A stretch of 64,000 nucleotides of DNA. It comes from Escherichia coli (lineage in GTDB: Bacteria; Pseudomonadota; Gammaproteobacteria; Enterobacterales; Enterobacteriaceae). Below are positions 1 through 64,000 of the stretch, in pieces. Below the pieces are notes generated by a model. That model had not been told where the DNA came from. It was given only the letters and a program-made list of their open reading frames with translations, and searched no databases. Location of the stretch: the NCBI RefSeq assembly GCF_003334355.1, contig NZ_QOWP01000005.1. One strand, written 5' to 3'. Within the stretch, counting starts at the first letter, position 1. Every line of letters starts with the position of its first letter. Both the position numbers and the translations under genes were made by a program.

Positions 1-597
1 AGATAAGCGGTTCACTTCCGCCTGCGTCGCGTTTTGTTGCAGTTGACGAACTTTCGGCTCGATGCCTAACAGTTTCTGCACATGATGACCGACTTCATGG
101 GCGATAACGTACCCCTGGGCAAAATCGCCATCCGCGCCAAGTTTGTCTTTCATGTCATCATAGAAGGAGAGATCGATATAAACCGTGCCATCCGCCGGGC
201 AATAGAATGGCCCCATTATGGACTGGCCCGCCCCGCAGCCGGTACGCGTCATTCCACGGTACATGACCAGCTTCGGTTGCTGATAGGTTTTACCCATCTT
301 CTCGAACTGCTGTCCCCAGGTGTCTTCCGTAGTTGCCAGAATCACCGAGGTGAATTTTGCGGCTTCGTCTTCATTTGGGCTAATTGACCGCGTTGATTGC
401 TGTTGGGAAACCGGCTGTCCGGTCATCAACCCGGTTAAATCAACGCCATAGTAGCCTGCAACCAGCACGACTATCAGTAAAATCAGCCCGCCTTTACCGC
501 TCGGCAGGCGAAAACCGGGACCGCCCATAGACGGACCACCAGAGCTGTTGCGCCTGTCTTCAACATTGTCACTTTCACGTCGCCCTTGCCAACGCAT
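1..597 (-). CDS. ypfJ: Zinc metallopeptidase-like protein YpfJ, partial (3' end runs off the window start)
   Basis: Reverse-strand ORF with ATG at 595-597 and no stop before position 1; translation [16 protein letters not shown]... contains an HEVGHH (HExxH) zinc-binding motif and an N-terminal hydrophobic segment. Missing from the ORF track because it is open-ended. Confidence 0.8.
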
Positions 598-764
598 AGA
601 TACCTCAACAATATATTCATTATAGAAATGATCGTAGGTGGTTCACAGGAAGATTACCACAGGAAAGCGGGATGAAATGGCGGAGGAATGAGCGTTCAAT
701 GCACATCTTCCGAGAGCGGTTGTCTTGCCGTGCCAGCTGCACGGCAAGATGATGAACAGAAAAA

Positions 765-1478
765 TCAGTCCAGCTGTACACCCAGGCGGCGGGCGACGGC
801 TTCATAGGCCTCGATCAGGCCACCGAGGCTCTGGCGGAAACGGTCTTTGTCCATTTTCTCCAGCGTTTCTTTGTCCCACAGGCGGCTGCCGTCCGGAGAG
901 AACTCATCGCCCAGTACGACTTCACCTTTGTACAGGCCAAACTCCAGCTTGAAGTCGACCAGAATCAGACCAGCATCATCGAACAGTTTTTTCAGCACGT
1001 CGTTCGCTTTGTAGGTCAGCTCTTTCATACGCGCCAGGTTCTCTTTGCTTACCCAGCCAAAGGTTTCGCAGTAAGATTCGTTGACCATCGGATCGTGCAT
1101 GGCGTCGTTTTTCAAGAACAGATCGAACAGCGGCGGGTTCAGCTCAATACCTTCTTCGATTCCAAGACGTTTCACCAGAGAGCCCGCAGCACGGTTACGC
1201 ACGACACACTCAACCGGTACCATATCCAGCTTTTTCACCAGACATTCGGTATCGGAGAGCAGACGCTCCATTTGAGTCGGGATACCCGCTTCAGCCAGTT
1301 TGCTCATAATGAAGTAGTTGAACTTGTTGTTCACCATACCTTTGCGATCAAACTGCTCAATGCGCGCGCCATCCCCTGCTGACGTATCATTGCGGAATTC
1401 GAGCACCAACAGGTCCGGGTTTTCCGTGCTGTATACGGTTTTCGCTTTACCACGATACAACTCAGCTTGCTTTTGCAT
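765..1478 (-). CDS. purC: SAICAR synthetase (phosphoribosylaminoimidazole-succinocarboxamide synthase)
   Basis: ORF 765..1487; I place the start at internal Met ([37 protein letters not shown]...), giving 237 aa; recognised as PurC. Confidence 0.95.
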
Positions 1479-1530
1479 CTTTATCACTCCTGGGTGTGAA
1501 TTAACGTTTTAAAATCTTTTGCTGTCTGGT

Positions 1531-1588
<58 letters not shown>

Positions 1589-1631
1589 CAAATTTCGTGC
1601 GAATTACCGCTAAAATCGCGTTTTCCTGCCG

Positions 1632-1647
1632 ACGCACACGTTTGCGT
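1632..1647. promoter_or_regulatory. PurR operator (PUR box) upstream of purC
   Basis: Near-palindromic acgcacacgtttgcgt matches the PurR consensus ACGCAAACGTTTTCNT; sits in the purC 5' region. Confidence 0.6.
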
Positions 1648-1690
1648 ATCATATCAGAAAAAAGGGCCGGATGATTCCAGCCCTGTATTT

Positions 1691-2725
1691 TTACTTGCTA
1701 AACGCAGCCTGGAAGACAGCTACCAGCGCGTCGTTCTGACTCTGAGTCAGAGTATGACCTTTCGGATCGATGAACTGTAGGCTGCTGCGGTTATCTAAAT
1801 CGCCAACCTGCAGTTTATAGTCACCGGATGCCAGGCCTGGATCGCTCGCGCCCAGTTCCTGCCAGTCGCTGTCAGACAGCGGCTTATAAGTTACGGCCAT
1901 GTTGCCCTGCGAACGGGTGCTGTCGGTCACTTTCATGCCCACTTTTTCCAGCGCCGCTGGCAGACGTTGCCAAACCACATTGAACGGCCCGCGTACGACC
2001 AGCATTGGTAAACCGGTGTCATCAGCTGCACTTTGTACGTCCATAGTGGTGGAGGCACGATTTTGCGCAGCGTTCGCGGCGTCAGTGGCAGATTTATCCA
2101 GACCGGCGGAAATAACGTTCATCATCTCCGTGCTGTAACGCTGCATGGAAGCCGCGTCTGCAACCGGTTTGCCCGCCTGTTCCAGGTTCAGCAGTTTAAC
2201 CGTAACCGCCTGCTGATAACCCTGCGGCTTAACAGAGATTTGATAACGACCACGATACTGCTCGTCTTCGTCCAGACGGTTCCATTGTACCCAATCGGTG
2301 GTCAGTGTCTGACCAGCATCATCACGTTGGGTGATGGTGTAGTTTTTCGCCTGCAGCACGCTAACCACCTGCGGCCACAGAGTATTGCCACGACCATTTT
2401 CCACCAGCAATGAAGCGGTATCGCCCGTGAACTGGGTACGCGCGCCAGAAACCAGTGCCAGCGGCTGGGCTGGTGGACGAATGTCCAGCGCCTTACCGAC
2501 AGCACCACTACCGTTGGTCACCGGGATTGCATAATCACCGGAGGTCACCGGCAAAATCATTCCAGCCGGGGCATGAAGCTCCGCAAGCGGTGCCGCTTCC
2601 AGGTAGGCTTCATCACCACTGACCTGACGCTTATAGCGTGAGTCAGAACTACAGGCAGCGAGTAATAAAACAAGCGAAACACCCGCAACCTTTGCCAGGC
2701 GCGACTTTTGAACAGAGTAAGCCAT
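1691..2725 (-). CDS. bamC: Outer-membrane protein assembly factor BamC (lipoprotein NlpB)
   Basis: ORF 1691..2728; start at second Met gives 344 aa ([27 protein letters not shown]...) with a lipobox LLAAC. Confidence 0.95.
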
Positions 2726-2741
2726 CAAATCTCCCTAAACT

Positions 2742-3620
2742 TTACAGCAAACCGGCATGCTTAAGCGCCGCTCTGACCGTCTCACGACCACTGTCGGTGA
2801 TTGGTGTCATTGGCAGGCGCAGCGTATCGGTCGCCACAAGACCCAGTTCCTTACATGCCCATTTCACCGGGATTGGATTGGGTTCGACAAATAGTTTGTT
2901 GTGTAATGGCATCAGACGCTGATTAATAACGCGTGCCTCGGCAAAATGCCCTTCTGCTGCCAGTTTGCACATCTGGGCCATATCACGCGCTGCGACGTTA
3001 GCCGTAACGGAAATAACCCCATGACCGCCTAATTGCATGAAGTCCAGCGCGCTCGCATCATCGCCGCTCAGCAGAACAAAATCATCTGAAACCAGCTCTT
3101 TGATCTGGTTTACACGCGTTAAGTTCCCTGTTGCCTCTTTGATTCCGATAATATTTTTTACTTTCGCCAGACGGCCCACCGTTTCCGGGAGCAGATCGCA
3201 GCCAGTACGGGACGGCACATTATACAGAATTTGCGGCAGGTCAGTATGCTCAGCGATGGCTTTGAAATGCTGATACAAACCTTCTTGCGACGGACGATTG
3301 TAGTAAGGGGTTACCGTCAGGCAGCCGACGATACCACTGTCATTGAAGCGCTGCGTCAGGCTAATGGCTTCCGCAGTAGCGTTAGCGCCGGTCCCGGCAA
3401 TTACCGGAATGCGCCCATCAGCCAGATCCAGCGTCATCATCACCACATCAGCATGTTCGTCATGATTTAAGGTAGCGGACTCGCCAGTGGTGCCAACAGA
3501 AACGATCGCCGAAGTACCGCTGGCGACATGATAATCAATCAGTTTTTTCAAGCTAGCCCGACAGACATTACCTTTTTCATCCATCGGAGTAACAATCGCG
3601 ACAATACTTCCCGTGAACAT
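2742..3620 (-). CDS. dapA: 4-hydroxy-tetrahydrodipicolinate synthase
   Basis: ORF 2742..3638; start at internal Met ([19 protein letters not shown]...) gives 292 aa; GTTGES motif present. Confidence 0.95.
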
Positions 3621-3765
3621 GGGCCATCCTCTGTGCAAACAAGTGTCTCAATGGTACGTTTGGTATGGCATTAAAAGCAAGCAGACAGAACCGTTCTGAT
3701 TGTTGTATGCATGTTTTTTTTATGCTTTCCTTAAGAACAACTCACCCCTTAAAGGAATAACCAGT

Positions 3766-4338
3766 TTGACACTGTCATCGCAACATTATCTGGTGATCAC
3801 TGCGTTGGGTGCCGATCGCCCTGGAATTGTGAACACCATCACCCGTCATGTCAGTAGTTGCGGCTGTAATATTGAAGACAGTCGCCTGGCGATGCTGGGA
3901 GAAGAGTTCACGTTTATCATGCTGCTTTCCGGTTCATGGAATGCCATTACTCTGATTGAATCAACGTTACCGTTGAAAGGTGCAGAACTGGATCTTTTAA
4001 TCGTGATGAAGCGCACGACGGCGCGTCCGCGTCCGCCAATGCCAGCATCTGTCTGGGTTCAGGTCGATGTGGCAGACTCCCCGCATTTAATTGAACGCTT
4101 CACAGCACTTTTCGACGCGCATCATATGAACATTGCGGAGCTGGTGTCGCGCACGCAACCTGCTGAAAATGAACGGGCTGCGCAGTTGCATATTCAGATA
4201 ACCGCCCACAGCCCCGCATCTGCGGACGCAGCAAATATTGAGCAAGCGTTCAAAGCCCTATGTACAGAACTCAATGCACAAGGCAGTATTAACGTCGTCA
4301 ATTATTCCCAACATGATGAACAGGATGGAGTTAAGTAA
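3766..4338 (+). CDS. gcvR: Glycine cleavage system transcriptional repressor GcvR (ACT-domain protein)
   Basis: ORF 3700..4338; the conserved protein begins at TTG 3766 (…TLSSQHYLVITALGADRPGIV…), giving 190 aa. Its stop overlaps the bcp ATG by 1 nt. Confidence 0.85.
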   Translation: MTLSSQHYLVITALGADRPGIVNTITRHVSSCGCNIEDSRLAMLGEEFTFIMLLSGSWNAITLIESTLPLKGAELDLLIVMKRTTARPRPPMPASVWVQVDVADSPHLIERFTALFDAHHMNIAELVSRTQPAENERAAQLHIQITAHSPASADAANIEQAFKALCTELNAQGSINVVNYSQHDEQDGVK

Positions 4339-4808
4339 TGAATCCACTGAAAGCCGGTGATATCGCACCGAAATTTAGCTTGCCGGATCAAGACGGAGAA
4401 CAAGTTAATTTGACCGACTTCCAGGGACAGCGTGTTCTGGTTTATTTCTACCCGAAAGCCATGACCCCCGGCTGTACCGTACAGGCCTGCGGCTTACGCG
4501 ATAACATGGATGAGTTGAAAAAAGCGGGCGTTGATGTGCTGGGTATCAGCACCGATAAACCCGAAAAACTCTCCCGTTTTGCGGAAAAAGAGCTGCTTAA
4601 CTTTACGCTCCTGTCTGATGAGGACCACCAGGTGTGCGAACAATTCGGCGTCTGGGGTGAAAAGTCCTTCATGGGCAAAACCTACGATGGTATTCATCGC
4701 ATCAGCTTCCTGATTGACGCTGATGGCAAAATCGAACATGTCTTTGACGATTTCAAAACCAGCAATCACCACGACGTTGTGCTGAACTGGCTGAAAGAAC
4801 ACGCCTGA
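4338..4808 (+). CDS. bcp: Thiol peroxidase / peroxiredoxin Bcp
   Basis: 156-aa ORF MNPLKAGDIAPKFSLPDQDGEQV... with the peroxiredoxin active-site region TPGCTVQAC. Confidence 0.95.
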   Translation: MNPLKAGDIAPKFSLPDQDGEQVNLTDFQGQRVLVYFYPKAMTPGCTVQACGLRDNMDELKKAGVDVLGISTDKPEKLSRFAEKELLNFTLLSDEDHQVCEQFGVWGEKSFMGKTYDGIHRISFLIDADGKIEHVFDDFKTSNHHDVVLNWLKEHA

Positions 4809-5003
4809 TTACTCTGCTCCATTCCGTGCTGGCTGCGCTTGCGGCCAGCATACCTCACTTCTCGTGATCAAGATCACATTCTCGCTTTCCCCTGCGACAC
4901 GGGTGTCGAATCCATTTTTTGCTGAACGTTAATGACCATCATTTTTGTACCGTTCAGAATCCAGTCAATACATAACTTATTGAATATATTGAGTTAATCA
5001 GAA

Positions 5004-5019
5004 TGGCATCCTTTATGCA
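5004..5019 (+). promoter_or_regulatory. Sigma-54 (-24/-12) promoter of the hyf operon
   Basis: tggcatcctttatgca matches TGGCAC-N5-TTGCA with conserved GG and GC, about 40 bp upstream of hyfA; the operon also encodes the sigma-54 enhancer-binding protein HyfR. Confidence 0.6.
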
Positions 5020-5060
5020 ATATGAAATGCAATGTTTCATATCATTTTCAAGGAGCCGAC

Positions 5061-5678
5061 ATGAACCGCTTTGTGGTGGCCGAACCACTGTGGTGTACAG
5101 GATGTAATACCTGTCTCGCTGCCTGTTCGGACGTGCATAAAACGCAAGGTTTACAGCAACACCCGCGCCTGGCCCTGGCGAAGACGTCAACAATCACTGC
5201 CCCTGTCGTGTGTCATCACTGTGAGGAAGCCCCTTGCCTGCAGGTCTGCCCGGTCAATGCCATCTCTCAGAGGGATGATGCGATCCAACTCAACGAAAGC
5301 CTCTGTATTGGCTGCAAGCTTTGCGCCGTGGTCTGCCCATTTGGCGCAATCAGCGCTTCAGGAAGCCGTCCGGTGAATGCCCATGCGCAATATGTTTTTC
5401 AGGCTGAAGGCTCACTCAAAAACGGCGAAGAAAACGTGCTGCCCCAACATGCGTTGCTGCGCTGGGAACCGGGTGTCCAGACCGTCGCGGTGAAATGCGA
5501 CCTGTGTGATTTCTTGCCAGAAGGTCCGGCCTGCGTTCGCGCTTGCCCGAATCAGGCGTTACGGCTGATCACCGACGATAGCCTGCAACGTCAGATGAAA
5601 GAAAAACAGCGCCTTGCCGCAAGCTGGTTTGCCAATGGCGGGGAGGATCCCCTTTCCCTCACTCAGGAGCAACGCTAA
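5061..5678 (+). CDS. hyfA: Hydrogenase-4 component A, 4Fe-4S ferredoxin-type subunit
   Basis: ORF 5022..5678; start at MNRFVVAEPLWCTGCNTCLAAC gives 205 aa; several CxxCxxCxxxCP iron-sulfur motifs. Confidence 0.93.
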   Translation: MNRFVVAEPLWCTGCNTCLAACSDVHKTQGLQQHPRLALAKTSTITAPVVCHHCEEAPCLQVCPVNAISQRDDAIQLNESLCIGCKLCAVVCPFGAISASGSRPVNAHAQYVFQAEGSLKNGEENVLPQHALLRWEPGVQTVAVKCDLCDFLPEGPACVRACPNQALRLITDDSLQRQMKEKQRLAASWFANGGEDPLSLTQEQR

Positions 5679-7696
5679 TGGATGCCCTGCAATTATTAAC
5701 CTGGTCGCTGATCCTCTATCTGTTTGCCAGTCTGGCTTCGCTGTTTTTACTCGGTCTGGACAGACTGGCTATTAAGCTTTCCGGCATCACATCGCTGGTG
5801 GGCGGCGTGATTGGCATCATCAGCGGAATTACGCAATTACATGCTGGTGTAACTTTAGTCGCCCATTTTGCCACCCCTTTTGACTTTGCCGATTTAACCC
5901 TGCGAATGGATAGCCTCTCGGCATTTATGGTGCTGGTTATCTCCTTGCTGGTGGTGGTTTGTTCGCTCTATTCATTGACTTATATGCGCGAATACGAGGG
6001 CAAAGGCGCGGCGGCGATGGGCTTCTTTATGAATCTTTTCATCGCATCGATGGTTGCCCTGCTGGTGATGGACAACGCTTTTTGGTTCATCGTGCTGTTT
6101 GAAATGATGTCGCTGTCTTCCTGGTTTCTGGTCATTGCCAGGCAGGATAAAACGTCGATCAACGCTGGCATGCTCTACTTTTTTATCGCCCACGCCGGAT
6201 CGGTGCTGATAATGATCGCCTTCTTGCTGATGGGGCGCGAAAGCGGCAGCCTCGATTTTGCCAGTTTCCGCACGCTTTCACTTTCTCCGGGGCTGGCGTC
6301 GGCGGTGTTCCTGCTGGCCTTTTTCGGTTTTGGCGCGAAAGCCGGGATGATGCCGTTGCACAGCTGGTTGCCGCGCGCTCACCCTGCCGCACCATCGCAC
6401 GCTTCAGCGTTGATGTCTGGCGTAATGGTCAAAATCGGTATTTTCGGCATCCTGAAAGTGGCGATGGATCTGCTGGCGCAAACGGGTTTGCCGCTGTGGT
6501 GGGGCATTCTGGTGATGGCGATCGGCGCAATCTCCGCGCTCCTGGGCGTGCTGTATGCGCTGGCGGAACAGGATATCAAACGGCTACTGGCCTGGAGTAC
6601 CGTCGAAAACGTCGGCATTATTTTGCTGGCGGTCGGTGTGGCGATGGTCGGTCTGTCACTGCACGACCCGCTGCTCACCGTGGTTGGACTGCTCGGCGCA
6701 CTGTTTCATCTGCTCAACCATGCGCTGTTCAAAGGGCTGCTATTTCTCGGCGCGGGCGCGATTATTTCGCGTTTGCATACCCACGACATGGAAAAAATGG
6801 GGGCACTGGCGAAACGGATGCCGTGGACAGCCGCAGCATGCCTGATTGGTTGCCTGGCGATATCAGCCCTTCCTCCGCTGAATGGTTTTATCAGCGAATG
6901 GTACACCTGGCAGTCGCTGTTCTCACTAAGTCGTGTGGAAGCCGTAGCGCTACAACTTGCGGGTCCTATTGCTATGGTAATGCTGGCAGTCACTGGTGGG
7001 CTGGCAGTAATGTGCTTCGTAAAAATGTACGGTATTACTTTCTGTGGTGCGCCGCGCAGTACACACGCTGAAGAGGCACAGGAAGTGCCAAATACGATGA
7101 TCGTCGCCATGCTACTGCTCGCGGCACTCTGCGTATTAATTGCGCTTAGTGCCAGTTGGCTGGCACCGAAGATAATGCATATTGCCCATGCGTTTACCGA
7201 TACCCCTCCCGTCACTGTCGCCAGCGGAATAGCACTTGTACCCGGCACGTTTCATACACGGGTCACTCCTTCATTACTGTTGCTGTTACTACTGGCGATG
7301 CCTTTGCTGCCTGGCCTTTACTGGCTGTGGTGTCGTTCGCGCCGCGCAGCGTTTCGTCGCACAGGAGATGCCTGGGCATGCGGCTACAGCTGGGAAAATG
7401 CGATGGCCCCGTCAGGCAATGGCGTGATGCAGCCGCTGCGTGTGGTCTTTTCTGCGCTATTTCGTCTACGACAACAGCTCGACCCTACGCTGAGGCTAAA
7501 TAAAGGTCTTGCGCACGTCACCGCCAGGGCTCAGAGCACAGAACCCTTCTGGGATGAGCGGGTGATCCGCCCCATCGTGAGCGCCACCCAACGGCTGGCC
7601 AAAGAAATACAGCATCTGCAAAGCGGCGACTTTCGTCTCTATTGCCTGTATGTGGTCGCCGCACTGGTTGTGCTGCTAATCGCTATTGCCGTCTAA
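5678..7696 (+). CDS. hyfB: Hydrogenase-4 component B, NuoL/HycC-like membrane antiporter subunit
   Basis: 672-aa polytopic membrane ORF (MDALQLLTWSLILYLFASL...); its ATG overlaps the hyfA stop. Confidence 0.93.
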   Translation: MDALQLLTWSLILYLFASLASLFLLGLDRLAIKLSGITSLVGGVIGIISGITQLHAGVTLVAHFATPFDFADLTLRMDSLSAFMVLVISLLVVVCSLYSLTYMREYEGKGAAAMGFFMNLFIASMVALLVMDNAFWFIVLFEMMSLSSWFLVIARQDKTSINAGMLYFFIAHAGSVLIMIAFLLMGRESGSLDFASFRTLSLSPGLASAVFLLAFFGFGAKAGMMPLHSWLPRAHPAAPSHASALMSGVMVKIGIFGILKVAMDLLAQTGLPLWWGILVMAIGAISALLGVLYALAEQDIKRLLAWSTVENVGIILLAVGVAMVGLSLHDPLLTVVGLLGALFHLLNHALFKGLLFLGAGAIISRLHTHDMEKMGALAKRMPWTAAACLIGCLAISALPPLNGFISEWYTWQSLFSLSRVEAVALQLAGPIAMVMLAVTGGLAVMCFVKMYGITFCGAPRSTHAEEAQEVPNTMIVAMLLLAALCVLIALSASWLAPKIMHIAHAFTDTPPVTVASGIALVPGTFHTRVTPSLLLLLLLAMPLLPGLYWLWCRSRRAAFRRTGDAWACGYSWENAMAPSGNGVMQPLRVVFSALFRLRQQLDPTLRLNKGLAHVTARAQSTEPFWDERVIRPIVSATQRLAKEIQHLQSGDFRLYCLYVVAALVVLLIAIAV

Positions 7697-7706
7697 GGAA
7701 ATCACC

Positions 7707-8653
7707 ATGAGACAAACTCTTTGCGACGGATATCTGGTCATTTTTGCGTTAGCACAGGCCGTGATTCTGCTGATGCTAACCCCACTTTTTACGGGTATTT
7801 CCCGGCAGATACGCGCGCGTATGCACTCCCGCCGCGGGCCGGAGATCTGGCAGGATTATCGCGATATCCACAAACTGTTTAAACGCCAGGAAGTTGCGCC
7901 TATATCTTCAGGTCTGATGTTCCGCCTGATGCCGTGGGTATTAATCAGCAGCATGCTGGTGCTGGCGATGGCCCTACCACTATTTATTACCGTTTCCCTT
8001 TTGCGGGCGGCGGCGATCTGATCACCCTTATCTATCTTCTTGCCCTGTTTCGTTTTTTCTTTGCTCTTTCAGGGCTGGATACCGGAAGCCCGTTTGCGGG
8101 AGTCGGTGCCAGTCGCGAGTTGACGCTCGGCATTCTGGTCGAACCCATGCTCATTCTCTCACTGCTGGTATTGGCGCTGATAGCGGATTCCACGCATATC
8201 GAGATGATCAGCAATACGCTGGCGATGGGCTGGAACTCGCCGCTAACCACCGTACTGGCGTTACTGGCCTGTGGTTTTGCCTGCTTCATAGAGATGGGAA
8301 AAATTCCCTTTGATGTTGCTGAAGCAGAACAGGAATTACAGGAAGGCCCGCTGACCGAATATTCCGGTGCCGGGCTGGCGTTGGCGAAATGGGGACTGGG
8401 GCTGAAACAGGTCGTGATGGCAGCACTGTTTGTGGCCCTGTTTCTGCCCTTTGGGCGCGCGCAAGAACTTTCTCTCACCTGCCTGCTGACTTCACTTGTC
8501 GTTACGCTGCTCAAGGTTTTGCTGATTTTTGTACTGGCTTCAATCGCAGAAAACACGCTGGCACGCGGGCGTTTTTTACTCATTCACCATGTGACCTGGC
8601 TTGGCTTCAGCCTTGCTGCGCTTGCATGGGTCTTCTGGTTAACCGGTCTGTAA
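7707..8653 (+). pseudogene. hyfC: Hydrogenase-4 component C (HycD/NuoH-like membrane subunit), reading frame interrupted
   Basis: N-terminal part MRQTLCDGYLVIFALAQ... (frame of 7707) ends at TGA 8019-8021; the rest (...FPFAGGGDLITLIYLL...WVFWLTGL*) is open only in the -1 frame (track ORF 7934..8653). The span is 947 nt, one base short of an intact 316-codon gene; the break sits at the ccc/tttt run 7996-8002. Confidence 0.85.
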
Positions 8654-8669
8654 GGAGCACTGACGGAAT

Positions 8670-10108
8670 ATGGAAAATCTTGCTCTGACGACGTTAATGC
8701 TGCCTTTTATCGGCGCACTGGTCGTTTCGTTTTCGCCACAACGTCGGGCCGCCGAATGGGGGTTTTGTTCGCCGCACTGACCACGCTGTGCATGTTGTCG
8801 CTGATCTCCGCGTTTTATCAGGCCGATAAAGTTGCCGTCACGTTGACGTTGGTCAACGTGGGGGATGTGGCATTGTTTGGCCTGGTCATTGATCGCGTGA
8901 GTACGCTGATTCTGTTTGTGGTGGTGTTTCTCGGTTTGCTGGTCACGATCTACTCCACGGGTTATCTGACGGATAAAAATCGCGAACACCCGCATAACGG
9001 CACGAATCGTTATTACGCATTTTTGCTGGTGTTTATCGGCGCGATGGCGGGACTGGTACTCTCCTCGACGCTGCTCGGTCAGTTGTTGTTTTTTGAAATT
9101 ACGGGCGGCTGCTCCTGGGCGTTGATCAGTTATTACCAGAGCGATAAAGCGCAGCGTTCAGCACTAAAAGCGTTACTTATCACTCATATCGGCTCGTTGG
9201 GGTTGTATCTTGCCGCCGCCACGCTGTTTTTGCAGACCGGAACGTTTGCGCTTAGCGCGATGAGCGAGTTACACGGCGACGCACGTTATCTGGTTTATGG
9301 CGGCATCCTGTTTGCCGCGTGGGGGAAATCGGCCCAGCTACCGATGCAAGCGTGGCTACCGGACGCAATGGAAGCGCCAACACCGATCAGCGCCTATCTC
9401 CACGCCGCATCGATGGTGAAAGTGGGCGTTTACATTTTTGCCCGCGCCATTATCGACGGCGGCAATATCCCGCATGTGATTGGCGGCGTTGGCATGGTCA
9501 TGGCCCTGGTCACCATTCTTTATGGATTTCTGATGTATTTACCACAGCAGGATATGAAGCGGTTGCTGGCCTGGTCGACCATCACTCAACTTGGCTGGAT
9601 GTTCTTCGGCTTGTCGCTCTCCATCTTCGGCTCGCGGCTGGCGCTGGAGGGTAGCATCGCCTACATCGTCAACCACGCGTTCGCTAAAAGCCTGTTTTTC
9701 CTTGTAGCAGGTGCGCTGAGTTACAGCTGCGGCACGCGCTTGTTGCCGCGTCTGCGTGGCGTATTGCACACCCTGCCGTTGCCTGGCGTGGGTTTCTGCG
9801 TGGCAGCGCTGGCAATTACCGGCGTGCCGCCGTTCAACGGCTTCTTCAGTAAATTCCCGCTGTTTGCTGCCGGTTTTGCGTTGTCAGTGGAGTACTGGAT
9901 CCTGCTGCCCGCCATGATTCTGCTGATGATTGAATCGGTCGCCAGTTTCGCCTGGTTTATTCGCTGGTTTGGTCGCGTCGTGCCTGGCAAACCGAGCGAG
10001 GCCGTCGCCGATGCCGCACCGCTGCCAGGGTCAATGCGCCTGGTGTTGATTGTACTGATTGTGATGTCGCTGATTTCCAGCGTAATCGCCGCGACCTGGT
10101 TGCAGTAA
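8670..10108 (+). pseudogene. hyfD: Hydrogenase-4 component D (NuoM/N-like membrane subunit), reading frame interrupted
   Basis: An SD (aggag) plus ATG at 8670 encodes MENLALTTLMLPFIGALVVSFSPQRRAAEW... and stops at TGA 8778-8780; the main body (GVLFAALTTLCMLS...ATWLQ*) continues in the -1 frame to 10108 (track ORF 8756..10108). The span is 1439 nt, one base short of an intact 480-codon gene; the break is at the G5 run 8758-8762. Confidence 0.85.
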
Positions 10109-10119
10109 GGAGATGATGA

Positions 10120-10770
10120 ATGACCGGTTCTATGATCGTAAATAATCTGGCGGGACTGATGATGCTGACATCACTGTTTGTGATTAGCGTCAAAAGCTAT
10201 CGCCTGTCATGCGGATTTTACGCCTGCCAGTCACTGGTGCTGGTGTCTATTTTCGCCACCCTCTCGTGCCTGTTCGCCGCAGAGCAACTGCTGATCTGGT
10301 CCGCCAGCGCCTTTATCACCAAAGTGCTGCTGGTACCGTTAATCATGACTTACGCTGCACGAAATATTCCCCAGAACATCCCGGAAAAAGCGTTATTCGG
10401 TCCGGCAATGATGGCACTGCTCGCGGCGTTAATTGTCCTGCTTTGCGCATTTGTCGTTCAGCCCGTGAAGCTACCGATGGCTACCGGGCTGAAACCGGCG
10501 CTGGCGGTAGCGTTAGGTCATTTTCTGCTTGGCCTGCTGTGCATTGTCAGCCAGCGCAATATCCTGCGGCAAATTTTTGGTTACTGCCTGATGGAAAACG
10601 GCTCCCATCTGGTGCTGGCGCTTCTTGCCTGGCGAGCACCGGAACTGGTGGAAATAGGTATCGCTACCGACGCCATCTTCGCCGTCATTGTGATGGTGTT
10701 ACTGGCAAGAAAAATATGGCGTACCCACGGCACGCTGGACGTGAACAACTTGACCGCGCTGAAGGGATAA
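10120..10770 (+). CDS. hyfE: Hydrogenase-4 component E (small integral membrane subunit)
   Basis: 216-aa hydrophobic [27 protein letters not shown]... Confidence 0.92.
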
Positions 10771-10774
10771 TGAG

Positions 10775-12355
10775 ATGAGTTATTCTGTGATGTTCGCTTT
10801 ACTCCTGCTCACGCCGCTGCTTTTTTCGCTGCTCTGTTTTGCCTGCCGGAAACGGAGACTTTCTGCGACTCGCACGGTGACCGTATTACATAGCTTAGGG
10901 ATCACACTGCTGCTGATTCTGGCACTCTGGGTGGTCCAAACTGCCGCTGATGCAGGAGAAATATTCGCTGCGGGACTGTGGCTTCATATTGATGGTCTGG
11001 GCGGTTTGTTCCTCGCCATTCTTGGTGTGATTGGCTTTCTCACCGGTATTTACTCGATTGGCTACATGCGTCATGAAGTGGCACACGGCGAGCTTTCACC
11101 CGTTACGCTGTGCGATTACTACGGTTTCTTCCATCTGTTTTTGTTCACCATGCTGCTGGTTGTTACCAGCAATAACCTGATTGTGATGTGGGCGGCGATC
11201 GAAGCCACCACCTTAAGCTCGGCGTTTCTGGTAGGCATTTACGGTCAGCGTTCATCGCTGGAAGCTGCATGGAAGTACATCATTATTTGTACTGTTGGTG
11301 TCGCTTTTGGTCTGTTCGGTACCGTGCTGGTATACGCCAACGCCGCCAGCGTTATGCCGCAGGCAGAAATGGCGATATTCTGGAGCGAGGTTCTTAAGCA
11401 ATCGTCCTTGCTTGACCCAACATTAATGCTGTTGGCCTTTGTGTTTTTGCTAATTGGCTTTGGTACCAAAACCGGGCTATTTCCCATGCACGCCTGGCTG
11501 CCGGATGCTCACAGTGAAGCGCCGAGTCCGGTCAGCGCCCTGCTCTCCGCCGTATTGCTGAACTGCGCGCTGTTGGTGCTGATTCGCTATTACATCATTA
11601 TTTGCCAAGCCATCGGCAGCGATTTCCCCAACCGGTTGTTGCTCATCTTCGGCATGTTGTCGGTTGCCGTGGCGGCATTTTTCATTCTGGTACAGCGGGA
11701 CATTAAGCGTCTGCTGGCGTACTCCAGCGTGGAGAACATGGGGCTGGTCGCGGTGGCGCTAGGCATTGGCGGGCCGCTGGGAATTTTTGCCGCGCTGCTG
11801 CACATCTTAAACCACAGTCTGGCAAAAACGCTGCTGTTCTGCGGTTCCGGCAATGTACTGCTCAAGTACGGCACGCGCGATCTCAACGTCGTCTGTGGGA
11901 TGCTCAAAATCATGCCATTTACCGCCGTGCTGTTTGGCGGCGGTGCGCTGGCGCTGGCAGGGATGCCGCCCTTCAACATTTTTCTTAGCGAATTTATGAC
12001 CATTACCGCCGGACTGGCACGTAATCACCTGCTGATTATCGTCCTGCTGTTATTGCTGTTAACGCTGGTGCTGGCGGGCCTGGTACGGATGGCAGCGCGG
12101 GTGTTAATGGCGAAACCGCCGCAGGCCGTTAACCGGGGTGATCTCGGCTGGTTGACCACCTCGCCAATGGTGATTCTGCTGGTCATGATGCTGGCGATGG
12201 GAACGCATATTCCACAACCTGTCATCAGGATCCTGGCGGGCGCTTCCACTATAGTCCTCTCAGGGACGCACGACCTGCCTGCACAACGTAGCACCTGGCA
12301 TGATTTTTTGCCTTCAGGCACCGCATCTGTTTCGGAGAAACACAGTGAACGTTAA
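10775..12355 (+). CDS. hyfF: Hydrogenase-4 component F (NuoL/M/N-family membrane subunit)
   Basis: 526-aa polytopic membrane ORF ([20 protein letters not shown]...). Confidence 0.92.
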
Positions 12356-14060
12356 TTCATCGTCAAATCGTGGCGAAGCGATTCTCGCCGCCCTGAAAAC
12401 GCAGTTCCCCGGCGCGGTGCTGGATGAAGAGCGACAAACGCCTGAACAGGTCACCATTACGGTGAAAATCAATCTGCTGCCTGACGTTGTACATTATCTT
12501 TATTATCAACATGATGGCTGGCTTCCGGTCCTGTTTGGCAACGACGAGCGGACACTTAACGGTCATTACGCGGTTTATTATGCCCTTTCTATGGAAGGGG
12601 CCGAAAAATGCTGGATCGTAGTGAAGGCACTGGTCGATGCCGACAGTCGGGAGTTTCCGTCAGTCACACCGCGCGTCCCTGCCGCGGTCTGGGGCGAGCG
12701 AGAAATTCGCGATATGTACGGGCTGATTCCGGTTGGCCTGCCGGATCAGCGTCGCCTGGTGTTGCCCGATGACTGGCCGGAAGATATGCATCCGCTGCGC
12801 AAAGATGCGATGGATTATCGACTGCGCCCTGAACCGACGACTGATTCCGAAACGTATCCGTTTATCAATGAGGGCAACAGCGATGCGCAGGTGATCCCTG
12901 TCGGCCCGCTGCATATCACCTCCGATGAACCGGGTCACTTCCGCTTGTTTGTGGATGGCGAGCAAATTGTCGATGCTGATTACCGCCTGTTTTATGTCCA
13001 TCGCGGCATGGAGAAACTGGCAGAAACGCGGATGGGCTACAACGAAGTGACCTTCTTATCAGACCGCGTGTGTGGGATTTGCGGTTTTGCCCACAGTGTG
13101 GCCTATACCAACTCGGTTGAAAATGCACTGGGGATTGAGGTGCCGCAACGAGCGCATACCATTCGCTCGATTCTGCTGGAAGTCGAACGGCTACACAGTC
13201 ATTTGCTCAACCTTGGCCTCTCCTGCCATTTTGTTGGTTTTGATACCGGCTTTATGCAATTTTTCCGCGTGCGGGAAAAGTCGATGACGATGGCGGAATT
13301 GCTGACCGGGTCGCGTAAAACCTACGGTCTGAATCTGATTGGTGGTGTTCGCCGCGATATTCTCAAAGAGCAACGTCTGCAAACGCTGAAACTGGTGCGC
13401 GAGATGCGCGCCGACGTGTCGGAGCTGGTAGAGATGCTGCTTGCTACGCCGAATATGGAACAACGCACTCAGGGCATTGGCATTCTCGACCGACAAATCG
13501 CCCGTGATTATAGCCCTGTAGGGCCGCTGATCCGCGGCAGTGGTTTTGCCCGTGATTTGCGCTTTGATCACCCCTACGCCGACTACGGCAATATTCCAAA
13601 AACACTGTTTACCTTCACCGGCGGCGATGTTTTCTCCCGCGTGATGGTCCGTGTCAAAGAGACGTTTGATTCGCTGGCAATGCTGGAATTTGCCCTCGAC
13701 AACATGCCGGATACCCCGCTGCTGACCGAAGGCTTTAGCTATAAACCTCACGCATTCGCGCTGGGCTTTGTTGAAGCGCCACGCGGTGAAGACGTGCACT
13801 GGAGCATGCTCGGTGATAACCAAAAATTGTTCCGCTGGCGCTGTCGTGCCGCCACCTACGCCAACTGGCCAGTGCTGCGTTACATGCTACGCGGCAATAC
13901 CGTTTCTGACGCACCGCTGATTATCGGTAGCCTTGATCCCTGCTACTCCTGTACCGACCGTGTGACGCTGGTAGATGTGCGCAAGCGCCAGTCAAAAACC
14001 GTGCCGTATAAAGAGATCGAACGCTACGGCATTGATCGTAACCGTTCGCCGCTGAAGTAA
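12345..14060 (+). CDS. hyfG: Hydrogenase-4 [NiFe] large catalytic subunit
   Basis: Track ORF 12300..14060; most plausible start is GTG 12345 ((M)[17 protein letters not shown]...), overlapping the hyfF end. NiFe-binding motifs [11 protein letters not shown] (N-terminal) and DPCYSCTDR (C-terminal). Exact start uncertain. Confidence 0.9.
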
Positions 14061-14069
14061 GGACAGAAG

Positions 14070-14615
14070 ATGCTGAAGTTACTGAAAACTATTATGCGCG
14101 CCGGAACCGCGACGGTGAAATATCCCTTCGCGCCACTGGAGGTCAGCCCAGGCTTTCGCGGGAAACCGGACCTGATGCCCAGCCAATGTATTGCCTGCGG
14201 TGCCTGCGCCTGTGCTTGTCCGGCAAATGCGCTGACTATCCAGACCGACGACCAGCAAAATTCGCGCACCTGGCAGCTCTATCTGGGGCGTTGTATTTAC
14301 TGCGGACGTTGTGAAGAAGTGTGCCCGACCAGAGCCATCCAGCTTACCAATAACTTTGAACTGACCGTCACCAATAAAGCCGATCTCTATACCCGCGCGA
14401 CGTTCCATCTACAACGTTGCAGCCGTTGCGAACGCCCGTTTGCCCCGCAAAAAACCGTCGCACTGGCTGCTGAATTGTTGGCACAGCAACAAAATGCGCC
14501 ACAAAACCGCGAAATGTTGCGGGCGCAAGCGAGCGTCTGCCCGGAGTGCAAACAACGCGCGACGCTGATCAACGACGATACAGATGTACCGCTGGTGGCT
14601 AAGGAGCAGCTATGA
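14070..14615 (+). CDS. hyfH: Hydrogenase-4 component H, 2x[4Fe-4S] ferredoxin-like subunit
   Basis: 181-aa ORF with two CxxCxxCxxxCP motifs ([24 protein letters not shown]). Confidence 0.93.
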
Positions 14616-15370
14616 GTCCAGTGCTTACACAACATGTCAGCCAGCCCATCACGCTGGATGAGCAAACGCAAAAGATGAAGCGGCATTTGCTACAGGATAT
14701 CCGTCGCTCGGCTTACGTTTATCGCGTCGATTGCGGCGGCTGCAACGCCTGTGAAATCGAAATTTTTGCCGCCATCACACCCGTATTCGACGCAGAACGT
14801 TTTGGCATTAAGGTTGTTTCATCACCGCGTCACGCCGATATTTTGTTATTTACTGGCGCAGTCACCCGGGCGATGCGTATGCCTGCACTTCGGGCGTATG
14901 AGTCTGCCCCCGATCATAAAATTTGTGTTTCCTACGGCGCGTGCGGTGTCGGCGGCGGTATTTTCCACGATCTCTACAGCGTCTGGGGCGGTAGCGACAC
15001 CATTGTCCCCATTGATGTTTGGATCCCCGGCAGCCCGCCAACACCGGCCGCCACCATTCACGGTTTCGCCGTGGCGCTCGGTTTGCTGCAACGGAAGATT
15101 CACGCGGTGGATTATCGCGATCCCACCGGGGTGACTATGCAACCGTTGTGGCCGCAGATCCCGCCATCACAGCGTATCGCCATTGAGCGAGAAGCGCGGC
15201 GGCTGGCGGGCTATCGTCAGGGGCGAGAAATTTGCGATCGGCTCCTGCGCCATTTAAGCGACGATCCTACAGGAAATCGGGTTAACACCTGGTTGCGCGA
15301 TGCCGACGATCCACGTCTCAATAGTATCGTTCAGCAACTCTTTCGCGTACTCCGGGGGTTACATGACTGA
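14612..15370 (+). CDS. hyfI: Hydrogenase-4 small subunit (NuoB-like)
   Basis: 252-aa ORF; [10 protein letters not shown] cluster-binding region; start overlaps the hyfH stop (ATGA). Confidence 0.93.
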
Positions 15371-15776
15371 AGAGTGCGGGGAAATTGTTTTCTGGACGCT
15401 GCGAAAAAAGTTTGTCGCCAGTAGCGACGAGATGCCGGAACACAGCTCTCAGGTAATGTATTACTCGCTGGCTATCGGTCATCACGTTGGCGTGATTGAT
15501 TGTCTGAATGTCGCCTTCCCCTGCCCACTGACGGAATACGAAGATTGGCTTGCACTGGTCGAAGAGGAGCAAGCCCGACGTAAGATGCTGGGGGTGATGA
15601 CTTTTGGTGAGATTGTTATTGACGCCAGCCACACCGCCTTGTTGACCCGGGCATTCGCGCCACTGGCGGATGACGCGACGTCTGTGTGGCAGGCGCGTAG
15701 CATTCAATTCATTCATCTGTTGGATGAAATTGTGCAGGAACCGGCCATCTATCTGATGGCCAGAAAAATTACGTGA
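15363..15776 (+). CDS. hyfJ: Hydrogenase-4 component J (HycH-like maturation factor)
   Basis: Track ORF 15300..15776; start at internal Met ([23 protein letters not shown]...) gives 137 aa, overlapping the hyfI 3' end. Confidence 0.9.
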
Positions 15777-15805
15777 GAAGGATTTCTCATTAATAAGGAC
15801 TGTTG

Positions 15806-17818
15806 ATGGCTATGTCAGACGAGGCGATGTTTGCCCCGCCGCAAGGAATAACAATTGAAGCGGTAAACGGAATGCTCGCGGAGCGGTTAGCGCAGAAACA
15901 CGGTAAGGCGTCTTTATTACGCGCCTTCATCCCGCTGCCGCCGCCGTTCAGCCCGGTACAACTTATTGAACTGCATGTTCTCAAAAGCAACTTCTATTAC
16001 CGCTACCATGATGATGGCAGCGATGTGACGGCAACAACAGAGTATCAGGGCGAGATGGTCGATTATTCGCGTCACGCCGTCCTTCTCGGCAGTAGTGGAA
16101 TGGCGGAGCTACGCTTTATTCGCACCCACGGCAGTCGTTTTACTCCCCAGGATTGCACACTGTTTAACTGGCTGGCGCGGATAATCACCCCGGTTCTGCA
16201 ATCATGGCTCAATGATGAAGAACAGCAGGTGGCGCTGCGTTTGCTGGAGAAAGATCGCGATCATCATCGGGTACTGGTTGATATTACTAATGCAGTGCTG
16301 TCACATCTTGATCTCGACGATCTGATCGCTGACGTCGCTCGTGAGATCCATCATTTTTTCGGTCTGGCTTCAGTCAGTATGGTACTGGGCGATCATCGAA
16401 AGAACGAGAAGTTTAGCCTGTGGTGCAGCGATCTTTCTGCCTCACATTGTGCGTGTCTGCCACGCAATATGCCTGGCGACAGTGTATTGCTGACACAAAC
16501 GCTACAAACCCGACAACCGACCTTGACGCACCGTGCAGACGATCTGTTTCTCTGGCAACGCGACCCGTTATTACTCTTACTTGCATCTAACGGCTGCGAA
16601 TCTGCGCTCCTTATACCGCTTACCTTTGGCAACCATACACCGGGTGCATTGTTGCTGGCGCATACCTCTTCCACTCTCTTTAGTGAGGAAAACTGCCAGC
16701 TACTACAACACATAGCCGATCGCATCGCTATTGCCGTTGGCAATGCCGATGCCTGGCGTAGCATGACCGATTTGCAGGAAAGTTTGCAGCAAGAAAACCA
16801 CCAGCTTAGCGAGCAGCTCCTTTCGAATCTGGGCGTCGGTGACATTATCTATCAAAGCCAGGCAATGGAAGACCTGCTCCAGCAGGTAGATATTGTGGCG
16901 AAGAGCGACAGTACAGTGTTGATTTGTGGTGAAACCGGAACCGGCAAAGAGGTGATCGCCAGAGCGATCCATCAACTTAGCCCGCGACACGACAAGCCGC
17001 TGGTCAAAATCAACTGCGCTGCCATCCCCGCCAGTCTTCTGGAAAGTGAGTTATTCGGTCATGACAAAGGGGCGTTTACTGGTGCGATTAATACCCATCG
17101 TGGTCGTTTTGAAATTGCCGATGGCGGCACGTTGTTTCTCGATGAAATTGGCGATCTGCCGTTAGAACTTCAGCCTAAACTGCTGCGCGTATTGCAGGAA
17201 CGGGAGATTGAGCGTCTCGGCGGGAGTAGAACGATCCCGGTGAATGTCAGAGTCATTGCCGCCACCAACCGTGATTTGTGGCAAATGGTTGAAGATCGCC
17301 AGTTTCGCAGCGATCTCTTTTATCGCCTGAATGTCTTCCCACTGGAATTGCCGCCGCTACGCGACCGTCCGGAAGATATCCCTCTTTTAGCAAAGCATTT
17401 CACGCAAAAAATGGCGCGCCATATGAATCGTTCAATTGACGCCATCCCGACCGAGGCGCTACGCCAGTTGATGTCGTGGGACTGGCCGGGCAACGTGCGC
17501 GAGCTGGAAAACGTGATTGAGCGAGCGGTACTGCTGACTCGCGGTAACAGTCTGAATTTACATCTTAATGTCCGACAAAGCCGTTTACTGCCGACGCTAA
17601 ATGAAGATTCAGCGCTTCGCAGTTCAATGGCGCAGTTGCTGCACCCGACGACGCCAGAGAATGACGAAGAAGAACGTCAGCGCATTGTTCAGGTATTGCG
17701 AGAAACCAATGGCATTGTTGCCGGGCCCCGTGGCGCGGCGACACGATTAGGGATGAAGCGCACCACGCTGCTGTCACGAATGCAGCGTCTGGGGATCTCG
17801 GTTCGCGAGGTGTTGTAA
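15806..17818 (+). CDS. hyfR: Sigma-54-dependent transcriptional activator of the hyf operon (FhlA paralog)
   Basis: 670 aa from MAMSDEAMF...; AAA+ sigma-54 interaction domain with Walker A GETGTGKE and the GAFTGA motif ([15 protein letters not shown]); C-terminal HTH. Confidence 0.93.
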
Positions 17819-17839
17819 TCTGCTTTTGCAGGAGTATGC

Positions 17840-18688
17840 ATGAGCAACAAACTCTCTTTCGACTTGCAGTTGAGCGCCAGAAAAGCGGCAATCGCTGAAC
17901 GGATTGCCGCCCATAAAATTGCCCGCAGTAAAGTGTCGGTCTTTTTAATGGCGATGTCCGCTGGCGTGTTTATGGCGATCGGATTTACTTTTTACCTTTC
18001 CGTTATCGCCGATGCCCCGTCTTCACAGGCATTAACCCATCTGGTGGGCGGCCTTTGCTTTACACTCGGCTTTATTTTGCTGGCGGTTTGCGGCACCAGC
18101 CTGTTCACCTCGTCGGTAATGACGGTGATGGCAAAAAGTCGGGGCGTTATTAGTTGGCGAACTTGGCTGATTAACGCACTTCTGGTGGCCTGCGGTAATC
18201 TGGCAGGTATTGCCTGTTTCAGTTTGTTAATCTGGTTTTCCGGGCTGGTGATGAGTGAAAACGCGATGTGGGGAGTCGCGGTTTTACACTGCGCCGAGGG
18301 CAAAATGCATCATACATTTACTGAATCTGTCAGCCTCGGCATTATGTGCAATCTGATGGTTTGCCTGGCGCTTTGGATGAGTTATTGCGGGCGTTCGTTA
18401 TGCGACAAAATCGTCGCCATGATTTTGCCCATCACCCTGTTTGTCGCCAGTGGCTTTGAGCACTGTATCGCCAATTTGTTTGTGATTCCGTTCGCCATTG
18501 CCATTCGCCATTTCGCCCCTCCCCCCTTCTGGCAACTGGCGCACAGTAGCGCAGACAATTTTCCGGCACTGACGGTAAGCCATTTTATTACCGCCAATCT
18601 GCTCCCGGTGATGCTGGGTAATATTATCGGCGGTGCAGTGCTGGTGAGTATGTGTTATCGGGCTATTTATTTACGTCAGGAATCCTGA
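17840..18688 (+). CDS. focB: Formate channel FocB (formate/nitrite transporter family)
   Basis: 282-aa membrane ORF (MSNKLSFDLQLSARKAAIAER...), last gene of the hyf cluster. Confidence 0.9.
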   Translation: MSNKLSFDLQLSARKAAIAERIAAHKIARSKVSVFLMAMSAGVFMAIGFTFYLSVIADAPSSQALTHLVGGLCFTLGFILLAVCGTSLFTSSVMTVMAKSRGVISWRTWLINALLVACGNLAGIACFSLLIWFSGLVMSENAMWGVAVLHCAEGKMHHTFTESVSLGIMCNLMVCLALWMSYCGRSLCDKIVAMILPITLFVASGFEHCIANLFVIPFAIAIRHFAPPPFWQLAHSSADNFPALTVSHFITANLLPVMLGNIIGGAVLVSMCYRAIYLRQES

Positions 18689-18693
18689 AAAAT

Positions 18694-18722
18694 CAGCCCG
18701 GCGAAACAGTTCGTCGGGCTGA
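18694..18722. terminator. Bidirectional intrinsic terminator between convergent focB and perM
   Basis: GC-rich hairpin cagcccggcg-aaacagtt-cgtcgggctg with A-rich and T-rich flanks, lying in the 37-bp gap between the two convergent stop codons. Confidence 0.6.
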
Positions 18723-18725
18723 AGA

Positions 18726-19787
18726 TTATTCTTGCGCTATTTGCCCATCGGGCCAGGCGTGGATCACGGCTTTGATCAGGGTCGCCAATGGAATGGCGAA
18801 GAATACGCCCCAGAATCCCCACAAACCACCGAAGATCACCACCGATAAAATAATCACCAGCGGATGCAGGTTAACCGCTTCGGAGAACAACACCGGTACT
18901 AACAGGTTGCCGTCCAGCGCCTGAATAATCAGATACACTGCGAAGCAGCTCCAGAATTCCGTGCCTGCACCAAACTGGAATAGCGCCACGCCAACCACCG
19001 GAATGGTCACCACAAATGCGCCAATGTACGGAATAAGTACCGAGAAGCCGACCAGCACCGCCAGCAGCAGCGAATAGTTCAGCCCAAAGAGCAAGAACCC
19101 CAGCCAGGTGGCGATCCCCACCACGATCATCTCCAGCACTTTGCCGCGGATATAGTTGGTGATTTGTTGATTCATCTCCTTCCACACCTGTCCTGCCAGT
19201 CCACGGTTGCGCGGCAGCACCCGACGAACGGCGTTCAGCATCTGCTCTTTGTCTTTCAGCAGGAAGAAGACCATCAATGGCACCAGCACCAGATAGACGG
19301 CTATGGTCAGCAAACCGACCAGCGAGGCGAGGGAAATTTTCACCACCGAATCGCCCATGGTCAGCATCCGACTGCGCATATTTTCGGCCATTGCATCAAT
19401 AATGCCCGCATCCATTAACGCCGGATAGCGGCGCGGCAACGTGGCGGCAAAGTCAGAAAGCTTATTGAGCATCCCCGGCATATCGCGGATTAAGTAGATG
19501 CCCTGTTGCCAGGCGATAGGCAGTACCACGAACGCCATCAGTAGCAATATACCGACGAAAACCACCAATACAATCGACGTCGCCCAGCGGCGGGAGCAGC
19601 CAATAGATTGCAGGCGCACGGTTGGCCATTCCAGCAAATAGGCCAGCACAATAGCCACCAGCAACGGAGCAAGCAGGCCACTAAAGAAAAAGATAATGCC
19701 AAATCCGGCAACTAAAATAACCAGCAAGGCAATCGCTTCCGGGTCGCTAAAACGGCGGCGATACCATTGCATCAACATTTCGAGCAT
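18726..19787 (-). CDS. perM: AI-2E family transporter PerM (YfgO), putative permease
   Basis: 353-aa polytopic membrane ORF MLEMLMQWYRRRFSDPEAIALLVILVAGF... Confidence 0.9.
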   Translation of the reverse strand: MLEMLMQWYRRRFSDPEAIALLVILVAGFGIIFFFSGLLAPLLVAIVLAYLLEWPTVRLQSIGCSRRWATSIVLVVFVGILLLMAFVVLPIAWQQGIYLIRDMPGMLNKLSDFAATLPRRYPALMDAGIIDAMAENMRSRMLTMGDSVVKISLASLVGLLTIAVYLVLVPLMVFFLLKDKEQMLNAVRRVLPRNRGLAGQVWKEMNQQITNYIRGKVLEMIVVGIATWLGFLLFGLNYSLLLAVLVGFSVLIPYIGAFVVTIPVVGVALFQFGAGTEFWSCFAVYLIIQALDGNLLVPVLFSEAVNLHPLVIILSVVIFGGLWGFWGVFFAIPLATLIKAVIHAWPDGQIAQE

Positions 19788-19999
19788 AAAGACCTTCCCT
19801 GAACCTCAAGAGCGGGATTGCGATCAGCAATTGTATCGAAATGTCACAAAAAAGACTTCGCTTTTTATGACGGATTCAGGAAACTGAAAAGTCATTTGAG
19901 TGGGCTAATCTTCGCCGTTACACTCAAAGGCGGCGCGGTGGGAACGATATTTCACAGTATCGGTCAAATGACTATCTTCAGAAATACAGGATAGAGGTT

Positions 20000-21463
20000 A
20001 TGTTCAGGCAGTTGAAAAAAAACCTGGTTGCAACCCTCATTGCTGCTATGACCATTGGTCAGGTAGCCCCGGCGTTTGCCGACAGCGCAGACACCTTGCC
20101 GGATATGGGAACCTCCGCAGGAAGCACGCTTTCCATTGGTCAGGAAATGCAGATGGGCGACTATTATGTCCGCCAGCTACGCGGCAGCGCGCCGTTAATT
20201 AATGACCCGCTGTTAACGCAATATATTAATTCGCTGGGGATGCGTCTGGTTTCGCATGCCAATTCGGTTAAGACACCGTTTCATTTTTTTCTGATCAACA
20301 ACGACGAAATTAACGCCTTTGCTTTCTTTGGCGGCAACGTGGTGCTGCACTCTGCCCTGTTCCGTTATTCCGATAACGAAAGTCAACTGGCTTCAGTTAT
20401 GGCGCACGAAATCTCCCACGTCACCCAACGTCACCTGGCGCGAGCGATGGAAGATCAGCAGCGCAGCGCGCCGCTGACCTGGGTCGGCGCGTTAGGTTCT
20501 ATTTTACTGGCGATGGCCAGTCCGCAGGCGGGGATGGCGGCACTGACCGGTACACTGGCGGGAACGCGCCAGGGAATGATCAGCTTCACCCAGCAAAATG
20601 AACAGGAAGCGGACCGCATTGGTATTCAGGTGCTGCAACGCTCGGGATTCGATCCGCAGGCGATGCCAACCTTCCTCGAAAAATTACTCGATCAGGCGCG
20701 TTACTCCTCGCGCCCGCCGGAAATTTTATTGACTCACCCGTTGCCGGAAAGTCGTCTGGCAGATGCCCGCAACCGTGCTAATCAGATGCGCCCGATGGTG
20801 GTGCAGTCGTCGGAAGATTTCTATCTGGCGAAAGCGCGCACACTGGGGATGTATAATTCCGGACGTAACCAGCTCACCAGTGATTTGCTGGATGAATGGG
20901 CGAAAGGAAACGTTCGTCAGCAACGAGCAGCACAATATGGTCGTGCTTTACAGGCGATGGAAGCCAATAAATACGACGAGGCGCGTAAAACGCTGCAACC
21001 GTTACTGGCGGCAGAACCTGGCAACGCATGGTATCTCGATCTGGCTACTGATATCGATCTTGGGCAAAACAAAGCCAATGAGGCGATCAATCGTCTGAAA
21101 AATGCCCGCGATTTACGCACCAATCCGGTGTTGCAGCTCAACCTGGCGAACGCTTATCTGCAAGGCGGTCAACCACAAGAAGCGGCCAATATTCTGAATC
21201 GCTACACCTTTAATAATAAAGATGACAGCAACGGCTGGGATTTGCTGGCACAGGCGGAAGCCGCGCTAAATAACCGCGATCAGGAACTGGCTGCGCGAGC
21301 AGAAGGTTATGCGCTCGCCGGGCGACTCGATCAGGCCATTTCGCTGTTGAGTAGCGCCAGTTCGCAGGTGAAATTAGGCAGCCTGCAACAAGCGCGTTAC
21401 GATGCGCGCATCGACCAGTTGCGCCAGCTGCAGGAACGCTTTAAGCCTTATACCAAGATGTAA
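20000..21463 (+). CDS. bepA: Periplasmic beta-barrel assembly-enhancing protease BepA (M48 metalloprotease with TPR domain)
   Basis: 487-aa ORF with signal peptide ([27 protein letters not shown]) and HEISH (HExxH) zinc motif. Confidence 0.93.
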
Positions 21464-21483
21464 TTCGCATTAAAGGAAGAACA

Positions 21484-21843
21484 ATGACCAAACAGGTAAA
21501 AATCTACCATAACCCACGCTGTTCAAAGAGCCGGGAAACGCTGAACCTGCTGAAAGAAAACGGCGTGGAGCCAGAAGTGGTGCTCTACCTTGAGACACCC
21601 GCCGATGCGGCAACGCTGCGCGATTTGCTGAAAATGCTGGGGATGAATAGCGCCCGTGAATTGATGCGCCAGAAAGAGGATCTTTATAAAGAACTGAACC
21701 TGGCTGACAGTTCGCTTAGCGAAGAGGCGCTGATTCAGGCAATGGTGGATAATCCGAAGCTAATGGAGCGCCCGATTGTGGTCGCGAATGGCAAAGCGCG
21801 GATTGGTCGTCCACCGGAGCAGGTACTGGAAATCGTGGGTTAA
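21484..21843 (+). CDS. yfgD: ArsC-family arsenate reductase-like protein YfgD
   Basis: 119-aa ORF MTKQVKIYHNPRCSKSRETLNLL... with the catalytic Cys in the N-terminal CxxS context. Confidence 0.9.
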   Translation: MTKQVKIYHNPRCSKSRETLNLLKENGVEPEVVLYLETPADAATLRDLLKMLGMNSARELMRQKEDLYKELNLADSSLSEEALIQAMVDNPKLMERPIVVANGKARIGRPPEQVLEIVG

Positions 21844-21869
21844 GATGTGCTCCATCGCTAGTTGAAGCA

Positions 21870-21970
21870 CATTGCCGGATGCGACGCTTGCCACGTCTTA
21901 TCCGGCCTACGAATACTATGGATTAACTTCGCGTAGTTCGGATAAGGCGTTCGCGCCGCATCCGACAATA
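21870..21970. repeat. Pair of REP elements in inverted orientation
   Basis: gccggatgcgacgcttgccacgtcttatccggcctac (21874-21910) and gcgtagttcggataaggcgttcgcgccgcatccgaca (21931-21967) between convergent yfgD and hda. Confidence 0.75.
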
Positions 21971-21980
21971 AACACCTTAT

Positions 21981-22727
21981 CTACAACTTCAGAATTTCTT
22001 TCACAAACGGAATGGTCAGCTTACGTTGCGCGGTAATCGACGCACGATCCAACTGATCCAACGTCATAAATAGCGTGCGCATTTCTCTGTCGAGCCGCTT
22101 CAGCAAGAAACGCCCCACATCTTCCGGCAGTTCAAAACCACGCAAACGCGCGCGTAACTGTAGCGCCTGCAACTTATCTTCATCAGAAAGTGGCTGCAAT
22201 TTGTAGATCTGCCCCCAGTCGAGTCGCGAAGCGAGATCCGGTAATCCCAGATTCAACTGCCGCGGTGGACGATCGCCGGTGATCAACAATCGTGTTTTGC
22301 CCGATTCCAGAATTCGATTGTAGAGATCGAAAATCGCCATCTCCCACAACTCATCGCCTGCAATACACTCAATATTGTCGATACAGACCAGCGACAAATG
22401 CTCCATACCGTCGAGCACTTCCGGAACAAACCAGGTGCGTTTATCCAGCGGGACATAGCCCACCGCATCGCCACGCTGCGACAATTCCGCGCAAGCCGCG
22501 TGCAGCAGATGGCTGCGCCCCGCGCCTTCGCGTGCCCAGAGATAGATGTAACCGCTATGTTCCTGACGCAGCACGTTTTGCAGCGCAGCCAGTAAAGAGG
22601 AGTTATCCCCCGGCCAGAAACTTGCAAAGGTTTCGTCGTCAGGAAGATAAAGTGGCAAAGAGAGCTGTGCCGGTGTGTTCAGAGATACCTCAACCAGGAT
22701 TTCACAAAATCGCGAGAAGTTTACCAC
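21981..22727 (-). CDS. hda: DnaA regulatory inactivator Hda (AAA+)
   Basis: Track ORF of 248 aa ([31 protein letters not shown]...). The mature E. coli protein is reported to start at the internal CTG (LNTPAQ…, here 22680-22682), giving 233 aa. Confidence 0.9.
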
Positions 22728-22776
22728 AGAATCCCATGATGTTTGAACCGGGCAGCAACACTGCCCGGTCGGTACA

Positions 22777-24066
22777 TTATTTGTCTGTTATATCCGCGTC
22801 TTCTGCGTCCAGCACCACTTCTTCAGGGCGCAGCACACTAATCAGTTTGAAGATCAAACTTAAGCCGATACCGACGATGGTCGCCAGCGCCATACCTTTT
22901 AACTCCGCCGCGCCGATGTTTACCTTCGCGCCACTGACGCCGATGATCAAAATCACGGAAGTCAGGATCAGGTTCTGTGCTTTGTTGTAATCCACTTTCG
23001 ATTCGATCAAAACACGAATACCGGAAGCACCGATGACACCATAAAGCAGCAGCGAAACGCCGCCCATCACCGGCAATGGGATCATCTGGATAGCGGCAGC
23101 CAGTTTACCGACGCAGGAAAGCAGGATAGCGAAAATCGCCGCCCCGCCGATAACCCAGGTACTGTAAACACGGGTGATCGCCATCACGCCAATGTTTTCT
23201 CCGTAAGTGGTATTTGGCGTAGAGCCAAAGAAGCCGGAAATCACGGTCGACAAGCCATTAGCAAACATCGAACGGTGCAGACCTGGATCGCGCAGCAGAT
23301 CTTTTTTGACGATATTAGCCGTTACTACCAGGTGCCCTACGTGTTCGGCAATAACCACTAACGCCGCTGGCAGAATAGTCAGAATGGCAAACCACTCGAA
23401 GCGCGGCGTATAGAGGGTTGGCAGCGCAAACCAGTGAGCATTAATAATCGGCGTGGTATCGACAATTCCCATTGCGAAAGAGAGCGCGTAGCCCACCAGC
23501 ACGCCAATTAAAATCGGGATAATTGCCAGGAAACCACGAAACAGCACGGAACCTAAAACCGTGACCGCCAGGGTGGTAATAGAGATGATGATGGTTTTGG
23601 AGTCTGGCGTTTGCCCTTCAGCCGGGAGTAAACCCGCCATACCGGCAGCTACGCCCGCCAGCTCCAGACCGATGACGGCAACGATTGCGCCCATTGCCGC
23701 AGGTGGAAACAGCACGTCCAGCCAGCCGGTCCCCGCTTTCTTCACGATAAAAGAAACCAGGCAGAACAGCACGCCGCACATAATAAAGCCGCCCAGCGCG
23801 ACTTCATACCCTAACGGCAACAGTAACAATACCGGTGAAATAAAGGCAAAGCTGGAACCAAGATAAGCCGGAATTTTCCCTTTACAGATGAAGAGATACA
23901 GCAGCGTTCCAATACCGTTAAATAACAGTACAGTCGCCGGGTTAATATGAAATAAGACGGGCACCAGGACGGTTGCACCAAACATGGCGAACAAATGTTG
24001 CAAACTAAGCGGGATTGTCTGTAAAAGTGGCGGTCTTTCACTCACCCCGATAGCACGGCGCGTCAT
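22777..24066 (-). CDS. uraA: Uracil:H+ symporter (NCS2 family)
   Basis: Track ORF 22777..24108; start at internal Met ([33 protein letters not shown]...) gives 429 aa. Confidence 0.93.
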
Positions 24067-24151
24067 AGTATTATCCTCTGTATTATGTGTTATAGGCGCT
24101 TTACTCAAAAAAAAGCCGACTCTTAAAGTCGGCTTTAATTATTTTTATTCT

Positions 24152-24778
24152 TTATTTCGTACCAAAGATTTTGTCACCGGCATCGCCGAGGCCCGGAATA
24201 ATGTATCCGTGCTCGTTCAGTCCCTGATCAATCGATGCGGTATACAGTTCGACGTCCGGGTGCGCTTTTTCCAGCGCAGCGATACCTTCTGGCGCAGCGA
24301 CCAGCACCAGAACTTTGATGCTGCTGCAGCCCGCTTTTTTCAGCAGGTCGATGGTCGCGATAACGGAACCACCGGTTGCCAGCATTGGGTCAACGATCAG
24401 CGCCATACGCTCATCGATGTTAGAAACCAGTTTCTGGAAGTACGGTACCGGCTCCAGCGTTTCTTCATTACGGTACATACCGACAACGCTGATGCGCGCG
24501 CTCGGAACGTTTTCCAGCACACCGTCCATCATACCAAGACCCGCACGCAGAATTGGCACAACGGTAATTTTCTTACCTTTGATCTGGTCGATTTCTACCG
24601 GGCCGTTCCAGCCTTCGATAGTTACTTTTTCCGTTTCGAGGTCGGCGGTCGCTTCGTAAGTCAGCAGGCTACCCACTTCGGAAGCGAGTTCGCGAAAGCG
24701 CTTGGTGCTGATATCTTGCTCACGCATCAGTCCCAGCTTGTGTTTGACGAGTGGGTGTTTGACTTCCACGATCTTCAT
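24152..24778 (-). CDS. upp: Uracil phosphoribosyltransferase
   Basis: Track ORF 24152..24805; start at [21 protein letters not shown] gives 208 aa. Confidence 0.95.
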
Positions 24779-25023
24779 ACTCTTTCTCCTTTGAGGGGCA
24801 GCCACAAAAAAAATCGACGGATTATACCTCCTTTCTTCAAGGCGGCAATATTCTTTTCGTTGACTTTAGTCAAAATGATAACGGTTTGAGATAAAGTTAT
24901 TTTATATTCAAATGGTTACGAAAGAAGATTATTCCATCCGAAAACTAACCTTTACCCTGGTACAAGTCTTCTTTCGCCGCGCGCCTGGGCAAAAGACGTG
25001 CAAAAAGGTTGTGTAAAGCAGTC

Positions 25024-25039
25024 TCGCAAACGTTTGCTT
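25024..25039. promoter_or_regulatory. PurR operator (PUR box) of the purMN operon
   Basis: tcgcaaacgtttgctt, a near-perfect match to the PurR consensus, about 65 bp upstream of purM. Confidence 0.7.
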
Positions 25040-25084
25040 TCCCTGTTAGAATTGCGCCGAATTTTATTTTTCTACCGCAAGTAA

Positions 25085-26139
<1,055 letters not shown>

Positions 26140-26140
<1 letters not shown>

Positions 26141-26778
26141 TGAATATTGTGGTGCTTATTTCCGGCAACGGAAGTAATTTACAGGCAATTATTGACGCCT
26201 GTAAAACTAACAAAATTAAAGGCACCGTACGGGCAGTTTTCAGCAATAAGGCCGACGCGTTCGGCCTTGAACGCGCCCGCCAGGCGGGTATTGCAACGCA
26301 TACGCTCATCGCCAGCGCGTTTGACAGTCGTGAAGCCTATGACCGGGAGTTGATTCATGAAATCGACATGTACGCACCCGATGTGGTCGTGCTGGCTGGT
26401 TTTATGCGCATTCTCAGCCCGGCGTTTGTCTCCCACTATGCCGGGCGTTTGCTGAACATTCACCCTTCTCTGCTGCCGAAATATCCCGGATTACACACCC
26501 ATCGTCAGGCGCTGGAAAATGGTGATGAAGAGCACGGTACATCGGTGCATTTCGTCACCGATGAACTGGACGGTGGCCCGGTTATTTTACAGGCGAAAGT
26601 CCCGGTATTTGCTGGTGATACGGAAGATGACATCACCGCCCGCGTGCAAACCCAGGAATACGCTATTTATCCACTGGTGATTAGCTGGTTTGCCGATGGT
26701 CGTCTGAAAATGCACGAAAACGCCGCGTGGCTGGATGGTCAACGTCTGCCGCCGCAGGGCTACGCTGCCGACGAGTAA
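26140..26778 (+). CDS. purN: Phosphoribosylglycinamide formyltransferase 1
   Basis: 212-aa ORF MNIVVLISGNGSNLQAIIDAC...; ATG overlaps the purM stop (ATAATG). Confidence 0.95.
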
Positions 26779-26793
26779 TGCCCCGTAGTTAAA

Positions 26794-26820
26794 GCGCCAG
26801 CTCTGCCGCTGGCGTTTTTC
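26794..26820 (+). terminator. Intrinsic terminator of purMN
   Basis: Hairpin gcgccagc-tctgcc-gctggcg followed by ttttt. Confidence 0.65.
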
Positions 26821-26948
26821 AATTCACCTGTAAATCGCAAGCTCCAGCAGTTTTTTTCCCCCTTTTCTGGCATAGTTGGACATCTGCCAATATTGCTCGC
26901 CATAATATCCAGGCAGTGTCCCGTGAATAAAACGGAGTAAAAGTGGTA

Positions 26949-30561
<3,613 letters not shown>

Positions 30562-30565
30562 TGCT

Positions 30566-30599
30566 TTGCGGGCCGACGAGAAATGTCGGCCCGCATTAT
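30566..30599. terminator. Bidirectional intrinsic terminator between convergent ppx and pdeF
   Basis: Hairpin gcgggccgac-gagaaat-gtcggcccgc flanked by T/A-rich sequence, filling the 38-bp convergent gap. Confidence 0.65.
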
Positions 30600-32843
30600 T
30601 CAGGCACTTTCGCGAATGGGTTCGATTTCATTCAACGTATCAATTAACGGCTGCGGCTTACCAATAAGATAACCCTGCATATAATCGATCCCCAAAGAGA
30701 GCACCGCCTCGCGGATCTCTTCGTTTTCAACGTACTCTGCCACTACCCGCATTTTCTTCATTCGCGCCAGGTGGCAAATCGATGCCACTATCTGATAATC
30801 CAGACTATTTGACACAATATTGCGGATAAAACTGCCGTCAATTTTAAGCAGATCGGCATTCACATTTTTAAGCCGCGCATAGCTGGCGTAGCCGGTGCCG
30901 AAATCATCAATCGCAATCTGGCAGCCTAATTCCTGAAGATGCTGCAAGGTGATTTGCGCCTGCTTAACATTGGTCAGAGCATTACTTTCGGTGACTTCAA
31001 AAATAAGTTGCCACGCTTCAATCTGATATTTAGCCAGCAACTGACTGACTTCAACAGGAAAACGAGCCTGACATACCGAGGTTGGAGACAGATTAATAGC
31101 AAAACGGTGAGCGGGCATCTTCGCTCTGTTTTCAGCCATAAATTGCAGCGTATGCTCAATGACCCACATGTCGATACTCGACGATAAACCAAATTCGTGC
31201 GCGACCGGCAAGAAGCTATCGGGGCTGATCAGTTCATCATTCTCACCTTTCATGCGCAGAAGAATTTCATGGTAAACATCACCACGCATACCGGTAATCG
31301 GCTGGGCCATCAGGAAAAAATGGTTGTGTTCCAGCGCCTGCTGTAGTCGATTCATCATCGCGACTTTATCTTTCAATTCGCGTTGCAAATACATTGCCCC
31401 GCGACGCTGCATATTTTCCGGGGCGTTGGTCACGATGGAAAGTTCGGCGACCGTATTTAGCTCTCCCAGCAGCAGGTAGATATGATTCACTGGCGAGCGC
31501 ACATAGCAGTAACTGACGCCAATCTGCGGTTGCATCGGCATGCCATCCCAAAAGAAACGAAATTGCTTGAGATGGCTATCCAGTGCGGTAATGCGCTCCT
31601 GGTGCGATTCTGTATTCAGTCGCAGCGCGAGATCGTTACCCGAAAGCTGATAAACATCTTCACCCGGTTCCAGCAAGGGTGACAGCCAGTGAGAAAGTTT
31701 TTGCTTGTATTGAATCCGCAGCATGATGCCATAGTTCTTAACCAGCATTTCCATGCCAGGGATGCGTAAATAACAAAGCGCAGACCAGGGGGCATCACGC
31801 AACGCGCGATTCAGGGCGCGAACATTTGGCAGATGAACCACCGGGTCCACATACGCAAGCCGCTGAATGCGTCTGACTACCGCTCTCTGACGGGTTGCCA
31901 GTACAGCCATATAATTGACAATAAAAGAGAATACCAGATAACTGGAGGAGGTTATGGCCAGCTGCGTGGTATAGCCAGGATAAATGGGAATGTAATTTTG
32001 ATAGCTGTGGATGCTGATCATCAACACGACCGCCCAGAGCAGCGAAATCAGCTTATAACCATAGCGCATCGCTCCCCACATCATCAGGGGCAGCAATAAT
32101 GACAAGGTATAATTGGTGCTAAAAATTGTGCTTTTTTCATTTAACGGCATGCATAACAGCAACAATAAAGCACCTAATGCCAGTAGCCAGAGCGCGAACT
32201 CTTTTTTGGTGACTTTGGCATCAACCTGCTGTTTTAATTGCGAATAATAGCTACGTAAATAAAATGGATTTCGCACTACCCGAATGATGAAGTAGCACAG
32301 CGGGACACCGATCAGATTACCCACCAGTAAGGCCTGATAATTGATTAAAGTCCCGAGGTTAAAAGGCATGACACCGACCAGATTTTCTCTGCTCGCCAGT
32401 AATCCTACAAATGCAGCAAACTGGAAAAGTATCAGAAACAGCGTTGCAGGAAACACAATCTGCCAGAATATACGCTGGGAAATTAAACGGGTATCACCAT
32501 GTGAAACGTTGTTACGCCGGGGAGTAAAGACCCTGTAACCGCCCCAACAGAGAATGATAATGATAATAAAATTAGCCGTTAATGATAGCGTTTCGTAAAA
32601 ACCCAGCTCTGCATATTTGCGGACAAAAATCCCTAAGGCGATCCCTGGCAATGCCGCCCAGCTGAAAAACATCATCATGCTGATCATCAGTGCCAGAGGC
32701 AGATAAAAGAGAAAAACCTCACCGGAAGAAATATGCGCGAAAGTATTAATGTGGGCGAAAATGGGCAAGATTAAAGAAGGCAGGAACAGCGGAAGCCCCC
32801 ACCATTTATCACGTATTTTTATATAAGTTGCATTCAGTTTCAT
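30600..32843 (-). CDS. pdeF: Membrane-anchored cyclic-di-GMP phosphodiesterase (MASE1 / degenerate GGDEF / EAL)
   Basis: 747-aa ORF MKLNATYIKIRDKWWGLPLFLPSLILPIF... with N-terminal polytopic membrane domain and C-terminal EAL-type domain; I recognise it as YfgF/PdeF. Confidence 0.9.
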   Translation of the reverse strand: MKLNATYIKIRDKWWGLPLFLPSLILPIFAHINTFAHISSGEVFLFYLPLALMISMMMFFSWAALPGIALGIFVRKYAELGFYETLSLTANFIIIIILCWGGYRVFTPRRNNVSHGDTRLISQRIFWQIVFPATLFLILFQFAAFVGLLASRENLVGVMPFNLGTLINYQALLVGNLIGVPLCYFIIRVVRNPFYLRSYYSQLKQQVDAKVTKKEFALWLLALGALLLLLCMPLNEKSTIFSTNYTLSLLLPLMMWGAMRYGYKLISLLWAVVLMISIHSYQNYIPIYPGYTTQLAITSSSYLVFSFIVNYMAVLATRQRAVVRRIQRLAYVDPVVHLPNVRALNRALRDAPWSALCYLRIPGMEMLVKNYGIMLRIQYKQKLSHWLSPLLEPGEDVYQLSGNDLALRLNTESHQERITALDSHLKQFRFFWDGMPMQPQIGVSYCYVRSPVNHIYLLLGELNTVAELSIVTNAPENMQRRGAMYLQRELKDKVAMMNRLQQALEHNHFFLMAQPITGMRGDVYHEILLRMKGENDELISPDSFLPVAHEFGLSSSIDMWVIEHTLQFMAENRAKMPAHRFAINLSPTSVCQARFPVEVSQLLAKYQIEAWQLIFEVTESNALTNVKQAQITLQHLQELGCQIAIDDFGTGYASYARLKNVNADLLKIDGSFIRNIVSNSLDYQIVASICHLARMKKMRVVAEYVENEEIREAVLSLGIDYMQGYLIGKPQPLIDTLNEIEPIRESA

Positions 32844-33194
32844 AGATGCTCAGCAGAATCCCCCACATCCTGAAGGAGGTGTATTCAGACAGGCATCCCA
32901 CCTGACTTCGAATGATGATTATTCATCACTATAGAGAGCATTGATTCTAAGTGTCATATGAAAGTACCAATTGATATATATCAAACAAAATAACCCTGAT
33001 TAATGAATTATTACGTTTATCATGTTAATTCATCATTATTACATCATCATTGTAAATAATTAAATTAACTTCCATAACATTAAAATATGTATCCACTGAC
33101 GCTTTTTTACATAACGAAGAATTGACCATTTTGTCCTGTTGTGCCTTAATGTAAGTACCGTCCACAGCGTGGGACATACTTCAAGGAACCTTTT

Positions 33195-33386
33195 GTGAGT
33201 CAGGCAACCAGTATGCGAAAACGACACCGATTTAACAGTCGCATGACCCGTATCGTACTGCTCATCAGCTTTATCTTCTTCTTTGGCCGTTTTATCTACT
33301 CGTCCGTCGGTGCCTGGCAGCACCATCAGAGCAAAAAAGAAGCTCAGCAATCCACACTCTCCGTCGAATCACCGGTACAACGTTAG
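33195..33386 (+). CDS. yfgG: Small membrane protein YfgG (63 aa)
   Basis: GTG-start ORF (M)SQATSMRKRHRFNSRMTRIVLLISFIFFFGRFIYS... in an AT-rich intergenic region; single TM helix. Confidence 0.75.
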   Translation: MSQATSMRKRHRFNSRMTRIVLLISFIFFFGRFIYSSVGAWQHHQSKKEAQQSTLSVESPVQR

Positions 33387-33697
33387 CGGTTACCTTCTCC
33401 ACTTTCACAGAACATAACGGCACTTCGCTGTCGGATGCTTTTGCTCTTTGGGATTATCAAAGCGGCAGATATTCTTTCATCTTAAATTTTACGTCTTTGT
33501 CCTGACTGATGTTTATCCTGTTTGGCTGCGAAATAAATATAAATTAATATATATATGTTGTAATGATATATTTTTATAAATTATTCCCTGCGTGAATTTT
33601 AATAAATTTAATCTATCCCTTTATACGCAATACATTTACTTTCCTCTTTTGATGATCTTAAATGTCTTATTTTTCGTAATGTGTATAACAAGGAATA

Positions 33698-34216
33698 GTG
33701 ATGAAATTTAAAAAATGTCTTCTGCCTGTAGCAATGTTAGCGTCATTCACTCTGGCAGGATGCCAGTCAAATGCTGACGATCATGCCGCCGATGTTTATC
33801 AAACCGATCAACTGAATACCAAACAAGAAACTAAAACCGTTAATATTATTTCCATTCTTCCCGCAAAAGTTGCCGTAGACAACTCCCAAAATAAACGGAA
33901 CGCACAAGCCTTCGGCGCGCTTATTGGCGCAGTCGCTGGCGGTGTTATCGGCCACAACGTCGGTTCTGGCAGCAATTCCGGAACGACGGCAGGGGCAGTT
34001 GGCGGCGGAGCTGTAGGCGCGGCAGCGGGTTCTATGGTGAATGATAAAACCTTAGTGGAAGGTGTTTCTTTAACGTATAAGGAAGGCACCAAAGTGTATA
34101 CCTCCACCCAGGTGGGTAAAGAGTGCCAGTTTACGACAGGTTTAGCCGTTGTTATTACCACGACGTATAACGAAACGCGTATTCAGCCAAATACCAAATG
34201 TCCTGAAAAGAGCTAA
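33698..34216 (+). CDS. yfgH: Outer-membrane lipoprotein YfgH (glycine-zipper protein)
   Basis: 172-aa ORF with lipobox (MMKFKKCLLPVAMLASFTLAGCQS) and the Gly-rich zipper GALIGAVAGGVIGHNVGSGS. Confidence 0.88.
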   Translation: MMKFKKCLLPVAMLASFTLAGCQSNADDHAADVYQTDQLNTKQETKTVNIISILPAKVAVDNSQNKRNAQAFGALIGAVAGGVIGHNVGSGSNSGTTAGAVGGGAVGAAAGSMVNDKTLVEGVSLTYKEGTKVYTSTQVGKECQFTTGLAVVITTTYNETRIQPNTKCPEKS

Positions 34217-34231
34217 TAATCAGGAGGAGTC

Positions 34232-34771
34232 ATGAAGAAAGTTTTTCTTTGCGCCATCTTGGCCTCCTTAAGCTATCCGGCTATCGCCTCATCATTGCAG
34301 GATCAACTCTCGGCTGTCGCAGAAGCGGAACAGCAAGGTAAAAATGAAGAGCAAAAGCAGCATGATGAATGGGTCGCGGAGCGCAACAGGGAAATCCAGC
34401 AAGAGAAGCAACGTCGCGCAAATGCCCAGGCCGCCGCTAACAAAAGAGCGGCAACGGCAGCAGCAAATAAGAAAGCTCGTCAGGATAAACTGGACGCCGA
34501 AGCCTCTGCGGACAAAAAACGCGATCAAAGTTATGAAGATAAGCTACGCAGCTTAGAGATTCAGAAACAAAAACTGGCGCTGGCAAAAGAAGAAGCCCGC
34601 GTTAAGCGAGAAAACGAATTTATCGATCAGGAACTGAAGCACAAAGCTGCGCAAACCGATGTGGTGCAATCTGAAGCTGACGCCAACAGAAATATGACTG
34701 AAGGCGGTCGCGATCTGATGAAAAGCGTGGGCAAAGCAGAAGAGAACAAATCGGACAGCTGGTTTAATTAA
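34232..34771 (+). CDS. yfgI: Secreted, highly charged coiled-coil-like protein YfgI
   Basis: 179-aa ORF with signal peptide (MKKVFLCAILASLSYPAIASSL) and K/E/A/Q-rich low-complexity body. Confidence 0.85.
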   Translation: MKKVFLCAILASLSYPAIASSLQDQLSAVAEAEQQGKNEEQKQHDEWVAERNREIQQEKQRRANAQAAANKRAATAAANKKARQDKLDAEASADKKRDQSYEDKLRSLEIQKQKLALAKEEARVKRENEFIDQELKHKAAQTDVVQSEADANRNMTEGGRDLMKSVGKAEENKSDSWFN

Positions 34772-34808
34772 TCGATGTTAGTAACTTCAAGCCTATGATT
34801 CTTGAAGA

Positions 34809-34841
34809 TAAAAAACCCTCTGTAGTAACAGAGGGTTTTGT
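34809..34841. terminator. Bidirectional intrinsic terminator between convergent yfgI and guaA
   Basis: aaaaaa-ccctctg-tagtaa-cagaggg-tttt: symmetric A-run / hairpin / T-run. Confidence 0.7.
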
Positions 34842-34865
34842 TCATTCATAGTGCAGGGATTAAAA

Positions 34866-36443
34866 TCATTCCCACTCAATGGTAGCTGGCGGCTTGCCGC
34901 TGATGTCATACACCACGCGGGAAATACCGTTCACTTCATTGATAATGCGGTTGGAAACGCGACCGAGGAAATCGTACGGCAGATGCGCCCAGTGTGCGGT
35001 CATAAAGTCGATGGTTTCGACAGCACGCAGAGAGACAACCCAGTCATACTTACGACCATCGCCCATTACGCCAACGGAACGTACCGGCAGGAACACAGTG
35101 AACGCCTGGCTGACTTTGTCGTACAGGTCCGCTTTACGCAGTTCTTCAATGAAGATGGCGTCAGCACGGCGCAGCAGGTCACAGTACTCTTTCTTCACTT
35201 CACCCAGCACACGAACGCCAAGGCCTGGTCCCGGGAATGGGTGACGGTACAACATGTCGTACGGCAGGCCCAGCTCCAGACCAATCTTACGCACTTCGTC
35301 TTTGAACAGCTCTTTCAGCGGTTCAACCAGGTCCATCTTCATCTCTTTCGGCAGGCCGCCCACGTTGTGGTGAGATTTGATGACGTGTGCTTTACCGGTT
35401 GCAGACGCCGCAGATTCGATAACGTCAGGGTAGATGGTGCCCTGCGCCAGCCACTTCACGTCTTCCAGTTTCAGCGCTTCTTCATCGAATACTTCAACGA
35501 AAACGCGACCGATGATTTTACGTTTTGCTTCCGGATCGTTTTCGCCAGCCAGCGCTGACAGGAAGCGATCTTCTGCCGGAACGTGAACAATGTTCAGACC
35601 AAAGTGATCGCCAAACATATCCAGAACCTGCTCTGCTTCGTTGAGACGCAGCAGGCCGTTGTCGACGAATACGCAAGTCAGGTTTTTACCGATAGCGCGG
35701 TGCAGTAGCATTGCGGTTACGGAGGAATCCACGCCACCAGAGAGGCCGAGGATGACTTTATCGTCGCCTACCTGCTCACGGATGCGGGCTACAGCATCGT
35801 CGATAATTTTCGCTGGCGTCCACAGGGCTTCACACTGGCAGATATCACGCACAAAACGCTCCAGCATGCGCATACCCTGGCGGGTGTGAGTCACTTCCGG
35901 GTGGAACTGTACGCCATAGAAGCGTTTTTCTTCGTTAGCCATAATGGCAAACGGGCAGCTTTCGGTGCTGGCTACGGTGACGAAGTCGGACGGGATAGCG
36001 GTAACTTTATCGCCGTGGCTCATCCAGACATCGAGCAGCGGTTTACCGTCTGCGGTCAGCGCATCTTCGATACCGCGAACCAGTGCGCTGTCGTTTACGA
36101 CTTCAACCTGCGCGTAGCCAAATTCACGTTCGTTAGAGGCTTCAACGTGACCGCCCAACTGCATCGCCATGGTCTGCATACCATAGCAAACGCCGAATAC
36201 CGGTACGCCTGCTTCAAAGACATACTGCGGCGCACGCGGACTGTTTTCTTCAGTAGTACTTTCCGGGCCGCCGGAAAGAATAATGCCGCTTGGATTGAAG
36301 TCACGAATTTGTGCTTCTGTCACATCCCACGCCCACAGTTCGCAGTAAACGCCCAGCTCACGCACGCGGCGCGCAACCAGTTGAGTATACTGGGAACCGA
36401 AGTCCAGAATGAGGATGCGATGCTTATGAATGTTTTCCGTCAT
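34866..36443 (-). CDS. guaA: GMP synthase (glutamine-hydrolysing)
   Basis: 525-aa [39 protein letters not shown]... with the PP-loop SGGVDSS. Confidence 0.97.
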
Positions 36444-36511
36444 TGACGCTTATTCCGAGGCAAGTGAAACAGATAATATAAATCGCCCGACATGAAGTCG
36501 GGCGAAGAGAA

Positions 36512-37978
36512 TCAGGAGCCCAGACGGTAGTTCGGGGACTCTTTAGTAATGGTCACGTCGTGAACGTGGCTTTCCTGAATGCCCGCACCGCTGATACGTA
36601 CAAACTCCGCTTTAGTACGCAGTTCGTCGATAGTACCACAGCCGGTCAGGCCCATACAGGAGCGCAGGCCACCCATCTGCTGGTGAATGATCTCTTTCAG
36701 GCGACCTTTATAAGCTACGCGACCTTCGATACCTTCCGGCACCAGTTTGTCGGCAGCGTTATCGCTCTGGAAATAACGGTCAGAGGAACCTTTGGACATC
36801 GCGCCCAGGGAACCCATACCACGGTAAGATTTGTAAGAACGGCCCTGGTAGAGTTCGATTTCACCCGGAGATTCTTCAGTACCCGCCAGCATGGAACCCA
36901 CCATTACCGCGCTTGCGCCAGCGGCGATAGCTTTGGCGATGTCGCCGGAGAAGCGAATACCACCATCTGCGATAACCGGAATACCTGTGCCTTCCAGCGC
37001 TTCAACTGCGTCAGCAACGGCAGTGATCTGCGGAACACCTACGCCAGTCACGATACGAGTCGTACAGATAGAGCCAGGGCCGATACCGACTTTAACCGCG
37101 CTGCAACCAGCTTCTGCCAGAGCGCGTGCACCTGCAGCTGTTGCCACGTTGCCGCCGATGATTTGCAGATCAGGATATTTAGCACGGGTTTCACGGATAC
37201 GCTGCAGAACGCCTTCAGAGTGACCGTGAGAGGAGTCGATCAGCAGAACATCAACACCTGCGGCAACCAGCGCATCAACACGCTCTTCGTTACCCGCACC
37301 TGCGCCAACCGCTGCACCAACACGCAGACGGCCTTGCTCGTCTTTACAGGCGTTCGGTTTACGTTCCGCTTTCTGGAAATCTTTCACGGTGATCATGCCG
37401 ATCAGGTGGAATTCGTCATCAACCACCAGCGCTTTTTCAACGCGTTTTTCGTGCATTTTTGCCAGCACCACTTCACGGGCTTCACCTTCACGCACGGTGA
37501 CCAGACGCTCTTTCGGCGTCATGTAAACGCTAACCGGCTGGTTCAGGTCGGTAACAAAACGCACGTCACGACCGGTGATAATACCCACCAGCTCGTTTTC
37601 TTCGGTAACGACCGGATAGCCCGCAAAACCGTTACGCTCGGTCAGTTCTTTCACTTCGCGCAGCGTCGTGGTTGGCAGAACAGTCTGCGGATCAGTCACC
37701 ACACCAGATTCGTGTTTTTTCACACGGCGAACTTCTTCTGCCTGGCGTTCAATGGACATGTTTTTGTGGATAAAGCCGATACCGCCTTCCTGAGCCAGAG
37801 CAATAGCCAGGCGCGCTTCCGTTACGGTATCCATTGCTGCGGAAAGCATAGGGATATTCAGACGAATAGTTTTCGTCAGCTGGGTGCTGAGGTCAGCAGT
37901 ATTCGGCAGAACGGTAGAATGAGCAGGAACGAGGAGAACGTCGTCAAACGTCAGAGCTTCTTTAGCGATACGTAGCAT
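36512..37978 (-). CDS. guaB: IMP dehydrogenase
   Basis: Track ORF 36512..38047; start at [25 protein letters not shown] gives 488 aa; catalytic loop [11 protein letters not shown]. Confidence 0.97.
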
Positions 37979-39722
<1,744 letters not shown>

Positions 39723-39790
39723 ATGAATTCCTCCGGTAGCCACCCCTCTACATTCATAGAGGGAATGGCAGATAAAATACTTACGGATAA

Positions 39791-41263
39791 TTATTTATTT
39801 TTCTTGATGTGCTTCATCAGACGCTTACGTTTACGCATCTGGGTTGGCGTCAGGGTGTTACGCTTGTTCGCATACGGGTTTTCCCCTTCTTTGAACTGAA
39901 TACGAATCGGCGATCCCATTACGTCCAGCGATTTGCGGAAGTAGTTCATCAAGTAACGCTTGTAGGAATCAGGCAGGTCTTTCACCTGATTACCGTGAAT
40001 CACCACAATCGGCGGGTTATAACCACCGGCGTGGGCATATTTCAGCTTCACACGACGACCGCGTACAAGCGGCGGTTGGTGATCTTCAACAGCCATCGTC
40101 ATGATGCGCGTCAGCATAGAGGTCCCCACACGACGGGTGGAGCTGTCATACGCTTCACGTACTGATTCAAACAAGTTACCAACACCACTGCCGTGCAAGG
40201 CAGAGATAAAGTGCACACGAGCAAAATCGATAAAGCCCAGACGGAAGTCCAGCGTTTCTTTCACCTGCTCTTTCACTTCCTGACTCAGGCCATCCCACTT
40301 ATTCACCACAATGACAAGTGAGCGCCCACTATTGAGAATAAAGCCTAGCAGCGAGAGATCCTGATCGGAAATACCTTCGCGCGCATCAATCACCAACATC
40401 ACCACGTTGGCATCTTCAATGGCCTGCAACGTTTTGATTACGGAGAATTTCTCTACAGCATCGGTGATTTTACCGCGTTTACGTACGCCAGCGGTGTCAA
40501 TGAGCACATACTCACGTCCATCGCGTTCCATTGGAATGTAGATACTGTCACGCGTCGTACCAGGCATGTCATAAACAACAACGCGCTCTTCACCAAGAAT
40601 ACGGTTAGTGAGTGTAGACTTACCGACGTTCGGGCGCCCGACAATCGCCAGTTTGATTGGCAGGCTTTGTAGGTCGAAGTCGTCTTCCTCTTCTTCTTCG
40701 CCGTTTTCTTCTGCTTCAAATTGCGCCCAGTATTCTGCGTCTTCGTCCACTTCTTCTTGCGGCGCGAGATCTTCCATCCACGGCAGCAGCACGTGCTCCA
40801 GCAGACTTAATACGCCACGACCGTGAGACGCGGCGATCGGGTAGATTTCACCTAAACCAAGCGAGTAGAAATCAACCACTGCCTGATCGGGATCCAGACC
40901 GTCAGTTTTGTTTGCCACCAGGAAGGTCGGTTTTTCACGGGAGCGCAGATGTTTGGCAATCGCTTCATCTGCCGGCATCAGGCCCGCACGCGCATCCACC
41001 ATAAACAGTACGACGTCCGCTTCTTCAATCGCCAGCAGCGACTGTTCCGCCATGCGGGTTTCTACACCGTCTTCTGTGCCATCAATCCCGCCGGTATCAA
41101 TACAGATAAACTCACGGCCTTCAATTTCCGCACGACCGTACTTACGGTCACGAGTCAGACCCGGGAAATCCGCAACCAGCGCATCTCGGGTGCGAGTTAG
41201 ACGGTTAAATAACGTGGATTTTCCTACGTTAGGGCGCCCGACAAGCGCGACCACAGGTACCAT
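39791..41263 (-). CDS. der: Ribosome-assembly GTPase Der (EngA), tandem GTPase domains
   Basis: Track ORF 39791..41302; start at [20 protein letters not shown] gives 490 aa; two G1 motifs GRPNVGKS and an acidic linker ([13 protein letters not shown]). Confidence 0.95.
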
Positions 41264-41380
41264 GTTTAAAGCCTCATTTTTATAAATCATCAGACAACGC
41301 ACGCTATATTCGCGTCGTTGTTAAAAACAGGAAAACGGCCCCTGTCCAGGAGCCGTTTTCAAAGTGAACGACAGAGACGA

Positions 41381-42559
41381 TTAACGTGTAATAGAGTACA
41401 CGGTTCCGTCTTTTGCCTGGATCAGCAGTTTGCCGTCAGCGGCAACCGGTTCAGTCTGGAAACCGGAACTATCAACTTTTTGCTGGGCAACGAAACGACC
41501 ATCTTCGACGTTAATCCAGTGCAAATAACCTTCACTGTCACCTACCACCAGGTTGCTATTATACAGCACCGGAGAAGTCAGCAGGCGATGCAACAGATCG
41601 CTTTGTGTCCACAGCGTAACGCCGCCATCAATGGTCAACGCCATCACCCGGTCATTTTGATCGACCAGATAGATGCGATTGCCGTCGACGATGAAATCAT
41701 TCACCGAACCCAGTTCGCGTTTCCACATAATCTGACCACTGCGCAGATCAAGCGCCGTCAGGTTACCATTATAGGCCAGCGCGAAAACAACGCCGTTAAC
41801 AACGACTGGAGTCGTGTCAACATCGCTCAGACGGTCAATTTCGGTAGAACCGGTCGCCTGGGAAATACGCTGCTGCCAAATCATCTGGCCCTGTTCCATC
41901 AGCACTGCGCTGACGCGACCATTATCGCCACCCACGACGGCCGCACCAAAAGCCGTTGCCGGCGCAGACTCGCCACGCAAAGAGAGCGAAGGCATATCGA
42001 GGTTAACTGTCCATTTGACAGCGCCGTCAGCTTCGTTCAGCGCTTGTAACTGACCGTTACTGGTGTGGATTAACACCAGACCGTCGCTGACCACCGGGCG
42101 CGAAAGTGCTTCACCCGCGACTTTAGTTTGCCATGCCACAGTACCATCGCTGGTATTCAGCGCGTAAACCTGCGCCTTTTCGCTGCCAATGTAGACATGC
42201 CCACCAGACACGGTCACACCGCCAGAAAGTAATGCAGGCTCTTTAGAGAACCAGCCATCTTTCTCGGCCAGGCTGACAGACCAGATTTCTTTGCCATCAT
42301 CCGCATTCAGCGCTTTTACTAAACCAGCGCGGTCCGCTGCATAGACAACGTTGTCCGCCAGTGCCGGATGAAGATTGGAATAGAAGTTGCCAATACCGCT
42401 ACCAACGGAAGTGCTCCACGCCGTGGTCGGCGTAAACTGGTTTTCAACGGTTGGCAATGGGGACATCTTTACCACATCTTCTTCGCTGTTAAACAGCGAA
42501 CAGCCGCTTAAAAGGGTAACGGAAAGCAGTCCTGGCAGCAGTAATTTACGCAATTGCAT
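41381..42559 (-). CDS. bamB: Outer-membrane protein assembly factor BamB (PQQ-like beta-propeller lipoprotein)
   Basis: 392-aa ORF MQLRKLLLPGLLSVTLLSGCSLF... with lipobox LLSGC. Confidence 0.95.
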   Translation of the reverse strand: MQLRKLLLPGLLSVTLLSGCSLFNSEEDVVKMSPLPTVENQFTPTTAWSTSVGSGIGNFYSNLHPALADNVVYAADRAGLVKALNADDGKEIWSVSLAEKDGWFSKEPALLSGGVTVSGGHVYIGSEKAQVYALNTSDGTVAWQTKVAGEALSRPVVSDGLVLIHTSNGQLQALNEADGAVKWTVNLDMPSLSLRGESAPATAFGAAVVGGDNGRVSAVLMEQGQMIWQQRISQATGSTEIDRLSDVDTTPVVVNGVVFALAYNGNLTALDLRSGQIMWKRELGSVNDFIVDGNRIYLVDQNDRVMALTIDGGVTLWTQSDLLHRLLTSPVLYNSNLVVGDSEGYLHWINVEDGRFVAQQKVDSSGFQTEPVAADGKLLIQAKDGTVYSITR

Positions 42560-42569
42560 CGGGTCCCTC

Positions 42570-43190
42570 TCAGATGGACAAATTATTAATTTTCATCTGC
42601 ATCATTTCGCTCAGTGCCGGAGTAACATCGCTTTTCACGCCTGCTTCCCATGCACTACGCGCACCTTGCTTATCACCTTTGCTCAGCAATGCTTCACCAC
42701 GCAGGTCGGCAACAATGGCAGCCCACCCTTCACCTTTGATGGTATCAAGGGTTTTCAGCGCGGCATCAGCCTGCTTGAGCTGTACCTGAACGCGAGCAAG
42801 ACGCAGATTTATCACGGCTTTGAGATTTTCATCGCTCGTGTCTGCCAGCCCCTGTTGTAACTGGGCGGCAGCTTTCTCTAGTTCATTTTTGTCAACAAAT
42901 TGCTGCGCAAGTTCCAAAGAAGCCAGCGCACCATAAGTATTTTTATTTTCAGCAGCAAATTTTTCCGCCGCCGGGATGCTATCCGGTTTGCCTTCGCTCA
43001 CTGCGGTAACCGCATTTTGATAGGCAAGAGAAGCGGAGCGTGCAGAATCAACCTGATGGCTGTTCCAGTAGCGCCAGCCAATCAGTGCGCCAACGCCCAA
43101 AATCACCCCAACAGCCAGTGCTTTGCCATTTTCAGCAAAAAAGCGTTTAACCGCTTCTACCTGGTCGTTTTCGTTCTCGTAAATTTCCAC
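42570..43190 (-). CDS. yfgM: Membrane-anchored TPR-like protein YfgM (ancillary SecYEG translocon subunit)
   Basis: 206-aa ORF MEIYENENDQVEAVKRFFAENGKALAVGVILGVGALIGWRYW... with a single N-terminal TM helix. Confidence 0.9.
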   Translation of the reverse strand: MEIYENENDQVEAVKRFFAENGKALAVGVILGVGALIGWRYWNSHQVDSARSASLAYQNAVTAVSEGKPDSIPAAEKFAAENKNTYGALASLELAQQFVDKNELEKAAAQLQQGLADTSDENLKAVINLRLARVQVQLKQADAALKTLDTIKGEGWAAIVADLRGEALLSKGDKQGARSAWEAGVKSDVTPALSEMMQMKINNLSI

Positions 43191-43207
43191 GCTGTCCTTC
43201 TCCTTCC

Positions 43208-44482
43208 TTAACCCAGTAACGTGCGCAAATGCGCGGCTACGCTATCCTGCGCAACTGCCGTTTGCTCACCAGAGCGCAAATCCTTCACTACTGCTGTGCC
43301 GTTAGCCACTTCAGACTCACCCAGCACCACAGCAACGCGGGCACCCCATTTATCAGCACGGGCAAACTGTTTCTTAAAGTTGCCGCCGCCGTGGTTGGTC
43401 ATCAATTTCACGCCCGGTAATTCATCACGCAGATGCTCAGCTAATGCCATAGCCGCAGATTGTGTATCAGCACCTGAAGCCACCAGGTATATATCGACAA
43501 CAGGATCGGCTTTAAATTCCGGATTAACGGCCTGTACTAACAATACAAGACGTTCGAGGCCCATCGCAAAACCGACAGCCGGCGTTGCACGACCGCCCAG
43601 TTGTTCCACAAGACCGTCATAACGACCGCCTGCACACACGGTGCCCTGGGAGCCGAGACTGTTAGTCACCCACTCGAAAACGGTACGGTTATAGTAATCC
43701 AGACCACGCACCAGACGCTGGTTTACGGTGTAAGCGATCCCCGCGCTCTCAAGCAGTTTGCACAGACCGGCAAAATGCTCACGAGATTCCTCGTCCAGAT
43801 AATCGCCTAATGCCGGAGCGTCGTTGAGAAGCGCCTGCACTTCTGGATTTTTTGAATCCAGCACGCGCAGCGGGTTAGTGTACATGCGGCGTTTGCAGTC
43901 TTCGTCCAGCTTTTCTTTATGCTGCTCAAGGAATGCCACCAGCGCATCGCGGTAATTGGCGCGTGCTTCCAGCGAACCGATAGAGTTCAGCTCAAGAGTT
44001 ACGTGCTCGGAAATACCCAGCGCGCGCCACCAGCGGGCAGTGAGCATAATCAGTTCAGCGTCGATATCCGGACCTTGCAGACCGAAAACTTCGCAGCCCA
44101 ACTGATGGAACTGACGATAACGCCCTTTCTGCGGACGCTCGTGACGGAACATCGGCCCGATATACCACAGACGCTGTTCCTGATTGTACAGAAGACCATG
44201 CTCGATGCCGGCGCGTACACAGCCCGCCGTCCCTTCAGGGCGCAGAGTCAGGCTGTCGCCATTGCGATCCTCAAAGGTGTACATCTCTTTTTCAACCACG
44301 TCGGTGACTTCACCAATCGCACGTTTGAATAGCGGGGTCTGCTCTACAATCGGCAAGCGGATTTCACTGTAACCGTAGCTGCCGAGCACGTTTTTCAGTG
44401 TGCCTTCAATGCGCTGCCAGATGGCCGTTTCGCCAGGCAGGTAATCGTTCATGCCGCGAATGGCTTGAATGTTTTTTGCCAC
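43208..44482 (-). CDS. hisS: Histidine--tRNA ligase
   Basis: 424-aa [41 protein letters not shown]... Confidence 0.97.
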
Positions 44483-44487
44483 GTTTA

Positions 44488-44590
44488 TTCTCTTTCTGAA
44501 TATAAAAATGAACCCTCAACGCTTCCCTCAATGTTTCGGGAGCTATGCGGGTTCAATCATACACGGGAAGCGAGGCGCTTCCCATCACGT
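44488..44590 (-). ncRNA. sroE: Possible SroE-type 3'-UTR-derived small RNA in the ispG-hisS spacer
   Basis: A 110-bp spacer between ispG and hisS in the same operon orientation; SroE is described at this position in E. coli K-12. I cannot verify processing sites or structure from sequence alone. Confidence 0.3.
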
Positions 44591-44592
44591 TA

Positions 44593-45711
44593 TTATTTTT
44601 CAACCTGCTGAACGTCAATTCGACGCGCTTCGTCCAGCTGACTGGCTTTCGCACGAATGCGTGCTTCCAGCTGGTCGATCATATCGTTGTTGTCCAGACG
44701 GTCTTTGCGCACGCCATCTTCATAGAGGCCGCTTTTCTTGTTGCCGCCGGTGACGCCGAGTGTAGAAACCAGCGCCTCACCTGGGCCATTCACCACGCAG
44801 CCGATAATCGAAACGTCCATCGGAGTGATGATATCTTCCAGGCGTTGCTCCAGCGCGTTAACCGTACCGATAACATCAAATTCCTGACGCGAACAGGTCG
44901 GGCAGGCGATGAAGTTGATCCCGCGCGAACGGATACGCAGCGATTTCAAAATATCGAAACCGACTTTGATCTCTTCGACCGGATCGGCCGCCAGTGATAC
45001 GCGCAGCGTGTCGCCGATGCCTTCAGACAGCAGCAGACCTAAACCAATGGCGGATTTTACTGCCCCGCTGCGTGCACCACCGGCTTCGGTGATCCCCAGA
45101 TGCAGCGGCTGATCGATCTGTTTTGCCAGCAAACGATAAGACTCAACAGCGAGGAAGACGTCAGACGCTTTCACGCTGACTTTGAACTGATCGAAGTTCA
45201 GGCGATCGAGATGATCAACATGGCGCATGGCGGATTCCAGCAACGCCTGCGGCGTCGGTTCGCCATACTTTTCTTGCAGATCTTTTTCCAGCGATCCGGC
45301 GTTAACGCCAATACGGATCGGAATGTTTTTATCGCGCGCACAGTCAACCACCATGCGAATACGCTCTTCATTACCGATATTGCCAGGGTTAATACGCAGA
45401 CAATCGACGCCGTATTCCGCTACTTTCAGTGCAATGCGATAGTCGAAGTGGATGTCAGCCACCAGCGGCACGTTAACCTGCTGTTTGATGAGTTTGAACG
45501 CTTCTGCCGCGTCCATCGTCGGTACGGATACACGGACGATATCAGCGCCAACGCGTTCCAGCGCCTTGATTTGATTGACCGTTGCTTCGACGTCTGTCGT
45601 ACGCGTATTGGTCATGGACTGTACGGCGATGGGAGCACCATCGCCAATCGGCACATTCCCAACGTAAATACGTGTTGATTTTCTACGTTGAATTGGAGCC
45701 TGGTTATGCAT
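44593..45711 (-). CDS. ispG: 4-hydroxy-3-methylbut-2-enyl diphosphate synthase (flavodoxin)
   Basis: 372-aa [39 protein letters not shown]... Confidence 0.97.
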
Positions 45712-45737
45712 GAAAAATCTCCCGCGTTACCCGTCTG

Positions 45738-46751
45738 TTACTGCGCCGGTGATTGTTCGGCATTGAGGGTCAGACGCGCAACCTGGTTAGTTCTGATAAA
45801 ACGACTCAGATCGACAGGTTTCCCTTGATACTGGATCTGTACTGCGGCTGGCGCACCAATTTTCAGTTTGTATGGTGCCTGGCCGGTTAAGTTCAAATTA
45901 CCGTCTTTACGCTGCATACCGCTAAACAATTTTTTACCGGTAGCATCAGTAACCTCCAGCCAGCAATCGGCAGTAAAGTTCATCACCAGCGCATTCGGAT
46001 CAGCCACCGGCGTGGTCACGCCAGCCTGATCGGTTGGCAACGGCGCAGCACCATCTGGCGTTGTTGCTGCCGTTGGTGCCGGGGTCGCGGCGGTATCAAC
46101 ATTTGCCTGCGAAGGCGAAACAACCGCATTCTGTTGCGGATCAACAGCTGGTGCTGGCGCAGTTACGGCAGGTGTTTGCGTGTTGGTTGCGGTAGTATCC
46201 ACAGACGCTGGCGGCGTGGACGTTGTAGCCGGGTCTGTAGTTGTCGACGTATTTAACGGAACACTCTGCCCCTGCTCGCTATTACTGCTCAGTTCCGCCG
46301 AAGATTGATCGGCCATAGTGGTGATCTCTTCCTGCTGAGCTTTGTGGTCTTGCCACCACCAGGCACCGCTCAGGCCGATAACCACAAACAACACCAGCCA
46401 GGTGAAGGTCATCAGCCAGCCGTCACGTTTTTTGCGGCGTTTACCGAGGGAAAAACTCTGCATCGGCGCAACTTTCGCAGCCCGTAGTGGAGCCTGCTTT
46501 TCCAGCCCTGGCAGCAGTTCTTCTTCTGGAATATGTACCAGACGCGCATAAGAGCGGATATATCCGCGCAGGAATGTTGAAGCAAGATCGGCGGGTGCCT
46601 TATCTTCTTCAATGTCGCGTACCGTGGAAACCTTCAGGCAAAGTCGCTCGGCAACGGCCTGCTGACTAAGTCCTAGTTGTTCGCGAGCATTACGCAGGCG
46701 AGCGCCGGTAGTAAGTGCTTCATTTTGGTCGTGCGTGGCTTCAGTATTCAT
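45738..46751 (-). CDS. rodZ: Cytoskeleton protein RodZ (HTH, TM anchor, periplasmic domain)
   Basis: 337-aa [40 protein letters not shown]... with TM segment [22 protein letters not shown] and a Pro/Thr/Ala-rich linker. Confidence 0.93.
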
Positions 46752-47035
46752 TCGCTGCAGGTACGTTTAAATGAGAATTGAGATGCCGGTGAACCATCAT
46801 GCTCACCCACACCGCGAAACATCCGTTAAGTTAACCGTTATCATACAGTATAAGACCGTCTGTGTGCTCGTGACAAAGCCCACATTCACTAAGGCTAACT
46901 TACTGTTGCATCGTTACATACTGCCTTAAAGTCAGCAAAAACGCACCGTTAATATTGACCAGACAATTGCAACTTAATACTTCATTCATAAAACATTACG
47001 CCACGGTACATAAAGTAACCGTGGCGTAATGGCTA

Positions 47036-48190
47036 TCAGACCGCTTTAATGTCGATGGCTTCACCCTGCATCCGTTTACGCAGGGTACGTTTCGTACGGT
47101 CGATAACATCGCCCGCCAACTGACCACAGGCAGCATCGATATCATCACCACGAGTTTTACGCACAATAGTGGTGAAACCGTAGCTCATCAGCACTTTTGA
47201 GAAACGGTCGATACGGCTGTTCGAGCTGCGTCCATACGGCGCACCCGGGAACGGGTTCCACGGGATCAAGTTGATCTTACACGGCGTATCTTTCAGCAGT
47301 TCCGCCAGTTGGTGCGCGTGTTCAGTGCCGTCGTTAACGTGGTCAAGCATCACATATTCAATAGTGACTCGGCCCTGATTGGCGTTGGATTTCTCCAGAT
47401 AACGGCGCACCGCAGCAAGGAACGTTTCGATATTGTACTTTTTGTTGATCGGCACAATTTCGTCACGAATTTCGTCGTTCGGCGCGTGCAGGGAAATTGC
47501 CAGTGCAACGTCGATCATATCGCCCAGTTTATCCAGCGCCGGAACTACACCGGAAGTGGAAAGCGTCACGCGACGTTTAGACAGACCAAAGCCAAAGTCA
47601 TCCAACATGATTTCCATCGCCGGAACGACGTTGTTCAGGTTGAGCAGCGGCTCGCCCATACCCATCATCACGACGTTAGTGATCGGGCGCTGACCGGTGA
47701 CTTTTGCTGCGCCGACGATTTTCGCCGCACGCCACACCTGGCCAATAATTTCCGATACCCGCAGGTTGCGGTTAAAGCCCTGCTGGGCGGTGGAACAGAA
47801 TTTACACTCCAGCGCACACCCCACCTGCGAAGAGACGCAGAGCGTGGCACGGTCGTCTTCCGGGATATACACCGTTTCGACGCGCTGATCGCCAACGGCG
47901 ATCGCCCATTTAATGGTGCCGTCGGATGAACGCTGTTCTTCAACCACTTCCGGTGCGCGGATTTCCGCCACCTCTTTCAGTTTGCCGCGCAACACTTTGT
48001 TGATGTCGGTCATCTCATCAAAGTTGTCGCAGCAATAGTGATACATCCACTTCATCACCTGATCGGCGCGGAAGGGTTTTTCACCTAAATCTTTAAAAAA
48101 CTCCCGCATCTGCTGACGGTTGAGATCCAGCAGGTTGATTTTTCCATCTTTCGTGGTGACGTTTTCAGGTGTGACTAATTGTTCAGACAT
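47036..48190 (-). CDS. rlmN: Dual-specificity rRNA/tRNA adenosine-C2 methyltransferase RlmN (radical SAM)
   Basis: 384-aa [35 protein letters not shown]... with the radical-SAM motif CALECKFC. Confidence 0.95.
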
Positions 48191-48339
48191 ATGCTATTCC
48201 GGCCTCGTTATTACACGTTATGGCCCCTGGAGGGTTGAAAAAAGAAACGCCCCGGTGAGCGGCTGCTCGTCCGGGGGCGCTGCATTGTACAAATTCTGGC
48301 GCACGGATGCCACGTTTGCACGCGGCATTTACGAAATTA

Positions 48340-48771
48340 TTAACGGGTGCGCGGGCACACTTCGCCTTCGCCAAAGAAATAAGCGATTTCGCGAGCGGCA
48401 GATTCGACGGAATCAGAACCGTGGGTACCGTTTTCGGTCAGGCTGTCAGCGTAATCAGCGCGCAGAGTACCAGCCAGTGCGTTTGCCGGATTGGTCGCGC
48501 CCAGCAGATCGCGGTGACGCTGAACGGCGTTTTCACCTTCCAGCACGGAAACCACGATCGGGCCAGAGGTCATGAATTCAACCAGACCATCAAAGAACGG
48601 TTTTCCATCGTGTTCAGCATAAAAGCCACGTGCCTGTTCAACGGTCAGGTGCAGCATTTTGGTGCCAACAATTTTGAACCCTGCAGCTTCAAAGCGCGCA
48701 AAGATATTACCAATGACGTTTTTTGCTACCGCGTTCGGTTTGATGATGGAAAAAGTACGTTCAATAGCCAT
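48340..48771 (-). CDS. ndk: Nucleoside diphosphate kinase
   Basis: 143-aa [42 protein letters not shown]... Confidence 0.97.
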
Positions 48772-48919
48772 TTTTACCTCTGTAAATTGTTCTGTTGTTG
48801 TCTGTACCAGCGTACGAGATGGCGCGGATTATAATGAGCAACAGGGCCGTTGACTATTGATGAAGGTAACATTTTTTTAAAATAAAATGAGTTTTAGCAA
48901 CAATCAGGGACAAAACAGA

Positions 48920-51232
48920 CTATTGCATGACAAATTTCACTGTCGCGATTTGCCCCACGTCATCCATCACCAGCAATTGATAATCACCTTTATCCGTCAA
49001 ATACAGGGTCACGTTGCGCCCGCGTTCAGTTAACGGTTCGCCATTCAGAAACCACCAGCGTTCACCTGCCCCTCCACTTGATTGCAACGGCAAAGTCGCT
49101 TCCGCTGCGCCCGGTAAACGTTTAATAATCGCGCCATCGCGAACGCCTGTCAGCTGCAGCGGGAGCTGGGCATCGTGACCGTATGGCGGGCAACTTGTCG
49201 AGGCCGGTGGTAAGCGCACAGCGCGACGTTCTGATGCGGGCAGCCAGGGTTCCAGCGGTAGCGGCCAGACATTTATCATTTCTTGTCGCGCTTGCGGGCA
49301 ATCAGCGGCAACACGTTTGCCATTTTCATCCAGCCAGATGGGGAAACGAATGCCATTAATGCCTTCCTGCTCCGGCAGTAATAGAGTTGGCGGCTGACTC
49401 CCGTCCAGCAGCCAGGTTGCCAGGCGGCGGCGACAGTTACCGTCACCTTCCGGCAAAGACTGTCCGCCCGGCCAGCAGATAACGCCACGAGTGACTGAGT
49501 TCGGGCGCGGGTCTTCCGGCAGATTCGCACTGCGCGACAGTAAGATATTATTGACCTGATTCAACAATGGTACGGCACTGGCAAAGCCAAACTGACCAAC
49601 AACGGGCGTGCCGTCCGGTCTGCCAGTCCAGATCCCAATGACATAGCGAGCGTTAACCCCAATCGCCCAGGCGTCACGATAGCCATAGCTGGTGCCCGTT
49701 TTCCATGCCAGTGGGGCGACGCGCGGCAAGGCACTATCCGGCAAGGGTTGCGCTTCATCAGCCATAATCCGGCGAATGATCCACGCCGCCCCCGACGACA
49801 TTAAAGGCCGTTCAAGCAGCGGATCGTCAGGCTGTAAGCGCAATTTGCCTGCCTTGCCGTGGCGAGCAAACGCGGTATACGCTGCCGCCATATCTTCCAG
49901 TTTTGCACCAGCGCCGCCGAGAATGAGTGAAAGATTCGGCGCAGCACCGTTGGGCAAATATAACGGCAATCCAACATTGCGTAACTTTGCCGCAAACCGT
50001 TTCGGTCCATAGGCTTCCAGCACCTGCACAGCAGGTAAGTTCAGCGAGCGCACCAGCGCCTCGCTCATGCTGATCGGGCCATGAAAACCGCTATCAAAGT
50101 TACCTGGTCGATAATCACCGGTGCGCCGGGGGACGTCTTGCAGCAGTGATGCCGGGTGGATCAAGCCTTCATCCAGCGCCAGACCATAAACAAACGGTTT
50201 GAGCACTGATCCTGGCGATCGGATCGAATTGACCATATCAACATGACCAAAGCGTGAATCATCGTTGAGATCAACCGATCCCACCCAGCCGCGAACACGC
50301 ATATCGGTATGATCAACCACGATCATCGCCAGTGAGCTGCGCGGTGGCAACCGCCCTTTCCAGTTTTGCGCCAGTTCTTCCAGACGTCGTTGAAGACCGG
50401 CATCCAACGTAGTAGTGATTTTGTCGCTTTTGCTTTTACCGAGCATCATGCGCGAAAACAGCGGTGCCAGTTGCGGCATTTGTCGGGGGGCCAGCCAGAT
50501 GGGTTCTTCCCTTGACTCTTTTACCTGCTCACGGGACCACACACCTTGCACGGCCATCCGTTCGAGCACTTTATTACGCGCGGCTTCGGCACGCTCCGGC
50601 CAACGATCCGGGCGAAGACGGCTGGGCGCTTGCGGCAAAACCGCCAGCATTGCCGCCTCGGAATAGCTTAAATTCGCAGGCGATTTTCCGAGATAAGCCC
50701 AACTTGCCGCACCGATCCCCTGCAACGTACCGCCAAACGGAGCGCGGTTAAGATACAAGGTCAGAATTTCACGCTTAGACAGATGCCATTCCAGTTGCAA
50801 CGCGCGCCAGAGCTGGCGAATTTTGCCGCCAAATGTTTTGGGGTGAGGATCAAGCAGACGAGCAACCTGCATAGTGAGCGTGCTGCCACCGGAAATAACC
50901 CGTCCCGAAGTGAGATCTTGCCATGCTGCGCGCGCCACCGAGAATGGATTCACCCCCGGATGCTTCCAGAACCAGCGATCTTCATAATTGATCAGCGCTT
51001 CAAGGTAACGTGGAGAAACATCTTCGATTGTTACCGGATAACGCCAGATGCCGTCAGCATCGGCGAAGCGCCAGAGCGGCGTACCATCCTGCGCCACGAC
51101 CACTCGTGCGGGATTGACTTCATGCAGCGGTAGAGGCCAGAGTTTATCTGCTCCCCACGCTGCAAAAAAAAGGAGAAAGGGCGCGGCTGCCAACGTTATC
51201 CAGCAGCCGCGTTTGGTTAACAAGCGAGGCAT
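48920..51232 (-). CDS. pbpC: Penicillin-binding protein 1C (glycosyltransferase/transpeptidase)
   Basis: 770-aa ORF MPRLLTKRGCWITLAAAPFLLFFAAWGADKLWPLPL...; its start codon abuts the yfhM stop codon. Confidence 0.93.
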   Translation of the reverse strand: MPRLLTKRGCWITLAAAPFLLFFAAWGADKLWPLPLHEVNPARVVVAQDGTPLWRFADADGIWRYPVTIEDVSPRYLEALINYEDRWFWKHPGVNPFSVARAAWQDLTSGRVISGGSTLTMQVARLLDPHPKTFGGKIRQLWRALQLEWHLSKREILTLYLNRAPFGGTLQGIGAASWAYLGKSPANLSYSEAAMLAVLPQAPSRLRPDRWPERAEAARNKVLERMAVQGVWSREQVKESREEPIWLAPRQMPQLAPLFSRMMLGKSKSDKITTTLDAGLQRRLEELAQNWKGRLPPRSSLAMIVVDHTDMRVRGWVGSVDLNDDSRFGHVDMVNSIRSPGSVLKPFVYGLALDEGLIHPASLLQDVPRRTGDYRPGNFDSGFHGPISMSEALVRSLNLPAVQVLEAYGPKRFAAKLRNVGLPLYLPNGAAPNLSLILGGAGAKLEDMAAAYTAFARHGKAGKLRLQPDDPLLERPLMSSGAAWIIRRIMADEAQPLPDSALPRVAPLAWKTGTSYGYRDAWAIGVNARYVIGIWTGRPDGTPVVGQFGFASAVPLLNQVNNILLSRSANLPEDPRPNSVTRGVICWPGGQSLPEGDGNCRRRLATWLLDGSQPPTLLLPEQEGINGIRFPIWLDENGKRVAADCPQARQEMINVWPLPLEPWLPASERRAVRLPPASTSCPPYGHDAQLPLQLTGVRDGAIIKRLPGAAEATLPLQSSGGAGERWWFLNGEPLTERGRNVTLYLTDKGDYQLLVMDDVGQIATVKFVMQ

Positions 51233-54200
51233 TTACGGTCTGACAATCAGCAGATCTTCAGCCGCGCCGGTCGCCCGCCATTGGGGAACATACATTGATT
51301 CCACCATCGGTTGCGGTACCTGATACGTTCCCGGCGTCACCGCCCGCGCCAGATACACCAGCGTTACCGGTTGGTATTCATCAACGGCAACCGCCGCCAC
51401 AAAGCGATCGTCACGGAACTCAATGTGCTTAATGCTCGCCTGCTGCATCTGGTTCAGTAAGTTCTGCACTTCGCCACCACTTTGCTCCAGGCTGGCGCTA
51501 CCGTTCGCCAGATTCTGGTTTTCCAGTTCCAGACCCGCAGGCAGCAGATCCACGACTAACGCATCCGGCACGCTGTTACTGGCTTTTACCTGCAACCACA
51601 CCAGCACCAGATCGCCGCTACGTAACGAGTCCAGCGATTTGCTCTTACCATCAGTACCAAGAATATGACGCTCGATTTGCAGCACATTGTTCGCCGGTAA
51701 AGGTGCGGATTGCGGATAACCGCTGGCATCCATACGCAACCATAACGGCTGATCGCCACTGTTGCTCACCTGCAAGGTGACAAGTTGATCGCTATTCAGA
51801 TTGCTGTTTTGCGCTTTCTCGCCTGTCAGCTGCTCAGCTGAGAAAGAGGTTTGCGCCTGCCATTTACCGGGTAAATCCTGAATCGTACGGGCAGCCAGGA
51901 ACAACGCGTTACTTTCCTGCGTCGATAGCCAGCGTTCACCAAACGCCTGCTGCGAAAGTGTGTTCAGCAAAGTGTACTGCTCATCGGGTAGCAGTTTATT
52001 TTCTTCCAGCAAGGAGAGCATTAACGCGTTGTCGCGCAGTGAACTACCGTAATCACCCAGCCATATCCGCTCATCACTATTACGCGGCGTTTTCAGCGCC
52101 AGCGCAATCGCTTCTTCACCACGCGTCGCATCACCCATGGTTTTCAGCGCAACGCCAAGTTGCAGCAGCGGTAAACCAGAAGCGGCATCTGCACGATGCT
52201 CCCAGATTTCACGCAGCGCACCCAGCGGAGCCTTTTGCTGACGGGCCAACACCAGCGCAGCGTAAGACTGTACGGCGAATTTACTGGCTTTGAGATTATC
52301 CGCGTACGGGATCGACATCATGCCCGGATCTTGTAAATAGCGCAGCAGACGCTCATTACCCCGGTTAATGGCGTCTGTCGGCACGCTGTAACCCTGTTCG
52401 CCTGCGCGGACCAGGAAATCCATCACGTAAGCCGTCAGCCAGTACTCTTCGTCACCGTTTTTATCCCACAGCGCAAAGCCGCCGTTATCACGTTGCATTT
52501 GCAGCAAACGGGAAATGCCGATATCGACCGATGCACGGCGTTTCTCATCACTGTCGCCTTTGATGCCCAACGCCTGCAGTTGGGCTGCGTTGGTATAAAG
52601 TGACGGAAACAGGCCGCTGGCGGTTTGCTCAAGACAGCCGTACGGATACGCTTTTAACTCTTTGATATAACGTGCGATGTTCAGCGGTGGTTTGCCGCTC
52701 AACAACAATTGCCCTTCCAGCGTAACAGGCGAGAAGTTTTGCAATCCATCCGCCGGAATCGCCCATGTCTCACCAGGCTGTAACGCCGTACCGTAATTAA
52801 CCGTTTGTGCCGGGAACGCCGGACGGACGCCGATTTTCCACTGCTTATGCTGATCGGCAACGGTTTCACCCGGTAACGCTAACCCGCTAATGGTGGCCTG
52901 AATTTCTCCATCGCCATAACCCGGCAATGCTCGCACCGGGATAAACAGCGTAGTACGCACACCTGGCGCTAATTCAACGGCTGCGGGTGAATCGCTGACC
53001 AGTTCAAGCAAACCACTGGCGGTCAGGGCAACGTTCAGTTTTTGCGGTTTATCGGTAAGATTAGTGATATCCAGCGTCAGACGCGAGGTATCGCCACTCG
53101 CCATAAAGCGCGGCATGTTCAGTTCAGCAATCACCGGTGCGGCAACTATCACTTTACTTTCGTTGCTACCGAAGTCATCTGCCGTCCAGGCTTGCGCCAT
53201 GACGCGCAATTCACCGTTAAAATCGCCAATCGGCAGTGTAACCGAGCCTTCGCCCTGTTCGTTGAGCGTTACCGGCAGCGCCTGCTGCACGACAATATTG
53301 ACGTGATTGACCGGCGGTTTACCACCACGTTTCAGCTCATCACCATCGCCACCGAAACGCAGAGCTGCCAGACGCCCCTGACCTTCAATAACCTGACCGT
53401 AAATATCGTAAATGTCTGCGCCATAGCGTTTCTGACCAAAGAACGCCTGCCACGGATCTGGCGTGACGTAGTCAGTAATATTCAGCACACCACTATCAAC
53501 GGCAGACACCAGCACATTCACCTGTTTAGGCTTCTCGCCATTTTTAGTGCTGGCTTTAATTTTCACGGTTAATGGTTGATTGGGACGCATTTTTGCTGGT
53601 GTTTCCAGCGCCAGATCGAGGCGACGGTTTTCATCGCCAAGCGGCAGATGCAACACACCAACCGCGCGTTTTGGCGTCGCGGAGCGAGATTTATCGCCAG
53701 GACGTACCACCAGCGTACTTAAATACAGATCATGACGATTCCAGGTTTTATCGACCGGAATCGTCAGATCCAGCCCTTGAGCCCGAACATCAATCTCTTG
53801 CCACCACAGCGGCCCTTCACTGGACTCGACCATCGCATAACCTTTACCCGCCGTTGGCGCGGCGATATGCAACTTAATGGTGTCGCCAGGGCGATAACTG
53901 GCTTTATCCAGTTTCAGCGTGACACGGTCGGGTCGCACTGCGCCGCTACCGTCGCTGTTGTCCTGCCAGCTATAGCCAGCCCAGAAACGAACACTACTGA
54001 CCGCTTCATTCGGCGCTTTGACTTCCAGACGATAAGCGCCCCACTCTACCGGAAAACTGACCTTGCCGGTTTCGTCCGCTTTCAGATCCAGAGTTTGTTC
54101 ATTTTCGATCAGATCTTTTTGATCAAACTGTGACTGCCAGCCTTCATCTTCTGACCAGTTCCAGTAGTAATCGCGGCGTTCGCGAATCAGGCGCACCTGC

Positions 54201-56194
54201 AAGCCCGACACGGCTTTTTTCACGCCTTGCGCATCGCTATAAACGATGTCAAAAGCGGCGTTACTGCCTTCATCAACAATGGGCTGTTTCACCGTGCTGT
54301 CAGTACGATAATCGTAAACCGATTTCGAGGCGAACTGCGGACGGATCCCCGGCAATGCATCGGCAGGCCAGATAGCCTGCTCAGCGCGGCGCGTCACCGG
54401 GCGACCGCCCGATTCCAGCAAACTACCCTGGAAAATAACCTGTAATGGGGAATGCGTTTCCTTCCACTGGCTTTCTGTAGAAACTTCGCCGCGCCCTTTA
54501 TCATCCAGCGTCAACTGAACTTCATCCAGCGTGCGGGAAAGATTTTCGGCAGCTATATCGCCGAATTCAAAACCAGGTAAGGCTGACACAGCTTCACGCA
54601 GTGGGCGCAGGAAAAGTTGCCCTTGCAAAGTATTACCATTAGCAGGTGCACCATACAGGTAGTACCCCACCACGGAGAATTTCACTTCATCTTTCGGCGT
54701 TAGCGGGGTTTTTTCACCGGTCAGATTCAGCGCCATGCGCTCTGGCATAAAATCTTCGACGTGGAAATCCCACATCCGATACTGGTTATCGCCCGTGTTA
54801 GCGCGAATATGCCACATACCGGTTGCCGCATTGCTATCGAGTGGCCAGGTAAAGTGGTAGAGGCCATTCTCCGGCTGACTAACGACGCTCCTGAGTACCT
54901 GCCCATCGGGTTTAATCACGTCTAACTTGATGGGTTGATTGGGCAACGCTTTACCGTCTGCATCACGCAGCAAACCATTGAGGATTACCGTTTCACCTGG
55001 GCGATAAAGATCGCGTGGGCCAAACATGAAAAACTGTTTGCTATAGCCTGGCGCGCCAGCAATGTTAAATTCTGCTAAGTCCAGCGCCGGAAGTTTTAAA
55101 TCGAGTAGCGTTGTCTGACCGTCTTTACGCGCCAACAGTAATGCCGCGTTTTTATCATTTTCCAGCTGCACATGCCCCTGAGCGTCACTGGTTGCCTGAG
55201 TCAGAGTCTGCCCTTTCTCATTTAATAAAGAGACTTCAATTCCTTGCTGGGCCGCGCCGTTTTCCAGACTTTGGGTAAAGATATCCAGACGATTGTGATA
55301 ACGGTGAGCTGAAACGCCGATATCACTTAACGTAAACAGCGTCGCGGGATTACTGTAATCGTAACGTCCAGCCTGATTCATCACAGCCAGATACACGCCC
55401 GCCTGCTGAAGCGGTTTGATATCGCCCAGCGGCAGCAATAATTTTTCACGGGTGTTACGCGCAGGATTGAGATCAAACCGTCCGGTGTAGACCAGATCCG
55501 CCATCTGCAGCAGTTTGTCTGACTGCCAGTTCGCCAGCGAATTGCGGTATTCCCATTGGCTAATGAATGCTGGCAGAGATTCTGGCTTAACGCGGAAGAA
55601 GTTAACATCGACATTATTAACGTTGAGCGCCATTACCGGCAGCCCTTCAACGACTTTGCCAGGCAGCAGCGAACCACGGCTGGCAAAACCGACGCTGGGT
55701 TGGATGTCGCGGGTAGTTATAGTTTTTTCGTAATCTTTACTGAAGGTTGCGTTGTTGAGTGCTTTGACCTCCTTGCCAATAGTAACGATCAAATCACGTT
55801 TCGGTTCGAGGTGGCGTAAACGTAACTCTTTAAGATTATCTGACAGCTCCCAGGCACCATCCACTTTGCCGCTTTTTTTATCGACGACATGAATAACGCG
55901 TGAGAAATCCTGATCCGGGTCGAGAGGGATGGAGAACGTCAGCACCAGCGTGGCTGCACCATCAAGTTGGACTTCAGAGAGATCCAGCAATGTCAGCACC
56001 TTACCGGCACTCTGTTGGGCCAGTTTTTGTCTCTCCGGCACGGAGAGTTTTGCTGAACTCGCGTTTTCTGAAGAGGCCGCTTTAGTAACTTCAGAAGGCG
56101 CATCTTTTTTCACCGCTGTTGGCGCGTTATCGTTGTTGTCGCACCCTGCCAGCGCCAGCATTAGCATGCAGGCGGCTACGCGTAACTTTTTCAT
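51233..56194 (-). CDS. yfhM: Alpha-2-macroglobulin family lipoprotein (ECAM/YfhM)
   Basis: 1653-aa ORF with lipoprotein signal (MKKLRVAACMLMLALAGCDNN) and a thioester motif (GCLEQ). Confidence 0.93.
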   Translation of the reverse strand: MKKLRVAACMLMLALAGCDNNDNAPTAVKKDAPSEVTKAASSENASSAKLSVPERQKLAQQSAGKVLTLLDLSEVQLDGAATLVLTFSIPLDPDQDFSRVIHVVDKKSGKVDGAWELSDNLKELRLRHLEPKRDLIVTIGKEVKALNNATFSKDYEKTITTRDIQPSVGFASRGSLLPGKVVEGLPVMALNVNNVDVNFFRVKPESLPAFISQWEYRNSLANWQSDKLLQMADLVYTGRFDLNPARNTREKLLLPLGDIKPLQQAGVYLAVMNQAGRYDYSNPATLFTLSDIGVSAHRYHNRLDIFTQSLENGAAQQGIEVSLLNEKGQTLTQATSDAQGHVQLENDKNAALLLARKDGQTTLLDLKLPALDLAEFNIAGAPGYSKQFFMFGPRDLYRPGETVILNGLLRDADGKALPNQPIKLDVIKPDGQVLRSVVSQPENGLYHFTWPLDSNAATGMWHIRANTGDNQYRMWDFHVEDFMPERMALNLTGEKTPLTPKDEVKFSVVGYYLYGAPANGNTLQGQLFLRPLREAVSALPGFEFGDIAAENLSRTLDEVQLTLDDKGRGEVSTESQWKETHSPLQVIFQGSLLESGGRPVTRRAEQAIWPADALPGIRPQFASKSVYDYRTDSTVKQPIVDEGSNAAFDIVYSDAQGVKKAVSGLQVRLIRERRDYYWNWSEDEGWQSQFDQKDLIENEQTLDLKADETGKVSFPVEWGAYRLEVKAPNEAVSSVRFWAGYSWQDNSDGSGAVRPDRVTLKLDKASYRPGDTIKLHIAAPTAGKGYAMVESSEGPLWWQEIDVRAQGLDLTIPVDKTWNRHDLYLSTLVVRPGDKSRSATPKRAVGVLHLPLGDENRRLDLALETPAKMRPNQPLTVKIKASTKNGEKPKQVNVLVSAVDSGVLNITDYVTPDPWQAFFGQKRYGADIYDIYGQVIEGQGRLAALRFGGDGDELKRGGKPPVNHVNIVVQQALPVTLNEQGEGSVTLPIGDFNGELRVMAQAWTADDFGSNESKVIVAAPVIAELNMPRFMASGDTSRLTLDITNLTDKPQKLNVALTASGLLELVSDSPAAVELAPGVRTTLFIPVRALPGYGDGEIQATISGLALPGETVADQHKQWKIGVRPAFPAQTVNYGTALQPGETWAIPADGLQNFSPVTLEGQLLLSGKPPLNIARYIKELKAYPYGCLEQTASGLFPSLYTNAAQLQALGIKGDSDEKRRASVDIGISRLLQMQRDNGGFALWDKNGDEEYWLTAYVMDFLVRAGEQGYSVPTDAINRGNERLLRYLQDPGMMSIPYADNLKASKFAVQSYAALVLARQQKAPLGALREIWEHRADAASGLPLLQLGVALKTMGDATRGEEAIALALKTPRNSDERIWLGDYGSSLRDNALMLSLLEENKLLPDEQYTLLNTLSQQAFGERWLSTQESNALFLAARTIQDLPGKWQAQTSFSAEQLTGEKAQNSNLNSDQLVTLQVSNSGDQPLWLRMDASGYPQSAPLPANNVLQIERHILGTDGKSKSLDSLRSGDLVLVWLQVKASNSVPDALVVDLLPAGLELENQNLANGSASLEQSGGEVQNLLNQMQQASIKHIEFRDDRFVAAVAVDEYQPVTLVYLARAVTPGTYQVPQPMVESMYVPQWRATGAAEDLLIVRP

Positions 56195-56400
56195 TTTTCA
56201 TCCCTGCCACAATGGCCCGTTAGCAACGTCGAATAATTATTATGCGTGAGAATTTACGTTATGTAATTCAGTATCACGCCCATACAATCCGAATTTTAGT
56301 GAGAATTGTGGCTCAGACAGCCAAATCAGCCTCTTTTGCTTGTCGCTTTTCACTAAACATCCGACAATTTAGCCTAACCCCGGCAAAAATGGAGATGCCT

Positions 56401-57246
56401 ATGTCCACGACATGGTTTGTAGGAGCCGACTGGCTCGCCGAACATATTGATGACCCGGAAATTCAGATTATCGATGCCCGCATGGCGTCGCCTGGACAGG
56501 AGGATCGTAACGTTGCTCAGGAGTATCTGAATGGACATATTCCCGGCGCAGTGTTTTTTGATATCGAAGCGCTTTCTGATCACACTTCCCCGCTTCCGCA
56601 CATGCTGCCGCGCCCGGAAACGTTCGCCGTGGCGATGCGTGAATTAGGCGTTAACCAGGATAAGCACCTGATTGTCTATGACGAAGGTAATCTTTTCTCA
56701 GCCCCACGAGCATGGTGGATGCTGCGCACCTTTGGTGTAGAGAAAGTGTCGATTCTGGGGGGTGGACTTGCAGGCTGGCAGCGCGATGATCTGCTGTTAG
56801 AAGAAGGTGCAGTAGAGCTGCCGGAAGGAGAGTTTAACGCCGCGTTTAATCCTGAAGCCGTGGTGAAAGTAACCGATGTATTATTGGCAAGCCATGAAAA
56901 TACGGCGCAAATTATTGATGCCCGCCCGGCTGCACGTTTTAACGCAGAAGTTGATGAACCTCGCCCAGGTTTACGTCGCGGACATATTCCCGGAGCACTG
57001 AATGTTCCGTGGACGGAACTGGTGCGCGAAGGCGAACTAAAAACGACCGATGAACTGGATGCGATATTTTTTGGTCGCGGCGTCAGCTACGACAAACCAA
57101 TTATCGTCAGCTGCGGCTCTGGTGTAACGGCAGCCGTGGTTTTGTTAGCACTCGCGACGCTGGATGTGCCAAACGTGAAACTGTACGACGGCGCATGGAG
57201 TGAATGGGGCGCGCGGGCAGATTTACCGGTTGAGCCAGTGAAATAA
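56401..57246 (+). CDS. sseA: 3-mercaptopyruvate sulfurtransferase (rhodanese-domain protein)
   Basis: Track ORF 56242..57246; start at MSTTWFVGADWLAEHIDDPEIQIIDARM gives 281 aa; active-site CGSGVTA. Confidence 0.93.
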   Translation: MSTTWFVGADWLAEHIDDPEIQIIDARMASPGQEDRNVAQEYLNGHIPGAVFFDIEALSDHTSPLPHMLPRPETFAVAMRELGVNQDKHLIVYDEGNLFSAPRAWWMLRTFGVEKVSILGGGLAGWQRDDLLLEEGAVELPEGEFNAAFNPEAVVKVTDVLLASHENTAQIIDARPAARFNAEVDEPRPGLRRGHIPGALNVPWTELVREGELKTTDELDAIFFGRGVSYDKPIIVSCGSGVTAAVVLLALATLDVPNVKLYDGAWSEWGARADLPVEPVK

Positions 57247-57262
57247 GTATTTTACAGGCAAT

Positions 57263-57292
57263 AAAAAACCGCCGAATTTGGCGGTTTTTTAT
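57263..57292 (+). terminator. Intrinsic terminator after sseA
   Basis: aaaaaa-ccgcc-gaatttg-ggcgg-tttttt (A-run, hairpin, T-run). Confidence 0.7.
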
Positions 57293-57590
57293 TGCTAGTC
57301 TGGTTCGCGGCCTTTCCAGCAGGTTGACTTGTGTTACATGAGCAACGCAGGTGCTTCACAGCAAAACAATACTCACCAGTAACTCTCTTTTTGTCAAGCA
57401 AAAGAGAGTAATTATTGTTTATTTAGCGTATTATCGACACCGGCCCTTTCCGCCGTGTTCGGTAATAAAATAACCTGGCTTATTAGTCCGAATTCAGACA
57501 AATATAAACAAATCCTGCTCAAAATTAAAAATTCTAACCGGTAAAAGATATTACTTAAACATGTAAATTCACTTTCCTTTAAAAAACAAA
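57287..57590 (+). ncRNA. ryfA: RyfA-like small RNA region (copy 1 of a tandemly duplicated unit)
   Basis: About 300 nt bounded by two intrinsic terminators, no ORF over 20 codons with a credible start; contains the 10-bp perfect inverted repeat actctctttt/aaaagagagt. A RyfA sRNA is described between sseA and sseB in E. coli. Boundaries approximate; strand inferred. Confidence 0.4.
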
Positions 57591-57618
57591 AAACCGCCAA
57601 AATCAGGCGGTTTTTTGT
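57585..57618 (+). terminator. Intrinsic terminator between the two repeat copies
   Basis: aaaaaacaaaaaa-ccgcc-aaaatca-ggcgg-tttttt. Confidence 0.7.
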
Positions 57619-57620
57619 TG

Positions 57621-57790
57621 CTGGTCCGGTTCGCGGCCTTTCCAGCAGGTTGTATTACCGTAGTAATGCAAGCGCGTCTCAGCGGAGACAATACTCGCCA
57701 GTAACTCTCTTTTTGTCAAGCAAAAGAGAGTTATTATTGTTCTGTTAGTGTATTATCCACTGCGGCCCTTTCCGCCGTCTCGCAAACGGG
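57621..57790 (+). repeat. Second copy of the RyfA-like unit (direct repeat of 57296-57465, period about 325 bp)
   Basis: Shared blocks ggttcgcggcctttccagcaggtt, caatactc[a/g]ccagtaactctctttttgtcaagcaaaagagagt[a/t]attattgtt and cggccctttccgccgt in the same order and spacing as copy 1, with diverged stretches in between. Confidence 0.7.
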
Positions 57791-57907
57791 CGCTGGCTTT
57801 AGGAAAGGATGTTCCGTGGCCGTAAATGCAGGTGTTTCACAGCGCTTGCTATCGCGGCAATATCGCCAGTGGTGCTGTCGTGATGCGGTCTTCGCATGGA
57901 CCGCACA

Positions 57908-58033
57908 ATGAAGATACGGTGCTTTTGTATCGTACTTATTGTTTCTGGTGCGCTGTTAACCGAGGTAAATAATAACCGGAGTCTCTCCGGCGATAATTTA
58001 CTGGTGGTTAACAACCTTCAGAGCAGCAAGTAA
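57908..58033 (+). CDS. Candidate small hydrophobic protein (41 aa), possible type I toxin of RyfA/TimP type
   Basis: ATG 57908 to TAA 58031-58033: MKIRCFCIVLIVSGALLTEVNNNRSLSGDNLLVVNNLQSSK; hydrophobic N-terminal stretch, followed directly by a terminator hairpin. No strong Shine-Dalgarno. Speculative. Confidence 0.25.
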   Translation: MKIRCFCIVLIVSGALLTEVNNNRSLSGDNLLVVNNLQSSK

Positions 58034-58036
58034 GCC

Positions 58037-58065
58037 CGAATGCCGCCCTTTGGGCGGCATATTTT
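58037..58065 (+). terminator. Intrinsic terminator at the end of the RyfA-like region
   Basis: Hairpin atgccgccc-ttt-gggcggcat followed by atttt, immediately before the sseB stop on the opposite strand. Confidence 0.65.
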
Positions 58066-58840
58066 AGATTATCCGATTCTGTTTAAAGTCACGCAAAAAA
58101 CCACCCCAGCGACGTTCATAGAATGGCGCAATATGTTCGGTAATAAAGTGGCTAATTCCTTTTTCCCCTTTTTTCACCTGACAAATATCGATTGGTTCAT
58201 CGCCAGGTAATGTATCGGTCGCTACACTTCCCGTCGCCTGAATAATTTCTTCGATATCACCATCGGCTTCAATGCCAATAAGTAAATTAGGCTGTGCCTC
58301 TTCGTTCTCTTTAATTGAACAAATAAAAGCACGCTTCACCGGCTTAATGGTTTTAAATAAGGTGGTGAGTGAATCAATCATTTGTGCTGGCGGCTCTGCG
58401 ACTTCCGATAATATCAGCGATTCACCGCCTTCCAGGATTTCCTGGCTGCTCAGCGGATTTCCCTCTTCACCAATCAACAAACTGATTTCACGCGGCATAA
58501 ATTCTTTACCGGTTGGCAGTTTGGCATTAAGGAAGAGCGTTTCGCCAAGTGTCATCTCAAACAGCGTGCGAACGGGCATTACGACAAATGCCTGTTCGTC
58601 TTCAACCGCCTGTTGAAGTGCTTCTAACGAGGTGAAAAAAGGAATGACGCTGGTGCCGTCTTCTTTTTCCCAGTGCTGTAAATCAAGCGCGCTATCTTCA
58701 ACCACAGCCTCGCCCTGCGCCGCCGTACCAGGCACCCAGACGGTGGATTCCAGTAGAGTACGGAAAAAGGCCGGGCGGTGCGCCGGTTCAGTTGCTGCTT
58801 TTTCCAGCAGGTCTTCAAGTTCGTTTTTTGTTTCGGACAT
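58064..58840 (-). CDS. sseB: Protein SseB (enhanced serine sensitivity protein)
   Basis: Track ORF 58064..58849; start at MSETKNELEDLLEKAATEPAHRPAFF gives about 258 aa. Confidence 0.88.
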   Translation of the reverse strand: MSETKNELEDLLEKAATEPAHRPAFFRTLLESTVWVPGTAAQGEAVVEDSALDLQHWEKEDGTSVIPFFTSLEALQQAVEDEQAFVVMPVRTLFEMTLGETLFLNAKLPTGKEFMPREISLLIGEEGNPLSSQEILEGGESLILSEVAEPPAQMIDSLTTLFKTIKPVKRAFICSIKENEEAQPNLLIGIEADGDIEEIIQATGSVATDTLPGDEPIDICQVKKGEKGISHFITEHIAPFYERRWGGFLRDFKQNRII

Positions 58841-58869
58841 AAGAACCACAATTCATTCAACGTTCGGGG

Positions 58870-58976
<107 letters not shown>

Positions 58977-58981
58977 TTAGT

Positions 58982-60265
58982 TTACGCCGTTAACAGATTA
59001 GCTATCGTGCGCACACCAAGTCCCGTAGCGCCCGCAGACCACTGTTCAACCGGCGCTTTACGGTAAGTCGCCGAGCAGTCGATATGCAGCCAGCCTTGCT
59101 GATAGTTCTCAACAAAGTGCGACAGGAAGCCCGCCGCCGTGCTCGCGCCTGCCGGATACGCCGCGCTTCCGGTATTGTTCAGTTCGGCAAAGTTAGACGG
59201 CAGCTGGCTGCGGTGGAACTCCGCCAGCGGCAGACGCCAGAACGGTTCGTTCTCCTGCGCGGCACTCGCCAGCAAGCGACCGGCCAGCGCATCGTCAAAA
59301 CTGAACAGCGCGTGATAATCATTACCCAGCGCAGTTTTCGCCGCCCCGGTGAGGGTCGCCGCATCAATGATCATTTCCGGTTTCTGCGCACTGGCATCAA
59401 TCAGACCATCGGCAAGCACCAGACGCCCTTCGGCATCAGTGTTCATCACTTCAACTTTTTTACCGTTGCGATAGGTGATGATATCGCCCAGCTTGAACGC
59501 ATTGCCGCTAATCAGGTTATCCGCACAGCAGAGGAACAGCTTCACGCGCTTGTTCAGTCCGCGCGTAATGGCAAATGCCAGCGCCCCGGTAACCGTTGCC
59601 GCGCCGCCCATGTCCGACTTCATCGAGTCCATAAACGCAGTCTGTTTGATGCTGTAGCCGCCGGAGTCAAAAGTGATACCTTTACCTACCAGGCACGCGT
59701 ACACTGGCGCTTCTTTATCGCCAGTTGGGTTGCAATCCAGCGCCAGCAATACCGGAGAACGTTCTGAACCGCGTCCGACGGTGTGCAGCCCCATATAACC
59801 TTGCTCACGCAGATCTTCGCCTTTGGTGATCCGATAAGTCACACGATCGCCCGCGACGTTGCTGATCAGATCAACAGCACGCTGTGCCAGTTGCGATGGT
59901 CCCAATTCTTCTGCCGGTGCGTTGATGGTGTCACGCACCCAGTCGATGATCATCAGGCGGTTATCCAGTTCCTGGCGCTGGGCATCGTCCAGATCCGGCC
60001 ACTCCACTTTACGCGTGCCTTTCGGGGCTTTGTAACCTTGCCAGAATGCCCAGCAGCGATCCGCATCCCAACCTTCACCGCTTAACTGAACATGCTTGAT
60101 GCCCAGACCGTCAATCTTGCGGGCCGCACGCTGGATCAGCCCCAGATCGTCTGCCCCGTTCAAATGCAGGGTAATGCCATCATTATTAATGCTGTAAGTT
60201 GCTTTTTCTCCCCAGCGCGCGTCGGCAGGTTGGGTAGAGAGGGTAATTTTCATCGCTTCTGTCAT
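58982..60265 (-). CDS. pepB: Peptidase B (M17 leucyl aminopeptidase family)
   Basis: 427-aa [33 protein letters not shown]... with the M17 active-site motif NTDAEGRL. Confidence 0.95.
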
Positions 60266-60283
60266 TTTAGTTATCCTTATTCG

Positions 60284-60312
60284 TTTAACAGCAAAACGGG
60301 CTACCCCAGGCA
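60284..60312 (-). terminator. Probable intrinsic terminator after iscX (end of the isc operon)
   Basis: Minus-strand hairpin aaacgggctgcc-tgg-ggtagcccgttt followed by a short T-rich tract, between iscX and pepB. Confidence 0.5.
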
Positions 60313-60322
60313 GCCCGTTTAT

Positions 60323-60523
60323 TCATTCGGCCTCGTCCAGCCAGACTAACAAAATCGCTTCGAGGATTTTCTCGTTGGATGCCTGCGGGTCGTCGTCGAA
60401 ATCTTCCAGATCGCAAATCCACTGATGCATATCGGTGAATCGAACCGTTTTCGGATCAAGATCGGGATACGCATCGTACAGTGCTTCGCCAATTTCGCGG
60501 CTATCGGTCCACTTAAGTCCCAT
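60323..60523 (-). CDS. iscX: Fe-S cluster assembly protein IscX
   Basis: 66-aa acidic [48 protein letters not shown]... Confidence 0.93.
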
Positions 60524-60534
60524 ACTAACCTCTG

Positions 60535-60870
60535 TTAATGCTCACGCGCATGGTTGATAGTGTAACGCGGGATTTCGACTACTAAATCTTCGTCGGTAAC
60601 GCGCGCCTGGCAGCTTAAACGGCTTTCCGGCTCCAGTCCCCAGGCTTTGTCCAGCATGTCGTCTTCCTGCTCTGAGCTTTCCGGCAGTGAGTCAAAACCT
60701 TCACGAACGATGCAGTGGCAGGTGGTGCAAGCACAGGATTTTTCACAGGCGTGTTCAATCTCGATACCGTTACGCAGAGCTGCGTCGAGAATGGTTTCAC
60801 CGCTATTAGCTTCCAGAACAGCGCCATCAGGGCAGAGATCCTGATGAGGCAAAATAACAATCTTTGGCAT
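60535..60870 (-). CDS. fdx: [2Fe-2S] ferredoxin of the isc operon
   Basis: 111-aa [25 protein letters not shown]... with cluster ligands in ...[11 protein letters not shown]... Confidence 0.95.
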
Positions 60871-60871
60871 A

Positions 60872-62722
60872 TTAAACCTCGTCCACGAAATGGCCTTTCA
60901 GCGCACGACGAACCGACTGGTCCATGCGGCGAGCGGCGAAATCCTGGGTTTGTTTGTCTACGTTTTTAATCGCTTGTTCGATGGCGTCAACATCATCGCC
61001 CTGCGCCACTTCACTCAGGTGAGCGGCAGCATCGTCAATGACCTGACGTTCTGCGGCGCTTAACAGCGCGGCATCAGCAGCCAGCGCGCCGTGCAGACTT
61101 TCCAGCACACGCGCCGCTTCTACTTTTTGTTCTGCCAGCATTCGGGCTTTTACGTCCTGCTCGGCATAGCTCATTGAGTCTTTGATCATCGAAGCGATTT
61201 CGCTATCGGTCAGACCGTAAGACGGTTTGACCTGAATAGACGCCTCAACGCCGGTGGATTTCTCCATCGCCGTCACGCTCAAAAGACCGTCGGCATCGAC
61301 CTGGAACGTCACGCGAATATGCGCACCGCCAGCCGGTAGCGCCGGAATACCACGCAGCGCAAAACGCGCCAGTGAGCGGCAGTCCTGCACCAGTTCGCGC
61401 TCACCCTGCATTACATGGATAGACATCGCCGTCTGACCATCTTTAAAGGTGGTGAAATCCTGAGCGCGGGCCACCGGAATAGTGGTATTACGCGGAATCA
61501 CTTTCTCCACCAGGCCGCCCATCGTTTCGAGGCCCAGCGACAGTGGGATCACATCAAGCAACAGCATTTCGCTGTCTGGCTTGTTACCCACCAGAATATC
61601 CGCCTGAATCGCCGCGCCAATAGCGACGACTTTATCCGGGTCGATGGAAGTCAGCGGTGGACGACCGAAAAATTCGCCTACCCGTTCACGCACCAGCGGC
61701 ACGCGAGTAGAACCGCCCACCATCACCACTTCCAGCACTTCATCAGCTTCTACACCCGCGTCTTTCAGCGCGCGACGACAAGCCAGTAAGGTTCGTTTTA
61801 CCAGTGGCGCGATCAGTTCATTGAATTGTTCACGGCTGATTTCGCCCTGCCAGCCCGCAACGTTAACGGTCACGGAGTCCGCATCGCTCAGCGCGATTTT
61901 GGCTGCAATGGCGGCATCCAGCAGTTCACGCTGAACGCGGTTATCGCTACGATCAGGAATGCCCGCCTGCTCGCGAATGTAATCCGCCAGCAGATGGTCG
62001 AAATCATCGCCGCCGAGCGCGGAATCACCGCCGGTTGCCAGCACTTCAAACACGCCGCGACTTAAGCGCAGAATGGAAATATCAAACGTCCCGCCACCGA
62101 GGTCATAAACGGCGATCACGCCTTCCTGACCGGAATCCAGCCCGTAGGCGATAGCCGCAGCGGTCGGTTCGTTAAGTAAGCGCAGGACGTGAAGGCCCGC
62201 CAGACGCGCCGCGTCTTTGGTGCCCTGACGCTGGGCATCGTCAAAGTACGCCGGAACAGTGATAACTACACCATCCAGCTCGCCTGCCAGGGCTTCAGTT
62301 GCCCGCGCCGCCAGTGCTTTGAGGATGTCCGCAGAAACGCGCACCGGGTTCAGCAGCCCCGCCGCCGTTTCAATCATCGGCAGGCCGTTTTCGCTGGCCT
62401 GGAATTGATAAGGCAGATGCGGATAGCGTTGCTGGATATCAGCCAGCGAGCGTCCCATCAGGCGTTTAACAGAACTAATTGTGTTGGCGGTATCGAGCGC
62501 TGCATTAGTACGCGCGTCATAACCCACCGAATGCCCTTGCTGTTGATAGTGAACAACAGATGGCAGCAGGTGACGGCCTTCATGATCGGCTAACGTTTCG
62601 GCCTGACCGCTGCGCACTGTCGCCACCAGCGAGTTGGTTGTGCCCAGGTCAATACCAGCCGCCAGACGACGCTGATGCGGCGCAGCACTCAAACCAGGTT
62701 CACTAATTTGTAATAAGGCCAT
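60872..62722 (-). CDS. hscA: Fe-S cluster biogenesis Hsp70-type chaperone HscA
   Basis: Track ORF 60872..62776; start at [31 protein letters not shown] gives 616 aa; Hsp70 signatures IDLGTTNS and DLGGGTFD. Confidence 0.95.
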
Positions 62723-62738
62723 GTTTAGCTTCCAGAAA

Positions 62739-63254
62739 TTAAAAATCGAGCAGTTTTTCTTCGAGTTGTTCGGCACTGCTTCGCAGTTTATCGAGAAAAC
62801 GCAGCTTACGCACGGTATCCGCCGCCGCGTCCCACGTCTCGTTGTCTAACTGTTCAACCATCAACTGATGGCGGGTATCAAACATCTTTTTCACACGTTT
62901 GATAAAGCTTTCCAGCCGCGCTTCATCTTTCGCCTGTTCGATCTCGTCCAGCTCTTCGCGCAGCTCCAACTGTTCCATCAGGAACGCGGTGTCGCGCACA
63001 GTATGCTGCTCGCTGGCGAGATCAAAGCCGTGCAAAGAAAGCAAATATTCCGCGCGCATTAACGGATGACGCAGCGTTTGCCAGGCCTGGTTAATGGTTG
63101 CAGATTGCTGTACGGCGGCGAGTTGTTCCGCCTGGCTTCCGCTGGCGAATTTATCAGGATGATACTGACGTTGTAGATCCTGAAAACGCAGGCTCAGCGC
63201 CTGGGTATCGAGTTGATAGCGGGCAGGCAAGCCAAAGAGGGTGAAGTAATCCAT
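62739..63254 (-). CDS. hscB: Fe-S cluster co-chaperone HscB (J-domain protein)
   Basis: 171-aa [39 protein letters not shown]... (J-domain HPD motif). Confidence 0.95.
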
Positions 63255-63349
63255 AACATTCTCAGGGCTGCGATCCGCCGCGATAACGGCGAATCAGGTA
63301 AAACAAACCCCACGCGCAGGCGACCACGGTGGGGTTATCGGTATGCGCA

Positions 63350-63673
63350 TCAAACGTGGAAGCTTTCGCCGCAACCACACTCATCTTTGACATTCGGGTT
63401 GGTGAATTTAAACCCTTCGTTCAGGCCTTCTTTTACGAAGTCCAGCTGCGTACCGTCCAGAAATTGCAGGCTCTTGCCATCGACCACGACTTTCACGCCT
63501 TTGTCTTCAAACACGATGTCTTCCGGCGTCGGTTCGTCAACAAATTCCAGTACATAAGCCATACCTGAACACCCGGAGGTTCTCACGCCCAGACGCAGGC
63601 CAAACCCTTTACCGCGGTTAGCCAGAAAGGTATTTACTCGCGCTGCTGCACTGTCGCTCAGTGTAATCGACAT
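63350..63673 (-). CDS. iscA: Iron-sulfur cluster insertion protein IscA (A-type carrier)
   Basis: Track ORF 63350..63679; start at [23 protein letters not shown] gives 107 aa; C-terminal CGCGESF motif. Confidence 0.95.
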
Positions 63674-63689
63674 AACCAAACCTCAACTC

Positions 63690-64000
63690 TTATTTTGCTT
63701 CACGTTTGCTTTTATAGTCCGCAATGGCGGCTTTGATCGCGTCTTCTGCCAGAATAGAACAGTGAATTTTCACCGGCGGCAGTTCAAGTTCTTCAGCAAT
63801 ATCGGTGTTTTTGATCGCCTGCGCTTCGTCGAGAGACTTCCCTTTCACCCATTCGGTGACCAGGGAGCTGGAAGCGATAGCGGAACCGCAGCCGTAAGTT
63901 TTAAAACGCGCGTCTTCAATGATACCTTCATCGTTGACTTTAATCTGCAACTTCATCACGTCGCCACAGGCCGGTGCACCCACCATGCCGCTGCCGACGT
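63690..64000 (-). CDS. iscU: Fe-S cluster scaffold IscU, partial (5' end beyond the window)
   Basis: Reverse-strand ORF open to the window end; ...GAPACGDVMKLQIKVNDEGIIEDARFKTYGCGSAIASSSLVTEWVKGKSL...PPVKIHCSILAEDAIKAAIADYKSKREAK* is the C-terminal part of IscU with the conserved Cys residues. Confidence 0.93.
   Translation of the reverse strand, partial: VGSGMVGAPACGDVMKLQIKVNDEGIIEDARFKTYGCGSAIASSSLVTEWVKGKSLDEAQAIKNTDIAEELELPPVKIHCSILAEDAIKAAIADYKSKREAK

Follow-up and report, generated by a model that had tools for sequence, protein, structure and literature searches.

When an alpha-2-macroglobulin (A2M) gene runs directly into the gene of a penicillin-binding protein (PBP), do the two form one unit, in expression and in function, or are they merely neighbors? 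The question is raised by positions 48920-56194 of the window, the 64,000-nucleotide stretch of Escherichia coli DNA analyzed here (contig NZ_QOWP01000005.1). With a probability of about 93%, this region represents the canonical E. coli yfhM-pbpC pair, a reading that includes the trap mechanism of YfhM and a likely coupled expression of both genes, as explained below. Within this reading, the identity of both genes and the mechanism of YfhM are near certain.

Layout and identity of the locus

The open reading frames (ORFs) of yfhM and pbpC exactly fill positions 48920-56194 in the ORF list. Both are located on the minus strand, a point missing from the first-pass annotation.

51233-56194, minus strand: yfhM coding sequence (ECAM, a type I bacterial alpha-2-macroglobulin), 1653 amino acids plus a TAA stop, ATG start (ORF list and translation)
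48920-51232, minus strand: pbpC coding sequence (penicillin-binding protein 1C, a class A PBP), 770 amino acids plus a stop, ATG start (ORF list and translation)
51230-51235, minus strand: junction TAAATG, composed of the yfhM stop (51235-51233) and the pbpC ATG (51232-51230) (sequence)

The minus-strand sequence of the junction is ...GTCAGACCG TAA ATG CCTCGCTTG..., the letters immediately around it being AGACCG TAA ATG CCTCGC, with 0 intergenic bases. This agrees with the gapless arrangement put forward in the first-pass annotation. The pair had also been described as intact, and indeed both translations are uninterrupted, with 0 internal stops or frameshifts, and keep the lengths known from K-12. 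Here as well as in the K-12 annotation, pbpC directly follows the A2M gene and is read from the same strand.

In K-12 MG1655, the gene order is ispG-rodZ-rlmN-ndk-pbpC-yfhM on one strand, followed by sseA, timP, sseB and pepB, and the two genes have the same abutting coordinates. A base-by-base comparison of the window with MG1655 over 13.8 kb revealed 29 differences, only 4 of which are held by yfhM and pbpC. Judged from the sequence, this identifies the window as E. coli, close to K-12 at the yfhM-pbpC locus. The two nucleotide differences in yfhM (54713 and 54785) are synonymous, and YfhM is identical to K-12 WP_000736312.1 in 1653 of 1653 amino acids. PbpC has the same length as its K-12 counterpart and departs from it at only two residues: the membrane anchor has L23F, the C-terminal domain H744Y. 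A pair disrupted or altered with respect to K-12, whether by a frameshift, an IS insertion or the loss of the thioester, was also considered; direct comparison with K-12 rules it out.

The locus is ubiquitous in the species. All complete E. coli RefSeq genomes were searched by megablast with the 7.8-kb segment 48700-56500, and 5426 of 5426 matched. Query coverage reached at least 80% in 5424 of them, and in these matches the locus is always chromosomal. The genome records listed are annotated with yfhM (alpha2-macroglobulin) and pbpC (peptidoglycan glycosyltransferase PbpC), flanked by sseA and ndk. As every genome was matched and this annotation recurs, yfhM and pbpC are real genes and not chance ORFs. 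No evidence against their identity was encountered.

Domain organization of YfhM and PbpC

Three elements of YfhM were located:

56141-56194, minus strand: signal peptide and lipobox, MKKLRVAACMLMLALAG followed by C, with Cys18 as the lipidated residue and Asp19 next (read from the translation)
53369-53428, minus strand: bait-region core RYGADIYDIYGQVIEGQGRL, residues 923-942 (segment taken from PMC4498604)
52625-52636, minus strand: thioester motif CLEQ, Cys1187-Gln1190, inside the TED_complement match (motif position)

The N-terminus of YfhM, MKKLRVAACMLMLALAGC-DNN, contains the lipobox LAGC, which ends in Cys18. The translation is thus that of the 1653-amino-acid lipoprotein, complete with signal peptide and lipobox, that had been recognized at first reading. 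Under the Lol sorting rules, a lipoprotein with aspartate at position +2 is classically retained in the inner membrane. Asp19 occupies this position in YfhM, in agreement with the structure paper, which gives ECAM as inner-membrane-anchored (PMC4498604).

Eleven Pfam domains were found in YfhM, in the order bMG1, A2M_bMG2, bMG3, MG2, bMG5, bMG6, A2M_BRD, A2M, TED_complement, CUB_A2MG and bMG10, and all 11 matches have E<=1e-7. The domain search suggested by the first-pass annotation has thereby returned A2M-family domains, including the bait region and TED_complement. The bait core (923-942) borders the A2M_BRD match (residues 759-905) on its C-terminal side. In elastase-cleaved ECAM, Arg923-Leu942 constitutes the disordered, cleaved bait segment (PMC4498604). 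The CLEQ motif at 1187-1190 sits within YPYGCLEQTASG, and the longer string YGCLEQ is present, so that the GCLEQ thioester noted earlier is intact. PMC4498604 numbers the ECAM thioester identically, Cys1187-Gln1190, and Cys1187 is the sole cysteine in mature YfhM. In the C-terminal MG domain, RDDR was found at 1594 and ESMY at 1632; the RDDR and EXMY motifs of this domain shield the thioester (PMC4498604).

A PDB sequence search with YfhM retrieved 4rtd, 4ziq and 5a42, which are the solved E. coli protein itself (E=0, >3650 bits), as well as the Salmonella A2M orthologue 4u48 (3037 bits over residues 18-1653). The NCBIfam search of YfhM gave no family at E<=0.001. Since Pfam and PDB identify YfhM unambiguously, the missing match reflects a gap in that library and not a property of the protein.

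YfhM (ECAM) is a lipoprotein monomer that is held at the inner membrane and faces the periplasm. Almost certainly, a protease entering the periplasm cuts the exposed bait region at about residues 923-942. The cut lets the C-terminal MG domain come off the thioester domain and uncovers the Cys1187-Gln1190 thioester, which then bonds covalently to the protease and traps it. Exactly this activation has been described for ECAM, in which bait cleavage moves the C-terminal MG domain off the thioester domain, exposing the Cys1187-Gln1190 thioester (PMC4498604). Thioester formation and covalent protease trapping by the identical protein were reported by Doan & Gettins 2008 and Neves 2012 (cited in PMC3328433, PMC4498604). 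In the literature, ECAM is a protease trap of the periplasm, anchored in the inner membrane, whose thioester is functional (PMC3735191, PMC3328433, PMC4498604, PMC5764988).

PbpC can be divided in four parts:

51149-51205, minus strand: hydrophobic membrane anchor CWITLAAAPFLLFFAAWGA, PbpC residues ~10-28 (sequence inspection)
50555-51052, minus strand: GT51 peptidoglycan glycosyltransferase domain, residues 61-226 (Pfam Transgly, E=4.9e-52)
49676-50317, minus strand: transpeptidase (penicillin-binding) domain, residues 306-519 (Pfam Transpeptidase, E=7.7e-12)
48932-49174, minus strand: BiPBP_C, the PBP1C-specific C-terminal extension, residues 687-767 (Pfam PF06832, E=2.2e-16)

The protein scores 1566.3 bits against the NCBIfam PbpC equivalog NF008414 (cut-off 1121; residues 1-770) and 917.5 bits against TIGR02073 (PBP_1c; cut-off 494.2). 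The PBP domains expected from the first reading (Transgly, Transpeptidase and BiPBP_C) are therefore all in place, with an equivalog score far above the cut-off. The GT51 motifs are intact, with EDRWFWKHPG at 84, corresponding to the catalytic-Glu motif EDxxFxxHxG, and GGSTLTMQ at 115, corresponding to GxSTxTxQ. The SxxK, SxN and KTG motifs of the putative transpeptidase are intact as well (SVLK at 342, SLN at 396, KTG at 511). In 1999, Schiffer and Holtje reportedly found glycosyltransferase activity for PBP1C, binding of only some beta-lactams and an inability to replace PBP1A/1B. A PDB search with PbpC gave no PBP1C structure, the nearest solved chains being PBP1A and PBP1B proteins. Anchoring of PBP1c by a single transmembrane region has been described (PMC3328433). 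PbpC is a class A PBP, anchored in the inner membrane, with glycosyltransferase, transpeptidase-like and family-specific C-terminal domains.

Expression signals and the abutting junction

The scans for expression signals returned the following sites around the pair:

56239-56267, minus strand: candidate sigma-70-like promoter ATTACA-17-CATAAT, 45 bases upstream of the yfhM ATG (consensus scan, weak)
48856-48828: good promoter-like site of ndk itself, TAGTCA-17-TATAAT (scan)
48261-48248: terminator-like site 3' of ndk (scan)

The candidate yfhM promoter is located within the 206-base divergent intergenic region between yfhM and sseA. The promoter scan yielded 7 sites in the region, where chance alone would give 6.1, and neither promoter nor terminator scan counts were higher than in shuffled sequence. 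In the spacer between pbpC and ndk (48772-48919), the minus strand gave no terminator-like hairpin in the scan. On sequence grounds, yfhM and pbpC are likely co-transcribed; they would very probably be carried on one transcript, with its promoter in the yfhM/sseA spacer. The zero gap makes a terminator between the two genes impossible.

An RpoE-holoenzyme peak inside yfhM is among those listed from genomic SELEX (PMC5493296). A scan of both strands of 48700-56500 for sigma-E promoters (GGAACTT with <=1 mismatch, separated by 15-17 bases from TCN[A/G]A) found 0, with 0.36 expected by chance. No RNA family was detected by Rfam within 48920-56194.

The 22-base stretch upstream of the pbpC ATG lacks anti-Shine-Dalgarno complementarity (+0.4 kcal/mol), compared with -6.0 for yfhM and -7.1 for ndk. 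Because of the zero gap and the missing Shine-Dalgarno sequence, termination-reinitiation would be the most economical route to pbpC translation. As the pbpC ATG follows the yfhM stop without an intervening base and lacks a separate ribosome-binding site, pbpC translation is probably yfhM-dependent, relying on ribosomes that arrive from the end of yfhM. Coupling of the two is plausible, with the odds leaning in its favor.

The junction itself was compared among complete E. coli genomes with a query of 300 bases centred on it. This query matched 5410 genomes, 577 of them at 80-90% identity and 550 at 90-95%. Two divergent lineages (AGR5151 and SF-173) have kept the annotated abutment, and TAAATG is invariant in them. 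Their differences cluster in the PbpC membrane anchor (T13M, L20I, L21I, F22I, F23L and G27A), the segment where the junction differs most from one E. coli lineage to another. These changes in the anchor exchange one hydrophobic residue for another, and the YfhM C-terminus is almost unchanged.

Relatives outside the species were sought with the C-terminal 655 residues of YfhM, down to ~47% identity, and the genomic context of four of them was examined:

58% identity (L006): Transgly+Transpeptidase+BiPBP_C gene downstream on the same strand, 34-base gap; ndk and rlmN next
54% identity (L007): Transgly+Transpeptidase+BiPBP_C gene downstream on the same strand, 116-base gap; sseB upstream, ndk downstream
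52% identity (L008): Transgly+Transpeptidase+BiPBP_C gene downstream on the same strand, 527-base gap; no enterobacterial synteny
47% identity (L005): no PBP1C neighbor

The order A2M then PBP1C on the same strand is hence found in three of the four (those at 52-58% identity). By gene order, the A2M-pbpC adjacency is conserved well beyond E. coli, an independent confirmation of the published co-occurrence. The 34- and 116-base spacers hold hairpin-forming sequence, and the 527-base spacer holds a small opposite-strand gene. Among the sequences examined, only E. coli lineages have the zero-gap junction, which makes it a local feature. The idea that it is a universal feature of the module was discarded in view of these gaps.

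The spacers also argue against an obligatory coupling. If relatives with 34 to 527 bases between the genes must initiate pbpC independently, the E. coli gene might equally be translated from its own initiation signals, the zero gap being a matter of compact gene packing; directly abutting genes are common in E. coli operons. This explanation is nevertheless unlikely, given the value of +0.4 kcal/mol upstream of pbpC next to those of yfhM and ndk and a TAAATG that stays invariant in E. coli lineages differing at ~10% of the 300-base query. At the other extreme, the invariant TAAATG and the missing ribosome-binding site might mean that E. coli PbpC synthesis strictly needs a full round of translation of the very long yfhM message, which would fix a low PbpC:YfhM ratio for an inner-membrane complex. 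Such a ratio would follow from both proteins forming a physical complex at the inner membrane, and relatives with spacers would have uncoupled yfhM and pbpC. Strict dependence of this kind is quite improbable; if true, it would give the defence/repair hypothesis, now 20 years old, the form of a stoichiometric-complex model open to testing. A plausible coupling of pbpC to yfhM is the reading preferred here.

Proposed functional pairing and comparison with known systems

Type I (thioester) bacterial A2M genes usually adjoin pbpC or share an operon with it (PMC3735191, PMC3328433, PMC4498604, PMC5764988). According to Budd et al. 2004, as cited in these four papers, the A2M neutralizes invading proteases and PBP1c repairs the peptidoglycan. 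The first-pass annotation had called this defence/repair module a described one, and as a hypothesis it is. All four papers give the partnership as a suggestion, and they report neither a physical interaction between YfhM and PBP1C nor a phenotype. The part of the pairing with an experimental demonstration in the literature is protease trapping by YfhM only. Among the steps of the mechanism, it is above all the repair of the wall by PBP1C, while YfhM neutralizes proteases, that we infer. The proposed cooperation of the two proteins has slightly less than even odds.

A shared transcript would also be compatible with products that act independently, the adjacency resulting from inheritance and shared envelope-related expression. 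YfhM would then be a stand-alone periplasmic trap, and PBP1C an accessory peptidoglycan glycosyltransferase whose role has nothing to do with protease attack. Two observations speak against a joint module. E. coli strain NCTC9100 has lost pbpC and ndk and has an intact yfhM, so YfhM can persist without its partner, and the A2M homologue at 47% identity has no adjacent PBP1C. The spacing, which ranges from 0 to 527 bases and in one relative accommodates an opposite-strand gene, fits independent products too, as does a literature link that is a hypothesis only (PMC3328433, PMC4498604, PMC5764988). Independence is harder to reconcile with the same-strand order in three of four relatives at 52-58% identity, one of which is without ndk/rlmN synteny. 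Nor does it readily account for the co-occurrence across many bacteria (PMC3735191, PMC3328433) or for the location of both YfhM and PBP1C on the periplasmic face of the inner membrane (PMC4498604). Independent action of the two products is possible, though doubtful.

With respect to novelty, the gene, the protein structure, the operon arrangement and the hypothesis are all already known for yfhM-pbpC. The cooperation of YfhM and PBP1C is a long-standing published hypothesis, which the intact pair in the window neither supports nor undermines further. The locus is a textbook-annotated piece of the E. coli core genome, structures of the identical YfhM have been solved by crystallography, and the discovery value is small. 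Only mildly new are the absence of the E. coli abutment from distant relatives and the PbpC anchor as the place where the junction varies. What the result contributes is a confirmation of the first reading, the feature being an ordinary one.

The closest known system is the K-12 pair. K-12 YfhM/ECAM (PDB 4rtd, 4ziq, 5a42) has the same lipobox, bait region, CLEQ and RDDR/ESMY motifs as the window YfhM and the same gene position between sseA and pbpC, with no differences at the protein level. K-12 PbpC/PBP1C (NF008414, TIGR02073) shares with the window PbpC its length, three domains, catalytic motifs and the abutting yfhM junction, and differs from it by the L23F and H744Y substitutions. In another genus, Sa-A2M of Salmonella enterica (4u48), a type I thioester A2M, is a full-length homologue of the window YfhM, and it is likewise encoded next to PBP1c (PMC5764988). 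Type II bacterial A2Ms, such as MagD of P. aeruginosa and YfaS of E. coli, have the macroglobulin fold and bait region in common with type I YfhM, and also its periplasmic, inner-membrane-associated location. However, they are devoid of the lipobox cysteine and CXEQ, and are encoded in six-gene mag-type operons, not beside pbpC (PMC3735191, PMC5764988). With its lipobox, its thioester and its pbpC neighbor, the YfhM of the window is for these reasons a type I A2M.

Sequence variation across the yfhM-pbpC neighbourhood

The window and the K-12 reference MG1655 differ at 29 nucleotide positions over 13.8 kb, 23 of which are clustered in rodZ and rlmN (window 45873-47924). Only four differences are located in the 7.3 kb covered by pbpC and yfhM. 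From the sequence comparison, this uneven spread looks like the boundary of a recombination patch near ndk.

Across E. coli lineages, the locus varies most in the codons of the PbpC membrane anchor (window 51149-51205, residues ~10-28). In 577 genomes, identity to a 300-base query centred on the yfhM/pbpC junction reaches only 80-90%, and a cluster of six or seven conservative hydrophobic substitutions is found at PbpC residues 13-27 in E. coli lineages. The L23F substitution, which distinguishes the PbpC of the window from that of K-12, falls in the same anchor segment.

Flanking genes and signals within yfhM

Known E. coli small RNAs are present on the flanks of the locus, identified here by Rfam matches. 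They are listed together with the mechanically called open reading frame of sseA.

Features flanking yfhM and pbpC (window coordinates)
44502-44593, minus strand, sroE small RNA (Rfam match)
56242-57246, plus strand, sseA mechanical open reading frame, 334 aa
57422-57630, plus strand, IS128 small RNA (Rfam match)
57762-58065, plus strand, ryfA (Rfam match)

According to the K-12 annotation, the small toxin gene timP sits in the ryfA region. K-12 sseA is annotated with a start corresponding to window 56401, giving 281 aa. The mechanical sseA frame begins 159 bases upstream of that position, and this longer frame would overlap the candidate yfhM promoter. Its start is probably not the real one.

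Genomic SELEX has revealed an intragenic binding peak of the RpoE (sigma-E) holoenzyme in yfhM, with a 6.1-fold signal (PMC5493296). The peak lies in the gene interior at roughly window 55100, although this mapping is uncertain, and a strict consensus scan of window 48700-56500 found no sigma-E site.

Altered loci and distant relatives

In the duck isolates E. coli HL15 and SF10, the 7.8-kb query (window 48700-56500) is matched in two pieces, and an IS5-family transposase is annotated within the query region. In E. coli NCTC9100 (locus L004, NZ_LR134239.1, 3344-3520, corresponding to window ~48200-51214), a deletion has removed nearly the whole of pbpC and all of ndk. The adjacent yfhM is intact, and ~19 bases remain 3' of its stop codon before the rlmN upstream region begins. 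NCTC9100 is a natural genotype with yfhM and without pbpC.

The most distant YfhM homologue examined (locus L005, 4001-5944; 47% identity) has no adjoining PBP1C gene. The A2M fragment called there is 647 aa long, and ~3 kb on its upstream side are free of called genes, so the A2M gene may be disrupted. A further database protein (P0048, 978 aa), retrieved with the C-terminal 655 residues of YfhM, combines the C-terminal A2M domains TED, CUB and bMG10 with a Transgly domain in one protein. It appears to be a fusion of A2M and PBP1C in some relative, or else the product of a read-through gene call there.

Follow-up and report, generated by a model that had tools for sequence, protein, structure and literature searches.

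Genes and features of the sseA-sseB spacer

The window (the whole 64,000-nucleotide stretch of Escherichia coli DNA analyzed here) holds, in the spacer between sseA and sseB, a unit of ca. 200 bp present twice in direct orientation, with an offset of 322 to 326 bp and conserved blocks that are 84 to 90% identical. The offset changes from 326 to 322 bp because the diverged middle of the repeat is 39 nt long in copy 1 and 35 nt long in copy 2. The first-pass annotation had described two direct copies with a period of about 325 bp, and the two blocks, of 84% (64 nt) and 90% (91 nt) identity, bear this out. The elements of the repeat are as follows.

57258-57295, both strands: bidirectional terminator T1, 19-nt arms with 95% complementarity, flanked by an A-run and a T-run
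57263-57326 and 57589-57652: repeat block 1, 64 nt, 84% identity, offset of 326
57327-57365 (copy 1, 39 nt) and 57653-57687 (copy 2, 35 nt): diverged middle of the repeat
57366-57456 and 57688-57778: repeat block 2, 91 nt, 90% identity, offset of 322
57585-57619, both strands: bidirectional terminator T2, 14-nt arms with 100% complementarity
57261-57363, minus strand: timR copy 1 ("TimR-A"), ca. 102 nt
57369-57397, minus strand: promoter of timR copy 1, with -35 TTGACA (57397-57392), 17-nt spacer, and -10 GAGTAT (57374-57369)
57587-57685, minus strand: timR copy 2 ("TimR-B"), ca. 99 nt
57691-57719, minus strand: promoter of timR copy 2, with -35 TTGACA (57719-57714), 17-nt spacer, and -10 GAGTAT (57696-57691)

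Each repeat holds a timR (ryfB) antitoxin sRNA gene on the minus strand, in which a promoter is followed by a variable 5' seed, two conserved hairpins, and a Rho-independent terminator; the repeat also takes in the divergent promoter region and the first ca. 17 nt of ryfA. A covariance model (R1), built from the TimR homologues of Salmonella arizonae/diarizonae, Citrobacter, and Superficieibacter with no Escherichia sequences, matched both units at full length on the minus strand (57260-57365 with 80 bits and an E value of 1.7e-14; 57585-57686 with 99.6 bits and an E value of 2e-18). Elsewhere in the 64-kb window it gave only two weak plus-strand matches, centered on the two terminators. The TimR consensus structure has nine pairs with compensatory changes, and the homologues used in the model appeared near-identical by eye to the TimR of SL1344 (reconstructed from the in vitro transcription oligonucleotides EHO-1419/1420), with two single-base length differences, and share the TTGACA-17-GAGTAT promoter. 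Weak minus-strand matches to other Rfam families (OhsC, AgrB, OrzO-P, RNAI, and the rimP leader; 23 to 35 bits) were sub-gathering and located at the terminators and were discarded.

T1 and T2 are a near-perfect and a perfect palindrome, respectively, and can be read as terminators on either strand. T1 terminates sseA on the plus strand and, on the minus strand, timR copy 1, whose 3' end it forms (covariance model match 57260-57365). T2 does so for timR copy 2 and for any plus-strand transcript from the remnant of the first ryfA (see below). The terminators reported earlier as preceding each copy are thus real, but the units run on the minus strand and the terminators are their 3' ends.

Published data from K-12 already answer the question, previously left open, of whether the copies are transcribed and from which strand: both are, from the minus strand. 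K-12 coordinates were transferred to the window with an offset of 2594115, set by the ryfA and IS128 coordinates. RNA-seq detected ES139 (2651377-2651477, minus strand; window 57262-57362), ca. 101 nt long with an MEV of 10.5, and ES141 (window 57585-57685, minus strand), also ca. 101 nt long, with an MEV of 30.6. A separate study found ECS011 (= IS129) as a Northern band of ca. 95 to 100 nt, and its 71-nt sequence is identical to the minus strand of the window starting at 57685. ES139 is the transcript of timR copy 1 and ECS011/IS129/ES141 is that of timR copy 2, which is ca. 3 times as abundant. The predicted +1 of copy 1 (57363/57362) agrees with the 5' end of ES139 (57362), and the mapped 5' end of copy 2 (57685) falls 6 nt downstream of its -10. 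Salmonella timR (oligonucleotide EHO-1349) has the same hexamers with the same spacing (TTGACA-17-GAGTAT). Both copies therefore have a sigma-70 promoter, a palindromic intrinsic terminator, and an RNA of ca. 100 nt made in K-12. In open-access text, we found no papers linking IS129, ECS011, ES139, ES141, or STnc2070 to TimR. Candidate C0614 (Tjaden 2002; 57359-57445, minus strand) lies upstream of the start of copy 1, corresponds to neither TimR, and has almost no reads.

The toxin gene lies to the right of timR copy 2.

57762-58065, plus strand: ryfA, the timP mRNA, 304 nt; full-length match to Rfam RF00126 (314 bits, E value of 1e-87)
57828-57843, plus strand: predicted TimR target in stem-loop 2 (SL2) of the timP 5'UTR (ryfA nt 67 to 82), holding the "TGTTT" variable region
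57908-58033, plus strand: timP CDS, 41 aa, MKIRCFCIVLIVSGALLTEVNNNRSLSGDNLLVVNNLQSSK; NCBIfam NF040796 toxic_TimP, 86.8 bits (cut-off of 45)
58040-58060, plus strand: intrinsic terminator of the timP mRNA, 9-bp stem with 7 GC pairs and a T-rich tail, coinciding with the 3' end of the Rfam ryfA match

The Rfam and covariance model searches suggested by the first-pass annotation, in which ryfA was recovered at full length and both units were matched by the TimR model, together with the NCBIfam match confirmed its assignment of the spacer to the RyfA/TimP/TimR locus. RefSeq annotates timP at the same position in identical genomes, and, in keeping with a toxin mRNA, the RF00126 and NF040796 matches go with a TimP ORF that has a signal-peptide-like N terminus. 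The +1 of ryfA is at 57762, or at 57764 for the Salmonella-equivalent +1 of timP (GGCCCTTTCC); timR copy 2 (+1 at 57685) is divergent from ryfA, without overlap, and starts 79 nt upstream of the latter position; copy 1 starts likewise 79 nt upstream of the homologous position in the remnant (57442). No TimP-like ORF was found by tblastn with TimP in 57247-57761, and the only toxin gene left in the spacer is timP at 57908-58033.

Remnant of the first toxin gene and alleles in E. coli

Unit 1 carries no toxin ORF, just the promoter and ca. 17 nt of ryfA, followed by a deletion junction and the sequence that separates the two units.

57429-57456, plus strand: remnant of the first ryfA/timP, with -10 TATTAT (57429-57434) and the first ca. 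17 nt (GGCCCTTTCCGCCGT, 57442-57456) up to the deletion cut
57457-57469: last 13 nt of a duplicated sseB 3' fragment, GTTCGGTAATAAA, on the right side of the deletion junction
57470-57584: AT-rich inter-unit spacer, core of the Rfam family "IS128" (RF00125, 57422-57630; 262 bits)

The remnant aligns to 57751-57778 of the intact gene, and the sseB fragment is a 14-nt exact repeat of 58134-58147 within sseB. Two E. coli genomes, L087 (CFSAN061771) and L088 (23CRST027), have the tandem intact, with a toxin in each unit; between their two full ryfA genes they keep the full 84-nt 'sseB fragment (annotated as a pseudogene) and the match to the IS128 family. Relative to L087, 357 bp are missing from the window, the first timP among them. 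Judged from these alignments, Rfam IS128 appears to be the scar of this 357-bp deletion, which removed the first timP. The tandem duplication proposed earlier is real, although what is duplicated is the antitoxin gene, the divergent promoters, and ca. 17 nt of ryfA rather than a whole module, the first toxin copy being deleted.

The inter-unit spacer was found in 2,244 of 5,426 complete genomes, at this locus only, and the two-unit form thus accounts for ca. 41% of them. The intact tandems are heteroallelic. L087 is [timR-timP-'sseB]x2 with the order B/B and then A/A, and L088 has C/C and then B/B. In the window, the copy 2 seed and the promoters match a single-copy B allele at 100% identity, while SL2 of ryfA matches, also at 100%, the A allele that CFT073 carries as a single copy. 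The resulting order (A-seed, deletion, B-seed, A-target) would be that of a recombinant between alleles. Genome counts were 2,021 for the timR-A seed and 1,975 for the timP-A target; their co-occurrence is judged from these near-equal totals and not from a per-genome table. Antitoxin genes also occur without their toxin: a unit-1 timR of "type D" keeps an intact promoter but lacks a matching timP, and timR homologues without any ryfA were found in C. werkmanii, C. braakii, and Superficieibacter sp.

Seed-target pairing and competing explanations

The 16-mer GCAGGTGYTTCACAGC occurs exactly twice in the 64 kb, at 57347-57362 and 57828-57843 (0.09 matches expected by chance with two mismatches allowed; two matches in none of 100 shuffles). 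This repeat had been noted before, with copy 1 starting one base off (at 57348 instead of 57347), as a sign of rearrangement. It is real, but it is not just a relic, since it forms an antisense seed/target pair that co-varies between timR and timP.

57347-57362, minus strand: seed of TimR-A, GCUGUGAAGCACCUGC, complementary to the timP 5'UTR at 57828-57843
57668-57684, minus strand: seed of TimR-B, CGCUGAGACGCGCUUGC, matching the CGCGT-type timP allele

The target sits in a hairpin predicted at ryfA nt 67 to 88, in the region of the SL2 site protected by TimR in Salmonella (G76, in the numbering of the Salmonella mRNA; PMC11228461), and the variants TGTTT/CGCGT/CACCC/CCCCC have been described for the variable region (PMC5333039). 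Pairing energies were calculated for seed-only duplexes and by cofolding full-length RNAs with the unfolding costs included; all are thermodynamic predictions that leave out the pseudoknot conformation and a protein chaperone such as ProQ. The TimR-A seed forms 16 of 16 pairs with the resident timP, one of them G-U, and the helix can be extended to 20 contiguous bp, with a net cofold ddG of -23.0 kcal/mol. The TimR-B seed forms 17 perfect bp with the timP of the single-copy E. coli L002/L005 (ddG of -19.5). With the resident timP it forms 11 contiguous bp, with two mismatches and three G-U pairs over the 17-nt site (by inspection), and a ddG of -13.8 that falls in the non-cognate range: in the cofold matrix, the diagonal values were -23.0 (A/A), -19.5 (B/B), and -22.2 (C/C), and the off-diagonal ones -7 to -14. 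As short-seed duplexes on the resident timP, TimR-B reached -33.4 and TimR-A -37.1. RNAduplex applied to full-length RNAs returned whole-molecule "duplexes" of ca. -70 kcal/mol for both copies and was uninformative.

Seed and target co-varied in all 15 listed loci with both a timR and a ryfA match (two of them collapsed alleles), plus three E. coli alleles. This table covers Escherichia, Salmonella, Citrobacter, and Superficieibacter, because the single-sequence nhmmer search missed ryfA in most distant genera. We also considered an origin of timR by antisense copying of the ryfA 5'UTR and rejected it, the similarity beyond the seed (GCGGCC(C)TTTCC) being nonsignificant (reached by 50 of 500 shuffles).

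Since the seed of copy 1 matches SL2 of the timP 5'UTR, the distal copy would be the cognate antitoxin; complementarity, energies, and allele co-variation all point to TimR-A as the predicted repressor of the resident timP. The proximal and more abundant TimR-B is predicted to cross-pair only partially with the TGTTT-type target, via G-U wobbles. Nevertheless, TimR-B may contribute substantially or even dominate, given its ca. 3-fold abundance, its 11-bp helix with flanking pairs, and the small distance between -33.4 and -37.1.

[quoted passage not shown] From the sequence and the mechanism known in Salmonella, the 5' end of each TimR would pair with the loop of SL2 in the timP 5'UTR and block the SL1-SL3 pseudoknot required for translation, so that TimP would not be made. 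The crossed arrangement (A-seed, B-seed, A-target) would be tolerable because the cognate antitoxin is kept. Repression of TimP translation and rescue from toxicity have been demonstrated for Salmonella TimR only. Studies of UPEC and APEC reported ryfA phenotypes that did not depend on the TimP ORF and little change on deleting timR (PMC8205139, PMC13188913), so that a toxin-antitoxin reading may miss the main role of the locus in E. coli.

Several other explanations were weighed. An assembly artefact, with the repeat expanded or collapsed, has a negligible probability and nothing in its favor: the same 1,101-bp stretch with the identical arrangement occurs at ≥99% identity in 1,516 independent complete E. 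coli genomes, and the copies differ by 10 to 16% in addition to the 39/35-nt diverged core, so an assembler cannot confuse them. It is also very improbable that the unit is a plus-strand sRNA starting after each terminator, with IS128 (57422-57630) as a genuine sRNA gene. The Rfam RF00125 match of 262 bits, a promoter-like TTGTCA-16-TATTGT on the plus strand of both copies, and a low RNA-seq signal for IS128 (MEV of 4.4) speak for it; however, a strand-specific Northern did not detect the plus-strand IS128 RNA in K-12 (published), the covariance model match and the conserved structure are both on the minus strand, and the segment is a chimera of the ryfA promoter plus 17 nt, the sseB fragment, the spacer, and T2 that is absent in 59% of E. 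coli and, in intact tandems, is a mere spacer between units.

The remaining two readings accept the timR genes and differ on what they do. TimR-B might be the working antitoxin through wobble-tolerant pairing, with copy 1 as a transcribed leftover without a role. Its adjacent, divergent position is the canonical arrangement (PMC7667032), ES141 exceeds ES139 in abundance (MEV of 30.6 versus 10.5), its short-seed duplex is weaker by just 3.7 kcal/mol, and TGTTT and CGCGT differ largely by transitions that preserve G-U pairs. [quoted passage not shown] Unlikely too, and somewhat more so, is that the main targets of the two TimR paralogues are other mRNAs in trans, timP repression being secondary. 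This would explain antitoxin copies without toxins, such as the orphan timR of C. werkmanii, C. braakii, and Superficieibacter sp. and the "type D" unit-1 timR, whose promoter is intact and matching timP missing; moreover, the phenotypes of an APEC ryfA deletion vanish once timR is also deleted, suggesting that TimR acts elsewhere without RyfA (PMC13188913). No other target is known, though, and the seed is the fastest-evolving part of TimR and tracks SL2 of timP exactly, a pattern that marks a dedicated antitoxin.

A broader and tentative extension of the decayed-duplication reading, which we hold to be possible rather than probable, is that E. coli timPR forms a recombining set of at least three to four seed/target "specificity alleles" (TGTTT, CGCGT, CACCC, and others) exchanged, cassette by cassette, between conserved flanks. 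The array of K-12-type strains (ca. 28% of complete genomes) would then be a chimera, its toxin guarded by two antitoxins, the distal one cognate and the proximal one of foreign specificity, and orphan antitoxins would persist by pre-empting incoming or recombinant timP alleles (anti-addiction) or through separate trans targets. If so, deleting the adjacent timR alone in K-12 would be uninformative.

Nothing here is a new system: the locus is a known toxin-antitoxin one in duplicated, decayed form, and its mechanism is unchanged by the finding of two timR genes; the two-antitoxin, one-toxin reading was not found in the open-access literature searched. For K-12, and for between roughly a quarter and two fifths of E. 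coli, the name "timR" covers two genes whose seeds differ, and experiments that delete or overexpress only the timP-adjacent copy may miss the cognate repressor. The K-12 transcripts ES139 and ES141/ECS011/IS129 can be reannotated as TimR paralogues, and the Rfam family IS128 as a putative deletion scar. The locus offers a compact natural case in which antitoxin seed and toxin target co-evolve in the form of discrete alleles, tandems are heteroallelic, and the toxin has been lost repeatedly and the antitoxin not, so that type I specificity and cross-talk can be tested in a handful of strains.

Relation to known systems

Among chromosomal type I loci, zorO-orzO, shoB-ohsC, tisB-istR1, ibs/sib, and ldr/rdl stand for systems that have trans-acting antitoxins in divergent orientation and occur in tandem copies; a short antisense seed is encoded apart from the toxin ORF, and duplication with seed divergence insulates the copies. 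The window locus has no sequence relationship to them; its Rfam matches to OhsC, OrzO, and AgrB (25 to 30 bits) are below threshold and driven by the terminators.

Among its closest known counterparts is the type I toxin-antitoxin system timP/TimR of Salmonella Typhimurium (Andresen 2020, PMC7667032; PMC11228461; PMC13000454), which shares with the window the toxin family (NCBIfam TimP; Rfam ryfA), the antitoxin family, the promoter hexamers, the 5' seed directed to SL2 of the 5'UTR (predicted here), and divergent, non-overlapping genes adjoining sseB. Unlike Salmonella, the window combines one toxin with two antitoxin genes whose seeds differ; the antitoxin with the best match lies ca. 400 bp off, beyond the deletion scar, and the adjacent one fits another allele.

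The RyfA1/RyfB1 and RyfA2/RyfB2 pairs of Shigella dysenteriae (Fris 2017, PMC5333039), compared here by their published description, are alike in the tandem duplication of the same locus, the divergent sRNAs of ca. 100 nt, the 5-nt variable region (TGTTT in the window) within the pairing site, and repression specific to the cognate sibling; both ryfA genes are kept there, whereas the first is deleted in the window. Finally, the E. coli tandems L087 and L088 have the same units, 'sseB fragment, AT-rich spacer, and T2, but they hold two complete, internally matched pairs, in contrast to the single toxin and crossed arrangement of the window.

Anatomy and homology of the timR units

The window is K-12-type E. 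coli chromosomal DNA with the gene order yfhM, sseA, an 817-bp spacer, sseB (minus strand), and pepB. Features of the spacer were as follows.

57261-57363, minus strand: copy 1, distal timR (TimR-A)
57422-57630, plus strand: IS128 (Rfam RF00125, 262 bits)
57587-57685, minus strand: copy 2, proximal timR (TimR-B)
57762-58065, plus strand: ryfA (Rfam RF00126, 314 bits)
57908-58033, plus strand: timP CDS, equivalent position in the RefSeq annotation of identical genomes

The toxin gene was confirmed by NCBIfam toxic_TimP (86.8 bits, cut-off 45). Downstream, the sseB-pepB gap holds a REP-type element (58943-58987) with sub-threshold Rfam matches to naRNA4 (40 bits versus a gathering score of 59.5) and ES036.

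The tandem repeat claimed for this spacer by the first-pass annotation is real: 57263-57326 aligns with 57589-57652 (84% identity) and 57366-57456 with 57688-57778 (90%), around a diverged core of 39 nt in copy 1 and 35 nt in copy 2, which gives an offset of 326 bp for the first block and 322 bp for the second. The plus-strand reading, in which a terminator preceded each unit, did not hold, since the minus-strand order ends in the terminator. Both terminators are palindromes with an A-run on one flank and a T-run on the other and so terminate in both directions. The minus-strand parts of each unit are, in order, a perfect -35 TTGACA inside the palindrome ACTCTCTTTTTGTCAAGCAAAAGAGAGT, a 17-nt spacer and -10 GAGTAT, a start ca. 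6 nt past the -10, the diverged core, a conserved body (CCUGCUGGAAAGGCCGCGAACC.GAC.AGCA), and the terminator. TimR/RyfB has been described with this same anatomy, as a ca. 100-nt sRNA upstream of and divergent from timP/ryfA, with a 5' end complementary to the timP 5'UTR and an intrinsic terminator at its 3' end (PMC7667032, PMC5333039).

The timR -35 lies within a 10- to 14-bp perfect palindrome (ACTCTCTTTT-N8-AAAAGAGAGT; 57380-57409 and 57702-57733) that also offers TTGTCA on the plus strand and resembles an operator that timR and ryfA share, or a bidirectional promoter element between the two genes. It is retained in allele types A (TGTTT, as in the window timP) and B (CGCGT), and replaced in type C (O157:H7).

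Among sseB neighbourhoods retrieved from 80 enterobacterial species, nhmmer found timR homologues in Salmonella arizonae, diarizonae, several Citrobacter, Superficieibacter, and E. whittamii. By eye they were near-identical to SL1344 TimR, reconstructed from its authors' T7-template oligos, with two single-base length differences; the TTGACA-17-GAGTAT promoter also occurs in Salmonella timR (read from the deletion primer). A covariance model built from 11 sequences, all non-Escherichia, recovered both copies at full length (57585-57686, minus strand, 99.6 bits; 57260-57365, minus strand, 80 bits), and elsewhere in the window gave only two weak plus-strand matches, one centred on each terminator. 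A free 5' seed followed by two hairpins and the terminator is the structure supported by the alignment, where compensatory changes occur at 9 pairs (between the window copies, for example, GUUGC/GCAAC versus AUUAC/GUAAU).

Seeds, targets, and transcripts

Salmonella TimR binds the SL2 loop of the timP 5'UTR and breaks the SL1-SL3 pseudoknot required for translation (PMC11228461); by homology, the window locus would work by the same timPR mechanism. SL2 corresponds here to 57828-57843 (ryfA nt 67-82), one of the two sites of the 16-mer GCAGGTGYTTCACAGC, which otherwise occurs in the window only at 57347-57362 (expected 0.09). Copy 1, through its seed GCUGUGAAGCACCUGC, forms 16 bp with this target, one of them G-U, extendable to 20 bp. 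For the copy 2 seed CGCUGAGACGCGCUUGC, inspection shows two mismatches, and the longest helix with the target is 11 bp; timP of single-copy E. coli (e.g., AR_0069 and MNCRE44) matches this seed perfectly over 17 bp. A third matched pair occurs in O157:H7, and the "variable region" variants of Fris et al., TGTTT (window), CGCGT, and CACCC, correspond to these targets (PMC5333039). Seed and SL2 loop co-vary in 15 of the 15 listed loci with both timR and ryfA matches, two of them collapsed alleles (L021 and L025, below).

Net cofold energies of full-length TimR on timP nt 1-151 (kcal/mol)
TimR-A on timP-A: -23.0
TimR-B on timP-B: -19.5
TimR-C on timP-C: -22.2
Non-cognate pairs: -7 to -14
TimR-B on window timP: -13.8

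From pairing and cofold energies, we infer that the distal copy is the predicted cognate antitoxin of the window timP and that the proximal copy would cross-react at best partially. Seed-only duplexes of the two copies are <4 kcal/mol apart, and TimR-B is ca. three times more abundant than TimR-A.

Although the first-pass annotation held that the strand could not be read from sequence, published K-12 data, once converted (U00096.2-to-window offset 2,594,115, fixed independently by ryfA and IS128), give the minus strand for both copies. The transcripts of Rau et al., where RyfA had a mean expression of 12.7, are listed below.

57262-57362, minus strand: ES139, mean expression 10.5
57585-57685, minus strand: ES141, mean expression 30.6
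57442-57535, minus strand: ES140, 94 nt, mean expression 4.6

ECS011 (= IS129), sequenced by Shinhara et al., is 71 nt long and identical to the copy 2 minus strand from 57685, with Northern bands of ca. 95 to 100 nt; their strand-specific probe did not detect IS128 plus-strand RNA. The positions of ES139, ES141, and ECS011 indicate that both copies are transcribed from the minus strand, with ends as predicted from sequence. In the searchable open-access literature, we found no paper linking the names ECS011, IS129, ES139, or ES141 to TimR.

ES140 lies within the AT-rich spacer and the remnant of ryfA-1 and corresponds to neither copy of TimR; no clear promoter or terminator was seen for it. 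C0614, an sRNA from older array work (57359-57445, minus strand), lies over the copy 1 promoter region, not the sRNA; with almost no reads in two RNA-seq studies, it probably reflects noise or a detection of TimR-A with the wrong boundaries.

Distribution and history of the array

The toxin gene timP was present in all 5,426 complete E. coli genomes scanned.

Counts among the 5,426 genomes
Window arrangement, at least 99% identity: 1,516
90-95% identity band: 3,458 (sampled members 325 bp shorter, with one unit)
AT-rich inter-unit spacer: 2,244 (41%)
timR-A seed: 2,021
timP-A target: 1,975

Intact tandems came to light through the ca. 179 surplus timP matches: CFSAN061771 (L087) reads [timR-B/timP-B]-'sseB(84 nt)-spacer-T2-[timR-A/timP-A], where 'sseB is a duplicated sseB 3' fragment and T2 the terminator at 57585-57619, and 23CRST027 (L088) reads [C/C]-'sseB-spacer-[B/B]. 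Each has two full ryfA genes with an Rfam IS128 match in between. The duplicated unit was thus timR-timP plus the sseB 3' end. L087 contains 357 bp missing from the window, running from ryfA-1 nt ca. 18 to within 'sseB; the window junction is GCCGT|GTTCGGTAATAAA, and its right half is the 14-nt repeat of sseB 58134-58147. In its anatomy, Rfam IS128 is the scar of this deletion.

By segment comparison, the window locus is an allele mosaic: copy 1 resembles the CFT073 single-copy A allele, the seed and promoters of copy 2 match a single-copy B allele at 100% identity, and ryfA SL2 is 100% A-type. The switch falls within the invariant GGCCCTTTCCGCCGTCTCGCAA, and the mosaic would be either an A array whose unit 2 was converted by a B-type patch or the product of a crossover that put a left half of type B next to a timP of type A.

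A further two-unit E. coli form (L006 and L089) lost its first timP by a different, larger deletion, so the toxin was lost and the antitoxin kept more than once. Its unit-1 timR (L006 461-553; L089 1041-1146; minus strand) has a "type D" seed GUAGACGAGAUACACUUGCAG, a shortened first hairpin, and an intact TTGACA-17-GAGTAT promoter; it has no matching timP within its own genome (the best duplex reaches -17 to -18 kcal/mol). In one clinical isolate (L004 783-1684), IS1A lies within the timP ORF, annotated as two pseudogene pieces, a natural toxin knock-out with timR intact.

Collapsed alleles in Salmonella arizonae (L025 3290-3600) and a Citrobacter amalonaticus-like species (L021 3290-3606) have the timR-body antisense fused straight to the timP SL2 target, without both divergent promoters and ryfA nt ca. 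1-60. This is the expected product of recombination between ca. 16- to 20-nt direct repeats (seed-antisense and target), so the locus can self-collapse. Homologues of timR directly after sseB in C. werkmanii (L013 3392-3492), C. braakii (L014 1146-1245), and Superficieibacter sp. (L053 3377-3477), with no ryfA at the Rfam gathering score, look like orphan antitoxin genes whose toxin was lost.

Relation to known timPR systems

UPEC and APEC studies reported ryfA phenotypes that do not need the TimP ORF and little effect of timR deletion (PMC8205139, PMC13188913), which calls for caution, as a toxin-antitoxin reading may not fully describe the locus in E. coli. The window carries a known system, the timPR (ryfA/ryfB) type I toxin-antitoxin locus, of which tandem siblings were already known in S. 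dysenteriae, and both RNAs were present in K-12 transcript catalogues. Going beyond statements found in the literature are the reading of the repeat as two TimR paralogues of differing specificity beside one toxin, the distal TimR as the better match, and Rfam IS128 as a deletion scar.

Follow-up and report, generated by a model that had tools for sequence, protein, structure and literature searches.

Duplicated palindromes upstream of timP in Escherichia coli as probable cores of sigma-70 promoters for TimR/RyfB-type small RNAs

Introduction

The spacer between sseA and the timP/ryfA gene of Escherichia coli carries two copies of a perfect inverted repeat whose loop holds TTGACA on the minus strand, which raises the question of whether the feature acts as a promoter, as an RNA structure, or as a DNA site in its own right. 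A first-pass annotation of the window (the whole 64-kb stretch of DNA analysed here) had proposed a minus-strand promoter for an antisense, TimR-like RNA or a stable stem-loop within the sense transcript, and had taken the strict conservation of the repeat between otherwise diverged copies as a sign of function.

The timPR locus is a type I toxin-antitoxin system, in which TimR is divergent from timP and pairs through its 5' end with the timP 5'UTR (Andresen et al. 2020, PMC7667032). Repression of TimP by TimR was shown in Salmonella, and every enterobacterium examined, E. coli among them, was predicted to carry a TimR homologue upstream of timP (PMC7667032). In S. dysenteriae, divergent transcripts of ~100 nt, ryfB1 and ryfB2, were described upstream of each ryfA (Fris et al. 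2017, PMC5333039), and TimR was seen by northern analysis in E. coli CFT073 and CH138 (PMC13188913). An RpoD-holoenzyme SELEX peak also lies within the sseA-ryfA spacer (PMC3946193). The timPR/ryfA literature that was searched contains no description of the palindrome or of the timR promoter hexamers.

Materials and methods

The comparison set comprised 32 TimR units from 27 loci of E. coli (several allele types), E. albertii, E. marmotae, E. whittamii, other Escherichia, Salmonella, Citrobacter, Superficieibacter, Yersinia, Rahnella, and Erwinia. The S. flexneri locus (L135) was left out, as it carries scattered indels resembling assembly errors. The one Salmonella contig came from matching metagenome contigs to an exact TimR DNA pattern, while a TimP protein search gave Escherichia and Shigella only, and a scan of contigs for the timP stem-loop pattern was too permissive (14 of 120 loci enterobacterial). 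The 5' ends of the Salmonella TimR and timP RNAs were taken from the RNAs made from oligonucleotides, CTACGGTGTGCC... and GGCCCTTTCC..., respectively (PMC11228461 SI Table S2).

Results

The segment corresponds to the sseA-sseB interval of K-12-like E. coli, with the end of sseA at 57246. Rfam assigns ryfA (314 bits) and IS128 (262 bits) to the plus strand, and in RefSeq genomes that are 99-100% identical, timP is annotated within ryfA and is followed by sseB on the minus strand. The spacer from sseA to timP/ryfA holds a tandem duplication with a period of 322-326 bp, each copy of which contains first a terminator active in both directions, then a conserved GGCCTTTCCAGCAGG block and a stretch that has diverged, and lastly the 91-nt block with the palindrome, in which the copies are 90% identical. 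The two palindrome copies are thus the product of one evolutionary event, a tandem duplication. The coordinates of all features are collected in Table 1.

Table 1. Features of the sseA-timP/ryfA region and their positions in the window
Feature	Position	Strand	Remarks
TimR-1 sRNA unit	57260..57362	-	5' end by homology to Salmonella TimR; ~103 nt
TimR-1 terminator	57258-57295 (intrinsic terminator 57263-57290)	both	common to sseA and TimR-1
-10 GAGTAT of P(timR-1)	57369..57374	-	17 nt from -35
Inverted repeat, copy 1	57382..57409		10-bp arms, 8-nt loop; between TimR-1 and IS128 remnant
Promoter-like TTGTCA-16-TATTGT	57391..57418 and 57713..57740	+	overlaps minus-strand -35 by four bases
-35 TTGACA of P(timR-1)	57392..57397	-	in palindrome loop, copy 1
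IS128	57422..57630	+	Rfam RF00125; downstream of palindrome copy 1
TimR-2 terminator	57585-57619 (intrinsic terminator 57589-57617)	both	IS128 and TimR-2 converge
TimR-2 sRNA unit	57587..57684	-	5' end by homology; ~98 nt
-10 GAGTAT of P(timR-2)	57691..57696	-	17 nt from -35
Inverted repeat, copy 2	57704..57731		10-bp arms, 8-nt loop; pairing spans 12 bp, 57702-57733
-35 TTGACA of P(timR-2)	57714..57719	-	in palindrome loop
-10 TATTAT of P(timP)	57751..57756	+	7 nt before GGCCC
timP mRNA (= ryfA)	57762..58065	+	Rfam RF00126; TimP ORF 57908-58033

The two terminators of the duplication are symmetric, each consisting of an A-tract, a G+C stem, and a T-tract, and each is apparently used by transcripts that converge on it, those of sseA and TimR-1 at the first and those of IS128 and TimR-2 at the second. 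Weak sub-threshold Rfam matches to ohsC, OrzO-P, and AgrB are confined to these two terminators.

The 10-bp perfect stem and 8-nt loop described by the first-pass annotation were found at both places, and both copies read ACTCTCTTTT, loop TGTCAAGC (tgtcaagc), and AAAAGAGAGT, with 28 of 28 nucleotides identical. The 64-kb window has nine distinct places (21 nested hits) with a perfect inverted repeat whose arms reach 10 bp or more and whose loop measures 3-12 nt, compared with an expectation of ~1.1 hits per first-order Markov-simulated sequence; the other large inverted repeats in the window are mostly terminators. As a single strand, the palindrome would fold with -9.1 kcal/mol as DNA and -15.4 kcal/mol as RNA (z -7.0 in both cases). 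The identity of the copies is real, but it is a weaker sign of function than had been supposed, given that the enclosing 91-nt block is itself 90% identical and that, by our rough estimate made without a tool, such a block would contain a mismatch-free run of 34 nt with a probability of ~0.15. A kinship of the palindrome with the sequence upstream of sseA was also considered and rejected, the 12-nt match CTCTTTTGCTTG at 56331 being at chance level (4 matches vs 2.1 expected).

On the minus strand, both copies read cTTGACAaaaagagagttactgg(t/c)GAGTATtgt, in agreement with the TTGACA and the -10-like element 17 nt downstream that had been noted before. Compared with the sigma-70 consensus, the -35 matches TTGACA at 6/6 positions in both copies, the spacer is exactly 17 bp, and GAGTAT matches TATAAT at 3/6 positions, including the key -11A (A2) and -7T (T6). 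A simple promoter scan does not list P(timR), because its -10 matches TATAAT at just 3/6 positions. Downstream of GAGTAT, a variable 5' segment, a CUGGAAAGGCCGCGAACC block, and a strong intrinsic terminator follow in both copies. Both candidate units are ~100 nt long, lie on the minus strand upstream of and divergent from timP/ryfA, end in a terminator, and carry the same CTGGAAAGGCCGCGAACC as Salmonella TimR.

The comparison with Salmonella gives these units a reference 5' end, since the TimR transcript with which Eleftheraki and Holmqvist worked begins with CTACGGTG (PMC11228461 SI Table S2). On the TimR strand of the Salmonella contig, TTGACA is followed after 17 nt by GAGTAT and after a further 7 nt by CTACGGTG, while the opposite strand reads TATTAT, 7 nt, and GGCCC. 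The hexamers and the 17-nt spacing line up in a three-way alignment of Salmonella and the two window copies. From homology and hexamer spacing, we infer timR start sites at ~57361-57362 for TimR-1 and ~57683-57684 for TimR-2. Copy 2 of the palindrome would accordingly extend from about -21 to -48 of P(timR-2) and from about -60 to -33 of P(timP).

The promoter arrangement is widely shared. In 29 of the 32 TimR units, covering seven genera, the motif (A/T)GTCAA is separated by exactly 17 nt from a -10 that has A2 and T6, although the invariance at GTCAA and at A2/T6 is partly by construction because the motif search required those positions. The same motif matches 0.6% of shuffled segments, and its offset from the TimR 3' motif GGCCTT(T/C)CCAG is constant at 47-60 nt; both points speak against the conservation being an artefact. 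TTGAC(A/T) is found in all intact units (29/29), and in other genera GACTAT, CAATAT, or CAAAAT takes the place of the -10 at equal spacing. The three units without the motif are promoter-deleting alleles, in which the TimR seed is joined straight to the timP target.

Computed over 12 lineages, information content reaches 1.86 bits per position in the -35 and 1.55 in the -10, compared with 0.43 for the spacer and 0.45 for positions -36 to -47, which are the palindrome arm positions (0.43-0.46 over spacer and flanks). The first two plus-strand bases that complete TTGTCA vary among the taxa (TT, AT, GT, AA, CT, GA) while the minus-strand hexamer is kept, and because these two bases vary freely, selection acts on the minus-strand hexamer. 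The plus-strand TTGTCA was rejected as a selected element on the same variation.

Promoter-deleting alleles occur in E. coli 06-00048 (L128), E. marmotae (L129/L130), and Citrobacter amalonaticus (L098), where a deletion has fused the TimR seed region to the homologous timP 5'UTR target. The seed region and the timP target form direct repeats on the plus strand, and the deletion arose in three independent lineages. These alleles lack the two divergent promoters as well as the initial ~60 nt of timP, a loss that presumably silences the entire toxin-antitoxin locus. E. coli GF131 (L122) carries two complete timR-timP units of different specificity with an sseB fragment between them, a segmental duplication larger than that of the window.

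The arms of the palindrome are distributed very differently from the hexamers. The hairpin around the -35 is found in only one Escherichia allele type (type A), and the same 40 nt have near-zero folding energies in E. coli types B (as in O157), C, and D and in all other genera. No other allele is as common in E. coli as type A: of 5426 complete genomes, 3131 match the 60 nt surrounding copy 2 exactly, and 4869 contain a recognisable version. Among 11 distinct type-A alleles, five of the 12 stem pairs are broken by single substitutions, one pair shows A-T to G-T, and none of the 12 pairs is altered on both sides, while TGTCAA and ATACTC are invariant. E. whittamii has two uncompensated arm changes. 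The linked A/G and T/C differences in type-B alleles were dismissed as a covarying pair, as E. albertii combines A with C. The view of the inverted repeat itself as a conserved functional unit is not borne out, since the arms are unconserved beyond type A and accumulate uncompensated changes; the palindromic symmetry is most likely not under selection and an Escherichia-specific by-product.

The stable stem-loop in the sense transcript fares no better, because the palindrome sits wholly in the ~80 bp between the timR and timP starts (~57684 on the minus strand and ~57764 on the plus strand). It lies upstream of the starts of timP/ryfA, IS128, and TimR and downstream of strong terminators, the start sites around it being inferred, not mapped. 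No Rfam family above its gathering score covers the palindrome.

Type-B alleles carry a wider imperfect repeat, TACTCTCTTTTAT, 18 nt, and ATAAATAGAGTA, with the timR -10 flank as its left arm. Type A may be derived from an older wider imperfect repeat of this kind, made up of the timR -10 flank (ACTCTCTTTT) and AAA(T/C)AGAGTA upstream of the -35. The loss of ~11 nt between the -10 flank and the -35 would have drawn the repeat halves closer, and a new GAGTAT 13 nt further out would have brought back the 17-bp spacing. Such an origin by deletion, suggested by the allele comparison, would explain a perfect palindrome around the promoter without selection as a structure. Small palindromes also occur in other genera: Salmonella (L136, about 255-275) has CTCCCTT-TT-AAGGGAG in the timR spacer, overlapping the -10, and Citrobacter sp. 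(L097) has CTTTTC-N5-GAAAAG in the timR promoter spacer.

On the opposite strand, the timP start is placed at about 57764, from the GGCCC that is used as timP +1 in Salmonella. A -10-like hexamer is found at an about equally short distance (6-8 nt) before the GGCC start in other genera. In type B (e.g. L127, about 720-800), the flanks of the divergent -10 elements are alike in inverted orientation, GAGAGTAT for timR and GAGAGTATTAT for timP; this likeness concerns the Escherichia modules of types A, B, and D, in which a GAGTAA box also lies exactly 17 nt upstream of the timP -10. The inverted likeness and the GAGTAA box suggest that the timR and timP promoters may have been derived from an inverted duplication.

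IS128 opens with a timP-type -10 TATTAT (57429-57434) and the first ~15 nt of the timP 5' end (GGCCCTTTCCGCCGT, 57442-57456), beyond which unrelated AT-rich sequence extends up to the TimR-2 terminator. Other E. coli strains have this IS128 body behind a different, type C TimR promoter, with no timP-like start. The K-12-like arrangement is thus a recombinant remnant.

The two TimR units differ in their seeds. The TimR-1 seed GCUGUGAAGCACCUGCGUU (GCAGGTGCTTCACAGC type) pairs at 17 of 19 positions with the timP 5'UTR at 57825-57843, and the TimR-1/timP duplex reaches -49.7 kcal/mol over the extended interaction. The TimR-2 seed (GCAAGCGCGTCTCAG type) fits the timP target of the window at just 15 of 20 positions; because of this poor match to the adjacent target, the TimR-2 promoter may drive an orphan RNA. 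What the TimR-2 seed type does match is the timP target of E. whittamii and that of E. coli strains 2900 and PKF11. Escherichia has at least four seed/target specificity types, which are shuffled among strains, and in GPEC874 the distal TimR fits timP whereas the proximal one does not.

Discussion

The palindrome copies are very probably the cores of sigma-70 minus-strand promoters for TimR/RyfB-type small RNAs, with the symmetry itself not selected. Sequence comparison strongly supports the reading as a minus-strand sigma-70 promoter of a TimR-like antitoxin RNA: a TimR-type unit directly follows, the arrangement matches Salmonella, and it recurs in seven genera. That part of the first-pass annotation stands, although TimR is not an overlapping antisense transcript: it is divergent from timP and pairs in trans with the timP 5'UTR. 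The palindrome loop would provide the perfect -35 TTGACA of timR, the left arm a portion of the 17-bp spacer, and GAGTAT the -10, with timR transcription beginning 7-8 nt past GAGTAT. The right arm would lie upstream of the timR -35, at roughly -38 to -47 of P(timR), and overlap the weak -35 region of P(timP), so that the two promoters would stand back to back within ~80 bp. Each RNA of ~100 nt is predicted to pair through its 5' seed with the timP (ryfA) 5'UTR and to end at the bidirectional terminator. By analogy with Salmonella, where the role has been established experimentally, TimR would stop translation of the small membrane toxin TimP.

The main competing explanations take either the symmetry or the plus strand as the functional element. 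An operator for a dimeric regulator, or a cruciform element, coordinating or toggling antitoxin and toxin transcription in Escherichia type-A loci is very unlikely. A perfect symmetry of 10-12 bp is improbable by chance and falls exactly in the back-to-back divergent promoter region, with its centre at about -33.5 of timR (its -35) and about -46.5 of timP. The 60-nt allele is identical in more than half of the complete E. coli genomes, a loop change in the Escherichia allele L134 extends the stem to 11 bp, and H-NS is listed for the sseA-ryfA spacer (PMC3946193). The small palindromes in the timR promoters of Salmonella and Citrobacter might be added to these points, but they stand at differing positions, unlike a shared operator. 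The arms are unconserved in E. coli types B, C, and D and in other genera, half-sites are not kept at a fixed spacing, and the five single substitutions that break pairs are uncompensated, E. whittamii included; no candidate protein or motif match was found. Stems of 10 bp with a loop as long as 8 nt make poor cruciform substrates. The more specific proposal, that the palindrome of the dominant allele is a DNA-level control element (an operator or extrudable hairpin) making the firing of the antitoxin and toxin promoters mutually exclusive, is very unlikely; if true, a type I toxin-antitoxin system known so far only under post-transcriptional control would gain a transcriptional toggle.

It is highly improbable that the plus-strand TTGTCA-16-TATTGT is the relevant promoter, giving a longer timP or IS128 transcript, and that the minus-strand match is incidental. 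This plus-strand element had been predicted as a promoter of IS128 and of ryfA, it matches the promoter scan at 9/12 in both copies, the Rfam start of IS128 (57422) lies just downstream of the copy-1 TATTGT, and Shimada et al. (2014) gave this 'constitutive' motif to the ryfA RpoD SELEX peak (PMC3946193). However, neither the TATTGT box nor the TT of TTGTCA is conserved among allele types and genera, in which the minus-strand hexamers are kept; a conserved -10 (TATTAT or its equivalents) stands 6-8 nt before the timP GGCCC in all taxa; Salmonella timP RNA is taken to begin at GGCCC; and SELEX is too coarse to split promoters 30-60 bp apart. The published ryfA promoter assignment may be wrong, because the conserved timP -10 is 11 nt further downstream, and the assignment of the RpoD peak to the plus-strand motif (PMC3946193) may reflect the timR -35 read on the wrong strand. 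The plus-strand motif could still serve as a minor extra promoter, compatible with P(timR). The least probable reading, and one we consider extremely doubtful, is that the hairpin acts on the plus strand as a weak back-up terminator or RNA structure, stopping read-through from sseA or IS128 before IS128 or timP. A permissive scan does list both copies on the plus strand, with a stem of 10-14 pairs and the T-rich tail ATTATTGTT, and the RNA fold is stable, but the stem has three G-C pairs, the U-tract is interrupted, and strong canonical terminators already lie ~90-120 nt upstream of each copy. The hairpin is also missing from other allele types and genera that share the gene order, shows no compensatory changes, and is covered by no known transcript.

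The putative timR promoters and genes of the window have a close counterpart in Salmonella timPR (timR = STnc2070), which is likewise divergent, non-overlapping, and upstream of timP, has TTGACA-17-GAGTAT before the RNA 5' end, and shares the CUGGAAAGGCCGCGAACC module and the intrinsic terminator. In contrast to Salmonella, the window unit is duplicated, the -35 is enclosed in a perfect 10-12-bp palindrome that Salmonella lacks (it has its own 7-bp palindrome in the spacer), and the timP-adjacent copy fits the local timP worse than the distal copy. The ryfB1/ryfB2-ryfA1/ryfA2 locus of S. dysenteriae also consists of two tandem units, each with a divergent small transcript of ~100 nt upstream of a ryfA-type gene, and its units differ in pairing specificity, as in the window (PMC5333039). 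Unlike in these siblings, the first ryfA-type gene of the window has shrunk to the IS128 remnant, and for this reason the window has two TimR/RyfB genes with differing seeds and one timP. In tisB-istR1, shoB-ohsC, zor-orz, and dinQ-agrB, the antitoxin sRNA likewise comes from its own divergent promoter and pairs with the toxin 5'UTR (PMC7667032), although these belong to separate sequence families.

Within a system already described, a promoter ahead of the sRNA gene is to be expected, and the feature is known in kind. The palindrome itself would be of consequence only if it were a regulatory site, and the comparative data speak against that. What the analysis sets is the exact coordinates of the promoter hexamers of two E. 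coli TimR/RyfB genes, which are the sole strongly conserved bases of the divergent timR-timP control region. These coordinates can be used for reporter fusions or clean deletions, as a deletion of the 'intergenic' region takes out both promoters.

Follow-up and report, generated by a model that had tools for sequence, protein, structure and literature searches.

The presence of a short hydrophobic ORF at the 3′ end of RyfA, formerly described as an sRNA, raises the question as to whether such an ORF is coding and whether its product belongs to the small membrane toxins. In Salmonella, Andresen et al. showed that ryfA encodes a 38-aa inner-membrane protein and renamed the gene timP; this protein is toxic when overexpressed, its toxicity depends on the ATG, and its repressor is TimR, a divergent sRNA (PMC7667032). 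The toxicity of E. coli TimP, according to a further study, "remains to be determined" (PMC13188913). We examined a 64,000 nt stretch of E. coli DNA (contig NZ_QOWP01000005.1 of assembly GCF_003334355.1), referred to here as the window, for which an initial annotation made from the letters alone had proposed that the RyfA transcript encodes a small type I membrane toxin whose translation is repressed by structure. The present analysis yielded the identity of the gene, the conservation of its frame, the conservation of its RNA helices and its complementarity to TimR. We conclude, with a probability of about 0.87, that the 41-codon ORF is timP, the E. coli orthologue of the toxin gene in the timP/TimR type I toxin-antitoxin module.

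Identification of the ORF as timP

The ORF runs from an ATG at 57908 to a TAA at 58031-58033 on the plus strand and encodes MKIRCFCIVLIVSGALLTEVNNNRSLSGDNLLVVNNLQSSK, a product of 41 aa in which residues 5-17 have a mean Kyte-Doolittle hydropathy of 2.86 and are preceded by K2 and R4, the remaining residues 18-41 averaging -0.68. Both the coordinates and the hydrophobic character are as the initial annotation had given them. Taken alone a 41-codon ORF is no more than chance, the 2.5 kb between 56500 and 59000 being overlapped by 39 ORFs with a length of 20 aa or more. This one stands above chance because of its family match (E = 8e-25) and because its frame is kept across genera. Against the NCBIfam model NF040796 "toxic_TimP", which has a curated cut-off of 45 bits, the product scores 86.8 bits with residues 1-40 on profile positions 1-40 of 40, and the ORF lies inside a full-length match to the Rfam ryfA model (RF00126; 57762-58065, 314 bits). 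The neighbourhood consists of sseA upstream, an intergenic stretch and then the convergent sseB followed by pepB, with timP located between sseA and sseB as published (PMC7667032).

The gene is not new, having already been described and annotated. In E. coli MSI001 the coding sequence that RefSeq annotates as "small toxic inner membrane protein TimP" (WP_001380605.1) corresponds exactly to 57908-58033. The 901 nt surrounding the ORF, used as a query, are 100% identical in MSI001 and have a match in all 5426 of the 5426 complete E. coli genomes. Over the 186 nt from 57880 to 58065 K-12 strains differ at one position and MSI001 is identical, indicating that the window is not K-12 itself. The proposal of a type I membrane toxin in RyfA, with its translation held back by structure, is thus in agreement with the published work on the system (PMC7667032, PMC11228461, PMC13000454) and with the RefSeq CDS at identical coordinates. 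No second copy of timP was found within the window and the PADLOC defence models gave no match. The features of the locus are collected in Table 1.

Table 1 Features of the timP/TimR locus. Positions refer to the window, except for the three fusion deletions, which are numbered within the named loci
Feature	Position	Strand	Basis or remark
timP mRNA (formerly sRNA RyfA), ~302 nt, with 144-nt structured leader	57764..58065	+	5′ end inferred by homology; RF00126
SL1, with pseudoknot site 1 CGCUGGC (57791-57797)	57768..57807	+	Rfam structure; pair counts, 17 sequences
Site 2 GGCCGU, complementary to SL4 5′ strand GCGGUC (57885-57890)	57818..57823	+	Mapped from PMC13000454
TimR target (57825-57844) and SL2 (57829-57848)	57825..57848	+	20 contiguous pairs with TimR-1 5′ end; Rfam structure, fold
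SL3, with pseudoknot site 3 GCCAGUG (57865-57871)	57851..57884	+	7-bp helix of sites 1 and 3
SL4, sequesters Shine-Dalgarno GGA (57898-57900)	57885..57904	+	Rfam structure, MFE fold
timP coding sequence, 41 aa and stop	57908..58033	+	RefSeq CDS WP_001380605.1, NF040796, frame conservation
timP intrinsic terminator	58040..58060	+	Between timP and convergent sseB; Rfam ryfA model ends there
TimR-1, distal antitoxin sRNA gene, type A, cognate to the timP of the window	57258..57362	-	Ends inferred; homologues, SL2 pairing
TimR-2, proximal antitoxin-like sRNA gene, type B, imperfect match to the timP of the window	57584..57683	-	Alignment with homologues
Remnant of deleted first timP copy, body of Rfam "IS128"	57441..57588	+	16 nt of timP 5′ end, 13 nt sseB-derived, AT-rich segment
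TimR-SL2 fusion deletion, E. coli 06-00048	L004 1450-1655		PGAP still annotates timP
TimR-SL2 fusion deletion, C. amalonaticus AUH_CA_2023_1	L018 about 8069-8130		
TimR-SL2 fusion deletion, Y. aleksiciae 159	L033 about 5340-5409		ORF stop codon also lost, 42 aa

A second in-frame ATG at 57896 would give a 45-aa version with four extra residues. We rejected this start since the ATG overlaps the Shine-Dalgarno element, is AAG in Erwinia and Rahnella and lies outside the NF040796 profile, which begins at the Met of 57908; the latter two observations identify 41 aa as the conserved form. The initial annotation had described the ORF as lacking a strong Shine-Dalgarno, which is accurate with the addition that a weak one does exist, the GGA 7 nt 5′ of the ATG, which is the sole Shine-Dalgarno-like element and forms part of the 3′ strand of SL4. 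The terminator-like hairpin that it had placed downstream of the ORF is also present, with nine pairs of which seven are G-C and a T-rich tail, but is separated from the stop codon by 6 nt (58034-58039) where 4 nt had been given.

Conservation of the reading frame

A word-indexed protein search returned TimP entries from Escherichia and Shigella only, nearly all of 41 aa, and for this reason loci from further genera were taken from a DNA-pattern scan of one genome per species in which the pattern was the hairpin SL4 only, lying upstream of the ORF and leaving the ORF itself out. About half of the 35 pattern matches had arisen by chance in unrelated phyla and were set aside. This retained 18-19 enterobacterial loci from seven genera (Escherichia, Citrobacter, Superficieibacter, Yersinia, Rahnella, Erwinia and Pantoea), all of which were confirmed as ryfA by Rfam with scores of 190-323 bits.

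In every retained locus the timP ATG lies 1 nt 3′ of the SL4 hairpin, the ORFs are 38-42 aa long with length differences of whole codons only, and stops occur in most of the alternative frames. Conservation is seen in the N-terminus, MK(I)RxxCIVLxVSGAL, while the C-terminal half drifts fast. Nei-Gojobori dN/dS ranges overall from 0.10 to 0.88. Yersinia, Pantoea, Erwinia and Rahnella give 0.10-0.22 when compared with one another and 0.23-0.42 when compared with the window, and some comparisons involving Escherichia and Citrobacter, in which substitutions are very few, rise to 0.8-0.9. All of these ratios are to be read with the conserved RNA hairpins inside the ORF in mind, which could depress synonymous change and so blur dN/dS. 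Conservation of the frame had been named in the initial annotation as a check on its own proposal, and the fixed ATG and whole-codon indels across seven genera bear it out; within E. coli at least 80% of the segment from ORF to terminator is present in 5410 of the 5426 complete genomes, and 5414 carry it at 95% identity or more.

Many database TimP entries end or turn into unrelated sequence (…GNDSNLLIVFYVQIMPDD…) at around codons 24-40, often at contig ends, which suggests disruption of timP by insertion sequences in some Escherichia and Shigella lineages. Such disruption is rare among complete E. coli genomes, where 16 of 5426 are without 80% coverage.

Structure of the timP leader

The 5′ end of timP was placed at ~57764 because the Salmonella ORF start at +145 then corresponds to 57908 and the Salmonella residues C57, C58 and G59 to 57820-57822 (PMC7667032, PMC13000454). 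The minimum free energy fold has a z-score of -5.4 and contains SL2, SL3 and SL4. In an alignment of 17 intact leader sequences 97% of cells are paired, in comparison with 36-54% when the partners are slid. The 7-bp pseudoknot between SL1 and SL3 is fully paired in each of the 17 sequences, and at three of the seven pairs both partners are changed, which constitutes covariation. All six pairs of the helix between site 2 and the 5′ strand of SL4 are likewise kept in 17/17 sequences, with a single one-sided change. The GGA of the Shine-Dalgarno element is paired in the Rfam consensus, the MFE fold and the centroid fold; the invariance of SL4 is itself uninformative, with no covariation assessable, because SL4 served as the search pattern. 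Sequestration of the Shine-Dalgarno by SL4 has been demonstrated experimentally in Salmonella (PMC11228461).

Two short hydrophilic ORFs starting at 57338 and 57667 had initially been put forward as possible leader peptides, an idea that does not hold. They cannot be leader peptides of timP because they lie outside its transcript, both being upstream of the 5′ end at ~57764, are opposite the TimR genes and have ATGs that are absent in other E. coli alleles. What they represent is the TimR 5′ ends and promoters read on the sense strand. A uORF inside the Salmonella timP 5′UTR has been tested and was dispensable (PMC11228461).

Two TimR genes of different specificity

The intergenic region contains a direct repeat of ~322 bp (57263-57456 and 57589-57778), and each copy carries on the minus strand a perfect TTGACA (at 57397-57392 for TimR-1) and an RNA of ~100 nt with a variable 5′ end and a strong terminator. 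TimR homologues from the corresponding upstream sequences of six genera can be aligned with both copies, and all have in common a recognition stretch at the 5′ end, two hairpins, of which the first is small and the second (GCUGG...CCAGC) has an invariant loop, and a terminator. The Rfam models of ohsC, OrzO-P and AgrB gave sub-threshold matches only, on the TimR terminator regions. TimR-2 is probably the ECS011/IS129 RNA of ~95-100 nt seen by northern blot (PMC3175480).

The two genes differ in how well they match the timP of the window. Between TimR-1 and 57825-57844 there are 20 contiguous pairs (17 Watson-Crick and three G-U), the only long run in the window, whereas TimR-2 meets SL2 with two mismatches and three G-U pairs; in other E. 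coli lineages SL2 is matched perfectly by TimR-2. The corresponding duplexfold energies are -45.3 kcal/mol for TimR-1 and -36.3 kcal/mol for TimR-2, in comparison with -47.7 kcal/mol for a cognate type-B pair and -28.0 kcal/mol for a clear non-cognate pair. Outside the window 15 of 16 loci have 16-22 contiguous pairs to SL2 located 82-99 nt upstream of timP, in a sequence that differs by lineage, and the remaining one has 16 of 17 pairs. This lineage-specific intermolecular co-variation supports the pairing of TimR with SL2 outside Salmonella and, together with the complementarity, is consistent with TimR-mediated repression of timP. TimR-1 is probably the effective repressor of the timP in the window, by analogy with Shigella RyfB1, which acts on RyfA1 and not on RyfA2 (PMC5333039).

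The loop of the second TimR hairpin (GCUGG...CCAGC; 57304-57322 and 57630-57648, minus-strand RNA), AAAGGCCGC, is almost invariant from Escherichia to Rahnella (alignment A3, columns 46-73), and where the stem passes into the loop it reads GGAAAGG, a motif shared with the 3′ strand of timP SL1; the element might be a site for protein binding or for a second contact. We considered such a second contact of TimR with timP, between the invariant loop GGAAAGGCCGC and the timP 5′ end GGCCCUUUCC, and did not adopt it as it comprises only seven pairs and a bulge, finds no support in published probing and involves a sequence matching SL1's own 3′ strand.

Proposed control of timP expression

In the model that we propose the ~302-nt RyfA transcript would consist of the 144-nt structured leader, the 41-codon ORF and the terminator. 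Inner-membrane localisation, membrane leakage and growth inhibition upon overexpression have been demonstrated for Salmonella TimP only (PMC7667032), and a Sec signal is predicted for the TimP allele of UPEC (PMC8205139). By homology the E. coli protein, with its hydrophobic and putatively Sec-signal-like N-terminus, would insert in the inner membrane and render it leaky when overproduced. For E. coli the translation of timP, the membrane targeting and toxicity of its product and the switch mechanism are thus all proposed on the strength of the Salmonella experiments.

With its Shine-Dalgarno GGA enclosed in SL4, timP would have an intrinsic restraint on its translation. Initiation in Salmonella needs both the SL1-SL3 pseudoknot and a helix between site 2 and the SL4 5′ strand, and is blocked by TimR on SL2 (PMC11228461, PMC13000454). 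By homology, initiation at E. coli timP would likewise require the pseudoknot of 57791-57797 with 57865-57871 and also site 2 paired with the SL4 5′ strand. A divergent TimR of ~100 nt would use its 5′ end to pair with SL2 (57825-57844), thereby preventing the active conformation. In the window the cognate TimR would be the distal copy, transcribed from 57362 to 57258 on the minus strand, the adjacent copy being of a different specificity type.

A possible decayed tandem duplication

The locus in the window, with one timP and two TimR genes of different specificity, appears as a decayed tandem duplication, an observation that may be new. The intact state is represented by E. coli strain N4220121, in which TimR-B/timP-B, an 87-nt sseB fragment, the AT-rich segment and TimR-A/timP-A follow one another, both modules are intact and each TimR is cognate to its neighbouring timP. 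Single-copy E. coli loci also have matching TimR/SL2 pairs, of type B in 1EC213 and of type C in strain 110, and within E. coli there are at least three co-varying TimR/SL2 types, A, B and C.

Rfam IS128 (RF00125) matches 57422-57630 on the plus strand. We reject IS128 as an independent sRNA gene, as comparison with the two-module locus of N4220121 (L040, 2655-3066) points to a deletion remnant and strand-specific probes for it were negative: Shinhara et al. did not detect IS128 with such probes and detected instead an antisense RNA of ~95-100 nt (PMC3175480). The IS128-type remnant is present in 2243 of the 5426 complete E. coli genomes, with type-A SL2 in 1975 and TimR-A in 2021. Tentatively, and at slightly less than even odds, we suggest that K-12-like E. 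coli (~40% of complete genomes) carry a mosaic timPR locus, in which the distal TimR-1 by sseA would be the functional repressor and the adjacent TimR-2, usually taken as "TimR", an orphan of another specificity.

Three independent deletions, in E. coli, C. amalonaticus and Y. aleksiciae, fuse the TimR body to SL2 with removal of both promoters and SL1, having arisen via the direct repeat made up of the TimR recognition sequence and its target. Further downstream, between sseB and pepB, there are sub-threshold Rfam matches to naRNA4 (58943-58987, plus strand; 40.3 bits against a gathering score of 59.5) and to ES036 (58898-58939, minus strand; 29.7 bits against 37.6), which resemble REP-type palindromic repeats.

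Comparison with known systems

The closest relative is the timP/TimR system of Salmonella enterica serovar Typhimurium (Andresen et al. 2020; Eleftheraki & Holmqvist 2024; Eleftheraki et al. 2026), with which the locus shares the NF040796 and RF00126 families, a position adjacent to sseB, the placing of the ATG after SL4, the SL1-SL4 architecture, the pseudoknot, the complementarity of site 2 to SL4 and a divergent TimR whose 5′ end pairs with SL2. It differs in the length of TimP (41 aa, 38 in Salmonella) and its diverged C-terminal half, in lacking a gene like STM2534 between sseA and timP, and in having two TimR genes, the adjacent one not being the best match, where Salmonella has one.

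The RyfA1/RyfA2 and RyfB1/RyfB2 RNAs of Shigella dysenteriae (Fris et al. 2017) are similar in being organised as tandem duplicated modules, the same two-module layout that is intact in E. coli N4220121, and the RyfB RNAs are small, divergent and partner-specific through the variable region now called SL2. In contrast to this two-module locus the window has its first toxin copy deleted, with its TimR and the IS128-annotated remnant left behind, and the surviving timP has the SL2 type of the distal and not of the adjacent TimR.

More distant parallels are tisB/istR-1, shoB/ohsC, zorO/orzO and dinQ/agrB, in which a small hydrophobic peptide of the inner membrane is likewise encoded beside a divergent sRNA with short complementarity to the 5′UTR, and the ribosome-binding site is sequestered by structure. 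Unlike these, the timP mRNA requires no nucleolytic processing, its structural switch depends on a pseudoknot and TimP is described as having a Sec-type signal (PMC7667032, PMC11228461).

Toxin, membrane protein or regulatory RNA

An alternative that we consider unlikely is that TimP is a real small inner-membrane protein with a physiological and non-toxic role, in which case the killing would be an artefact of ~350-fold overproduction and there would be no true toxin-antitoxin system. The possibility was raised by the authors of the Salmonella study, in which native de-repression by deletion of timR led to TimP being made with mild Cpx/envelope stress and no growth defect, and in which the Sec-type signal was found to be unlike other type I toxins (PMC7667032); the retention of timP in 5426 of 5426 complete E. 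coli genomes points in the same direction. However, multi-layer repression and lineage-specific co-variation of TimR with its target are typical of harmful products, the loss events delete both promoters together, and Salmonella timP expressed in E. coli strongly selects for loss-of-function mutants (PMC13000454).

It is less probable still that RyfA in E. coli is mainly a regulatory or dual-function RNA with the ORF being minor, acting in stress resistance, fimbriae and virulence via RNA-level interactions, with TimR as an RNA partner and not an antitoxin. Such a role would fit the restoration of ryfA phenotypes in UPEC by ryfA alleles with a disrupted ORF (PMC8205139), the discussion of RyfA and TimR phenotypes in APEC as sRNA-sRNA regulation (PMC13188913) and the lowering of ompC by overproduction of Shigella RyfA1, from which Fris et al. 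detected no peptide (PMC5333039), as well as the strong structure of the leader and of the hairpins internal to the ORF. RNA function alone does not however explain why, in seven genera, the frame is open from the same start, indels come in whole codons and dN/dS lies well below 1; the conserved leader elements are those controlling translation initiation (PMC11228461, PMC13000454), and a function of the RNA would add to coding and not replace it. A fortuitous reading frame within a structured non-coding RNA, as the frequency of such ORFs (39 in 2.5 kb) and the absence of a strong Shine-Dalgarno might suggest, is effectively refuted by the family match and the frame kept across genera, and mutation of the start codon in Salmonella abolishes both the protein and the toxicity (PMC7667032).

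Because of the failure to detect a Shigella peptide, the complementation in UPEC by ORF-disrupted alleles, the minimal effect of timR loss in APEC (PMC13188913) and the mild stress seen in Salmonella, RyfA may also act as an RNA and the word "toxin" may overstate the native role of TimP.

Implications for the timPR locus in E. coli

With timP in the literature from 2020 on, covered by a curated NCBIfam model and called by PGAP in E. coli genomes, the finding of the gene itself adds little. The exercise does show that a real type I toxin is recoverable by inference from sequence alone. The better-matched TimR is not the one adjacent to timP, which matters for the design of timR deletions and for the reading of RyfA and TimR phenotypes in E. 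coli. If the mosaic arrangement is true the orphan TimR-2 might give immunity against type-B timP alleles recombined into the locus, or have other targets, and the arrangement could help to explain the weak phenotypes of timR deletion in E. coli of this layout.
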